The notes beneath the pieces are model-generated. The model searched no databases, was not told the DNA's origin, and saw nothing but the letters and a program-made list of their open reading frames with translations. Shown in pieces: positions 1 through 64,000 of a DNA stretch of 64,000 nt. The position numbers and the translations under genes were made by a program. Source of the DNA: Escherichia phage OLB145; sequence record MH992123.1. One strand, given 5' to 3'. Position 1 is the stretch's first letter; each line of letters begins with the position of its first letter.

Positions 1-502
1 GCTATCTGCCAATACCACTCACTCTATTGATGGCCTAGTAGTACGTGAGCTGGTTCGTCGTTGTGACTATGACAAGAACCAGATTGAATACATCAAGGCT
101 CTTTGCAATAGTGAAGCTGAATATAAGACTTCTGAAAAGAACTATGGCAAAGCAATGGAACTGTGGGGCTACTATGAGAAGACAGGATTCCTGACTGCTC
201 GTATCTTTGATTATCTGGATTCTGAAACTATTAAATTAGTAAATACTCAGGACATTCTAGACCTGATTGAATCCATGCCTAAGAAGCCATTCCATGTACT
301 CACTGTACATGACTGCTTCCGTTGCCTGCCTAACTATGGCAATGACATTCGTCGTCAGTACAACAACCTGTTAGCTACTATTGCTAAGGGTGATTTACTA
401 TCTTTCATTATGAGCCAAGTTCTAGGCCAAGAAGTTACTATTGGCAAACTAGACCCGACTCTATGGGAAGATGTATTAGAAACCGAATACGCTCTATCTT
501 AA
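1..502 (+). CDS. RNA polymerase II large subunit (T7-like single-subunit RNAP family), C-terminal fragment; 5' end lies outside the window
   Basis: Frame 2 is open from the first base of the window to TAA at 500-502 (track ORF 155-502 is only its last Met-initiated part); contains 'TVHDCF', resembling T7 RNAP motif C (HDSF); sits immediately upstream of the decoration-protein gene as N4 gp16 does. Confidence 0.6.
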   Translation, partial: LSANTTHSIDGLVVRELVRRCDYDKNQIEYIKALCNSEAEYKTSEKNYGKAMELWGYYEKTGFLTARIFDYLDSETIKLVNTQDILDLIESMPKKPFHVLTVHDCFRCLPNYGNDIRRQYNNLLATIAKGDLLSFIMSQVLGQEVTIGKLDPTLWEDVLETEYALS

Positions 503-509
503 TAACTAA

Positions 510-542
510 GGCTATCCCTACGGGGGTAGCCTTTATTTTTTT
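510..542 (+). terminator. intrinsic terminator
   Basis: 9-bp GC-rich stem 510-518/523-531 (one G-U pair), tetraloop TACG, then T-rich tract 532-542. Confidence 0.7.
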
Positions 543-586
543 AGTAAATCATAATGGATAGGCATTTAACCTATGAGGAAATTAAA

Positions 587-1426
587 ATGCCTGTTCTTAA
601 AGTGATGTTTCATAAAGACACCAACGTAGCTACTGTACTGGATGCCAGTGGTAGCCTTAGTGATGGTTCCATTGAGGTGGGTACTTTCCATCATCCTGAT
701 GAAACCTATCCCGATAGTGTAACTATCTATCATGGTGTACGTGACCTGCTGTATAAACGCAGTGCTAAAGACCCATCTCAAACTGCTTCTTACCCAAATA
801 ACATTATCAATATGCAAGTTATCAGTATTGATATGAAGGCAACTCCTCGCCTAATTCTGGGTACTGCATTGCCTCGTGTAATCTCTACTATTGAAGGTAA
901 AGATGTAACCTGGCATGTAGATGTTGCTGGTGGTAAAGCACCATTGACTTACAAGTGGCAGTTTAAAGCTAATACTGTAGGTGCTGCTTTCACTGATATT
1001 GATTCCGGAGAGAATCCTACAGCTAAAACTGCAACTCTTATTAACCATGCAGTAACTGCTGAATCTGCTGGTACTTATAAAGTCATCGTTACTGATGCTA
1101 ACGGTACTACTATCGAGAGTTCTTCTCTGCTGGTTGTAGGAGTTCAGGAACCACCTGAAGTAGCTTCTATTGTTGCTTATCCAAGTCCGCTGGCTCTATC
1201 AGTAGCTGATGATATTACCGATGGTAAAACAGTTAAGTTTTCTTCCCTGCCTGCTGGCTCTTTGATTGGTACTCTGTCCATTAAGACCCAGCCTGACAGT
1301 GGTAAAGCTACTGCTGAGATTAGTGGTAATGTACTGACAGTTAAACCTGTAGCCGCAGGTGACACTACTGTAGTGGTCACCAACGGAACCAAGGAAGTAA
1401 CTGTTACGGTTAATGTTACAGAGTAA
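587..1426 (+). CDS. Ig-like domain capsid decoration protein (N4 gp17-like)
   Basis: Track ORF 554-1426; ATG at 587 has GAGGA 7 nt upstream, ATG 554 has no SD; bacterial Ig-like (Big_2-type) repeats such as 'TYKVIVTDANGTTIESS' and 'VKPVAAGDTTVVVTNGTKEVTVTVNV'; position after the RNAPII gene matches N4 decoration protein. Confidence 0.6.
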   Translation: MPVLKVMFHKDTNVATVLDASGSLSDGSIEVGTFHHPDETYPDSVTIYHGVRDLLYKRSAKDPSQTASYPNNIINMQVISIDMKATPRLILGTALPRVISTIEGKDVTWHVDVAGGKAPLTYKWQFKANTVGAAFTDIDSGENPTAKTATLINHAVTAESAGTYKVIVTDANGTTIESSSLLVVGVQEPPEVASIVAYPSPLALSVADDITDGKTVKFSSLPAGSLIGTLSIKTQPDSGKATAEISGNVLTVKPVAAGDTTVVVTNGTKEVTVTVNVTE

Positions 1427-1447
1427 TGTGATTATTTTTATGAATGT

Positions 1448-1471
1448 AGCCCTCCTTGTGAGGGCTTTTTA
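1448..1471 (+). terminator. intrinsic terminator
   Basis: 7-bp stem 1448-1454/1460-1466, loop CTTGT, T-tract 1467-1470. Confidence 0.65.
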
Positions 1472-1495
1472 GTATCTATAGGAGAGTAAATAATT

Positions 1496-1810
1496 ATGGC
1501 TAATAAGAGCCGTCTTCGTGTATGGCATATCCCTCAAGTACCCGGCAAAGCCTTCTATGTTGAAGTAGATTCAGTAGAAGAAGGTGTACGTATCATTGAT
1601 ATACTAGCCAACTATGACCTATTCCAGTATGAGAACAACATCAAAGGTGATTACTGCAATGTCTCTGGTTTACAGATGTATGATGAACATATCACTGATG
1701 ATGAAATGGAAGAGATGGGTCTGACTGAACGTTGGGTAGACTGGTACTATGAAGATGACCAGAGCTTTTTTGATAACCCGAAAGAGTATTTGAATAATCT
1801 CAAGAAGTAA
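1496..1810 (+). CDS. hypothetical protein
   Basis: 104-aa ORF with AGGAGAG SD upstream of ATG 1496; acidic C-terminus. Confidence 0.6.
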   Translation: MANKSRLRVWHIPQVPGKAFYVEVDSVEEGVRIIDILANYDLFQYENNIKGDYCNVSGLQMYDEHITDDEMEEMGLTERWVDWYYEDDQSFFDNPKEYLNNLKK

Positions 1811-1850
1811 TTTCTTGGGGTTAATGACCCTTATTAATTCCTTATCCTTT

Positions 1851-1874
1851 GCCCTCCATAGGAGGGCTTTTTTA
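1851..1874 (+). terminator. intrinsic terminator
   Basis: Perfect 7-bp stem GCCCTCC/GGAGGGC (1851-1857/1861-1867) followed by TTTTTT. Confidence 0.7.
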
Positions 1875-1884
1875 CGGAGTACAA

Positions 1885-2091
1885 ATGTTTAAGTTCTTAG
1901 ACCTTATCTGGGCAGTCATTTTGCTGGTTGCTACAGGCTTTGTATATGGCTTCTTGCTCCCATCAATGATGTCTGCTTTAGACAGCATCATTGTTGTTAT
2001 GGGCTTGATAGTCTGTATTGTGTGGCCTCTTATCGTAGGCCGTATCGTTTATCTTACAGTTAAGAAAAGGATGAGAAGAAAGCATGTATAA
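1885..2091 (+). CDS. small two-TM membrane protein, translationally coupled to downstream SPFH gene
   Basis: Track ORF starts at TTG 1849 inside the terminator; first ATG 1885 has GGAG 4 nt upstream; product 'MFKFLDLIWAVILLVATGFVYGFLLPSMMSALDSIIVVMGLIVCIVWPLIVGRIVYL' is two hydrophobic helices; stop overlaps next start (ATGTATAA). Confidence 0.55.
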   Translation: MFKFLDLIWAVILLVATGFVYGFLLPSMMSALDSIIVVMGLIVCIVWPLIVGRIVYLTVKKRMRRKHV

Positions 2092-2920
2092 GTATATTGC
2101 AGTAGCAATTGCAGGGCTAATCATTGCTCTAAGTTTAACGAGCTGCTATGACCGAGTTGAACCAGGTAATGTAGGTATTATCGTTAACCGTCTCGGTGAA
2201 GATAAAGGTGTGGAAAATGAGGTTAAAGGTGTAGGCCGTTACTGGCTCACTTGGAATGAAGAACTTTATACATTCCCGACCTTTAAGCAGATGAAGACCT
2301 ATGATGGTCTGTTCTACTTCCAACTGTCTGATGGTACTCAGATAGGTCACCAGATGGCTATCAGCTATAAAGTGAACCCTACTAAGGTAACTAATATCTT
2401 CCAGACGTATCGTAAGGGAGTTAATGAAATTACCGAGCAGGATTTACGACAACGTATTGCTGATGTACTTAACAGACAGGGTAACTTGATTAACACTGAT
2501 ACCTTTATTGATGGTGGTAAATCTAAGCTACTGGATAGTGTCACTGACACAATCCGTAAAGAGATGGAACCAGTGGGGATTGATATTATTGCTATCTCCT
2601 GGATTGGTGCTCCTGAATACCCTGACAACGTTAAACGTGCCATTAATGCCAAAGTAGAAGCTACTCAGAAAACTCTGCAACGTGAGCAAGAGATTCAGCA
2701 ACGTGTAGCTGAAGCTAATATGGAACGTGAACAAGCTAAGGGTGTAGCAGATGCTATTCTGATTAAGGCTAAAGCAGAGGCTGACGCTATTCGTTTACGT
2801 GGTGAAGCACTCACCGAGAACCCAAATGTAATGCAACTGGAAGCCATTAATAAGTGGAATGGTACATTACCTACCACAATGATTCCTGGGGCTACTACAC
2901 CTTTCGTTAATGTGAAATAA
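2084..2920 (+). CDS. SPFH/band-7 (stomatin/prohibitin-like) domain lipoprotein
   Basis: N-terminal signal with lipobox 'LSLTSC'; SPFH-like core; C-terminal coiled coil 'KAKAEADAIRLRGEALTENPNVMQLEAINKWNGTLP', resembling the prohibitin/HflC C-terminus. Confidence 0.6.
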   Translation: MYKYIAVAIAGLIIALSLTSCYDRVEPGNVGIIVNRLGEDKGVENEVKGVGRYWLTWNEELYTFPTFKQMKTYDGLFYFQLSDGTQIGHQMAISYKVNPTKVTNIFQTYRKGVNEITEQDLRQRIADVLNRQGNLINTDTFIDGGKSKLLDSVTDTIRKEMEPVGIDIIAISWIGAPEYPDNVKRAINAKVEATQKTLQREQEIQQRVAEANMEREQAKGVADAILIKAKAEADAIRLRGEALTENPNVMQLEAINKWNGTLPTTMIPGATTPFVNVK

Positions 2921-2926
2921 CTAAGC

Positions 2927-2957
2927 AAACCCACCATTACGGTGGGTTTATTTTTTT
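2927..2957 (+). terminator. intrinsic terminator
   Basis: 9-bp stem AAACCCACC/GGTGGGTTT (2927-2935/2941-2949), then TTTTTTT. Confidence 0.7.
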
Positions 2958-2983
2958 GAAGTTATCTAACACTGGGTATTCCT

Positions 2984-3208
2984 ATGAAAGTAAATGTTTT
3001 ACGTCGTAAGAAAGTTCCTTTCTTTCAAATCAATTGTGGTTCATGTTTTCAACACGATGATGACTACTATATGAAGTGTAGTTATCAATCTAAAGAACAC
3101 TTCTACGGTGTGAATTTACAAACAGGGCATCTGTTCACATTTGATAATAATGACTTTGTTTATCCTGTGACTTTAGAAGCATGTATTCCTGACCCGCTTA
3201 ATAAATAG
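2984..3208 (+). CDS. hypothetical Cys-rich small protein
   Basis: 74-aa ORF; 'CGSCFQHDDDYYMKC' suggests a small zinc-binding motif. Confidence 0.4.
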   Translation: MKVNVLRRKKVPFFQINCGSCFQHDDDYYMKCSYQSKEHFYGVNLQTGHLFTFDNNDFVYPVTLEACIPDPLNK

Positions 3209-3209
3209 T

Positions 3210-3566
3210 ATGGCTCAAGAAAAGAATCGTCGTCAGACACTTATCGAACGTATTCAGGCCAGAATCAAATTACAGGACTTAGGCTATACCGTTAATGGTC
3301 AGCCTAGTCTCTGTCACATCTGGACTGGTTCACATTCAGGTAATGGACGTGGTGGGCAATATGGCAGGATTTCCGTGAATGGAGTTACCTCTGCAACTCA
3401 CATTATTGCCTATACCCATTATCATGGTTATATCCCCAATAAGATGCAAGTAGACCATCTCTGTAATAACCGTCTGTGCTGTAACCCTGAACATCTTGAA
3501 TTGGTTACTCACCAAGAGAACCAGAGAAGAAGGGCTAAGCGTTCTAAATCTAAAGGAAATAAATAA
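3210..3566 (+). CDS. HNH homing endonuclease
   Basis: 'HIIAYTHYHGYIPNKMQVDHLCNNRLCCNPEHLELVTHQENQ' is a complete HNH_3-type motif with a basic C-terminal tail. Confidence 0.75.
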   Translation: MAQEKNRRQTLIERIQARIKLQDLGYTVNGQPSLCHIWTGSHSGNGRGGQYGRISVNGVTSATHIIAYTHYHGYIPNKMQVDHLCNNRLCCNPEHLELVTHQENQRRRAKRSKSKGNK

Positions 3567-3737
3567 ATGATTAAAAAACTTATTTGTAAACTTATTGCAG
3601 CAATCTTAATTAGTATTATTGGTATTGCATGGGTAATTTCTACGCCAGATAACGTTATGCAACAAATTTATTATGCTGTGTATACATCAACCTCTTTTGT
3701 TTGGGTTTATGTAATGTACCGTATTTGCAGCGACTAA
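3567..3737 (+). CDS. small membrane protein (56 aa), not in the ORF track
   Basis: ATG 3567 directly after the HNH stop with AAGGAAA 8 nt upstream; 'MIKKLICKLIAAILISIIGIAWVISTPDNVMQQIYYAVYTSTSFVWVYVMYRICSD'; below the 60-aa track cutoff. Confidence 0.45.
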   Translation: MIKKLICKLIAAILISIIGIAWVISTPDNVMQQIYYAVYTSTSFVWVYVMYRICSD

Positions 3738-3766
3738 TACTTAATATAGCTTAACTGGAGAGTAAA

Positions 3767-4825
3767 ATGGCTAGTATTGATTCTATTGCCGTATGTAATC
3801 CACGGCAGGTACGTAAATTTGTTGAACACTGTATCCGTTCAGGATTGGTTCCATTTATCACTTCATCCCCTGGCATGGGTAAATCTGCAATTGTTCATCA
3901 GATTGCAGAAGATTTTGGCCTGAAACTGATTGACCATCGTCTGTCTACTTCAGCACCAGAAGACCTGTCAGGTCTGCCTCGTTTTAAAGAAAATGGTCGT
4001 GCTGAATTTGCTCCATTTGATGAGCTATTCCCACTGGAAGGGGATGCTGTACCTGAAGGATTTAATGGCTGGCTTCTCTTTCTCGATGAGTTTAACTCTG
4101 CTCGTAAAGAGATTCAGGCTGCTGCTTATAAACTGGTACTCGACCGTATGACCGGTCAGAAGAAGCTACATCCTTATGTAGCTATCGTATGTGCTGGTAA
4201 CAAAGCAACTGACCGTGCCATTACTAATAACCTGTCTACAGCTATGCAATCACGTCTTATTCATCTGGAAATGGAGACTGATTTTGATGTCTTCATGGAA
4301 GATGTAGCCATCCCTAATAAGTGGGATGAGCGTGTAATTGCATTCCTGAATGCTAACCCAAATAAACTGAATGATTTTGAACCAGACCATCAAGAGAAGA
4401 CTTTCTGTTGTTCTCGTACATGGGAGTTCGTTAACAAGATTGTTTCCATTCTCCCACCAGGACCAATTGATAGTGAAATGACTCTACTGTTAGCAGGCAC
4501 TATCACTTCTGGTGTAGCAACATCATTCGTCCAGTTTACTCAGGTCTATAGCAACATGGTGTCTTTGAATGAGATTTTGGATAATCCTAAGAAAGCTCGT
4601 ATGCCTGAAGACAATAACCTGTTGTGGGCTGTAGTCACTTCACTGATTAACAATACTGACGAAGATAATCATTCGAAAATCTTTGATTACGTTGAACGTA
4701 TGCCATTTACGTTCAAGGTTTTGTACTACCGTTCCGTAGGTAGTCTGGTTCCAGCTTTAGTTAAATTACCGAACTGGCGTGTTGCTGCAATCACATTATC
4801 TAAATACGTTCATGGTTCCAATTAA
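3767..4825 (+). CDS. AAA+ ATPase, MoxR-like (N4 gp24-like)
   Basis: Walker A 'SSPGMGKSAIV', Walker B 'LLFLDEFNSA', sensor-like 'VAIVCAGN'; GGAGAG SD. Confidence 0.7.
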   Translation: MASIDSIAVCNPRQVRKFVEHCIRSGLVPFITSSPGMGKSAIVHQIAEDFGLKLIDHRLSTSAPEDLSGLPRFKENGRAEFAPFDELFPLEGDAVPEGFNGWLLFLDEFNSARKEIQAAAYKLVLDRMTGQKKLHPYVAIVCAGNKATDRAITNNLSTAMQSRLIHLEMETDFDVFMEDVAIPNKWDERVIAFLNANPNKLNDFEPDHQEKTFCCSRTWEFVNKIVSILPPGPIDSEMTLLLAGTITSGVATSFVQFTQVYSNMVSLNEILDNPKKARMPEDNNLLWAVVTSLINNTDEDNHSKIFDYVERMPFTFKVLYYRSVGSLVPALVKLPNWRVAAITLSKYVHGSN

Positions 4826-4991
4826 TAAGAAGGGAGTTACAGACCTCCTGTATGTTGCTGGCTTTAACGGTGAAGAAATTACCGTATATGCCCCAAGTCT
4901 GGCTGCTGCTAAACAAAAGGCAGTTGAATACTTTCGTCCAAAGAAACGTGTAGCCCATACTATTTGGGTTCATCTCGCAGAGGAAAACTGA
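4812..4991 (+). CDS. hypothetical small protein
   Basis: Track ORF 4779-4991 overlaps the AAA+ gene; only in-frame ATG is 4812 (no SD, overlaps upstream stop). Confidence 0.3.
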   Translation: MVPINKKGVTDLLYVAGFNGEEITVYAPSLAAAKQKAVEYFRPKKRVAHTIWVHLAEEN

Positions 4992-4992
4992 T

Positions 4993-6135
4993 ATGTCCAT
5001 GACAGATGCTCAATTAACCCGTGAATATGACAGATGTCAGGCTAAAGCCTTTATGGGCAAAACTGCTGCATTCTTTGGTTCACTGTTATGTTCCCTGAAG
5101 TTCCGTTGGGTAAAAGATGGCTGTGATACAGCACAAACCGATGGTGAGCATCTCGAATGGAATCCTGATTGGTTTGAAAGTCTATTACCTGAATCTCGTG
5201 TAACAGTACTTATGCATGAACTATGGCATGTTGGCTTACTGCATTCTGTTCGTATGGGTTCTCGTGACCCAGAAGTATGGAATTATGCCTGTGATATTTA
5301 TATCAACAATCAGCTTATTCAGGATGGCTACAGCTTTATAGGAATCGAAAATTGCTGGAAAGACCCTAAGTATGCTGGTTGGGCTGAAGAACAAATCTAT
5401 GATGACCTCATGAGCAAACAGATACGTCCTCCTAAAGCACATGGTGCTTTTGGGACTGGCTCAGGTGGTGACATGAAATCTTCCACTTCGAAGGCTAGTC
5501 AGGTGAATATTGTCAATAATGTAGTAAGAGCCATGCACCAACAGAAACTATCTGGTGGCTCTTTGCCTGGGGTATTACCTGGAAAAATGGAAGAAGTTAT
5601 TACTCAATTCCTGAAACCAGTAGTACCGTGGCAGGTTTTACTTGAACGCTTCTTCAATGACCTGCAAGAAACTTACTACTCATGGCAACGGCCTAATCGT
5701 AGATACCCTGATATGTACCTACCATCTCCTATGGATGATGACGGTAGACTGGAACATCTGGCTTATTTCCTCGATACATCTGGCTCCATTAAACCTAAAG
5801 ATGCTTTACGCTTTAGCTCTGAAGTGGCCTATGTAAAAGAGAAATATCAGCCTCAGAAGATGACTCTAGTTCAGTTCACTACAGAGATTGTAGACGAACA
5901 AGTCATTGAAGATGGTGATAAGTTTACTGATGTCACTATCAAAGGACGAGGTGGTACTAGTCTGGTTCCTGTACGTGAGTGGATTATTAAGCATAAGCCT
6001 ACTGCTGCCATTATCTTTACTGACTTAGAAGTCAGACCGATGGAGCCATTGCCATTTGACATTCCTGTCATATGGGTAGTTATTCGTAACCCTGGTGCAC
6101 AAGTTCCATTTGGGAAAATTATTAACATTACATGA
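4993..6135 (+). CDS. von Willebrand factor A domain protein with N-terminal HExxH metallopeptidase-like motif (N4 gp25-like)
   Basis: 'VLMHELWHVGLLH' (HExxH); MIDAS-like 'LAYFLDTSGSI'; SD GAGGAAA; adjacent to the AAA+ ATPase. Confidence 0.65.
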   Translation: MSMTDAQLTREYDRCQAKAFMGKTAAFFGSLLCSLKFRWVKDGCDTAQTDGEHLEWNPDWFESLLPESRVTVLMHELWHVGLLHSVRMGSRDPEVWNYACDIYINNQLIQDGYSFIGIENCWKDPKYAGWAEEQIYDDLMSKQIRPPKAHGAFGTGSGGDMKSSTSKASQVNIVNNVVRAMHQQKLSGGSLPGVLPGKMEEVITQFLKPVVPWQVLLERFFNDLQETYYSWQRPNRRYPDMYLPSPMDDDGRLEHLAYFLDTSGSIKPKDALRFSSEVAYVKEKYQPQKMTLVQFTTEIVDEQVIEDGDKFTDVTIKGRGGTSLVPVREWIIKHKPTAAIIFTDLEVRPMEPLPFDIPVIWVVIRNPGAQVPFGKIINIT

Positions 6136-6141
6136 GGTTTT

Positions 6142-6648
6142 ATGGTTGTTAATGGAAAACTATTGTTAGGTGCTATGCCCATTAAGGGCATGGTTAACAG
6201 TAAACTCAGTTCAGGTGAGACTACATTTGGACTGGGAGAAGCTGGTTATGACATCCGTATTAAACAGGATGTTACCTTCTACCGATTTCTTGGTTTGATT
6301 CCCTGCATCAAGATTAAAGATGAAGGAAAGACCAAGTGGAAGTTTGGCACTTTCACATTAGCTTCTGCAATGGAACGTTTCAATGTACCTGCTGGCCTAG
6401 TAGGTATTGTCCATGACAAATCCACATGGGCAAGGCGTACATTATCTGTATTCAATACCGTTATTGAACCAGGATGGTCAGGCTATCTGACTTTAGAACT
6501 GGTTTATCACGGTCGTAAAAAACTTCATATCCCTGCTGGTTCAGGTATTGCTCAGGTCATCTTCCATGAGACAGTAGAGAATACTGCCTACAATGGACGA
6601 TACCAGAACCAGCCTAATCAACCTGTAGCTGCTAAGTCAGCTCGTTAA
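6142..6648 (+). CDS. dcd: dCTP deaminase / dUTPase-superfamily protein
   Basis: 'IVHDKSTWARRTLSVFNTVIEPGWSGYLTLELV' resembles the Dcd/dUTPase active-site region. Confidence 0.55.
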   Translation: MVVNGKLLLGAMPIKGMVNSKLSSGETTFGLGEAGYDIRIKQDVTFYRFLGLIPCIKIKDEGKTKWKFGTFTLASAMERFNVPAGLVGIVHDKSTWARRTLSVFNTVIEPGWSGYLTLELVYHGRKKLHIPAGSGIAQVIFHETVENTAYNGRYQNQPNQPVAAKSAR

Positions 6649-6661
6649 TTAAGGAAATATC

Positions 6662-6862
6662 ATGTCTATCTTTACTACTAAGGTTAATGGTCAGAAAGTT
6701 ACTGTTGTTGCTCGTAACGTAGCTTACGTTACTGAAAACAGTGAAGGCCATGGTGTAATTACTTTTACTAACGGTGATTCCATTGATACCCAGGTAGGTT
6801 ATGACTCTATCCGTCGTAACGTAGCTAAAGCACTTGATGGTGCTAAAGACATCGCAGAGTAA
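6662..6862 (+). CDS. hypothetical protein
   Basis: 66-aa ORF with AAGGAAA SD; followed by two tandem hairpin/T-tract elements. Confidence 0.5.
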   Translation: MSIFTTKVNGQKVTVVARNVAYVTENSEGHGVITFTNGDSIDTQVGYDSIRRNVAKALDGAKDIAE

Positions 6863-6937
6863 GGTGTTTACAGTAATGGGGCTATATAGTAGCCCTATTT
6901 ATGGAAATTCCTTTCTCCATTGCTTAGTCCCAACTAT

Positions 6938-6961
6938 GCCCACTTTATGTGGGCTTTTTTA
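6938..6961 (+). terminator. intrinsic terminator (second of a tandem pair; a weaker hairpin lies at 6879-6895)
   Basis: Stem GCCCAC/GTGGGC 6938-6943/6949-6954, then TTTTTT. Confidence 0.65.
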
Positions 6962-6975
6962 ATTAGAGACTATGT

Positions 6976-7218
6976 ATGAGCAAACTAGGTATACACGTTT
7001 ACATAGATGAAGCCGAGAAGATATACCCCTATACCTTATTTAGTTCCAGTGATTTACTTCAGATGAAGGTAAACTCCATCATCGTAAACTACTGGTATAA
7101 CGATAAGAATTGGGATTACTGGGCTGCACGACAGAAGAGTAAGAACAAGAAAGATATATTCAAAAGCAAATCAACTCCACATATGTTTCCTTGGTATCAC
7201 AGAAACCGGAGATATTGA
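6976..7218 (+). CDS. hypothetical protein
   Basis: 80-aa ORF; stop TGA overlaps next ATG (TGATG). Confidence 0.45.
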   Translation: MSKLGIHVYIDEAEKIYPYTLFSSSDLLQMKVNSIIVNYWYNDKNWDYWAARQKSKNKKDIFKSKSTPHMFPWYHRNRRY

Positions 7219-7679
7219 TGACAAGAATACCATTTTTAAAACCTAGAAAACGAACACCAAAGCTGTATCAAAAGACCTCAGAAGACGGTTTAGCCTTGAA
7301 CCAGAAAGCTATTAAGGCCGTTAGTGCACTGGTTCAAGGTAAACAGGATGCTGTTGCTTTACGTCTTGTTGTTGAGCAAATCTTAGTTGCTCTGACACTG
7401 GCTCAAGTAGCTAAACAAGAAGGTAAACAAGAAACCTGTAAAACAGCATTAGGTGCTTTGTACTGGTTGTATAAAGACCTTGCTGACAACTTTGAAATGT
7501 CTATGGATAAGTGGCAGGGCATTTCTTGTGTACTTGCTCTTAGAGAAGGGCAGGAATTACTGTCTACTCTACCAAAAGCAGAATTTAAACTCGCCTACAC
7601 TGGAGCACAAAAGATTGTTCTTGGTTCCAGTAAGGACATCTTTAACCACCTCAAGCTATTCAAGGCTTTCTATGATTAA
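7218..7679 (+). CDS. hypothetical protein
   Basis: Track ORF starts at TTG 7191; first ATG 7218 preceded by GGAG. Confidence 0.5.
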   Translation: MTRIPFLKPRKRTPKLYQKTSEDGLALNQKAIKAVSALVQGKQDAVALRLVVEQILVALTLAQVAKQEGKQETCKTALGALYWLYKDLADNFEMSMDKWQGISCVLALREGQELLSTLPKAEFKLAYTGAQKIVLGSSKDIFNHLKLFKAFYD

Positions 7680-8613
7680 TGCAAAAATCCTCGCTGATAG
7701 TATTACTATTTCTGGTGACCGCCTGGTAACAATGGAACTGGTTTATCCGCGTTTCATTCATTCAGAATTTATGACTCACCGAGCACTTAATCGTAATGCT
7801 TCCAGTAGTCGTGCTATTCCTACCCAACGCCTTATTGAGCAAGTTCGTAATGAACCAGTAATGCCAGTACATTGGGGTAAGAACCAGAAAGGAATGCAGG
7901 CAAGTGAAGAACTCACTCCTATGGAAATTAAGGATGCTGAGTTCATTTGGGAAAATGCTGCCTCTGCTGCTGCTGTGTATGCTGAACAACTTCGTCGTGG
8001 ACAAGTACATAAGCAGATTGTTAATCGTATTCTGGAACCATTCACGCATATCCGTGTAGTAGTGACAGCTACTCAATGGAATAACTTCTTTGGTTTACGC
8101 ATTCATCCCGATGCTCAACCAGAGATTTGTGAATTGGCTACTAAGATGAAGGAACAGTATGACCAATCAAAACCCCGTACCCTGTTGGCTGGGGAATGGC
8201 ATTTGCCGTACATTACTAATAGTGATTACCTCGATGCTTATGATTATTGCAAACATCAACGAATTACTCGTGATGAACCAAGTAGTGATGAGATTAATTG
8301 CCTGTTAGTAAAAATCTCTGCTGCTCGTTGTGCCCGTGCTTCCTATAACAACTTTAAAGGTACTCCTTCTACTATCGAAGAAGACCTGCGTTTGTTCTCT
8401 AAATTGGTTGAAAGTAAGCCTGTTCACGCAAGCCCTACTGAACATCAAGCAACTCCTCAGCATGTAATGAGTAAAGGCTTAAATGAGCCTACTGACCCAT
8501 CTACATGGGAAAATGGCATTAGCCACATGGACAGAAATTTACGTTTATACTCAGGTAATCTGTGTGGCTGGATTCAATTCCGTAAGCTGCTTGCAGATGA
8601 ATGCATCCACTAA
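7672..8613 (+). CDS. thyX: flavin-dependent thymidylate synthase ThyX
   Basis: ThyX-type signature in 'FMTHRALNRNASSSRAIP' (HR-x7-S); track ORF 7453-8613 is N-terminally over-extended, ATG 7672 'MINAKIL' overlaps the upstream stop. Confidence 0.7.
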   Translation: MINAKILADSITISGDRLVTMELVYPRFIHSEFMTHRALNRNASSSRAIPTQRLIEQVRNEPVMPVHWGKNQKGMQASEELTPMEIKDAEFIWENAASAAAVYAEQLRRGQVHKQIVNRILEPFTHIRVVVTATQWNNFFGLRIHPDAQPEICELATKMKEQYDQSKPRTLLAGEWHLPYITNSDYLDAYDYCKHQRITRDEPSSDEINCLLVKISAARCARASYNNFKGTPSTIEEDLRLFSKLVESKPVHASPTEHQATPQHVMSKGLNEPTDPSTWENGISHMDRNLRLYSGNLCGWIQFRKLLADECIH

Positions 8614-8658
8614 GTAGGTCTTTTGTGGGTGTAGACCACTCATAATAAACTCCGCTAT

Positions 8659-8687
8659 TTGCCCCCTGCATGGGGGCAATTTTTTTG
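8659..8687 (+). terminator. intrinsic terminator
   Basis: Stem TTGCCCCC/GGGGGCAA (8659-8666/8672-8679), loop TGCAT, then TTTTTTT. Confidence 0.75.
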
Positions 8688-8710
8688 ATTCCATGTACAT
8701 AGGAGGCTAT

Positions 8711-8944
8711 ATGGCTAAACCACGTAAATTCCGTATTAAGGATAAGCCTGTAATGGGTAGTGCTGCTGGTCAGTCACACGAGAAAGGAGACATTGTTTAT
8801 GAATGCCTTCAGTATGATTACGGCGTTGCTCATGATGACACTCGTGCTACTGGTGTCCCACATACCTCAGTAACTCTTGAAGAAGATGGTAGCTACCCAT
8901 TCTTCACTGTTCCTACTCATAACCTGGAAGAAATTCATGATTGA
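8711..8944 (+). CDS. hypothetical protein
   Basis: ATG 8711 follows AGGAGG (8701-8706); the track start 8693 has no SD. Confidence 0.5.
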   Translation: MAKPRKFRIKDKPVMGSAAGQSHEKGDIVYECLQYDYGVAHDDTRATGVPHTSVTLEEDGSYPFFTVPTHNLEEIHD

Positions 8945-9263
8945 CCCAAATATCATCCATGCCAAAACAGGCGAATCCCATAAGCTGTCTGAATATTCCA
9001 AAGTAGAAGATATTGCAGTTTGTCCTGCAAATATTGCTTCTCTTTGCATCTGTATTGCAGAGCTATCTAAAGAACGCCAACTATGGCTATCTCCTAATAA
9101 AACAATGGTTCAGGCAGGTCTGGCAGAAGTACAACGTATGCTGGATGAATGGTCTGAAGACCAGATGTTCATTGATGGCAATGCAGAAGCAATAACCGAT
9201 GACATGGCCTCTGATATGGCTGTGTTTGTATTACAAGCAATGGCTGAAAAGCGTAGTAGTTAA
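8937..9263 (+). CDS. hypothetical protein
   Basis: Internal ATG 8937 overlaps the upstream stop (ATGATTGA); track ORF 8877-9263. Confidence 0.45.
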   Translation: MIDPNIIHAKTGESHKLSEYSKVEDIAVCPANIASLCICIAELSKERQLWLSPNKTMVQAGLAEVQRMLDEWSEDQMFIDGNAEAITDDMASDMAVFVLQAMAEKRSS

Positions 9264-9288
9264 TTAATAATTTACTGGAGAAAATTCG

Positions 9289-11814
9289 ATGCAAGTAGCT
9301 GACTCTACTGAACTGACCACATCAGCAACGTTGGGTGCTCAAGATGCTATGGCCTTCGGTATTTCTGAAGACCCAGCATTCTTCCAAATACTCAGTGCTA
9401 ACCTCTATTCTAATCAGAAACTGGCAATGGTGCGTGAGACATTGTGCAATAGCTGGGATGCTCATATTGAGGGGAATAAAACAGATATTCCTATCCATGT
9501 AACCATTGATAAAGATGGTTTCCTTATCTTCCGTGACTATGGTTCTGGTATTCCTAAAGATAAGATTCAAGAGGTCTATGGGGTATATGGTGCATCTACC
9601 AAGAAAGCTAATACTGCTTCCACTGGTGGCTTTGGCTTAGGATGTAAATCCCCTATGGCCTATACAGACAGTTTTACTGTCACATCTATGTGTGACGGAA
9701 CCAAGACTGTCTATCACATTGCTAAATCTTCTGTTGAGACTAACGGTAAACCAGGGATTATTCCTATCGTTAGCGTACCTACTGAAGAATCTGGGCTTGA
9801 AGTTAAAATTCAGCTTCAGTCAGAAGATATTTTAGAAATTGATTCATATATTCGAGCCATTGTATTACATGGTGAGATTAAATGTATTTACTACAATCAG
9901 TATACAGGACCAAATACAGTAGAATTACTGCCTGTACTGGGTATGTCTTTTGAACCAGGTAGCTATACCCTAGACCATAGCACATGGCATAAATATTACA
10001 TGGGCAGTCATTCAATATTTATCCGTTATGGTAATGTTATGTACCCTGCTTTGGATACTCCTGCTACGCATGAAGCATTAAAACTGGTTAAACAGTTTAT
10101 GCAGGTTATTAACTGTAGCCGTATCGTTGTTCAAGCTGCCCCATCATCACTAGCTGTAGCACCTAGCCGTGAAACACTGTCATCTCAAAAAATGACCGAA
10201 GACGGTATCGTAAATTTAGCTGTAGCTTTAGTAGATAAAATGGAAGCAGATATTAAAGCTCGTCTTCCAAATGCTATTGAATATATTGGGAAGGCTATTA
10301 AAGAATATAGTCCTCACCGTTTTGAAGTAAATAGTTATTTGCCTTACACCAATTTAGTGCCTGATGTTATTGTCAGTCGTTATATGTCTTCTACTTTATT
10401 CAGTAAGCAATATGCTCATCTGTGTAAGAAATGGGGAAATATGGAAATTGACCGTCAACTAGAACATCCTGCACTGGCTCATTTCTCTGGTTCTCAAAAA
10501 GCCCATCTCCGTAAGCATTTAAAGAGGGCTAAGGATTTACGTAATTACAGGGAATTAACTAAAGTATTTACTGATATGGCTATTAAGCCAATGTTCAAAA
10601 CCTTTGCTAAATTGGGGATTACTAAAGGTATTTCCCTATTTCATTATCAATATGGTGTTGAACTGTGGCGTAATAATATTGTTAATAGTGTCCGTAGAAT
10701 ACACTCATTAAACTTCATGACTTATAGTTCTAAGAAGTGCCGTGTATTTGTTACCCCACGTATTACCAATATTGAAGATAGTCTGGCTGGGTATCCAGAG
10801 TTTGATAATCTTTCTACTGAGACACTGGTGAAATATAACTCAATCATTGTCAAAGTTGGAACCAAGAAAGGTGAAGCAGAAGCTATGACTAATCTGCTCA
10901 CTAAAGCAGGATACGAAGTCATTAATATGGCTGAATATCATGAGTGGGATTGTATAGCTCGCAGACGTAAAGAGGAACAAGAGGCTAAATTAGCCATTTC
11001 CAAATTACAAGCTAAGAAGGCTACTAATAAGAAAAAGGTTAGTCCTAATCGTCTTATTAGTATGAATATCCTTGAAATACCAAAAGAGCATCGTAGCTAT
11101 TCAAGTGAGGTATGTGGTTCTCACTACGCTTCTCGTTCTCATGACCGAATGGTTGATGTAGATACTCCCCAGTATTACATCATGCAGGAAGATATTAATA
11201 ACTACACAGGAAGGCTTGGTGTTCTTTCTATGTGGCAATTAACCCCTGCTACCATTAAAGCTGTAACTGTTGTTTGTCGTAATAAAATTGAACGTAATAA
11301 AGCTATTAAGCGAGGTGCTGTTCATTTGGATGAATGGACTGCTCCGTATATTGCTTCAGTTCTTACATCCAAACAATTCATTAAGTATGTCACTAAAGAA
11401 CGTCAGAAAACGTTAAGTGATATTGGTATTTACTCCAAACACCTCAGATTACTGAGAGAACTGGATATTACATATGCCCCATTGAAAGGTCTGCGTTATG
11501 ACCCAGAACTGGAGAATGCTTATCTCTTCTTACAAAGTAGTAGCTACCCTAAGCTACGTGCATTGTTAGGGAAGGGTCTGATTACTGAAGAAGAGTATCA
11601 CTTCCTCAGTGATGTTGATGTGCATTGCAAGACTTTCAGTAAGTACTCGGAACTTCGTAGGATACCGAAGATGTTCCTTGATATTGATGCTGGGGGTTAT
11701 ATGTTGGCTGCATGTACTGTAGACACATTGCTTCGTGAAATCGAACAATTTCCTGAATCAATCCCTGCAATCAAATTGCTTGTAAAAGCTGCTCTTAAAC
11801 GGAATACAGACTGA
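9289..11814 (+). CDS. rIIA: rIIA-like protein
   Basis: 841 aa; N-terminal GHKL ATPase-like boxes ('LCNSWDAH', 'IFRDYGSGIP', 'GGFGLG'); paired with the downstream rIIB-like ORF as in T4/N4. Confidence 0.65.
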   Translation: MQVADSTELTTSATLGAQDAMAFGISEDPAFFQILSANLYSNQKLAMVRETLCNSWDAHIEGNKTDIPIHVTIDKDGFLIFRDYGSGIPKDKIQEVYGVYGASTKKANTASTGGFGLGCKSPMAYTDSFTVTSMCDGTKTVYHIAKSSVETNGKPGIIPIVSVPTEESGLEVKIQLQSEDILEIDSYIRAIVLHGEIKCIYYNQYTGPNTVELLPVLGMSFEPGSYTLDHSTWHKYYMGSHSIFIRYGNVMYPALDTPATHEALKLVKQFMQVINCSRIVVQAAPSSLAVAPSRETLSSQKMTEDGIVNLAVALVDKMEADIKARLPNAIEYIGKAIKEYSPHRFEVNSYLPYTNLVPDVIVSRYMSSTLFSKQYAHLCKKWGNMEIDRQLEHPALAHFSGSQKAHLRKHLKRAKDLRNYRELTKVFTDMAIKPMFKTFAKLGITKGISLFHYQYGVELWRNNIVNSVRRIHSLNFMTYSSKKCRVFVTPRITNIEDSLAGYPEFDNLSTETLVKYNSIIVKVGTKKGEAEAMTNLLTKAGYEVINMAEYHEWDCIARRRKEEQEAKLAISKLQAKKATNKKKVSPNRLISMNILEIPKEHRSYSSEVCGSHYASRSHDRMVDVDTPQYYIMQEDINNYTGRLGVLSMWQLTPATIKAVTVVCRNKIERNKAIKRGAVHLDEWTAPYIASVLTSKQFIKYVTKERQKTLSDIGIYSKHLRLLRELDITYAPLKGLRYDPELENAYLFLQSSSYPKLRALLGKGLITEEEYHFLSDVDVHCKTFSKYSELRRIPKMFLDIDAGGYMLAACTVDTLLREIEQFPESIPAIKLLVKAALKRNTD

Positions 11815-13907
11815 TGAAACGAAATTATCTCGCCATTATTGCCCTGTCAGTAGACAGCCGTAACCTCACCTTATGGCAACCAGATGGTTCTACTATGGTC
11901 ATCCCCCAAGGGGATGCCCGTGTACCACGTATTGTTGCTGAAGCAAAAGAAAAGAATCTTACCCCAGGTAAGATTATCGAAGTGGATGTCACTATCGAAG
12001 CTCAGATTCGTCAGGAGTTTCTGGACGCTGAACGTGATACAGGTGGCTTTGTTAAATTCTTCCGTATTACCAAGAAGAAGCTACAAGAGTTCTTCTTAGG
12101 AGAAGAAGAAGAAGAACAAGTCCCTCATGTATCACCTGTAGAGTTAGGTGCTAAACCCACTGCTTTCAATGCTTTTATTGCTAATGCTGTGGGCAAAACT
12201 CTTGCTGTACAACATGCATCATTAAAAGCACCTGAACCAGAAATGACAGTTACTCATGAGCGTTTTTACGGTAACTATGCTGTATGGATTACAGATGTAG
12301 ACCCACGGAATCATCGTATTGAGGTTATTCATGTTATCCGTGAAATCTCAGGAAGAACCAGTGAATATGTCAATAACCTGCTGGCTCAACCAACCCCATT
12401 CAAAGTATTTGATTGGCTCACAGAGACGCAGGCTAAAGAGTTTGTAATACGTCTGAATAACACTCAGGGTGTTATCTCTGTCTATAACAAACTGGAAGAC
12501 GGTATTCCTGCTAAGGTTGCTGTAAAGGCCACAGAGCCAACCAATAAGGAAAAGCTGGAAGCTGCATCAACTAAGCTGAAAGCTATGGGTGCTATCGCTA
12601 CTGATGCTTATGAGTTTCATACTGACTTGAATGAGAATGAAGAGACTATTGTAGCTGTAGTGAATGATAAGGTGGTTCCTGATGTTCAGAACCTACACCG
12701 TCACATCCGTCAATCTGCAAACCTGAAAGACTATAAAGGCTTTACTAAGTTCCTTGAACGTCTGTCTACTGTAATTGATAAACGTCGTCACTCTGTTGAA
12801 GACCTGATGAAGTTTATGGAAAAAGGTGACCTGCCCATTGCAGATGATGGCTCCATTGTTATCTTCAAACGTCTGGAAAGCAAAGACAATCCTGAACATC
12901 TCAAAGACGTAATGGATGATGTATTTGTTGATTGCCATTCTAAGAAGATTGAGCAATGCGTTGGTATGCGTGTAATGGTTAAAGAAAACCTTGTAGACCA
13001 GAACCGTCGTAAAGACTGTTCTCATGGTTTGCACGTAGCTTCTCTGCAATACATTCGTAATTTCTCAGGCAACGTAACCATTATTGGTAAAGTTGCTCCA
13101 GAGGATGTATTTGCAGTACCAGAATACGATGTTACTAAGATGCGTGTATCTGCTTATCACATCATTACCAAGCTACCTGATGCTATTCGTGACCATGTTA
13201 ATAATGGCAATCCAATCTCCACCATTGAGGGTGGTACGGAAATCCTGAACATGGTTCTCAGTGGTAATCACCCTGAACCTTCCCGTCAGGTACTGGTTGG
13301 TGGTCATTATGGGACCAATCTGATTTATTCAGAACTCACTCGTAATTATCTGGATGATGATGAAGACAGCGTTATTCCAGATGAACCAGTAATTAAGAAA
13401 ACTGCCTTGAATATGGAAGAGAGCTTTACGGCAACTAATCCTAAAGCTGAACCAGTGAAGGCAACGGATGTTAAACCTATTAAGAAGACTAAGATGGAAA
13501 TTCTTAAAGACCTTTGGAACCAGTTCCTGAAAGCAGAGACTTCTAATGAAGCTATTACGCTGGCCGATGAAATCATTGCTGCTAAGGGCAAATGTAAGAA
13601 GTCATGGGCTTCTTTAGGCTTCAGTGGTGACATGGTTCAGAAACTGATTGATGCTCGTGCTAATAAGCCTAAGCCAGAAAAAGCAGTCAAACAGGATAAA
13701 ACTGTTGCACCTAAGAAAACTACAGTCACTCGTAGTCGGAATGCTGATGTTATTCGTAGTTATCTGAATGACAAAGGTATGTCTGATTACTGTAAAGCTC
13801 ATGCCATTCACGATGTGAAACGTGCTGCTAAGAAGTCTTATGCTGCACTGGGTTTGACTCCTGAAGAATGCAGCCAAATTGATAAACTGAAGCATCACCT
13901 GAAGTAA
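11814..13907 (+). CDS. rIIB: rIIB-like protein
   Basis: 697 aa, start overlaps rIIA stop (TGATG); assignment mainly by size and position. Confidence 0.5.
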   Translation: MKRNYLAIIALSVDSRNLTLWQPDGSTMVIPQGDARVPRIVAEAKEKNLTPGKIIEVDVTIEAQIRQEFLDAERDTGGFVKFFRITKKKLQEFFLGEEEEEQVPHVSPVELGAKPTAFNAFIANAVGKTLAVQHASLKAPEPEMTVTHERFYGNYAVWITDVDPRNHRIEVIHVIREISGRTSEYVNNLLAQPTPFKVFDWLTETQAKEFVIRLNNTQGVISVYNKLEDGIPAKVAVKATEPTNKEKLEAASTKLKAMGAIATDAYEFHTDLNENEETIVAVVNDKVVPDVQNLHRHIRQSANLKDYKGFTKFLERLSTVIDKRRHSVEDLMKFMEKGDLPIADDGSIVIFKRLESKDNPEHLKDVMDDVFVDCHSKKIEQCVGMRVMVKENLVDQNRRKDCSHGLHVASLQYIRNFSGNVTIIGKVAPEDVFAVPEYDVTKMRVSAYHIITKLPDAIRDHVNNGNPISTIEGGTEILNMVLSGNHPEPSRQVLVGGHYGTNLIYSELTRNYLDDDEDSVIPDEPVIKKTALNMEESFTATNPKAEPVKATDVKPIKKTKMEILKDLWNQFLKAETSNEAITLADEIIAAKGKCKKSWASLGFSGDMVQKLIDARANKPKPEKAVKQDKTVAPKKTTVTRSRNADVIRSYLNDKGMSDYCKAHAIHDVKRAAKKSYAALGLTPEECSQIDKLKHHLK

Positions 13908-13925
13908 GTAGGTTAACTATTCAAG

Positions 13926-13957
13926 TAGCTCCGGTTGAAATATACTGGAGCTATCTT
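13926..13957 (+). terminator. hairpin with short T-tract (weak terminator or processing site)
   Basis: 9-bp stem 13926-13934/13944-13952 (one G-U), 9-nt loop, then TCTTT. Confidence 0.35.
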
Positions 13958-13974
13958 TGAAGAGGATACATACT

Positions 13975-14370
13975 ATGGCCAAAGTTTATCGTGCTAACCG
14001 TAAAGCCCATGATGACGATATTATTCGTATGAATGCAGTCGGTTTATCATTGGGAACCATTGCTAAAACACTGGGTGTTCACCCCACTACAGTTACCTTA
14101 CGATTACGCTCTCTTGGTATTGAACCAGCCGACACACGTCGAACATTTATGGAGAACGTACTAGCACCATTACCTACTCACGTAGCTGATTGGTTATCAG
14201 AACAAGTAGGACCAAAATATGAGATTCGACAATACGTTCGAGACTTATTACTGGAAGCCTACAATAATCGTCATAATCATAAGGAAACTGCTCATGAACG
14301 ATTCCTCAAAAGATACGTTGGTACAAACTCAGAACTGGTTTCTGAAGGCAGTACCCAGCCCAACGAGTAA
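13975..14370 (+). CDS. helix-turn-helix DNA-binding protein
   Basis: ATG 13975 after AGAGGA; 'MNAVGLSLGTIAKTLGVHPTTVTLRLRSLG' is HTH-like; track start 13957 is TTG. Confidence 0.5.
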   Translation: MAKVYRANRKAHDDDIIRMNAVGLSLGTIAKTLGVHPTTVTLRLRSLGIEPADTRRTFMENVLAPLPTHVADWLSEQVGPKYEIRQYVRDLLLEAYNNRHNHKETAHERFLKRYVGTNSELVSEGSTQPNE

Positions 14371-14749
14371 AAACATTAGTACCCAAATTGGTTGTCATCT
14401 GGAAGAAGTAGTTGAGATGCTGGAAGAATTGGCTCCAAATTCTGGAGAAGCATACGATACACTTCATAATGCCATTGCAGCTTTAACTGAATTGTCAGAA
14501 TTAATTAAAGAAAATAATGTTTATGCACCTAACAGCAATCGCTTAGCTATTCTGGATGCACTGGCAGACCAGATTGTTACAGCAACTGGCATCGGTACTT
14601 TCTTGGGTATGAACGTACCTGGAGCACTCACTGAAGTGAACCGTTCTAATTATTCAAAATTTGAAGACGGTGAGCCTGTTTTCAATGAGAATAAGAAAGT
14701 AATGAAAGGTAAGGATTACACTCCGCCTGATTTAACCCCATTCATTTAA
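14294..14749 (+). CDS. MazG-like nucleotide pyrophosphohydrolase (putative)
   Basis: ATG 14294 with AAGGAAA SD; 'HLEEVVEMLEEL' (EExxE) and 'ILDALADQIV' resemble MazG metal-binding motifs; the first 77 nt overlap the upstream ORF. Confidence 0.4.
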   Translation: MNDSSKDTLVQTQNWFLKAVPSPTSKNISTQIGCHLEEVVEMLEELAPNSGEAYDTLHNAIAALTELSELIKENNVYAPNSNRLAILDALADQIVTATGIGTFLGMNVPGALTEVNRSNYSKFEDGEPVFNENKKVMKGKDYTPPDLTPFI

Positions 14750-14753
14750 AAGA

Positions 14754-14777
14754 GCCGCCCATATAGGGCGGTTTTTG
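14754..14777 (+). terminator. intrinsic terminator
   Basis: Stem CCGCCC/GGGCGG 14755-14760/14766-14771, loop ATATA, then TTTTT. Confidence 0.7.
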
Positions 14778-14791
14778 TATCTGGAGAACTC

Positions 14792-16111
14792 ATGTATAAA
14801 AGTACTACTAAGCTGCCACTAAATCCTGGTCAAGAGGCAGCGGCAGAAGGTTTCTTCGACTTTCTGCTCGACCCCAATGCTTCTGAACTTCGTATTAGTG
14901 GACCTGGTGGTACAGGCAAGACATTTACAATGGCTCATATGATTGACGAGATTATGCCTCGTTATCATGAGACATGTAGTCTGATGGGAATCCCTGCCCT
15001 CTATAACGAAGTTATTATGACTGCTACTACTAATAAGGCAGCAGAAGTATTAGCCCGTGCAACAGGACGTCCTACGTCTACCTATCATTCCTTTCAAGGT
15101 CTGACAGTACGGAATAACCTGAAGACTGGGGAAGCAGACCTGATTCCATCTAAGTCCTTCAGTATCAAAAAGAATAAGGTCATTTTTATTGATGAAGCAT
15201 CAATGATTGACCGTAAACTGAAGAAGTTTATTAACGAAGGTACTCACCAAAGTAAGATTGTTTACTTAGGTGATAAATGCCAATTGTTACCTGTAAAGGA
15301 AACTTCTTCCCCTGTCTACAATGACAGTAGCATTAAAGAGTTTATGCTGACCCAGCAGATGCGTACTGATGTCCCTGAACTCCATGCACTGCATGAACAG
15401 CTTCGTGGAACCATTGAAGGTAAGCACGGATTCCTGCCTATTAAAGCAGTTCCAGGTATTATCGACTGGATTGAAGATGGTGATGAAATGAGAAAAGAAG
15501 TCGAAGGTCATTTCATGACTAAGACTGACACTCGTATTGTTGCCTATACCAACCAACAGGTCGTTAACTATAACACCTTCATTCGAGCCATGAATGGATT
15601 CCACGGAGAGTTCTGTATTGGCGAAGAGTTAGTAAGTAACTCTGCTATTCATATTGGTGCTGGTGACCGCCTTAGTATTGAACAGGAATGCCAGATTGTT
15701 GACCAGGATTCTGCTACTCGTAAGATTCTGATTGATTCCTCTGGTATCGAATTAGAAGTACGTGATTGCACTCTAGATACTGGTTATGGTGGTGTCTTTG
15801 AAGGTATCCCTATTCCGGTAGATATGGATTATTTCATTCGTTTGCAAAAGTACTATGCACACCAAAAGAACTGGGAACGTCATTTCTATTTGAAAGAAAC
15901 ATTCCCTGAACTTCGAGCATTACATGCTTCTACTGTGCATAAGTCGCAAGGTTCTACCTACGACACCATCTTTATTGATGCTACTGATTTATCTACTTGC
16001 CGTCAGCCTGATGTAGTAGCACGTCTGCTTTATGTAGCAGTATCTCGTGCTCGTCATCGTGTTGTGTTCTATGGCTCTTTGGCAGAGAAATTAGGTGGTC
16101 TGGTTCGCTAA
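14792..16111 (+). CDS. SF1 DNA helicase, Dda/RecD-like
   Basis: Walker A 'GPGGTGKTF', Walker B 'VIFIDEASMI', 'TVHKSQGSTYD', 'YVAVSRARHRVVFYG'. Confidence 0.75.
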   Translation: MYKSTTKLPLNPGQEAAAEGFFDFLLDPNASELRISGPGGTGKTFTMAHMIDEIMPRYHETCSLMGIPALYNEVIMTATTNKAAEVLARATGRPTSTYHSFQGLTVRNNLKTGEADLIPSKSFSIKKNKVIFIDEASMIDRKLKKFINEGTHQSKIVYLGDKCQLLPVKETSSPVYNDSSIKEFMLTQQMRTDVPELHALHEQLRGTIEGKHGFLPIKAVPGIIDWIEDGDEMRKEVEGHFMTKTDTRIVAYTNQQVVNYNTFIRAMNGFHGEFCIGEELVSNSAIHIGAGDRLSIEQECQIVDQDSATRKILIDSSGIELEVRDCTLDTGYGGVFEGIPIPVDMDYFIRLQKYYAHQKNWERHFYLKETFPELRALHASTVHKSQGSTYDTIFIDATDLSTCRQPDVVARLLYVAVSRARHRVVFYGSLAEKLGGLVR

Positions 16112-16120
16112 GGAGAACTT

Positions 16121-16648
16121 ATGCAACTGGGTGAAAAACAAATCCGTGAAATGACTAATAGTAGTGAACTGGTTCAGGAATTATTCTTAGCCGAGTTACG
16201 TCGGCTAGATAAAGTGCTGGATAGTATCATTACACGTAATGGGGAAACATTCGCTGTATACAACTCAACAGGATTCCTGTATTTAGGGGAGTTCTATTCG
16301 AGTTCCCGTTCATCACAACAACCTCCTTCTGGTCATCGTCTGGCTCTAGCTAATCACCTACTGGATGATATGCGGGAGTATCTGGAACAAGCAGGTAAAC
16401 TTCTGCTAGAAGTCCATATGGTAAATCAGATGGTCTTTCGTCTGGTTCAGGGCTGTAAGACTTATCAAGACGTTCGTGATGCATTGCCAGAATGCCTCAT
16501 TGCTATGGATAAACAGGGTCATCTGAAATCCTTACAGAGAACCAGAAAGGCAGCATTTACTCTGGATAATGATGCTATGGCTCTCCGTCAGTATGAGAAA
16601 ATCTTGCCGATTATCGAATACTATGCGGGAACCCATCTTATCTTTTGA
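16121..16648 (+). CDS. hypothetical protein
   Basis: 175-aa ORF with AAGGAG SD. Confidence 0.5.
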   Translation: MQLGEKQIREMTNSSELVQELFLAELRRLDKVLDSIITRNGETFAVYNSTGFLYLGEFYSSSRSSQQPPSGHRLALANHLLDDMREYLEQAGKLLLEVHMVNQMVFRLVQGCKTYQDVRDALPECLIAMDKQGHLKSLQRTRKAAFTLDNDAMALRQYEKILPIIEYYAGTHLIF

Positions 16649-16655
16649 GGTCTGT

Positions 16656-19235
16656 ATGCGTTACATTACATTCAACAATGAGGGTATCTACCCTATTGCT
16701 ATCCTTACTACAACGTTACGTAAGGATGATATTGTCAAAGCATACATGGAACCCTGGGATGTAGATAAAGATTCAGTAATGATTCTTGAACTTCATACAG
16801 CCCCAGGGAAAAAGAAAACTCCTGCTAAAGAGATGCAGGAGTTTATTACCCAAGAATTAGTGCCAGCATTCGAAGCAGCACAAACTCAGTATATCATCTG
16901 TGGTGATTCTGAATATTACAAACAGCTAACCAAACAAGGTAAAGCTGATGCCAATATTGGCTATGTAATGGATTGTGCTTATGGGAACCAGAAAGTTATT
17001 TACGTTCCCAATTACAGACAAATCTTTTATGACCCGGATAAGGTAAAGACTAAGATTGCTTTATCCATGCAGGCTCTGATTGATTATGTCTCTGGTTCTT
17101 ATGTTGAGCCAGGAACTAAGATTATCCATTATGCTGATTATCCATTAACTCCAGAAGCTATATCTAAGTGGTTAGATAAGTTACTGGAGATGAATGTTCC
17201 ATTAGCAGTAGATATAGAAACCTTCAGTCTGAAGCATTATGACTGTGGTATAGGCACTATTACATTCTGTTGGAACAAGCATGAAGGGATTGCATTCCCT
17301 GTGGATTATGAACCAATTGAGGGGGCTACTGAAGCTCCTTATGGTAGACAAGTTCACAACATGCTTGTTCGTTCTATGCTCAGGGACTTTTTTATTAAGT
17401 ATCTGAACAGGCAGATGTATCACAATATTGCCTTTGACGTATATGCACTCATTTACCAGTTATTTATGACAGACCTTCTGGATACAGAAGGGTTGTTGCA
17501 TGGCATGAGTATCATGCTAAGAAACTGGGATTGCACTAAGTTAATTACCTATCTGGCTACTAACTCTTGTGCTGGTAATAAGCTAAGTCTTAAAGACCAG
17601 GCTCAAGAATATGCTGGTAACTATGCTCAAGAAGAAATCAATGACATTACCAGAATCCCATTAGCAGAGTTGTTGGAATACAACTTAGTGGATGGATTAT
17701 GTACCTGGTATGTCTATGAAAAGCATTGGGATACTCTGGTTAATGACCAACAGTTAGATGTTTATACAAACATCTTTAAACCTGCATGTGAAGATATTAT
17801 TCAAATGCAGTTAACTGGTATGCCTATCAATATGAAGACAGTATTGGAGGTAGAAGAGGCATTAACCCAAGACTATAACAATGCGTTAAAAACAATTGCT
17901 GACAGTAAAGTAATCAAAGATTTTACCCGTCTTCTTAATGAAGAATGGGTAGAAAAACAAAACCAGATTCTGAAGAAGAAACGAGTAACTTTAGCTGATG
18001 CTAAAGAGCAGTTTAATCCAAACTCAGGTATTCAATTACAGAAGCTACTTTTTGAGTTTCTGGAGTTACCTGTACTGGGTTTGACTGCAAGTAAACTACC
18101 TGCTACTGGTAGTGGCATACTCAAGTCTTTGAAGAACCATACTCAAGATACCAGTATTCTGGAAATTCTTGATGCTCTGATTGATTACAAAGCTGTAGAT
18201 AAAATTCTGACAGCATTTATTCCAGCATTAAAAAATGCCAGACAAGGACCAGATGGTTGGCATTATCTCTTTGGTAATCTGAACTTAGGTGGGACTGTAT
18301 CAGGCCGTCTATCCAGTAGTGAACCAAACCTACAGAACCTACCTTCTGGTTCCAGATATGCCAAGATAATTAAAAAGTGTTTTGAGGCTCCCCCTGGATG
18401 GATATTTTGTGGGCTAGACTTTGCTTCTCTCGAAGACCGTATATCTGCTTTAACAACCAAAGACCCTAATAAACTAAAGGTGTATACCGATGGTTACGAC
18501 GGGCATAGTCTTCGTGCATATGCTTACTTCGGTGAGATGATGCCTGACATTGAAGATACGGTAGAGTCTGTTAATTCTATTCAGGAGAAGTACAAAGCAT
18601 ATCGTCAGGATTCTAAAGCACCTACCTTTGCTCTTACCTATCAGGGCACATACATCACTTTGATGAAGAACTGTGGTTTCCCTGAACAGAAAGCTCGAAT
18701 GGTTGAGGAACGTTATCATACACTTTATAAGGTAAGTGATGACTGGGTTCAGGCTAAACTAGACCAAGCTGCAAAAGATGGTTATGTAACCGTAGCATTT
18801 GGCCTGAGAGTCAGAACCCCCTTACTTCAACAAGTTATTCGTGGAACCAGTAAAACTCCTTATGAAGCTGAAGCTGAAGGACGTACTGCTGGTAATGCAT
18901 TAGGCCAAAGTTGGTGTCTTCTGAATAACCGTGCTGGTTCAGAGTTCATGCGTAAGGTACGGAATAGTAAGCATCGTCTTGATATTCGTCCAAGTACCCA
19001 TATTCATGATGCTCAGTATTTCCTTATCCGTGATGATATGGATGTTGTGATATATACCAATACTCATTTGGTGAAAGCAGTACAATGGCAAGACCATCCT
19101 GATATTGCCCATCCAGATGTTCATTTGGGTGGGGAACTCTCCTTATTTTACCCAACGTGGGCTAACGAGATTGAGATTCCAAACTACGCTACGCCCGAAC
19201 AAGTCCATGAAGCAATCCAAAAGGCATTTAAATGA
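16656..19235 (+). CDS. DNA polymerase, family A, with 3'-5' exonuclease domain
   Basis: Exo motifs 'VDIETFSL' and 'YNLVDGLCTWYVY'; pol motif A 'LDFASLEDRISA', motif B 'RQDSKAPTFALTYQG', motif C 'HIHDAQY'; ATG 16656 after GAGG (track start 16569 over-extended). Confidence 0.8.
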   Translation: MRYITFNNEGIYPIAILTTTLRKDDIVKAYMEPWDVDKDSVMILELHTAPGKKKTPAKEMQEFITQELVPAFEAAQTQYIICGDSEYYKQLTKQGKADANIGYVMDCAYGNQKVIYVPNYRQIFYDPDKVKTKIALSMQALIDYVSGSYVEPGTKIIHYADYPLTPEAISKWLDKLLEMNVPLAVDIETFSLKHYDCGIGTITFCWNKHEGIAFPVDYEPIEGATEAPYGRQVHNMLVRSMLRDFFIKYLNRQMYHNIAFDVYALIYQLFMTDLLDTEGLLHGMSIMLRNWDCTKLITYLATNSCAGNKLSLKDQAQEYAGNYAQEEINDITRIPLAELLEYNLVDGLCTWYVYEKHWDTLVNDQQLDVYTNIFKPACEDIIQMQLTGMPINMKTVLEVEEALTQDYNNALKTIADSKVIKDFTRLLNEEWVEKQNQILKKKRVTLADAKEQFNPNSGIQLQKLLFEFLELPVLGLTASKLPATGSGILKSLKNHTQDTSILEILDALIDYKAVDKILTAFIPALKNARQGPDGWHYLFGNLNLGGTVSGRLSSSEPNLQNLPSGSRYAKIIKKCFEAPPGWIFCGLDFASLEDRISALTTKDPNKLKVYTDGYDGHSLRAYAYFGEMMPDIEDTVESVNSIQEKYKAYRQDSKAPTFALTYQGTYITLMKNCGFPEQKARMVEERYHTLYKVSDDWVQAKLDQAAKDGYVTVAFGLRVRTPLLQQVIRGTSKTPYEAEAEGRTAGNALGQSWCLLNNRAGSEFMRKVRNSKHRLDIRPSTHIHDAQYFLIRDDMDVVIYTNTHLVKAVQWQDHPDIAHPDVHLGGELSLFYPTWANEIEIPNYATPEQVHEAIQKAFK

Positions 19236-19570
19236 CCAAACAAATTGAAGAGAAAAAGCATCACTGGTTAGTAGCAGCTCAACTGACTTTTGTTATTCCT
19301 GATAACAAAGATGGTCAGGAAGGTGCTGTTATTGTTCAGAACACTATGCTGCTTACTGAAGAGAAACAGGTAACTTTCCGTGACCTGGGACGTGCTCAGT
19401 CTGCTCTATTTCAGAATCTGAATGACCGTTTTGGTCAAGTGGTAGATGTACGGGATATTGTATTCCTGAACGTCAGCTACCTGGGTCATATGAGCCAGCC
19501 TGACTTTCAGCAAAATCTGGTAACTAAAGATACTGCTGCGAAGAAAGCTAAACTGAAAGCTGTGGAGTAA
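19232..19570 (+). CDS. hypothetical protein
   Basis: 112-aa ORF, start overlaps the polymerase stop. Confidence 0.45.
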   Translation: MTKQIEEKKHHWLVAAQLTFVIPDNKDGQEGAVIVQNTMLLTEEKQVTFRDLGRAQSALFQNLNDRFGQVVDVRDIVFLNVSYLGHMSQPDFQQNLVTKDTAAKKAKLKAVE

Positions 19571-19572
19571 TC

Positions 19573-20181
19573 ATGTCTGAAAAACTATCAGGTGGTTTTA
19601 ATAACTACTATCTGGTTCAGGTAACCAACCCTCAACGTATGGAACAGCCTCCATATCAGGCCGAGTGTGAGGATATTATCCAAGCACTAAATATGACCTT
19701 TGATGAAGGGTGTCTGTTCAAGGCATTGTGGCGTAATGCTGCTGCTCGTTTAGGTAACGGTAAACCAGGTAACAATGCCGTTTATGATGCAGAGAAGATG
19801 GTTCATTATGCTAACCGTATTTTTATTAAAGAATCCGGTGGGCAGAAAAAAGAAGCAGAAGAACCAGTTTCTGAAGCTCTGAAGAAGGGTGAAGAGATTC
19901 ATATGTCTCTGTCTGAATTATTCACCCTGTTAACTGGTGAAGCAGCAGAAGGTGAAGTAATGAGCCTTGCTGGTTGGCATACTCACGTACCAAACCGTTT
20001 GGGTGTTATGCCTATTGCTGTTGCAATGAGCAAAGCAGAACAAGTTGATGTAGTACGTGCCGATGGAATGACTATTACTCATGTATTTCCTCATGAGATT
20101 GACTGGTCTGATAAGATTGCCCCCTTTGCTCGAATCACTGCATGGCGTTTCAGTAACCCATCTAAGGTCGCTTCTAAATGA
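19573..20181 (+). CDS. hypothetical protein
   Basis: 202-aa ORF. Confidence 0.45.
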   Translation: MSEKLSGGFNNYYLVQVTNPQRMEQPPYQAECEDIIQALNMTFDEGCLFKALWRNAAARLGNGKPGNNAVYDAEKMVHYANRIFIKESGGQKKEAEEPVSEALKKGEEIHMSLSELFTLLTGEAAEGEVMSLAGWHTHVPNRLGVMPIAVAMSKAEQVDVVRADGMTITHVFPHEIDWSDKIAPFARITAWRFSNPSKVASK

Positions 20182-21152
20182 AAATCACGAACAATCATGA
20201 CGTGTCCTTGCCATTAGCTGTCTGGCTTTTGCATGACGAGTATGATTACGTGAAGGATAAAAAGTATCTTTCTGTGACTACCCTGCTTAAGCCAATTAAG
20301 CACATTGTCATGAAGCATCGTGTAGACCTTTCTGTAGAAAGTATGGACATCATGGATTTGGTGTCCACTTCTATGGGTACAGGCTTACATGATTCTATTG
20401 AGAAGGCATGGCATAACGGACACCACAATGCATTACGCAAGTTAGGGTATCCTGAGCGTGTCGTTCAGAATGTTGTCATCAACCCTACCCCTGAGCAGAT
20501 TGCATCAAATCCAAACTTAATTCCTGTATGGATAGAACAACGAGCAACTAAAAAGATTGCTGGTTGGACTATTGGGGGCAAGTTCGACATCGTTACTGAA
20601 GGTCTTCTTCAGGATGTAAAATCCACCTCCACTTACACATGGGTAAAGGGTGGACGTGATGAAGAACATAGACTTCAGGGGTCAATGTATCGTTGGTTAC
20701 ATGACGACAAGATTACCGAAGATGTGATTCGTATTAACTACATCTTCACTGACTGGATGAAAGCATTAGCTACATCTCAAGAAAACTATCCAAAGCACCG
20801 TGTGCTGCATAAAGACATTCCATTGATGTCTTATGAAGCGACTGAAGAATGGATTAAAGCCAAGCTGGCTCTCATTGATAAGTACTGGGATGCTCCTGAA
20901 AGCGAGATTCCAGAATGTACTGATGAAGAGTTATGGCGTTCTGATCCAGTGTTTAAATACTTTGCTGACCCAGAGAAGGCAAAGCAACCTGGTGCTCATT
21001 CTACCAAAAACTTCCCTACTCTCTTTGAGGCTCGGAAGTTCATGGCAGAGAAAGGCAAAGGCACTATTCTTCATGTTCCTGGTGAACCTAAACGATGCAA
21101 CTATTGCTCAATTTTTAACATCTGCGAACAAAGAAAGAGATATTTCCCATGA
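20178..21152 (+). CDS. PD-(D/E)xK nuclease with Cas4-like cysteine cluster (putative exonuclease)
   Basis: 'GGKFDIVTEGLLQDVKSTSTY' (D...QDVK) and C-terminal 'RCNYCSIFNIC' (C-x2-C-x5-C) with an upstream Cys, as in Cas4/AddB-type Fe-S nucleases. Confidence 0.45.
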   Translation: MKITNNHDVSLPLAVWLLHDEYDYVKDKKYLSVTTLLKPIKHIVMKHRVDLSVESMDIMDLVSTSMGTGLHDSIEKAWHNGHHNALRKLGYPERVVQNVVINPTPEQIASNPNLIPVWIEQRATKKIAGWTIGGKFDIVTEGLLQDVKSTSTYTWVKGGRDEEHRLQGSMYRWLHDDKITEDVIRINYIFTDWMKALATSQENYPKHRVLHKDIPLMSYEATEEWIKAKLALIDKYWDAPESEIPECTDEELWRSDPVFKYFADPEKAKQPGAHSTKNFPTLFEARKFMAEKGKGTILHVPGEPKRCNYCSIFNICEQRKRYFP

Positions 21153-23296
21153 TTGACCTGACCGGAGTCTCACATCATCCGGCGATTGAAGAAATCGTTG
21201 ATGTGTTATGTAACAAGACGCAAAACGCTGACCGTGATTTTTTCCGTGTAGAAGTGGCCTATTTCCTTGCGAAAATGGCTTCATGTATGGGTGCAACTAT
21301 CATCACTAAAGACCGTGGTGAAATTCCAGTAAACATCTATGCAGTGGCTCTTGCTACTTCAGGCTTCGGTAAAGGCCATTCGGTCAACATTGTTGAAGAC
21401 GGTTTTATGGCTGGCTTTAAGAAGCGGTTTATGGAAGACACCATGCCTGCTTTAGCAGAAGACCGTCTGTGGAAAATTGCTAACGAACGTTCTGCTCGTA
21501 ATGCTACTGACCAGAAGGAAGAGTTTGACAAGGTGGAAGCTGAATACAGACGTACGGGTGCTTATCCATTTACGTTTGACTCAGGTACACCTCCTGCTGT
21601 GAAACAGTTACGTCATAAACTCTTATTAGCTGGATGTGGTGCTATTAACTTACAGATTGATGAGATTGGTTCAAACCTTCTCGCTAATGCTGATGTATTA
21701 ACTGTGTTCCTTGAGTTGTACGACCAAGGCAAGATTAAACAGAAACTTACTAAGAATACTGCTGAAAGTATTCGTAGTGAGGAAGTTGATGGTAAAACTC
21801 CAGCTAACCTTCTTCTGTTTGGTACACCGAGCAAACTTCTCAATGGGAGCCAGACTGAGGAACTCTTCTACGACTTCCTTGATACTGGCTATTCTCGTCG
21901 TTGTCTGTTTGCTGTAGGTCAGGCAGATAAACGTGCATATCTGAGCCAGAGTGCTGAAGAAATCTATCGTAATCTGATTAAGCAGGATAACAATGCTGTT
22001 GTGAATAAGTGGGCTAACCACTTTCATAGCCTTGCAGATGCATCCAAGTTTGGTTGGAAAATGACAGTTGAAGATGATGTTGGTATTGCACTAATCGACT
22101 ACAAGATTCAGTGTGAAAAACAAGCAGCAGCTTTAGCTGACCACGAAGAGATTCGTAAAGCAGAATTGGAACATCGCTACTTTAAAGCACTGAAATTGGC
22201 AGGTGCATTTGCATTTGTTGATAACAGTATCATGTTAGAGATGGAACATCTGAAGCAAGCAATTCTTCTGGTAGAAGAATCTGGTGTTGCATTCCAGACT
22301 ATCCTCAATCGTGAAAAAGCCTACGTTAAATTAGCCAAGTATATTGCATCTGTTGGTACTGAAGTTACTCATGCAGATTTGCTTGAGGCTTTACCATTCT
22401 ATAAGAGTGGGAATGCTGCACGTAATGAGATGATGACTTTAGCTACTGCATGGGGCTATAAGCAGCACATCATCATTAAGAAGACATACAACGAAGGTAT
22501 TGAGTTCTTCCGTGGTGAAACACTGAAAGAGACTGATACTAACGAAATGATTGTTTCTTATGGTGAGAACTTTGCTTATGACTATATTGCAGAGAAAGTT
22601 CCATTTGACCAGTTACATGTACTGACCCAGCAAGCAGGTTATCACTGGGCTAATCACCATTTCCGTCGAGGGCATCGTGCTGAAGAGAATGCTATTGCTG
22701 GCTTCAATATGATTGTCATTGATGTGGATGGTACGTGTAGTTTGGACGTGTGCCATGAATTGATGAAAGAATACCGATTCATGACCTATACAACCAAACG
22801 CCATACTGATGAAGAAAACCGTTTCCGGTTAATTATTCCAATGAACTATCAGCTTGAACTTGATGGTGCTGAGTACAAAGAGTTCATGGATAACGTTATG
22901 GCATGGCTCCCATTTAAAACGGACGAGTCTGCTAATCAACGAGCCAAGAAATGGGAATCATGTGCTAAGGGTACGTATTACTACAATATGGATGCTCCCC
23001 TGCTAGACGTAAGAGATTTCATTCCTAGAACCAGTAAGAATGAGGCATTCCAGCAAGGGATGCAGAAGGTTCAAAATCTGGATAATCTCGAACGTTGGTT
23101 TGCCCAACGAATTGCTACAGGCAATCGTAATAACCACATGATTAAGTATGCTCTGGCTCTGGTAGATAGTGGTATAGGCTTCAATGAAGTTAAACAACGT
23201 GTGCATGAGTTCAATAAGAAACTCAGCAATCCCCTATCTGCTGATGAACTGGATTCCACTGTAATGATTACTGTGGCTAAACGTTACACATCTTAA
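21149..23296 (+). CDS. DNA primase-like protein (putative primase-polymerase)
   Basis: 715 aa; 'FNMIVIDVDG' resembles the acidic hhhDhD motif of archaeo-eukaryotic-type primases; replication-module position. Confidence 0.4.
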   Translation: MIDLTGVSHHPAIEEIVDVLCNKTQNADRDFFRVEVAYFLAKMASCMGATIITKDRGEIPVNIYAVALATSGFGKGHSVNIVEDGFMAGFKKRFMEDTMPALAEDRLWKIANERSARNATDQKEEFDKVEAEYRRTGAYPFTFDSGTPPAVKQLRHKLLLAGCGAINLQIDEIGSNLLANADVLTVFLELYDQGKIKQKLTKNTAESIRSEEVDGKTPANLLLFGTPSKLLNGSQTEELFYDFLDTGYSRRCLFAVGQADKRAYLSQSAEEIYRNLIKQDNNAVVNKWANHFHSLADASKFGWKMTVEDDVGIALIDYKIQCEKQAAALADHEEIRKAELEHRYFKALKLAGAFAFVDNSIMLEMEHLKQAILLVEESGVAFQTILNREKAYVKLAKYIASVGTEVTHADLLEALPFYKSGNAARNEMMTLATAWGYKQHIIIKKTYNEGIEFFRGETLKETDTNEMIVSYGENFAYDYIAEKVPFDQLHVLTQQAGYHWANHHFRRGHRAEENAIAGFNMIVIDVDGTCSLDVCHELMKEYRFMTYTTKRHTDEENRFRLIIPMNYQLELDGAEYKEFMDNVMAWLPFKTDESANQRAKKWESCAKGTYYYNMDAPLLDVRDFIPRTSKNEAFQQGMQKVQNLDNLERWFAQRIATGNRNNHMIKYALALVDSGIGFNEVKQRVHEFNKKLSNPLSADELDSTVMITVAKRYTS

Positions 23297-23354
23297 TAAA
23301 AACTATTCAGTCCTTTTCTTGGTTGAAGAGGACTGTCAGTTAAAAGAGGAAACT

Positions 23355-24110
23355 ATGTCAGAAGAATTTGAACATGGCGAAATGAATGACCAGCTAATCC
23401 TGATTGTAGGATTTTCTGCTGCTGGTAAATCGGCCTCACTTCGTAACATCCGTAACCAGGAACGTTGGGTATATCTGAATACAGAAGCTGGTAAACGTCT
23501 GCCATTTAAGAATAACTTCAATGGTGTTCGTATTACTGACCCATACCAAATCCTGGAATACTTTGACCAATGCATTGAACATCGTGATGACGTGGACGGA
23601 ATCATTGTAGATTCCCTGACTTTCATGATGGATATGCTGGAAACTCAGTATGTACTCACTGCTGCAAACACTCAGAAGGCTTGGGGTGAATTTGCACAGT
23701 TCTTCAAAATTCTCCTTCAGGAGAAAGTAGTTAAATTTGCCAAACCAGTTATCTTCACTGCTCACGTCAAAGACGAAGTAGATGAACGTGCAATGGAACT
23801 GAAGACTTTCGTTCCAGTAAAAGGTTCTCTGAAGAACAATGGTATTGAAGCATACTTCTCTACTGTTGTATCAGCAGAACGTATCGACCTTAAAGAACTT
23901 GAAAAGTATTCCAATGGAATGTTGGAAATTACTGAGGATGAGCAAGAGTTAGGGTACAAACACGTATTTCAGACTCGACCTACTAAGAAAACAGTAGGTA
24001 AACGTATTCGTTCTCCTATGGGTATGTTCAGTAAGCAAGAGACTTATATGGACAATGATGCCCAAAAACTTCTCGACCATCTGGCAGAGTATTACTCTAC
24101 CGGTGCTTAA
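23355..24110 (+). CDS. P-loop ATPase, RecA-like (possible Sak4-type recombination protein)
   Basis: Walker A 'GFSAAGKSAS', Walker B-like 'IIVDSLTFMM'; ATG 23355 after AAGAGGA (track start is TTG 23319). Confidence 0.4.
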   Translation: MSEEFEHGEMNDQLILIVGFSAAGKSASLRNIRNQERWVYLNTEAGKRLPFKNNFNGVRITDPYQILEYFDQCIEHRDDVDGIIVDSLTFMMDMLETQYVLTAANTQKAWGEFAQFFKILLQEKVVKFAKPVIFTAHVKDEVDERAMELKTFVPVKGSLKNNGIEAYFSTVVSAERIDLKELEKYSNGMLEITEDEQELGYKHVFQTRPTKKTVGKRIRSPMGMFSKQETYMDNDAQKLLDHLAEYYSTGA

Positions 24111-24155
24111 TCTGGTTGTTAGTCATTCATTAATTTAATTAAGTAGGAAATATAA

Positions 24156-24953
24156 ATGAGCAATTTATTCGGAAATCTGGCAGGTCAGGCAGCTAAAGCA
24201 GAGAAAGCAACGGATAACCTGGGTGGTGGATTTGGTGCAAAAGAATCTGATATTTATCTGGCTAACCTGAAAGTAGCTTATGTAGGTAAAGCAGCTTCTG
24301 GTGCTAACTTCATTCAGATTATTGCAGACCTGACTGACCTTGATGGACACAGTGCTGGTGAATATCGTGAGCAACTGTACATCACTTCTGGTACTGAAAA
24401 AGGCTGCAAGTGTACTTATGAAAAGAATGGTAAGGAATACTTCCTGCCGGGCTACACTGTAATCAATGACATCCTGGTAATGACTTCTGGTGAGACTATT
24501 CCTGAAGCAGTCTTCGAGGAGAAAGTCGTTAACGTATATGACTTCGATGAGAAGAAAGAAGTTGCCAAATCTGTCATGGTTCCAGTCAATGCTATCGGTG
24601 GTAAGTTTGCTGTAGCTATTCTGAAATCTGAAGAAGATAAGCAGACTAAAGATGGCTCCGGTAACTATGTGTCTACTGGTGAAACTCGTTTCACTAATAC
24701 CATCGAAAAAGTATTCCATCCTGACCTGCATCTGACTGTTGTTGAAGCAGAAGAACTGACTGAACGTGGTAAAGAACTGACCGTTGAAGAAGCAGTCTTC
24801 TGGGACAAATGGCTGGAGAAAAACAAAGGCGTTACCCGTGACAAAACCACTAAAGGCGGTGCTTCCGGTAAAGCTGGTCAGCCACCAAAACCAGGTGCTA
24901 CTAACACTGGTGCGGGTGCTTCTGCTGCAAAATCTCTGTTCGGTAAGAAATAA
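24156..24953 (+). CDS. single-stranded DNA-binding protein candidate (N4 SSB-like by size and position)
   Basis: 265 aa with Gly/Pro/Lys-rich C-terminal tail; assignment from synteny and recalled N4 SSB length only. Confidence 0.4.
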   Translation: MSNLFGNLAGQAAKAEKATDNLGGGFGAKESDIYLANLKVAYVGKAASGANFIQIIADLTDLDGHSAGEYREQLYITSGTEKGCKCTYEKNGKEYFLPGYTVINDILVMTSGETIPEAVFEEKVVNVYDFDEKKEVAKSVMVPVNAIGGKFAVAILKSEEDKQTKDGSGNYVSTGETRFTNTIEKVFHPDLHLTVVEAEELTERGKELTVEEAVFWDKWLEKNKGVTRDKTTKGGASGKAGQPPKPGATNTGAGASAAKSLFGKK

Positions 24954-25510
24954 TGCAGATACCTGTGCTTGGAGTTGACCCCAGTTTTCGTAACTGGGGA
25001 CTAGCACGGGGAATGCTCGACTTAGAGACGGGAATACTCTCTGGATTAGACCTGAAGCTGGTAGAAACCAAACCTGATGGAACCAAGCAAGTAAGGCAGA
25101 ACAGCAAAGATATGCAAGCTGCTGAGGACATTACTACTGGTGTCATCGACTGGTTCAAAGAAGCAAAGGTCATCTTTGTAGAGGTTCCCGTTGGCTCACA
25201 AAGTGCCAATGGAATGAAATCCTATGGTGTTTGTGTAGGCATCTTAGGAGCACTCAGGGCACTAGGACATGAGATTATTGAAGTTACTCCTATCGAGAAC
25301 AAAGTAGCTCTGTCCGGTATTAAGACTGCTTCTAAAGATGTGATGATTAGAGCAGCTACAGGATTTTATCCAGAGGCCAACTGGCTCAAGGATACCAAAG
25401 GTAGGCTGCTCAATAAGAACGAGCATTTAGCTGATGCTGTAGGTGCTATCCATGCAGGGGTACTCACTCCTGCTTTCCAGAATTTAATGAGAATTTTATC
25501 AAAGGTATAA
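24953..25510 (+). CDS. RuvC-like Holliday junction resolvase (RNase H-fold nuclease)
   Basis: 'VLGVDPS', 'IFVEVPVG' and 'HLADAVGAIHAG' match the acidic-residue pattern of RuvC/YqgF-type nucleases. Confidence 0.5.
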   Translation: MQIPVLGVDPSFRNWGLARGMLDLETGILSGLDLKLVETKPDGTKQVRQNSKDMQAAEDITTGVIDWFKEAKVIFVEVPVGSQSANGMKSYGVCVGILGALRALGHEIIEVTPIENKVALSGIKTASKDVMIRAATGFYPEANWLKDTKGRLLNKNEHLADAVGAIHAGVLTPAFQNLMRILSKV

Positions 25511-25512
25511 CA

Positions 25513-25968
25513 ATGCAAGTAATCCTGACCCAACCTGAAATCGAAGCTGCTCTGACTGGTTATGTAAACGACCTGATGTCTGTACGTGAAGGTATGGAAA
25601 TTAAAGTAACCTTCAAAGCTACTCGTGGTGATGATGGTGCTACTGCAATCGTAGATATTGTCCCTGCTGGTTCCCAATCTGTTGAAGTGGTCGAGGAACC
25701 AAAGAAAGAGTCAAAGGAACGCAAGCATCGTCCAGTAACCCAGACCAATACTGCTGCTGTCAGTGCTCTGGCTTCTGCTACTGGTAAGAAAAAAGAAGAA
25801 GTAGTTGAAGTAGAAACTACTACTGAAACTGTTGATGAAACTGTAGATGAAACTGTAGAAGTAGCTGAAGAAGCTGCTGCTCAGGAAGAAGAAAAAGAAG
25901 TACAGGAAGAAGAGGCTAAAGAACCAGTACAAGCCAAACCTTCTCTGTTTGCAGGTCTGAAACGTTAA
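25513..25968 (+). CDS. hypothetical protein with strongly acidic low-complexity C-terminal tail
   Basis: 151 aa; C-terminal 'EEVVEVETTTETVDETVDETVEVAEEAAAQEEEKEVQEEEAKE'. Confidence 0.55.
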   Translation: MQVILTQPEIEAALTGYVNDLMSVREGMEIKVTFKATRGDDGATAIVDIVPAGSQSVEVVEEPKKESKERKHRPVTQTNTAAVSALASATGKKKEEVVEVETTTETVDETVDETVEVAEEAAAQEEEKEVQEEEAKEPVQAKPSLFAGLKR

Positions 25969-25982
25969 TATCTGGGTAAACG

Positions 25983-26147
25983 GTGGCTACAAAGCTACTG
26001 CTGGGTGTGGTGGTGTTTATAGTTTTGATTCTTCTTATTGTCAGAATTATAGACGTGTCGGCTCCATATCTAGCATTCATTATCACCGTCATTATCTTGT
26101 ATAAGTGCTGTGGTAGTGGTGGTGACACTAAGCCGCCAGATGTTTAA
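25983..26147 (+). CDS. possible small hydrophobic protein (54 aa, GTG start)
   Basis: GTG-initiated ORF 'VATKLLLGVVVFIVLILLIVRIIDVSAPYLAFIITVIILYKCCGSGGDTKPPDV'; weak SD; followed by an imperfect hairpin at 26156-26187. Confidence 0.2.
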   Translation: MATKLLLGVVVFIVLILLIVRIIDVSAPYLAFIITVIILYKCCGSGGDTKPPDV

Positions 26148-26298
26148 CTAATAAGAGGCGACTGGATTACTCTCCCCAGTCGCTTCGTTAGTTTATTCAC
26201 CGCTTAGTAAATATCCAAATAAAGAAAGAAGTTGTTTCTTGAAATTAGTTACTGCTTGTAAGAGCAGATAAGTTTGTAGTATAACTACGCTCAATCAA

Positions 26299-26373
26299 GA
26301 TGGTGTAGCTCAGTGGTAGAGCAGTTGGCTGTTAACCAACTGGTCGATGGTTCGAATCCATCCACCATCGCCA
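26299..26373 (+). tRNA. tRNA-Asn (anticodon GTT)
   Basis: Perfect 7-bp acceptor stem GATGGTG/CACCATC, anticodon loop CTGTTAA, T-arm GATGG-TTCGAAT-CCATC, encoded CCA. Confidence 0.85.
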
Positions 26374-26378
26374 AATTT

Positions 26379-26468
26379 GGAAGGTTGTCAGAGAGGCCGA
26401 TTGTACCTGACTTGAAATCAGGAGGCGCAGAGATGCACCCGAAGGTTCGAATCCTTCACCTTCCACCA
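26379..26468 (+). tRNA. tRNA-Ser (anticodon TGA), class II with long variable arm
   Basis: Acceptor GGAAGGT/ACCTTCC, anticodon stem CCTGA/TCAGG with loop CTTGAAA, T-arm GAAGG-TTCGAAT-CCTTC, encoded CCA. Confidence 0.8.
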
Positions 26469-26472
26469 AATT

Positions 26473-26548
26473 GCTGGTTTAGCTCAGTTGGTAGAGCAAT
26501 TGCCTTGTAAGCAATGGGTCAATGGTTCAAGTCCATTAACCAGCACCA
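26473..26548 (+). tRNA. tRNA-Thr (anticodon TGT)
   Basis: Acceptor GCTGGTT/AACCAGC, anticodon stem ATTGC/GCAAT with loop CTTGTAA, T-arm AATGG-TTCAAGT-CCATT, encoded CCA. Confidence 0.8.
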
Positions 26549-26555
26549 ATACAGG

Positions 26556-26637
26556 TTATTAGTGAACACACTATGGAACCTCCCAGCTTCCTCCAGATGT
26601 ACGGCAATACATTAGCTGGTAGTGTGTTCACTGATAG
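26556..26637 (+). repeat. long imperfect hairpin (inverted repeat)
   Basis: Perfect 13-bp stem AGTGAACACACTA (26561-26573) / TAGTGTGTTCACT (26620-26632), extended to about 18 bp with G-U pairs; inner stems CCAGCT/AGCTGG and ATGTA/TACAT. Confidence 0.7.
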
Positions 26638-26716
26638 GTTGTACTATCACAGTCCAGACAATATCTGCGTGACTTAAAAAAACAGATGGAGCCAGGTGGA
26701 ATCCCTGGCAATTAAT

Positions 26717-37300: not shown

Positions 37301-38873
37301 CATCACGAATAGTAACTTCTGCTTCTGGTGCTTGAGCCATAGCTTCTTGTGCTGCCTGTGCAACATAGTCATCAGCAACAGGAGATGCTTCTTCATTCTG
37401 CTTCATAACCCGCTCACCACGAGCTACCAAAGTGTTCTTAATAGGGGAAACAACCTTACCTGCTACACTACCAGCAGCTTTAACACCAGCCATTGTGGTA
37501 CGCAATACAGGAGCAGTTGCAGCACCTGCTAAACGAGCAGCACCAGCCGGAGCCTGTACAACACCAGCAGAGCCAAAGCCATAAAGAGCACCTAAACCAG
37601 CTTGTGTACCGACACCTTTAAGCAGGTCTTGGTTCTTATCAATGTTTTGTTGCTGTGCAATATTCTGAGCCAGTTGTCCTGTAGCACCCTGAACACCTTC
37701 TTCCACTGTTTCACGGGCAAGGTTCATACCTACAGCACCTAAAGAACCAGCACGGAAAGGGGCCATCTCAAAACGAAATACCAGAGGACCAGTTGCAGCA
37801 GCAATAGGTAATTGAATAGCAGCAGCAGTAAGACCCGTTTCAGATGCAGTCTGACGACGAGCCTGTTCTGGAGACATACCATCTTTAATATGTTGCTGAT
37901 AAACAGGAGACTTCTCTAAGTCTTTAAGACTCATCTTCATAATTTCATCAGCAGTTTGTTGGTATGCACCACCAGCTTCTATTGCACCAACACCAACCAT
38001 ACCCGGTGCAGCTCTACCTACAGTAGAGGCAATACGAGCCAGTGACTGAGTACCAGTACCTGCATCAATAGCACCAGCCAATGCAGCACTACGAAGAGTA
38101 TTTGCTGGAACAACTGCTTTACCCAGTAAAGATGCACCCCTTAATACAGGACCAGCACCTAATAGAGAACCTACCCCTTCTGCTAACCCATCGGAAATAA
38201 TGGAGTCAGTTTGAGCAGCATTCTCAATTGAACCTACAAAATCACGTCCAAATTTAGATAAGGAAGCTACTATGTCATTAGTGCCTTCTTTCTTATCTGT
38301 TTGATACTGACGTTCACTCTCTACTTCATTCATTAAGTTACGAGCAGCAAAGAGCTTACGTTTATCTTGTAATGCCTGGCTTTGGGTAGCATGAACAGCA
38401 TCATTAAACTTACTCAATTGTTGAGCAACAACAGCACCTGCATCATCGTTGAGTAAGCCTGCCCCAAGAGCACCAATGCCCCCAAGGGTATTAACAAAAC
38501 CAAGACCAACACCAGTAGCAATATCACCCAGTTCTTCCCCAGGAGTTCTTGTAGTAACTGAATCATTGAATACCTGGTTCCCTGCATCAGCACGAGCATT
38601 GATAAGTTGTAAGCCTTGCTCAACCCCATACTTATTCATGATTTGCATTGGAGTCAGATTCATGAAATCTGATTGCACTGTCCCTGGTTCAAATGCATTA
38701 GCCCCAACATTACCAGTACGGGCAGCTTGCATTTGATAAGCAGCATCAGGAGAAACAAGAGGAGTAGTGACACCTTGTTCAGCTTTCTTCTGGGCGGTTG
38801 CAGTAGAGACGTCAACTTGCTTTGCATTGGTTACGCTGTCTGCGAACCCAGCCAGTCTATCAAATACTGACAT
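28371..38873 (-). CDS. virion-encapsidated RNA polymerase (vRNAP), giant single-subunit RNAP of N4-like phages
   Basis: Single uninterrupted ORF; track start 38891 is TTG, first ATG 38873 has AGGAAA 6 nt upstream and gives exactly 3500 aa, the length I recall for N4 gp50; position at the head of the late cluster. Confidence 0.8.
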   Translation of the reverse strand: MSVFDRLAGFADSVTNAKQVDVSTATAQKKAEQGVTTPLVSPDAAYQMQAARTGNVGANAFEPGTVQSDFMNLTPMQIMNKYGVEQGLQLINARADAGNQVFNDSVTTRTPGEELGDIATGVGLGFVNTLGGIGALGAGLLNDDAGAVVAQQLSKFNDAVHATQSQALQDKRKLFAARNLMNEVESERQYQTDKKEGTNDIVASLSKFGRDFVGSIENAAQTDSIISDGLAEGVGSLLGAGPVLRGASLLGKAVVPANTLRSAALAGAIDAGTGTQSLARIASTVGRAAPGMVGVGAIEAGGAYQQTADEIMKMSLKDLEKSPVYQQHIKDGMSPEQARRQTASETGLTAAAIQLPIAAATGPLVFRFEMAPFRAGSLGAVGMNLARETVEEGVQGATGQLAQNIAQQQNIDKNQDLLKGVGTQAGLGALYGFGSAGVVQAPAGAARLAGAATAPVLRTTMAGVKAAGSVAGKVVSPIKNTLVARGERVMKQNEEASPVADDYVAQAAQEAMAQAPEAEVTIRDAVEATDATPEQKVAAHQYVSDLMNATRFNPENYQEAPEHIRNAVAGSTDQVQVIQKLADLVNTLDESNPQALMEAASYMYDAVSEFEQFINRDPAALDSIPKDSPAIELLNRYTNLTANIQNTPKVIGALNVINRMINESAQNGSLDVTEESSPQEMQNVALAAEVAPEKLNPESVNVVLKHAADGRIKLNNRQIAALQNAAAILKGAREYDAEAARLGLRPQDIVSKQIKTDESRTQEGQYSALQHANRIRSAYNSGNFELASAYLNDFMQFAQHMQNKVGALNEHLVTGNADKNKSVHYQALTADREWVRSRTGLGVNPYDTKSVKFAQQVALEAKTVADIANALASAYPELKVSHIKVTPLDSRLNAPAAEVVKAFRQGNRDVASSQQKADSVNQVKETPVTKQEPVTSTVQTKTPVSEPVKTEPTTKESRPQAIKEPVSQSEKQDATLTNEDTIEQPTESVKETETSVKERTVTEELREGIDAVYPSLVGTADSKAEGIKNYFKLSFTLPEEQKSRTVGSEAPLKDVAQALSSRARYELFTEKEVANPAFNGEVIKRYKELMEHGEGIADILRSRLAKFLNTKDVGKRFAQGTEANRWVGGKLLNIVEQDGDTFKYNEQLLQTAVLAGLQWRLTATSNTAIKDAKDVAAITGIDQALLPEGLVEQFDTGMTLTEAVSSLAQKIESYWGLSRNPNAPLGYTKGIPTAMAAEILAAFVESTDVVENIVDMSEIDPDNKKTIGLYTITELDSFDPINSFPTAIEEAVLVNPTEKMFFGNDIPPVANTQLRNPAVRNTPEQKAALKAEQTTEFYVHTPMVQFYETLGKDRILELMGAGTLNKELLNDNHAKSLEGKNRSVEDSYNQLFSVIEQVRAQSEDISTVPIHYAYNMTRVGRMQMLGKYNPQSAKLVREAILPTKATLDLSNQNNEDFSAFQLGLAQALDIKVHTMTREVMSDELTKLLEGNLKPAIDMMVEFNTTGSLPENAVDVLNTALGDRKSFVALMALMEYSRYLVAEDKSAFVTPLYVEADGVTNGPINAMMLMTGGLFTPDWIRNIAKGGLFIGSPNKTMNEHRSTADNNDLYQASTNALMESLGKLRSNYASNMPIQSQIDSLLSLMDLFLPDINLGENGALELKRGIAKNPLTITIYGSGARGIAGKLVSSVTDAIYERMSDVLKARAKDPNISAAMAMFGKQAASEAHAEELLARFLKDMETLTSTVPVKRKGVLELQSTGAGAKGKINPKTYTIKGEQLKALQENMLHFFVEPLRNGITQTVGESLVYSTEQLQKATQIQSVVLEDMFKQRVQEKLTEKAKDPTWKKGDFLTQKELNDIQASLNNLAPMIETGSQTFYIAGSENAEVANQVLATNLDDRMRVPMSIYAPAQAGVAGIPFMTIGTGDGMMMQTLSTMKGAPKNTLKIFDGMNIGLNDITDASRKANEAVYTSWQGNPIKNVYESYAKFMKNVDFSKLSPEALEAIGKSALEYDQRENATVDDIANAASLIERNLRNIALGVDIRHKVLDKVNLSIDQMAAVGAPYQNNGKIDLSNMTPEQQADELNKLFREELEARKQKVAKAKAEVKEETVSEKEPVNPDFGMVGREHKASGVRILSATAIRNLAKISNLPSTQAATLAEIQKSLAAKDYKIIYGTPTQVAEYARQKNVTELTSQEMEEAQAGNIYGWTNFDDKTIYLVSPSMETLIHELVHASTFEEVYSFYQGNEVSPTSKQAIENLEGLMEQFRSLDISKDSPEMREAYADAIATIEGHLSNGFVDPAISKAAALNEFMAWGLANRALTDKQKRTSSLVQMVKDVYQAIKKLIWGRKQAPALGEDMFSNLLFNSAILMRSQPTTQAVAKDGTLFHSKAYGNNERLSQLNQTFDKLVTDYLRTDPVTEVERRGNVANALMSATRLVRDVQSRGFNMTAQEQSVFQMVTAALATEAAIDPHAMARAQELYTHVMKHLTVEHFMTDPDSTNPADRYYAQQKYDTISGANLVEVDAKGRTSLLPTFLGLAMVNEELRSIIKEMPVPKADKKLGNDVDTLLTNAGTQVMESLNRRMAGDQKATNVQDSIDALSETIMTAALKRESFYDAVATPTGNFIDRANQYVTDSIERLSETVIEKADKVIANPSNVAAKGVAHLAKLTAAIASEKQGEIVAQGVMTAMNQGKVWQPFHDLVNDIVGRTKTNANVYDLIKLVKSQISQDRQQFREHLPTVIAGKFSRKLTDTEWSAMHTGLGKTDLAVLRETMSMAEIRDLLSSPKKVKDEISTLEKEIQNQAGRNWNLVQKKSKQLAQYMITGEVGNNLLRNAHAISRLLGERITNGPVADVAAIDKLITLYSLELMNKSDRDLLSELAQSEVEGMEFSIAYMVGQRTEEMRKAKGDNRTLLNHFKGYIPVENQQGVNLIIADDKEFAKLNSQSFTRIGTYQGSTGFRTGSKGYYFSPVAARAPYSQGILQNVRNTAGGVDIGTGFTLGTMVAGRITDKPTVERITKALAKGERGREPLMPIYNSKGQVVAYEQSIDPNMLKHLNQDNHFAKMVGVWRGRQVEEAKAQRFNDILIEQLHAMYEKDIKDSSANKSQYVNLLGKIDDPVLADAINLMNIETRHKAEELFGKDELWVRRDMLNDALGYRAASIGDVWTGNSRWSPSTLDTVKKMFLGAFGNKAYHVVMNAENTIQNLVKDAKTVIVVKSVVVPAVNFLANIYQMIGRGVPVKDIAVNIPRKTSEINQYIKSRLRQIDAEAELRAAEGNPNLVRKLKTEIQSITDSHRRMSIWPLIEAGEFSSIADAGISRDDLLVAEGKIHEYMEKLANKLPEKVRNAGRYALIAKDTALFQGIQKTVEYSDFIAKAIIYDDLVKRKKKSSSEALGQVTEEFVNYDRLPGRFRGYMESMGLMWFYNFKIRSIKVAMSMIRNNPVHSLIATVVPAPAMFGNVGLPIQDNMLTMLAEGRLDYSLGFGQGLRAPTLNPWFNLTH

Positions 38874-38930
38874 AGTAGGTTTCCTATACAAACTTATATC
38901 TATTAGAAATCACACTATACCTAGTGTAAG

Positions 38931-38958
38931 GACGAGAAAAAAGCCCCGAAGGGCTTTT
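38931..38958 (-). terminator. intrinsic terminator between gp51-like gene and vRNAP gene
   Basis: Stem AGCCC/GGGCT (38942-38946/38951-38955) with loop CGAA; on the - strand it is followed by TTTTTT (complement of 38936-38941). Confidence 0.55.
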
Positions 38959-38973
38959 GTATTATGGTAGAAA

Positions 38974-40830
38974 TTAACGAGGAAATATATCAGGGATACC
39001 CAATCGACGTCCGGCATCTCTGCCTAAACTTCTCCGGTTTGCCTCGCTCTCTTCCTGTTTAATATTTTGTAGGCTCTTAATATCCAAATTCTGAGGGTCA
39101 GCAGCTACAGCACTACGAGCACCATCAAGAAGACGTTTAGCAGTATTAACTCGCTCCTGATAGCGAGGTAGTACACTTCTAAGGTTTTCCTGACCGGTCT
39201 GAATTCGACGCTGTACTTCACGTAAATCAGCAAGTGCAGTATCTAACGTATTCTGTGCTGCATAGATGTTTGATTGAATTTGTGCAGTAAGCTGATTACG
39301 AGCATTCTGTTCAATAGCAGTACCAGTAGTTGCAAGTTTTGCATTTGCTTCTACGGCTGCTTTATCCAGTTGGTAATCACCACCCAAATCAATAACATCA
39401 GTATCAAAGGCATTTCGAATACCACTAAACCATCCCTCTGGTTTACCAGTGATACTACGTTGAATGATTGCCCCTGCCATAGCGGGAGAAATAGCATTCT
39501 GTTTTGCTACCTCATTGATTTGTCGAACCAGTGCACCTTGGTTAATGCCTTTCAGTTCATTGCTATCAATAATACGTTTAGCCACCTGACCGGTCGTAGA
39601 GGGGTCAACAGTAGCAGCTTGGTATTCTGGCAGCAGAGTATTACCAATATTCTGCATATTACGAGTACCAACAGTATTACCAGCAACAGAAGTGAATGCT
39701 TGTTCTTGTAATGGATTAATAGAATTACCTGTTTCTGCTTGAGCAATGTAATCCTTCATTTCATCCCATGACAAGTTCTTATAAGCACCAGGAGTATCAT
39801 CCGGTAAAGCAGCCCATGTACTCTTCAGATTGCCATTCTTACGGGCATTAAAAATAGCTTCACCCAGTTTGTCTTGATTCTCCGGAGACATAGGAATGTT
39901 CTGCCAATCTTCACCAAATACCTTTGGAGCAAAGTCTTTAAGGGTATCTTGGTTAATCTGGTATGCACCAACAGGAGAAGCACCTAGTGTCTTCTTCATA
40001 GTGTCTTGATGCTGAACCACCTCACCTAAGTTCATCTGAGTAATAGGTACATCAGTTGGTGTGAACTTATAGGTAGTGTCATATGCAGAACCATTCCTAG
40101 TACCCTGAGTACCAGGAGGGGATAGAGATGCAGAACCAGTTCCCGGAGTATATGCACCTGGATATGCTCTATCTAACTGAGATAGTGCACGACTTACTGC
40201 TCCTGGTGACATTTGGTCGAACGTACCCTCTGCAAGCATACGAGCATCGTCAGCACTGTATGCACCACGACGAATATTATTCAGTAACTGCATAGCAGCC
40301 TGAGTATCCGCATCGTTACGCATATCAACACCTAAGTTGAATAAGCTGCGACGTTGACCAATACCAGCAGTACCCTGTCCTTGAAGGTTGTTCATGTAGT
40401 CCATAACAACACCAGCAGGAAGGGTTTTTAATACATCCCCATACTGAGCCTGTGCTGCCTGAACCTTTCTTGGGTCACCAGATTGATAGGCCAGAGCCAA
40501 TTCCTGTAATGCAGGGGCAGCAGCATCAGTAGCTGCATTTACCTTCATGGTTCTGTCATTACTGTATCGAGTGAAATCCAGATTTTGTTGTTTAGATGCT
40601 TGGTCTAACAGATTGCCAGCACGATTATCTAAGTTCTCCATAGTACGAGAAGAAATTAGAGAAGGGTCATAGCCAGCAAATAATGCTCCAGAAGCTAAGG
40701 CATTACGATACTCATTAGGGTCTTGGTAACGCATGGCTTCAGCCATAATTGCATCACCAGCTTGCTGTCTTGCAGAGTTTCGAAAATCACCTAATGCATT
40801 ACTCAATCCGGCAGTGGCATTACCCAGCAT
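38974..40830 (-). CDS. virion protein with SLT-like lytic transglycosylase motif (N4 gp51-like by position)
   Basis: 618 aa; 'NLGEVVQHQDTMKKTLGASPVGAYQINQDT' (aa 267-296) resembles the Slt70 'ES...SPVGASGLMQI' catalytic region. Confidence 0.5.
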   Translation of the reverse strand: MLGNATAGLSNALGDFRNSARQQAGDAIMAEAMRYQDPNEYRNALASGALFAGYDPSLISSRTMENLDNRAGNLLDQASKQQNLDFTRYSNDRTMKVNAATDAAAPALQELALAYQSGDPRKVQAAQAQYGDVLKTLPAGVVMDYMNNLQGQGTAGIGQRRSLFNLGVDMRNDADTQAAMQLLNNIRRGAYSADDARMLAEGTFDQMSPGAVSRALSQLDRAYPGAYTPGTGSASLSPPGTQGTRNGSAYDTTYKFTPTDVPITQMNLGEVVQHQDTMKKTLGASPVGAYQINQDTLKDFAPKVFGEDWQNIPMSPENQDKLGEAIFNARKNGNLKSTWAALPDDTPGAYKNLSWDEMKDYIAQAETGNSINPLQEQAFTSVAGNTVGTRNMQNIGNTLLPEYQAATVDPSTTGQVAKRIIDSNELKGINQGALVRQINEVAKQNAISPAMAGAIIQRSITGKPEGWFSGIRNAFDTDVIDLGGDYQLDKAAVEANAKLATTGTAIEQNARNQLTAQIQSNIYAAQNTLDTALADLREVQRRIQTGQENLRSVLPRYQERVNTAKRLLDGARSAVAADPQNLDIKSLQNIKQEESEANRRSLGRDAGRRLGIPDIFPR

Positions 40831-40918
40831 ATTGGAGAAAGTACGAATACTATCCCCAACACCAGAGAAAGAAACTAACTAAACAATACCCAAATCTCAA
40901 TGACTCATACGATACCTC

Positions 40919-41371
40919 TTAACGAGTTAAGCGATTGGCTGCAATGTAAGCATCAGCCGTAGATTGGTCACGATTTTCTGCAACAGCACGACTACGAGCA
41001 CGGTCTTCCAGAGCAGTGTTATAGGACTTAATCTGGTTATTCAGATTAGTGTTAGTAACATCTTTAGCAAAAGAGAACTGATTCTTAGCTAACTTGTTAG
41101 CCTGTAATGCACCATAGATATTACCCAGTGCATTAAGACCACCTAACCCCAACTGGAAGGTGGGAATATTCAGACCCAGTTGGTCAGTAAGCCCCCGAGT
41201 CTGCCCACCGGTATTCCCTGTAGCACCACCAGTAATATTCTGAAGCCAGTCATTACTAAGGATGCCGGATTGCATAGGGTTATAGTTCATGGTTGGGGTA
41301 TTAAAGGAACCATACCCATAGCCAAAATTGCTTTGTGCAGATGGGGTTCCAAAAAGGAAATTAGTATCCAT
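40919..41371 (-). CDS. Gly/Asn-rich virion protein (N4 gp52-like by position)
   Basis: 150 aa, AGGAG SD. Confidence 0.5.
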   Translation of the reverse strand: MDTNFLFGTPSAQSNFGYGYGSFNTPTMNYNPMQSGILSNDWLQNITGGATGNTGGQTRGLTDQLGLNIPTFQLGLGGLNALGNIYGALQANKLAKNQFSFAKDVTNTNLNNQIKSYNTALEDRARSRAVAENRDQSTADAYIAANRLTR

Positions 41372-41384
41372 AAGGATTCTCCTG

Positions 41385-44042
41385 TTACGTATCTAAATCA
41401 AGCTGCAACGTTATATCTGCAAAGTTGGTAATCATGTTGTTAGACATGTCAGCTATATCATGACCAGTCATAAGAGTACGGCTAAGGAATGAATCCAGTG
41501 GTTCAAATTGTTGGCCTACATTAGTTAGGTTCATTGGGTCAATGTAACCCATGCCCTCAGTGCCAAACATTTCCTCGTACTTTTCCTGAATGGTTTTCAT
41601 CTGGTCACGGTACTCTGCCATAAGTTTCTCTGTCTTTTTGACAGTTTCCATAGCAGAAGCATTGATGTAATCACTTATGCCATTTCCTACAGATGAAGTG
41701 AGTTTAATGATGTTGTCTGCTTTCATCATTTCACCCAGCATCGTAGACATGGATGAACCAGTGGATAAAGCTGTACCAACATTCATGGCTACCATAGAGG
41801 CAATAGTAGCAACAATGATTCCAATCTTATCCCCAAGCAGACTAACAGAGACTGTTTGAATAATGGACATCAGAATCATAGCTGCAATGGCATTAGCCAC
41901 AGCCCCAACGATAATAGCAGCTAACCCTGCAAAACCTAATGCAGCACCAATAGAAGCAGCAGTACCCATTACCCCAGCACCAGCAGCAGGAGTAAAGAAC
42001 ACAGACACTACTACTGCAACAACAACCACTACTACTTTAAAGATGCCAGACTGATACCATTTCTTCTTAACTTTCTTATATGAGTTAAGAACCAGATAAC
42101 AACATGCAGTAGATAACTGAGTACCATTTACCAAAGACATACTACGATAAATGTTGTTATGAAGAGGGATGATAAATCCGGACTCTTCATCATCATTTAG
42201 TGCATCTACACCAGAAATGCTTACAGATTTATTCTTGTAAACATTATTGTTATGGTTCAGGCCATAGACAGAAATCTTCCTCCATGAATTATCCCCATCC
42301 TGCCAATACATTGTTATCTTATCTAGCCTGTAGATAGTAAACCCAACTTTGTCATTACCTTTTTCAGAGTACATAACGGCTTTCTGCATAAGGACTACAG
42401 TACCTTCATAAGCAAACTTGAGCTGCCCTTTCTTGGCTCCAGAGAATGCTTTACCTGAACCAACTGATTCTTCAATGAAGTTCCAACTAATAGTCATGTT
42501 GTAACGGTATCCACCGTTAGAACGAATATTAATGGATTTAGAAGGTATTGTTGGATATACGGGTCTTTTAGGAGGCTTCCCTATGGGAATATCCCTATTA
42601 CCACTGCGAGATTTCCACCATTCCTGGTAAGCATCAAAGTCCCTGTTAGCCTGAGCAAAGCCTTCTACCAAAGCATCCATAGTTGGGTAGTTTGGGTCAG
42701 CAGGCATTGACTGATTCACTAACTGGAAGAATCTGTATATGTACTCTTTAGCTGTATTTTCAGGACTATTAAGAGAACAACCAAATACAGCATAGATATA
42801 CTGAATATCACCAATATCTTTGTTCTTCTTCAGGTCATCCATAATGTCAGAAATCTTACCCCCTGTAGCCTTCTTAAAGGCTCTCTTACAAAGAGTATAC
42901 GTAGAGCCAGAAATCCAGTTCTTATCACTACGGATAGGGATAAATGAATAGAATCTGTTATTGGTCGTCTTATTAATAAACAAAGCATCAAGAACGGCAT
43001 TGCCACTATTCTGTTTATAAATAAACAATTGAGGCATACCACCAGCAGACAAAGTAGTAACTACATCTGTATTCTGATAAGACCATGTATAACCTAAAGT
43101 ATCTTTAGTTACTGTAGTAGTTCTGGTTTCAGTAACCCCACCGCCTAAATCAATAACTTCAGTGTTTGTAGTGGAACCAGTAGATACAGTACCAGTCTGT
43201 ACCTGGGTCATTGTAGTCTTACGAATAATGATTAAGCCTACTTCACTTGGTTCACGAAATTCTTTCTCGTAAACATCTGAGAAGTTAGTCCAACTAACCT
43301 GTTCTTCTTCAGTATTGGTACTTTCCTCATCAGGTCTGCCATCAGAGAATACACTCTTAATATGAGTAACTGTCTTCAGGGTAGCTGACTTAGGAGTATG
43401 GTTCTGAGATACCTGAGTCCATTCAGAAGTAGAAGGTAAGTCATCAGCAGATGATACAGATACAACAGGATGAACTACTGGGTCTGCAACACTAGTAGGC
43501 TGTATGTAGTAATAGTTCACATACAGATACATTGCATCCTGACTGAAATTCTCTGGGTAAAAGGATAACTCACTACCATCAGTAGCAGTGAGTACAATCC
43601 TGTCATCATCCATGATGTCTATTTCAAACTCTTCAGTAATACGGTCTGGATAATTCTCATAGAGGAATTTATCAGCCCATTCCTCAAAATCACCAAATCC
43701 AATCCTACTGCTCTGAACCTGTACCTCATAACCTGCTTTTTGAGGAACTTGCCATTTAACTACTTCAGGGTCTATCTGAGACAGTATTGACAAGTTCCCA
43801 TAAGCAATACCAATTGAAGGGTCATAGTTAGTTGCAGCCCAACCAGGGAATCTACGTAAACGAATACCAGGTCCATTTAAATAAGAGTTAGTGATGGTAT
43901 CACCCATACTAAAGTCAGATTTACTGACGATGTTACCAATCACCGTAGTCTTTAAATAATTTGGACGTTTATGTATATCCCCTGCCAAATTGTAGACAGA
44001 GGATGCTACGTAGATTTTAGTCTTACTGCTAAACAGTCCCAT
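41385..44042 (-). CDS. large virion protein with extended hydrophobic segment (N4 gp53-like by position)
   Basis: 885 aa; about 100-aa hydrophobic Ala/Gly/Val-rich stretch 'VVVVVAVVVSVFFTPAAGAGVMGTAASIGAALGFAGLAAIIVGAVANAIAAMILMSII...'. Confidence 0.55.
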   Translation of the reverse strand: MGLFSSKTKIYVASSVYNLAGDIHKRPNYLKTTVIGNIVSKSDFSMGDTITNSYLNGPGIRLRRFPGWAATNYDPSIGIAYGNLSILSQIDPEVVKWQVPQKAGYEVQVQSSRIGFGDFEEWADKFLYENYPDRITEEFEIDIMDDDRIVLTATDGSELSFYPENFSQDAMYLYVNYYYIQPTSVADPVVHPVVSVSSADDLPSTSEWTQVSQNHTPKSATLKTVTHIKSVFSDGRPDEESTNTEEEQVSWTNFSDVYEKEFREPSEVGLIIIRKTTMTQVQTGTVSTGSTTNTEVIDLGGGVTETRTTTVTKDTLGYTWSYQNTDVVTTLSAGGMPQLFIYKQNSGNAVLDALFINKTTNNRFYSFIPIRSDKNWISGSTYTLCKRAFKKATGGKISDIMDDLKKNKDIGDIQYIYAVFGCSLNSPENTAKEYIYRFFQLVNQSMPADPNYPTMDALVEGFAQANRDFDAYQEWWKSRSGNRDIPIGKPPKRPVYPTIPSKSINIRSNGGYRYNMTISWNFIEESVGSGKAFSGAKKGQLKFAYEGTVVLMQKAVMYSEKGNDKVGFTIYRLDKITMYWQDGDNSWRKISVYGLNHNNNVYKNKSVSISGVDALNDDEESGFIIPLHNNIYRSMSLVNGTQLSTACCYLVLNSYKKVKKKWYQSGIFKVVVVVVAVVVSVFFTPAAGAGVMGTAASIGAALGFAGLAAIIVGAVANAIAAMILMSIIQTVSVSLLGDKIGIIVATIASMVAMNVGTALSTGSSMSTMLGEMMKADNIIKLTSSVGNGISDYINASAMETVKKTEKLMAEYRDQMKTIQEKYEEMFGTEGMGYIDPMNLTNVGQQFEPLDSFLSRTLMTGHDIADMSNNMITNFADITLQLDLDT

Positions 44043-44045
44043 GTA

Positions 44046-44954
<909 letters not shown>

Positions 44955-45024
44955 TCATTGGTTCATTAAAAGAAAACGGCTCACGGTTTTACCCAGTGAG
45001 CCGTGCTAACTTACAGATTAACTC

Positions 45025-45651
45025 TTATTGAGAGTCTACGCTACCAGCAGCAATCTGAGCAGCAGCCAGAGTTTGTAATTCTTCCTTAGTCAGTGGAGGC
45101 AGAACTTCAATGGCAAACTCACGTACCCATGCAGATGTAATATTAGGCTGACCATTCTTACCTTTGGTAACTCGAATGTTCAGGAACTTACGTTCTTTGA
45201 GGAAATTATAAATACAGTAAGGGATGTGATAGCCCTCATCAGTAGCTTCACCAAATGGAACGAATTTACGAACAGTACCAATATATTCGTTAGCTACTGT
45301 AATAATCTCACCAGGCAGGTCTTTCTTCTTAGGGTCAAGGTTCTGAATACGTACTCGAACCAGCTTTAATTGTTCTAAGCGTTGCTGGTGACGTAAAGAA
45401 GTTGCCGTAGTTACTGTACCTGTAGACAGAGCCAGAGGATTAGGCTGAGGTTCTACTGGTTCCTGAGCTTTATTTTCCTGTGCTGCTTCAATCTTCTTAC
45501 GAAGAGTTTCAGCACTAATATTATTTGAGTATGAAATACCCATCATATTAGCTCGTTGTTTCAGCAGAGAAAGTTCATCAACCTTAACTTCATCAACGGT
45601 GTCATCGTTGCCCTGAGTTAAATCAGCGGTCGGTTTATCGTTAATGCTCAT
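45025..45651 (-). CDS. hypothetical late protein (N4 gp55-like by position)
   Basis: 208-aa ORF immediately downstream of the capsid gene. Confidence 0.5.
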   Translation of the reverse strand: MSINDKPTADLTQGNDDTVDEVKVDELSLLKQRANMMGISYSNNISAETLRKKIEAAQENKAQEPVEPQPNPLALSTGTVTTATSLRHQQRLEQLKLVRVRIQNLDPKKKDLPGEIITVANEYIGTVRKFVPFGEATDEGYHIPYCIYNFLKERKFLNIRVTKGKNGQPNITSAWVREFAIEVLPPLTKEELQTLAAAQIAAGSVDSQ

Positions 45652-45668
45652 GTGTATATATCCTATTC

Positions 45669-45696
45669 ATAAAGTAAGGGGAGGTTTCCCTCCCCC
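45669..45696 (-). terminator. intrinsic terminator downstream of the major capsid gene
   Basis: Stem GGGGAGG/CCTCCCC (45678-45684/45689-45695) with loop TTTC; on the - strand followed by TTACTTTAT. Confidence 0.55.
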
Positions 45697-45713
45697 TGAT
45701 GTTAGCCCAACTA

Positions 45714-46919
45714 TTACAGCGGAGCTACAGTTTTAATAAGAGCCAGACGTTCTGGACGTTTAACCAGAATACCGTAGTACCATTTGATGCTGGAGAACCC
45801 AGTTTCACCATATGGGTCATTACGGTCAGCAGTTTCTTTACCAGGCATCTTAGTCATAACGGTAAATTTAAGTGACTTACCGTCAGTCTGGAAGCCAATA
45901 GAGGTAAAGGAATCATCACCTACTACCAGCATTGGGTAAACGTCATAGTGCTCTTGACCAGATACCATAGAGGTACGGTAACCAGGGTTAGCTCCAGTAG
46001 CCTGTGCACCAGCACCTGCCCAGTGCAGCATTTCTGGAACCTGAATGATACGGAACTTATCAATAGAACCGACTTCACCATTCATGATAGTACCTGCATC
46101 AGCATAGTGCTGAGTTTCGATAAAGGCTTTATTACCGAACAGGTCTTTCATTGCTTTCAGTTCCGGAACCAGTTCAGAACCTACATACATAACACGAGTA
46201 GCACCGATGACTTTAGTATCAATCATACGGGAACCAGTGATAATGGTAGTCTGAGTAGGAGTACGGTTCTCTGTCAGAATCTGGTCAAGACGCATCAGGT
46301 TCTTATAAGAAACGATAGACGGAGTAGAACCTTCACCAGTGATGGTGGCATCAGAAGTAGCAGCACCAGCATACAGAACAGTACCAGCAGCAGCCAGCAG
46401 GTCTTTTTGCAGTACAGCTTCAGTAATCTGAGTAGCACCATTCATCAGTTCACGGGACAGGTGTTCCATCAGGCCATCATCAGAATCGAAGTCAATAGAT
46501 TCCTGAGTGAACTCATAGAAGAAGCCAAACTTGTGAATAGAACCTTCACGAGCAATACGAGTAAAACCAACACGGTTAACTCGACCACCGTTTTCAGTCA
46601 GTAGAGGCAGTTTGGAAGTAATGTTACCGATGTCTTTGCTGGAACCATACAGGTTACCATTAACGATAGTAGCACCACTTGCATCAATACCCTGGTCATT
46701 GATGTTACGGTCATCCAGCAGAGGAACATATTCATATACCTTGATGGTCTTACCGTAATGCTTCGGCATGTTAGTTACAGAGGCCAGTGGCATGAAGTAC
46801 TGCTCTTTACGGGCAGTGATGATTGCTTTCTTCAGCCAGAAGAAGGTTTGCATCTGGTCAGAGTTAGCACCATCAATACTAGATTTCTGACCGTCAATAG
46901 GAGCGTTATAGTTCAACAT
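45714..46919 (-). CDS. major capsid protein
   Basis: 401 aa, the length I recall for N4 MCP gp56; flanked by a downstream terminator. Confidence 0.65.
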
Positions 46920-46930
46920 GTCTCAATTCC

Positions 46931-48148
46931 TTATAGGCCGTTCAGCCGAGGTAGTTTCATAAAGTCCTCGTCACTCATTGCAAGAGGGTTAACAAGGACT
47001 TCTGTCTTACGCGGTGTAACCCGTGATGGGGATGCCGCTGCTGCCTGTTGAGTATTAGTGATTTCAGACTTAGGAGTTGCAACACGAGTTGCTACTGGCT
47101 GAACCACTGGTTTAGGTTGTTCAACAGGTTTCTGCTTAATCAAATCATTAAAACCACCATTAGCAGCAAGGTAGTTACCGACTTGATTATAAGCATCAAG
47201 GAATGCTGTACCGATTGGGATTTGGCCTAAGATTTTGAGTCGTTCAATTTCAGAAACAATACGGTCGTAAATACCGTTAGCTTTCTGTTCAACGATGGTA
47301 TTAACCAGACCACGATTTTCCAGCAATGCCTGTTTGCTGTGGTCATCCCACGTAGTCGAAATTAACTGAAGAGTAGCTTGTCCTTCTGGAGTGGATTTAG
47401 CATCTTCCAGTTCGGTTGCAAATGCTGCTTCAGCATCTGACACACGGTGATTACCAGCTTGGTATTTAACTTCCTCTTCCGGATTAATATCCAGAACATC
47501 AATACCAGATTCTTTAACCAACTTCTTAATAGCATCAGGATTCCCTTTAACTAAATCGATAGCATAAGAGAGTTGCCCTTCATCTAATAATCCGTTGTTT
47601 TCTAACATCAGAAGATACTTACGATACGGCTGAATCTCCTGCATTTTACGGGTATAGTTAGCTCCCATTTGCATCAAGCTAATGACCTCTTCAGGACTCT
47701 GAGGAGTAATCATTTTGCCGTTAGCTTTAAACGGAGCCATTATCCGTTCATAACCAGCCTTATAGTCGAAGTCAGTTTTCTGGTCTGATACCTGCTTGTC
47801 TTCTTCTACTTTTGCTTGGCCTTGCTCAGTAGTAGAAGGTGCATTATCAGTAGCAGGCTTACTGTTGCTGTCAACCTTATTTGGGTCAACTGTAGCACTA
47901 TCATTACCAGTTGTGAATGCATCTGAATTGCTTTCTGATTCAGAAGTATTTTCTACTTCAGTTGGTTCAGTAGTTACTTCTGGTTCATCAGTTTGTTCAA
48001 CTTCAACAATTGGGTCTGGTTGTGCAGGAGTATTATTTTCTACCGGTTCCGGGTTGTTCTGAATGCTTGATGGACCAGGCATGTTCAGAATCTCTTCATC
48101 CGACATTTTAAAAATGTCGGAAGCTGTTTTTGCAGCTTCCGTAGTCAT
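46931..48148 (-). CDS. putative scaffolding / capsid assembly protein
   Basis: 405 aa; acidic Pro/Glu/Thr-rich N-terminal half, helical C-terminal half; located between portal and capsid genes. Confidence 0.35.
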   Translation of the reverse strand: MTTEAAKTASDIFKMSDEEILNMPGPSSIQNNPEPVENNTPAQPDPIVEVEQTDEPEVTTEPTEVENTSESESNSDAFTTGNDSATVDPNKVDSNSKPATDNAPSTTEQGQAKVEEDKQVSDQKTDFDYKAGYERIMAPFKANGKMITPQSPEEVISLMQMGANYTRKMQEIQPYRKYLLMLENNGLLDEGQLSYAIDLVKGNPDAIKKLVKESGIDVLDINPEEEVKYQAGNHRVSDAEAAFATELEDAKSTPEGQATLQLISTTWDDHSKQALLENRGLVNTIVEQKANGIYDRIVSEIERLKILGQIPIGTAFLDAYNQVGNYLAANGGFNDLIKQKPVEQPKPVVQPVATRVATPKSEITNTQQAAAASPSRVTPRKTEVLVNPLAMSDEDFMKLPRLNGL

Positions 48149-48173
48149 GGGAGTATCTCCGAGTTAGGATTAA

Positions 48174-48521
48174 TTAAACTTCTTCAGGTTCACCACGAGC
48201 AACATCCAATGCATTCTCAATATCTGATTGGACACCTACCAGTGTTTCTGCTTTCTGAAGAGTAATTTCCAGATAACGTTTTAAACAACCAGCAGCTTGA
48301 GCCATAGCAAGAGCATCAGCACGTTGACGGTCTTCAAGCAATGGGTCACAGGATTCTTGTACATAACGAGCACAGTCTACAGTACAGAATTGCTCAAGAA
48401 TTACTTTACGGAAAAGGGAATTACCCATCAGCTTACGAACATCTTCTGCATAAGCACGAGCAGCTTTAATACCCTTCAGTTGGTGTTCCAGTCCTTCAAT
48501 TTCTTTTTCTTTGCTGTACAT
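48174..48521 (-). CDS. hypothetical late protein
   Basis: 115-aa ORF between portal and scaffold-like genes. Confidence 0.5.
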   Translation of the reverse strand: MYSKEKEIEGLEHQLKGIKAARAYAEDVRKLMGNSLFRKVILEQFCTVDCARYVQESCDPLLEDRQRADALAMAQAAGCLKRYLEITLQKAETLVGVQSDIENALDVARGEPEEV

Positions 48522-48523
48522 AA

Positions 48524-51307
<2,784 letters not shown>

Positions 51308-51327
<20 letters not shown>

Positions 51328-51934
51328 TACACCTCTCCAGAGGGACATTACCAATACGGTTAGCAATCCATCCTGTAGTGTACTCAGGCATATTAAGAGA
51401 TAAATAGTAGTTTAACTGTTTACCATCCAGAGACTTCAAAATGAGCTTACAGGCTTCTACTTTGCCTCGTTTATTCTGAAGGCTTTTATATGCACTTAGA
51501 GTTCCAGAACCGACTTTACCATCAACTTGTATTTTAGGGTAGTCTTTGCCATTTCTGGAGAAAGCATTAAGAGATTCTTGTAACCAACGAGATGGTCTTG
51601 CAGGTCCAGTATTAACACCAGCATCTACTAGTTTTTCTGTTACCGCTGGTGATACATCTGCAAACTTAACAAAGCCAGGCTTCAAGATGTAATCGTTGTA
51701 ATAAATACTTGATGCCATTTCCTGAGTTAAGTTCTTCATTGAACCATCCCAGTTATACATCGACTCTAGTTCTTGCTTATGCTTTTGAGCAACCTGAATA
51801 GTTACACCATGATTAGTTTCACCTCCTGGGTCTTTGGGGTCATTAACGTATCCGCCCTCAACAGCAAATACAGCAGCAATGATTGCTGCAATAACCCCTC
51901 CAACACCACCAACTTTCTTCTTACTTATTGCCAC
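51308..51934 (-). CDS. N-acetylmuramidase endolysin (GH108-like with peptidoglycan-binding domain)
   Basis: 208 aa; 'EGGYVNDPKDPGGETNHGVT' (EGGY motif); GTG start 51934 preceded by AAGGAGG at 6-nt spacing. Confidence 0.75.
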
Positions 51935-52184
51935 ACCAATCCTCCTTTGGTTTCAAACGAACCAATCGGCAAATAATATTCAGCACAAAGAGTGCTATAG
52001 CAATGTTATTGCCATGTGGAATATCTTTGAGGATATGTTGGGGTAATGCAGAGAAAGAACTGGATAAGACATCCACACAAGAGAAGAACAATATTGCTAA
52101 TGTGCTAATCTGAATAGATGCCCATTTCCAACAACGTTTCCAATTAGGAACCATTTCCACATGTTTGGTTAACTTGCGAACCAT
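51921..52184 (-). CDS. putative holin (two-TM small membrane protein)
   Basis: ATG 52184 after GGGAGA; two hydrophobic segments 'ASIQISTLAILFFSCVDVL' and 'IAIALFVLNIICRLV'; overlaps the muramidase start. Confidence 0.45.
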   Translation of the reverse strand: MVRKLTKHVEMVPNWKRCWKWASIQISTLAILFFSCVDVLSSSFSALPQHILKDIPHGNNIAIALFVLNIICRLVRLKPKEDWCGNK

Positions 52185-52501
52185 GCAAAAATCTCCCGTC
52201 TGGCAGCAGCCAGTATACCAATAATGATACCTGCTCCGGCCCATACCCATTTACCAAACAATCCAGCACCAACAACTTTGTGTTTGATGGTAATGAACTC
52301 TTCAATAGTAGGGGCAGACTCAGCCAGAGACTTTTCTACATTCTCTAGTCGAGTGTCCATCTTATTAATAGACAGTTGAAGGTTACGTACAGCATCATCT
52401 AAATCTTGCCGAGATTTAGCATCACGGGCATTATTTTCGAAGAGTGTCTTCATACGTTCCTCCATTCGAGCTAGGAGCACCTCTACGGATTCATGACTCA
52501 T
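52169..52501 (-). CDS. coiled-coil protein with C-terminal TM helix (possible holin partner/antiholin)
   Basis: 110 aa; C-terminal 'VVGAGLFGKWVWAGAGIIIGILAAA'; AAGGA SD directly after the upstream terminator. Confidence 0.45.
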   Translation of the reverse strand: MSHESVEVLLARMEERMKTLFENNARDAKSRQDLDDAVRNLQLSINKMDTRLENVEKSLAESAPTIEEFITIKHKVVGAGLFGKWVWAGAGIIIGILAAARREIFAWFAS

Positions 52502-52514
52502 GCTAAATCCTTAT

Positions 52515-52540
52515 CGAAAAAGCCGGGTATCCCCGGCTCT
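52515..52540 (-). terminator. intrinsic terminator
   Basis: Stem AGCCGGG/CCCGGCT (52521-52527/52532-52538), loop TATC; on the - strand followed by TTTTCG. Confidence 0.6.
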
Positions 52541-52604
52541 GTTAGTCCTAATGAACAGAGAGTGTGTTTATACACCCGTCAAATAGTACCGATATTTACT
52601 AGTA

Positions 52605-53861
<1,257 letters not shown>

Positions 53862-53890
53862 TTAATACCCCCATTGCTGGGGGTTCCTTG

Positions 53891-60464
<6,574 letters not shown>

Positions 60465-61427
60465 TCACACAATATATGAAGAGAGTGGGTTAACACTTCC
60501 AGTATCATCACCATCATCCCACAATGGGTCACCTGATGTATTAACTGGAACCATACCTGCTTGTGGTTTCCACGGGTTCAGGTAGCCAAGCATTGAAATG
60601 GTATCAATACAGTCATCCTTACCTTTAAGACCATTGATAGTGGCTAAACGAATTTGCCCCATAAAGAGTGTCATGATTGGGCTATCTTTCATTTCAGCAG
60701 GAAAATACATCTTACCAGCTTTGAACCAGGGAACCACGAGGTTAAACCTCGATAGCTTACTGGTTACAGGATGAATACCCGGTTGGCCCCCACGACTGGA
60801 TGCAAAGTTAAAGAACACATTACGGTTAAGCATTTCCTTCTGAAGAAGAGAAATAAAACCACCTTGCTGTCCAGTAGTTTCTACACCAACTTGTTGTGGT
60901 TGGTATTCCTGAACCAGACGGAATAAGTCATCAAAGTTCTTATCCATAGTTTGACGGCAAGCAATACCATCTACCCAGAACCAGTCACCATTAGAACCAT
61001 ATGCCCATACTGATATTACAGAGTAGTCAGATACCTGCTTCTCACTGGTAGCAAAGTCAGTGGTGATATAGAAGTTATAACAAGAACGGAGACGTAATAG
61101 CTGCGTGCGGGAATACCATTTAATCTCTGAATCTTGAATCAGACGTTCATCTTCAGAACTGATACGTAACATCAATTCCTGATAAAAGGATGCCAGCTTA
61201 CCTGTCTTCAATGCCATCTGGTATTGGTCATTGATGTAGTCATAGGAGAAACGGTCTTCCCAAGCACCTTGAAATTCTTCTCGCGTACATGGGAATTTCT
61301 CACATACAGGCCATACGTTGACATCCCAAGCACCAGATTCAACTGCTTCAATAAGAATATCTTCCTTATTAAAGGGAGTACCATTAAAGATTACCTTACG
61401 TCTTGTTGGGTCAAGAGCATGGTTCAC
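60465..61427 (-). CDS. terminase large subunit, C-terminal (nuclease) portion, frame-disrupted relative to the ATPase portion
   Basis: Track ORF starts at GTG 61427; this frame is open upstream to a stop at 61479-61481; contains 'VIFNGTPF' (ATPase coupling motif) and an acidic nuclease-like region. Confidence 0.6.
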   Translation of the reverse strand: MNHALDPTRRKVIFNGTPFNKEDILIEAVESGAWDVNVWPVCEKFPCTREEFQGAWEDRFSYDYINDQYQMALKTGKLASFYQELMLRISSEDERLIQDSEIKWYSRTQLLRLRSCYNFYITTDFATSEKQVSDYSVISVWAYGSNGDWFWVDGIACRQTMDKNFDDLFRLVQEYQPQQVGVETTGQQGGFISLLQKEMLNRNVFFNFASSRGGQPGIHPVTSKLSRFNLVVPWFKAGKMYFPAEMKDSPIMTLFMGQIRLATINGLKGKDDCIDTISMLGYLNPWKPQAGMVPVNTSGDPLWDDGDDTGSVNPLSSYIV

Positions 61428-62098
61428 ACCCTTATATACCGTGTCTTTAATGGCTTCATTGATGTACGTGAGCGAGCATCATCATCACTAACTAAGTCAT
61501 CCAGTACGCAAAGAACGGGACGTTTACCAAAAATCTTAGTACCACGAAGACCTGTCTTAGCACCAAACATCTTCACACCAAGACGGTGACCTTCAGCATT
61601 TACAAACTCAAGGTAGTTATCTGTGAAGGTAGCTTTAGGAATCCATTGTTGCAGGAATGGTGAATTGTTGTATCGAAACTCAATGTTCTTACGGGCAGAC
61701 TTAACACCGTTATCCATAGAGTCAGATACATAAATCATTCCTTCTACTTTACCCAAGCTAGGTAGATGCCCAAACACTGCTAAGAACAAAGTAAAGTATT
61801 CCATGAACAGAGTTGTCTTTGCTGCACCACGGAAACATAAGTTAGCAATGTACTGATTCTTACTGGTTATCTTATCCAGCATCTTTAAGTGAACAGGAGG
61901 GGTTTTGTTTGATTCCCCCTCCTTACCATTAACCAGCTTAATAAAGTTAGCAAAGGTCAGTGCAAATTCGGTTGGTATATACGTAGGGGTATTCAGAACG
62001 GAATAGTCCACTTGGTCTAGCCATTCATCCAACTCCTGTTTAATTAGTTCAGACATCAATAATATCCTCGTCTTCTCGAACCAGTGTGGAACCTGCAA
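61424..62098 (-). CDS. terminase large subunit, N-terminal ATPase portion
   Basis: Walker A 'CFRGAAKTT', Walker B 'VLCVLDDLVSDDD'; ends at TGA 61424-61426 in a different frame from the downstream nuclease portion. Confidence 0.6.
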   Translation of the reverse strand: MQVPHWFEKTRILLMSELIKQELDEWLDQVDYSVLNTPTYIPTEFALTFANFIKLVNGKEGESNKTPPVHLKMLDKITSKNQYIANLCFRGAAKTTLFMEYFTLFLAVFGHLPSLGKVEGMIYVSDSMDNGVKSARKNIEFRYNNSPFLQQWIPKATFTDNYLEFVNAEGHRLGVKMFGAKTGLRGTKIFGKRPVLCVLDDLVSDDDARSRTSMKPLKTRYIRV

Positions 62099-62741
62099 TT
62101 ACTTTAGTAGGTGTACCAGCTTCAATAGCTGCTTTCTGAGCTTCAGCCAACTGGGTTAGTGTGTTCTTGAGTTCAGTCAATCCAGAGTTTTCTCTCAAAT
62201 CCAGATTGATATTAGTAACAGCATCCTTCGGTTTCTGGAGGTGAGTAAGGATAGAGTTGGCAGCATCACACTGTACCTTCTCACTGGTAGCATTCTTCAT
62301 GAGCCATGCCTGATGGTTCAATGCTTCCTGAAACAAATCCTGATTAACAATCCATACTGGAATCAGTGATTGTTCCATAATGAGGTTTACTAACTTACCT
62401 CTATGGTAAGCAGATACATAAGCAGAGATGTCCTTCTCACTGGTTCCCCTTGCTACTAATTCAGCTTGTCTGTTGGGGAATGTTTTGAAGTAAGCATCTT
62501 TATTGCTATACCCCATGTGTTTGTAAGTAACATATTGAACAGCATTAAGATAATCCTGGGTCTTAAACTTCCCATCCTTCATCACCCCAGCATAAGTCAC
62601 AAAGTTATTTCTAATTTGCTCTGCTGCTGTCTGGTCTTGGGTCACATTGTTAATCATGTTTACCAGTTGGTCAGTAACACTGCTTTTAAACTGGGGAGGC
62701 AATGCAGAAACAATGTCTTTCTTAGTCAGTAGTGTGCTCAT
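62049..62741 (-). CDS. putative terminase small subunit (N4 gp69-like by position)
   Basis: 230 aa, first gene of the - strand late cluster, AGGAAG SD, 3' end overlaps the terminase ATPase gene. Confidence 0.4.
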   Translation of the reverse strand: MSTLLTKKDIVSALPPQFKSSVTDQLVNMINNVTQDQTAAEQIRNNFVTYAGVMKDGKFKTQDYLNAVQYVTYKHMGYSNKDAYFKTFPNRQAELVARGTSEKDISAYVSAYHRGKLVNLIMEQSLIPVWIVNQDLFQEALNHQAWLMKNATSEKVQCDAANSILTHLQKPKDAVTNINLDLRENSGLTELKNTLTQLAEAQKAAIEAGTPTKVIAGSTLVREDEDIIDV

Positions 62742-62826
62742 AGTCTTCCTACAAATTATCTAGAGTGAAGAGGATTCTTTTCTTGGGGTTAGCACCCCTT
62801 GCAGAAACCTATACATAGATTTAGAC

Positions 62827-62854
62827 TTTAGACTTTCTTTAGTCTCCTTACAAT
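62827..62854 (+). promoter_or_regulatory. candidate sigma70-type promoter overlapping direct/inverted repeats
   Basis: -35-like TTTAGA (62827-62832), 16-nt spacer, -10-like TACAAT (62849-62854); overlaps tandem TTAGACTT/TAGACTT and the imperfect palindrome TAGACT-TTCTTT-AGTCT. Confidence 0.25.
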
Positions 62855-62901
62855 AGTAAGACAGAGACATGGGGAGCCTATTGCCCAAAGGAACCAGTAA
62901 C

Positions 62902-63210
62902 ATGAGGCTATTCTATAGTTTTGACGGTAATGACCAATGGAATGAGATAGACTTCAGTAAAATAGGTGGAGCTATCCCAGTTGGAGGGGCTATGCCAGGT
63001 GACCATATCTTATGTCACGATGAGGAGTCTTTCCATTACATCTCAGGTATGATGTTAATCAATAACGTCACTGGATTTACTGTACATAAACCTGCACCAG
63101 TACGTGTCATTACCAAGCCTATCGAGGGTCTTGCATTCTTTACAAGAATACCTCAAAGTATCTCTATCAAACGACAGCGTGACGCCATCGAGATGACCGT
63201 GGTTGCTTGA
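62902..63210 (+). CDS. hypothetical protein
   Basis: Track ORF 62869-63210; ATG 62902 has AAGGA upstream. Confidence 0.45.
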   Translation: MRLFYSFDGNDQWNEIDFSKIGGAIPVGGAMPGDHILCHDEESFHYISGMMLINNVTGFTVHKPAPVRVITKPIEGLAFFTRIPQSISIKRQRDAIEMTVVA

Positions 63211-63373
63211 TAAGCCATTGCCCGCCCAGGAGTTGGTGGCGGGAAACAGGGAACTGTTTGAATAACCACTTCAGCTACATTCACCTATCTCCAAGACGCC
63301 TTTGTTATCTGCCATTGGGTGATGAGTAGTATCAGAGAGAACTGATTTAACAAACACACTCGGTATAGGAATT

Positions 63374-63400
63374 GGGAGCCATCTGGCTCCCTTTTTCTTT
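63374..63400 (+). terminator. intrinsic terminator / attenuator hairpin immediately upstream of gene 63421
   Basis: Stem GGGAGCC/GGCTCCC (63374-63380/63385-63391), loop ATCT, then TTTTTCTTTT; AAGGAG SD at 63409-63414. Confidence 0.65.
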
Positions 63401-63420
63401 TATGAACCAAGGAGTTCTAT

Positions 63421-63786
63421 ATGAACATTCGTCCTAATGAAGTCTATGGTATCAACCTAGAATACACTACAAACAAACCTGCTCTATTTCATTGTGGTTC
63501 CACCAATCTATTTCATGCTATGTGTGGTAATACCAAACCCCTTTACTTACCCGAATCGGATGATACCCATGCTCTACTAGGTAACTGGTTCTTAGAAGGT
63601 AAAGACATTAGTACCATTCTTCTTGAACCAAGGAAGAAAGTAGCAATACCTACTAATGCATGGAATAACGAAGTCATTTACTTCCTAGCACCAGAAGGCT
63701 TTGAACCAGTGATAGAACAGAATCACTTTAATCATGCAGTTACTTTCTACTTCAGAGAGACTTCAAAGATACCTGCTTATAAATAA
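63421..63786 (+). CDS. hypothetical protein
   Basis: 121-aa ORF with AAGGAG SD at 6-nt spacing. Confidence 0.55.
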   Translation: MNIRPNEVYGINLEYTTNKPALFHCGSTNLFHAMCGNTKPLYLPESDDTHALLGNWFLEGKDISTILLEPRKKVAIPTNAWNNEVIYFLAPEGFEPVIEQNHFNHAVTFYFRETSKIPAYK

Positions 63787-64000
63787 GGAAAGCTATGTGG
63801 TATATAACAGTTAAAGGTTTATCCGAACCAGTGATGATAGATAGCCTGGCCTTCGTAGAAGTAGGTCATCCTATTCTTATAGAAGGTAAGTTGTATGAAG
63901 TTGTTAGTATTTATAAGAGATAAATAGGAAGTCTATTAGATAGATACCCTATAATTTTTTCTTAGTGAAAATAGTCATAGTTACTTATGAGTTTAGTATT

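What the first reader, a model, noticed from the sequence alone, without database searches (positions are those of the whole stretch)
63211..63420. Structured 210-nt leader with a terminator 20 nt upstream of a start codon (candidate attenuator or small RNA)
After gene 62902-63210 come two back-to-back hairpins (CCCGCC...GGCGGG 63221-63243; AAACAG-GGAA-CTGTTT 63244-63259), then a strong hairpin with T-tract (63374-63400) whose T-run ends 8 nt before the SD of gene 63421. Any promoter for that gene must lie upstream of the terminator, which is the classic layout of an attenuator or riboswitch leader. The segment could equally be a small RNA ending at this terminator.
Basis: seen in the sequence. 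Interest (0 to 1): 0.45.

Follow-up and report, generated by a model that had tools for sequence, protein, structure and literature searches.

The report
Conserved pseudoknotted RNA in N4-like phages
The hairpins and terminator between genes gp70 and gp71 of coliphage N4 belong to one structured, pseudoknotted RNA of about 190 nt that is conserved across many N4-like phages, matches no Rfam family, and looks more like a small RNA gene than a classic attenuator.

Summary
The window is the right 64 kb of a coliphage N4-type genome. The finding is the gp70/gp71 spacer.

Taken alone these features are not beyond chance. One terminator-like site was found against 1.4 expected, and the leader fold has z = -1.7. 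Comparative data change the picture.

- The same element occurs in Enquatrovirus, Kaypoctavirus, Gamaleyavirus, Inbricusvirus, Jwalphavirus, Dongdastvirus and about 20 environmental N4-like contigs.
- The flanking proteins are only 25-36% identical between N4 and the Kaypoctavirus phages.
- The first hairpin's 11-nt loop pairs with a conserved AACC-ACUUC just after the second hairpin, forming an H-type pseudoknot with compensatory changes.
- Next comes a long-range stem (Pa/Pb) with a conserved (U)GA bulge that encloses a conserved CUCC motif.
- An intrinsic terminator follows.
- G·U pairs outnumber A·C mismatches 73 to 7, so the structure is read on the + strand RNA.

No Rfam family matches. 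I found no conserved antiterminator. In distant relatives the RNA is followed by tRNAs or AT-rich DNA, not by an adjacent ORF.

Best reading: a new phage non-coding RNA family whose 3' end is the terminator, with gp71-72 expressed by read-through. A riboswitch-like leader remains a live rival. The function is unknown.

The parts
62902..63210 (+). gp70 CDS (unknown function, PHROG 7213). It lies upstream of the RNA, and its stop codon sits inside the conserved 5' motif.
   Evidence: 98-100% identical to N4 gp70
63208..63216 (+). Conserved 5' motif UGAUAAGCC (consensus YGAU-R-R-G-N-C). In N4 it overlaps the gp70 stop. In Rothmandenesvirinae it lies 60-80 nt past the stop.
   Evidence: sequence comparison; its pairing partner was not identified
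63221..63243 (+). P1 hairpin: CCCGCC 63221-26 / GGCGGG 63238-43 with 11-nt loop L1 (63227-37).
   Evidence: 6 pairs, 100% paired, 2 pairs with double changes
63229..63272 (+). Pseudoknot PK. L1 GGAGU 63229-33 pairs with ACUUC 63268-72, and L1 GGU 63235-37 pairs with ACC 63265-67.
   Evidence: (24 diverse sequences, 93.8% paired versus 79.1% in shuffles, 0 of 500 shuffles as high; slid controls 31-54%; 4 pairs with compensatory changes; a correlated 1-nt insertion C:G in Jwalpha/Axy12)
63244..63259 (+). P2 hairpin AAACAG-GGAA-CUGUUU. Its sequence and length vary between genera and it is absent from the 'minimal' environmental versions.
63263..63274 (+). Invariant UAAC (63263-66), PK 3' strand, and the nearly invariant AG (63273-74).
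   Evidence: (invariant columns)
63274..63330 (+). Long-range stem. Pa is GCUAC 63274-78 / GUAGU 63326-30. Pb is UCACCUA 63281-87 / UGGGUGA 63316-22. A conserved 3' bulge UGA lies at 63323-25. The stem encloses a variable interior that begins with the conserved CUCC at 63289-92.
   Evidence: MFE recovers it in nearly every lineage; Pa 100% and Pb 95% paired versus 51% when partners are permuted, 0 of 2000
63331..63346 (+). P5 hairpin AUCAG-AGAGAA-CUGAU, invariant between N4 and Kaypoctavirus.
63347..63373 (+). Linker UUUAACAAACACACUCGGUAUAGGAAUU, strongly conserved between N4 and Kaypoctavirus.
63374..63401 (+). Intrinsic terminator: 7-bp GC-rich stem, 4-nt loop, U5CU4. It is the probable 3' end of the RNA.
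   Evidence: annotated as a terminator in phages SPSP, Jura and AL25; the stem covaries in all lineages; hairpin dG -14.9 kcal/mol
63409..63786 (+). SD (63409-14) and CDS of gp71 (63421-63786). gp71 is the first of the gp71-family paralogs that must be expressed by read-through.
62821..62895 (+). Ultra-conserved 75 nt in the gp69/gp70 divergent region, with a sigma70-like TTTAGA-16-TACAAT at 62827-54. It is the probable promoter region of the gp70-RNA transcript, and possibly also of the leftward late operon.

Best explanation
Window 63205-63401 encodes a conserved structured RNA of about 190 nt belonging to a family spread through N4-like phages (Schitoviridae).

Anatomy, shown by covariation:
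- a 5' H-type pseudoknot, in which the P1 loop pairs with AACC-ACUUC, with an optional P2 hairpin inserted;
- an invariant UAAC...AG;
- a stem (Pa/Pb) with a conserved 3' (U)GA bulge that closes a loop or junction carrying an exposed CUCC(U) motif;
- a linker and a strong intrinsic terminator.

Inferred mechanism. The RNA is made by transcription from the conserved promoter region upstream of gp70. In N4 it is therefore the 3' part of the gp70 transcript. It ends at the terminator, which gives a stable non-coding RNA. The pseudoknot and terminator act as structural end-caps. The functional surface is probably the conserved single-stranded elements (the CUCCU loop and the GA bulge), used to bind a protein or a purine-rich, Shine-Dalgarno-like RNA.

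gp71-72 have no room for a promoter of their own, so they are expressed only from polymerases that read through the terminator. On this reading the terminator sets the ratio of RNA plus gp70 to gp71-72 and is not a regulated switch.
For: Identity of the locus: N4 gp70/gp71 spacer.

Conservation beyond the flanking genes:
- Long stretches of invariant columns (runs of up to about 20 nt) are shared by N4 and the Kaypoctavirus phages, while gp71 is about 25% and gp70 about 36% identical in protein.
- The indels are 2, 5, 8 and 13 nt long, so the region is not coding.

Structure:
- P1+PK+P2: 98.5% of cells paired versus 85% in shuffles, 9 pairs with double changes.
- PK alone on 24 diverse sequences: 93.8% versus 79.1%, 0 of 500 shuffles as high.
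- Pa, Pb and terminator: 95-100% paired versus 51-58% with permuted partners, 0 of 2000.
- RNAalifold on the G7C clade: 50 pairs, 8 compensatory.
- Single-sequence MFE folds recover Pa/Pb and the terminator in 11 lineages.
- G·U 73 versus A·C 7 in helices, so the pairing is on the + strand RNA.

Independence from gp71:
- In L090 the RNA and terminator are followed by tRNA-Asn and tRNA-Ile.
- In L059 and in about 10 IMG/VR lineages they are followed by AT-rich or promoter-like sequence with no adjacent ORF, and L059 and L090 have no gp70-like ORF upstream.

No conserved antiterminator was found.

Substitutions among close N4 relatives that fall in helices preserve pairing (U·G to C·G in PK and Pb, C·G to U·G in the terminator).
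Against: - There are no transcript data. The 5' end of the RNA is unknown.
- In N4 no sigma70-like promoter lies between 62855 and 63421, so a discrete RNA would need processing, or would simply be the gp70 3' UTR.
- In six genera the terminator abuts the SD of a gp71-family gene, which is the layout expected of a leader.
- No trans target was found for the sequence flanking the CUCC motif in the window.
- The helix tables for Pa, Pb and the terminator were curated by hand, so they lean towards pairing.
- The function itself is inferred, not shown.
Confidence: 0.5

Rival explanations
1. Cis-acting leader (riboswitch-like, or a protein- or RNA-responsive attenuator). The pseudoknot/Pa-Pb domain senses a signal and modulates termination at 63374-63401, which controls read-through into gp71-72 and the tandem gp71-family paralogs.
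For: - The terminator ends 7 nt before the gp71 SD and no promoter can fit between them.
- The same abutting layout occurs in Kaypoctavirus, Gamaleyavirus, Inbricus-, Jwalpha- and Dongdastvirus.
- The downstream genes are always gp71-family paralogs in these genera.
- The size and pseudoknotted fold resemble known aptamers.
Against: - There is no conserved alternative pairing. In folds truncated before the 3' arm, the terminator 5' arm pairs with a different partner in each lineage.
- Duplex energies of the 5' flank or the CUCC motif with the 5' arm are no better than shuffles (z about 0).
- The terminator hairpins are strong (-15 to -22 kcal/mol).
- In L059, L090 and many IMG/VR lineages no gene abuts the terminator, and L090 has tRNAs there.
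- No Rfam riboswitch matches.
Confidence: 0.25
2. RNA polymerase-modifying (processive antitermination) RNA in the manner of HK022 put or Bacillus EAR. The folded RNA acts in cis on the polymerase that made it, so that only correctly modified polymerases pass the adjacent terminator and any later ones.
For: - A structured RNA lies immediately upstream of a strong terminator that downstream genes must pass.
- Established knowledge: N4 late transcription uses host RNA polymerase (PMC4496689).
- Two adjacent stem-loops at the 5' end resemble the put layout in outline.
Against: - There is no sequence or structure match to any Rfam family.
- P2 is dispensable in many lineages.
- Lineages with nothing to antiterminate downstream.
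- Which polymerase transcribes the region is unknown.
Confidence: 0.07
3. A new self-cleaving ribozyme or processing element that cuts the gp70-gp71 transcript.
For: A compact pseudoknot plus stem, with a few invariant unpaired nucleotides (UAAC, AG, GA bulge, CUCC), is the kind of architecture small ribozymes have. Established knowledge: small ribozymes are common in phages.
Against: No match to hammerhead, twister, pistol, hatchet or HDV models even at E = 10. Nothing identifies a cleavage site.
Confidence: 0.05
4. A DNA-level element near the genome end (replication origin, packaging signal or cruciform) rather than an RNA.
For: - The element lies 0.6-2 kb from the right end or terminal repeat in N4, G7C and Axy13, next to the terminase genes.
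- Established knowledge: N4 uses DNA hairpins as vRNAP promoters (PMC4496689).
- AT-rich DNA follows the element in some lineages.
Against: - G·U pairs (73) far outnumber A·C (7) in the helices. This is strand-specific and meaningless for duplex DNA.
- Pseudoknot covariation.
- A canonical hairpin plus U-run terminator follows in every lineage.
- The hairpins do not fit the vRNAP promoter form of a 5-7 bp stem with a 3-nt loop.
Confidence: 0.05
5. Nothing special: an ordinary gp70 terminator preceded by chance hairpins, or an unannotated small ORF.
For: The single-sequence statistics are weak. Some records annotate small minus-strand ORFs here.
Against: Conservation far above that of the flanking genes, covariation in five helices, indels that are not multiples of three, and presence in lineages lacking gp70.
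Confidence: 0.02

Closest known systems
Riboswitch or attenuator leaders built on H-type pseudoknots with a terminator expression platform (e.g. SAM-II/preQ1-II-type aptamers; comparison from general knowledge)
   Same: A GC-rich hairpin whose loop pairs downstream, an A-rich strand crossing the first stem, an intrinsic terminator directly before the ribosome-binding site of the next gene, and a size of 100-250 nt.
   Different: No Rfam model matches. No conserved antiterminator was found. The downstream gene is not conserved, or is absent, in distant lineages. No ligand is known.
Terminator-ended and 3'UTR-derived bacterial small RNAs (e.g. CpxQ, SroC; general knowledge)
   Same: It lies at the 3' end of an mRNA (gp70 in N4), ends in a strong hairpin plus U-tract, and has a conserved single-stranded C/U-rich motif (CUCCU) that could act as a seed against Shine-Dalgarno-like sequences.
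   Different: It is far more elaborately folded (pseudoknot plus bulged stem or multi-helix junction) than typical seed-type sRNAs. No target was found. The 5' end or processing site is unknown.
Phage T4 gene 32 leader pseudoknot (translational operator; mentioned in PMC10690425)
   Same: A phage-encoded H-type pseudoknot upstream of a gene. It is an example of a protein-binding regulatory pseudoknot that is also absent from Rfam.
   Different: The T4 element is a 5' leader without a terminator and is tied to one gene. The N4-type RNA carries its own terminator and occurs without an adjacent gene.
sRNA1-3 of the N4-like Pseudomonas phage LUZ7 (ONT-cappable-seq, PMC9163698)
   Same: Short non-coding transcripts under 250 nt, ended by terminators, in an intergenic gap of a schitovirus. 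They show that such phages make abundant small RNAs late in infection.
   Different: They occupy a different genomic position (orf69/70, beside the vRNAP gene). There is no hit with the covariance model and no recognisable motif. LUZ7 has no gap after its gp69-like gene.
HK022 put RNA / Bacillus EAR (processive antitermination RNAs; general knowledge)
   Same: A structured RNA placed upstream of terminators that downstream genes must pass, possibly acting on host RNA polymerase.
   Different: No similarity was detected. The activity is untested. The element also occurs where there is nothing downstream to read through.

Membership tests
Terminator/antiterminator attenuator or riboswitch | An intrinsic terminator lies between the promoter and the regulated ORF. 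| tested here: met
   Terminator 63374-63401; SD 63409; no promoter-like site between 62855 and 63421.
Terminator/antiterminator attenuator or riboswitch | A conserved, mutually exclusive antiterminator pairing involves the terminator 5' arm. | tested here: not met
   Truncated folds give a different partner in each lineage. Duplex energies of the 5' flank and of the CUCC motif with the 5' arm have z about 0 versus shuffles in 10 of 11 lineages.
Terminator/antiterminator attenuator or riboswitch | A conserved structured sensor domain lies upstream of the terminator. | tested here: met
   P1/PK/P2 and Pa/Pb are supported by covariation.
Terminator/antiterminator attenuator or riboswitch | The element is consistently associated with the same downstream gene or pathway. 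| tested here: not met
   gp71-family genes follow in six genera. In other lineages tRNAs, AT-rich DNA or nothing adjacent follows.
Terminator/antiterminator attenuator or riboswitch | Ligand- or effector-dependent change in termination. | not testable with these tools
   Needs in vitro transcription, in-line probing or reporters.
Any described RNA family (Rfam 15) | A score at or near a family's gathering threshold. | tested here: not met
   Only tRNAs pass in the window. Nothing relevant at E <= 10 in 62700-64000, nor at E <= 1 in nine homologous loci.
H-type RNA pseudoknot | The hairpin loop base-pairs with sequence 3' of the hairpin, with covariation. | tested here: met
   L1 63229-37 pairs with 63265-72. 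93.8% paired versus 79.1% in shuffles; 4 pairs with double changes; correlated insertion.
Stand-alone or 3'UTR-derived small RNA | A discrete transcript with a defined 3' end at an intrinsic terminator. | not testable with these tools
   A terminator is present in every lineage, but no RNA-end data are available.
Stand-alone or 3'UTR-derived small RNA | An own promoter or a processing site defines the 5' end. | tested here: inconclusive
   No sigma70-like promoter inside gp70 in N4. In L059 a TATAAA-like box sits just upstream of the conserved 5' motif (read by eye). Which polymerase is used is unknown.
Stand-alone or 3'UTR-derived small RNA | Occurs independently of a particular neighbouring ORF. 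| tested here: met
   Present without gp70 upstream and without an adjacent ORF downstream in L059, L090 and many IMG/VR loci.
Recoding (frameshift or read-through) pseudoknot | A slippery site or leaky stop 5-9 nt upstream, and an extended reading frame. | tested here: not met
   The gp70 UGA is followed in frame by UAA, and no slippery heptamer is present. In Rothmandenesvirinae the pseudoknot lies 60-80 nt past the stop. Some lineages have no upstream ORF.
N4 vRNAP hairpin promoter | A 5-7 bp stem with a 3-nt loop, centred at -11 in a conserved GC-rich heptamer (PMC4496689). | tested here: not met
   The loops are 11 nt (P1) and 4 nt (P2, terminator).

The most novel reading that the evidence does not exclude
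The element is a previously undescribed class of functional RNA. It is shared by a large part of the Schitoviridae, including the 60-year-old model phage N4, and sits beside the terminase genes near the right genome end. On the most novel reading it is either a new riboswitch or protein-sensing RNA that gates transcription running towards the terminal repeat, or an RNA cofactor for a genome-end process (replication initiation or packaging), and not an ordinary base-pairing sRNA.
Probability: 0.15. Interest if true: 0.85.

Novelty: new member of a known kind. Interest (0 to 1): 0.62.

Why it matters
N4 is a classic model for phage transcription: three RNA polymerases, hairpin promoters, and single-strand binding proteins acting as activators. 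Its short rightward gene cluster at the right end has no assigned function or transcription class.

A deeply conserved, pseudoknotted RNA in that cluster gives a concrete, testable handle on this region. It is present from coliphages to Achromobacter and Pseudomonas phages and to environmental contigs. It adds a well-supported candidate to the short list of phage-encoded structured RNAs.

Many N4-like phages are being developed for therapy, so knowing whether this RNA controls gp71-family (probably host-interaction) genes, or acts on the host, has practical interest.

If it proves to be only a stable 3' UTR with a leaky terminator, the result is still useful for annotation. The 'hypothetical' minus-strand ORFs called across it in several records are spurious.

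Tried and rejected
1. Rfam at gathering and permissive thresholds, on the window and on nine homologous loci: nothing but tRNAs and terminator-driven noise.
2. Small ORF on either strand: rejected, because the indels are 2, 5, 8 and 13 nt and no ORF is conserved.
3. vRNAP hairpin promoter: the loop sizes are wrong.
4. Sigma70 promoter inside the conserved 3' block: the spacing is not conserved (2-nt indel) and the scan finds none.
5. Antiterminator formed by the CUCCUU motif, or by the 5' flank, with the terminator 5' arm. It looked attractive by eye, but duplex energies are no better than shuffles and the truncated folds disagree between lineages.
6. Pairing of the CUCC motif with the gp71 SD: only the trivial CUCC:GGAG 4 bp in most lineages (by eye).
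7. Trans target of the CUCC flank within the window: no enrichment.
8. Kink-turn or box C/D-like reading of GUGAUGA...CUGA, and hammerhead-like CUGAUGA: neither is supported by the pairing pattern or by Rfam.
9. Mimicry of the 16S rRNA 3' end (GUAAC...CUCCUUA): an intriguing resemblance in a few lineages, but the order of elements differs. I dropped it.
10. Homology with the LUZ7 sRNA region: none.
11. The exact-pattern scan of IMG/VR returned only close relatives and the degenerate-pattern scan only N4 itself. These homologs were found only with the covariance model and a hand-written descriptor.
12. The literature holds no N4 transcriptome and no description of this RNA. A catalogue of about 10,000 candidate viral structured RNAs (PMC10690425) may contain it, but its supplementary data are not held.

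Full report
**What the window is.** The last 2 kb of the window are 99.8% identical to Escherichia phage vB_EcoP_3HA13 and 98.8% identical to coliphage N4. In N4 coordinates the finding is the spacer between gp70 (window 62902-63210) and gp71 (63421-63786). Both genes are rightward and of unknown function. The small-terminase-like gp69 (62049-62741) and the large terminase gp68 are transcribed leftward from the same divergent region. The window ends at the right end of the genome.

**Checking the observation.**
- P1: CCCGCC 63221-26 / GGCGGG 63238-43.
- P2: AAACAG-GGAA-CTGTTT, 63244-59.
- Terminator: GGGAGCC-ATCT-GGCTCCC 63374-91, followed by T5CT4 to 63401.
- SD AAGGAG 63409-14 and ATG 63421.

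On the single sequence this is not statistically remarkable. The terminator scan finds one site where shuffles give 1.4. The 221-nt fold has z = -1.69.

**Conservation.**
- A sensitive blastn of the spacer finds the close N4 relatives and also ten Klebsiella Kaypoctavirus phages, in which only about 80-95 nt just upstream of gp71 matches.
- These phages keep the same gene order: gp69-like leftward, gp70-like rightward, a 230-256 nt spacer, then gp71-like.
- The spacers align with long invariant blocks.
- The flanking proteins have diverged to about 25% (gp71) and about 36% (gp70) identity.
- The indels are 2, 5, 8 and 13 nt long, which excludes a conserved ORF on either strand.
- The same layout, a spacer of 200-260 nt ending in a terminator that abuts the next gene's SD, is found in Gamaleyavirus (G7C, phi G17, F22, PhAPEC7), the Jgk1 type, Inbricusvirus, Jwalphavirus and Dongdastvirus.

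**Structure, 5' domain.** Laying the sequences side by side shows that the 11-12-nt loop of P1 is complementary to the conserved AAC(C/U)(G)-NCUNC that follows P2, and that the two sides covary.

| Lineage | Loop : partner |
|---|---|
| N4 | GGAGU:ACUUC and GGU:ACC |
| Kaypoctavirus | GGAGA:UCUUC |
| G7C | GUAGA:UCUAC and AGU:ACU |
| Inbricus | GCGGA:UCCGC |
| Jwalpha / Axy12 | GUAG:CUAC and CGGU:ACCG (a correlated one-base insertion on both sides) |

Counts on the 30-sequence alignment A6 for P1, the pseudoknot and P2:
- 98.5% of cells paired versus 85.0% in shuffles (0 of 500 as high);
- 9 pairs with changes on both sides;
- slid controls 32-57%.

Counts on 24 sequences that include distant environmental lineages, pseudoknot alone:
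- 93.8% paired versus 79.1% (0 of 500);
- slid controls 31-54%;
- four positions with compensatory changes, for example UA 13 / CG 7 / GU 3 / GC 1.

In the window it pairs 63229-33 with 63268-72 and 63235-37 with 63265-67.

**Structure, 3' domain.**
- Clade-wise RNAalifold and single-sequence MFE folds independently give a long-range stem after the invariant AG. In N4 this is Pa GCUAC 63274-78 / GUAGU 63326-30 and Pb UCACCUA 63281-87 / UGGGUGA 63316-22.
- A conserved purine bulge (UGA, GA, GAA or AGA) lies on the 3' side in most lineages (none in L090).
- The enclosed loop or multi-helix junction begins with, or contains, a conserved CUCC(U) (N4 63289-92).
- The stem sequences differ in almost every lineage yet stay complementary. 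There are 8 distinct Pa helices at 100% paired and 8 distinct Pb helices at 95% paired, against 51% when 3' strands are permuted among lineages (0 of 2000).
- The terminator stems behave the same way: 99% versus 58%.
- In the G7C/Jgk1 clade the tool finds 50 pairs, 8 of them with compensatory changes, in Pb, P3, P4 and the terminator.
- Over all hand-tabulated helices there are 824 Watson-Crick, 73 G·U, 7 A·C and 14 other cells. That asymmetry is expected for an RNA read from the + strand, not for duplex DNA or the opposite strand.
- Caveat: the Pa, Pb and terminator tables were curated by eye and so lean towards pairing.

**Distribution.**
- nhmmer with the 5' domain found only the genera above.
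- A covariance model of the 5' domain (R1) and a hand-written descriptor recovered the element in metagenomic and IMG/VR N4-like contigs fetched through their gp69 homologs. The descriptor is specific in its strict form: it gave one hit, the true one, in both strands of the 64-kb window. The recovered loci are L059, L066, L072, L090 and about 20 of 61 distant IMG/VR loci.
- These are 'minimal' versions of about 100-150 nt without P2. They have a 4-5-bp P1 with a 10-nt loop, UAAC, the pseudoknot 3' strand, AG, and one bulged stem whose loop carries CUCCU, followed by an intrinsic terminator.
- The element always lies on the strand opposite gp69.
- LUZ7 (Migulavirinae) lacks it, and its published sRNA locus is unrelated.
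- No Rfam family matches in any lineage.

**Leader or RNA gene.** The leader reading predicts a conserved terminator/antiterminator switch and a constant downstream gene. Neither prediction holds.
- Folding each RNA truncated before the terminator's 3' arm pairs the 5' arm with a different partner in each lineage.
- The two candidate antiterminators I saw by eye are no better than composition-matched shuffles. They were the CUCCUU motif, or the 5' flank, pairing with the G-rich base of the terminator.
- The terminator hairpins are strong, -15 to -22 kcal/mol.
- In L090 the RNA is followed by tRNA-Asn and tRNA-Ile.
- In L059 it is followed by 170 nt of AT-rich DNA.
- In many IMG/VR lineages it is followed by a recurrent promoter-like AAGUUAUAUCUAAG-type motif or by AT-rich DNA, with no adjacent ORF.
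- L059 and L090 have no gp70-like ORF upstream.

Against this, in six genera the terminator does abut a gp71-family gene, and the downstream genes there are tandem paralogs of one family. A regulatory role in those phages therefore cannot be excluded.

**Most likely mechanism.**
- *Shown:* a conserved, pseudoknotted RNA structure on the + strand ending in an intrinsic terminator, and the absence of a promoter for gp71.
- *Inferred:* transcription starts in the ultra-conserved divergent region upstream of gp70. That region is 75 nt, 92% identical between N4 and Pseudomonas/Achromobacter phages, and contains TTTAGA-16-TACAAT. The transcript ends mostly at 63401 and yields a stable structured RNA, either as the gp70 3' UTR or as a processed species. 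The conserved unpaired elements (CUCCU, the GA bulge, UAAC) are the functional surface. gp71-72 are made from read-through.

I put 0.9 on 'conserved functional RNA structure', about 0.5 on 'acts as a discrete ncRNA with a constitutive terminator', and about 0.25 on 'regulated leader'.

**What is known.** The N4 review (PMC4496689) places early and middle transcripts on the left half and late, host-RNAP transcripts leftward on the right half. It does not mention the rightward gp70-72 unit. I found no N4 transcriptome. The LUZ7 ONT-cappable-seq study shows that schitoviruses make abundant terminator-ended small RNAs, but at another locus. On the evidence available this is a new family of a known kind of thing, a phage-encoded structured small RNA or leader. 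I do not claim that it is categorically new.

Noticed in passing
window 62821-62895 (also L019 1404-1478, L038, L039, L009): A 75-nt stretch of the gp69/gp70 divergent region is 92% identical between N4 and Pseudomonas phage inbricus / Achromobacter phage Axy13. That is far above anything around it. It holds tandem TTAGACTTTAG repeats, a sigma70-like TTTAGA-16-TACAAT, a hairpin GUCUC-CUUAC-AAUA-GUAAG-ACA-GAGAC that keeps pairing through G·U changes in KP8 and JWAlpha, and a CCTATTG box. The TAGACTTTAGNC motif is unique in the window (14 hits with 2 mismatches versus 24 expected). Read on the minus strand it gives TAAAGT -10-like boxes that could belong to the leftward late (terminase) promoter.
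   Followed up: partly
window about 61456 (gp68, minus strand; ORFs 60465-61427 and 61424-62098): Relative to N4, the window has a 1-nt deletion (GGCTT-CAT versus GCTTCCAT). It splits the large-terminase gene gp68 into two overlapping ORFs, and translation at the N4 coordinates gives 13 stops. This is either a sequencing or assembly error in the source record or a genuine frameshift.
   Followed up: partly
window 63421-63923; L016 1969-2962; L038 2060-3079; L039 2071-2779: The genes downstream of the RNA (N4 gp71; G7C gp71, gp71.1, gp71.2; JWAlpha 88-90; Axy12 39-40; inbricus 40) are tandem, fast-diverging paralogs. They share an LLP(D/E)S-x-x-x-H-x-(I/L)-x-G-x-x-x-L motif. gp70 has a similar GD-x-I-x-x-H-D-E-E...G-x-x-L segment and may be a distant member.
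   Followed up: partly
L145, L161, L159, L152, L174, L181 (40-100 nt after the RNA's terminator): In several environmental N4-like contigs a recurrent motif of the form (C)UCUAAGUUAUAUCUAAG / AAACUUAUAUCUAAU follows the terminator. It may be a phage promoter that starts the next transcription unit. Its reverse complement resembles the ACTTTAG box upstream of gp70.
   Followed up: no
L090 586-660 and 757-832 (minus strand): In one metagenomic N4-like contig the RNA sits directly upstream of two tRNA genes (Ile-GAT, Asn-GTT) on the same strand, which forms a small RNA-gene cluster.
   Followed up: no
window 26299-26975: Four tRNA genes lie in a cluster on the + strand (Rfam tRNA scores 50-78 bits).
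   Followed up: no
L003 2888-3061, L005 773-961, L008 810-905: Several Klebsiella phage records annotate small 'hypothetical protein' ORFs across the RNA, on either strand. These ORFs are not conserved between relatives and are probably spurious.
   Followed up: partly
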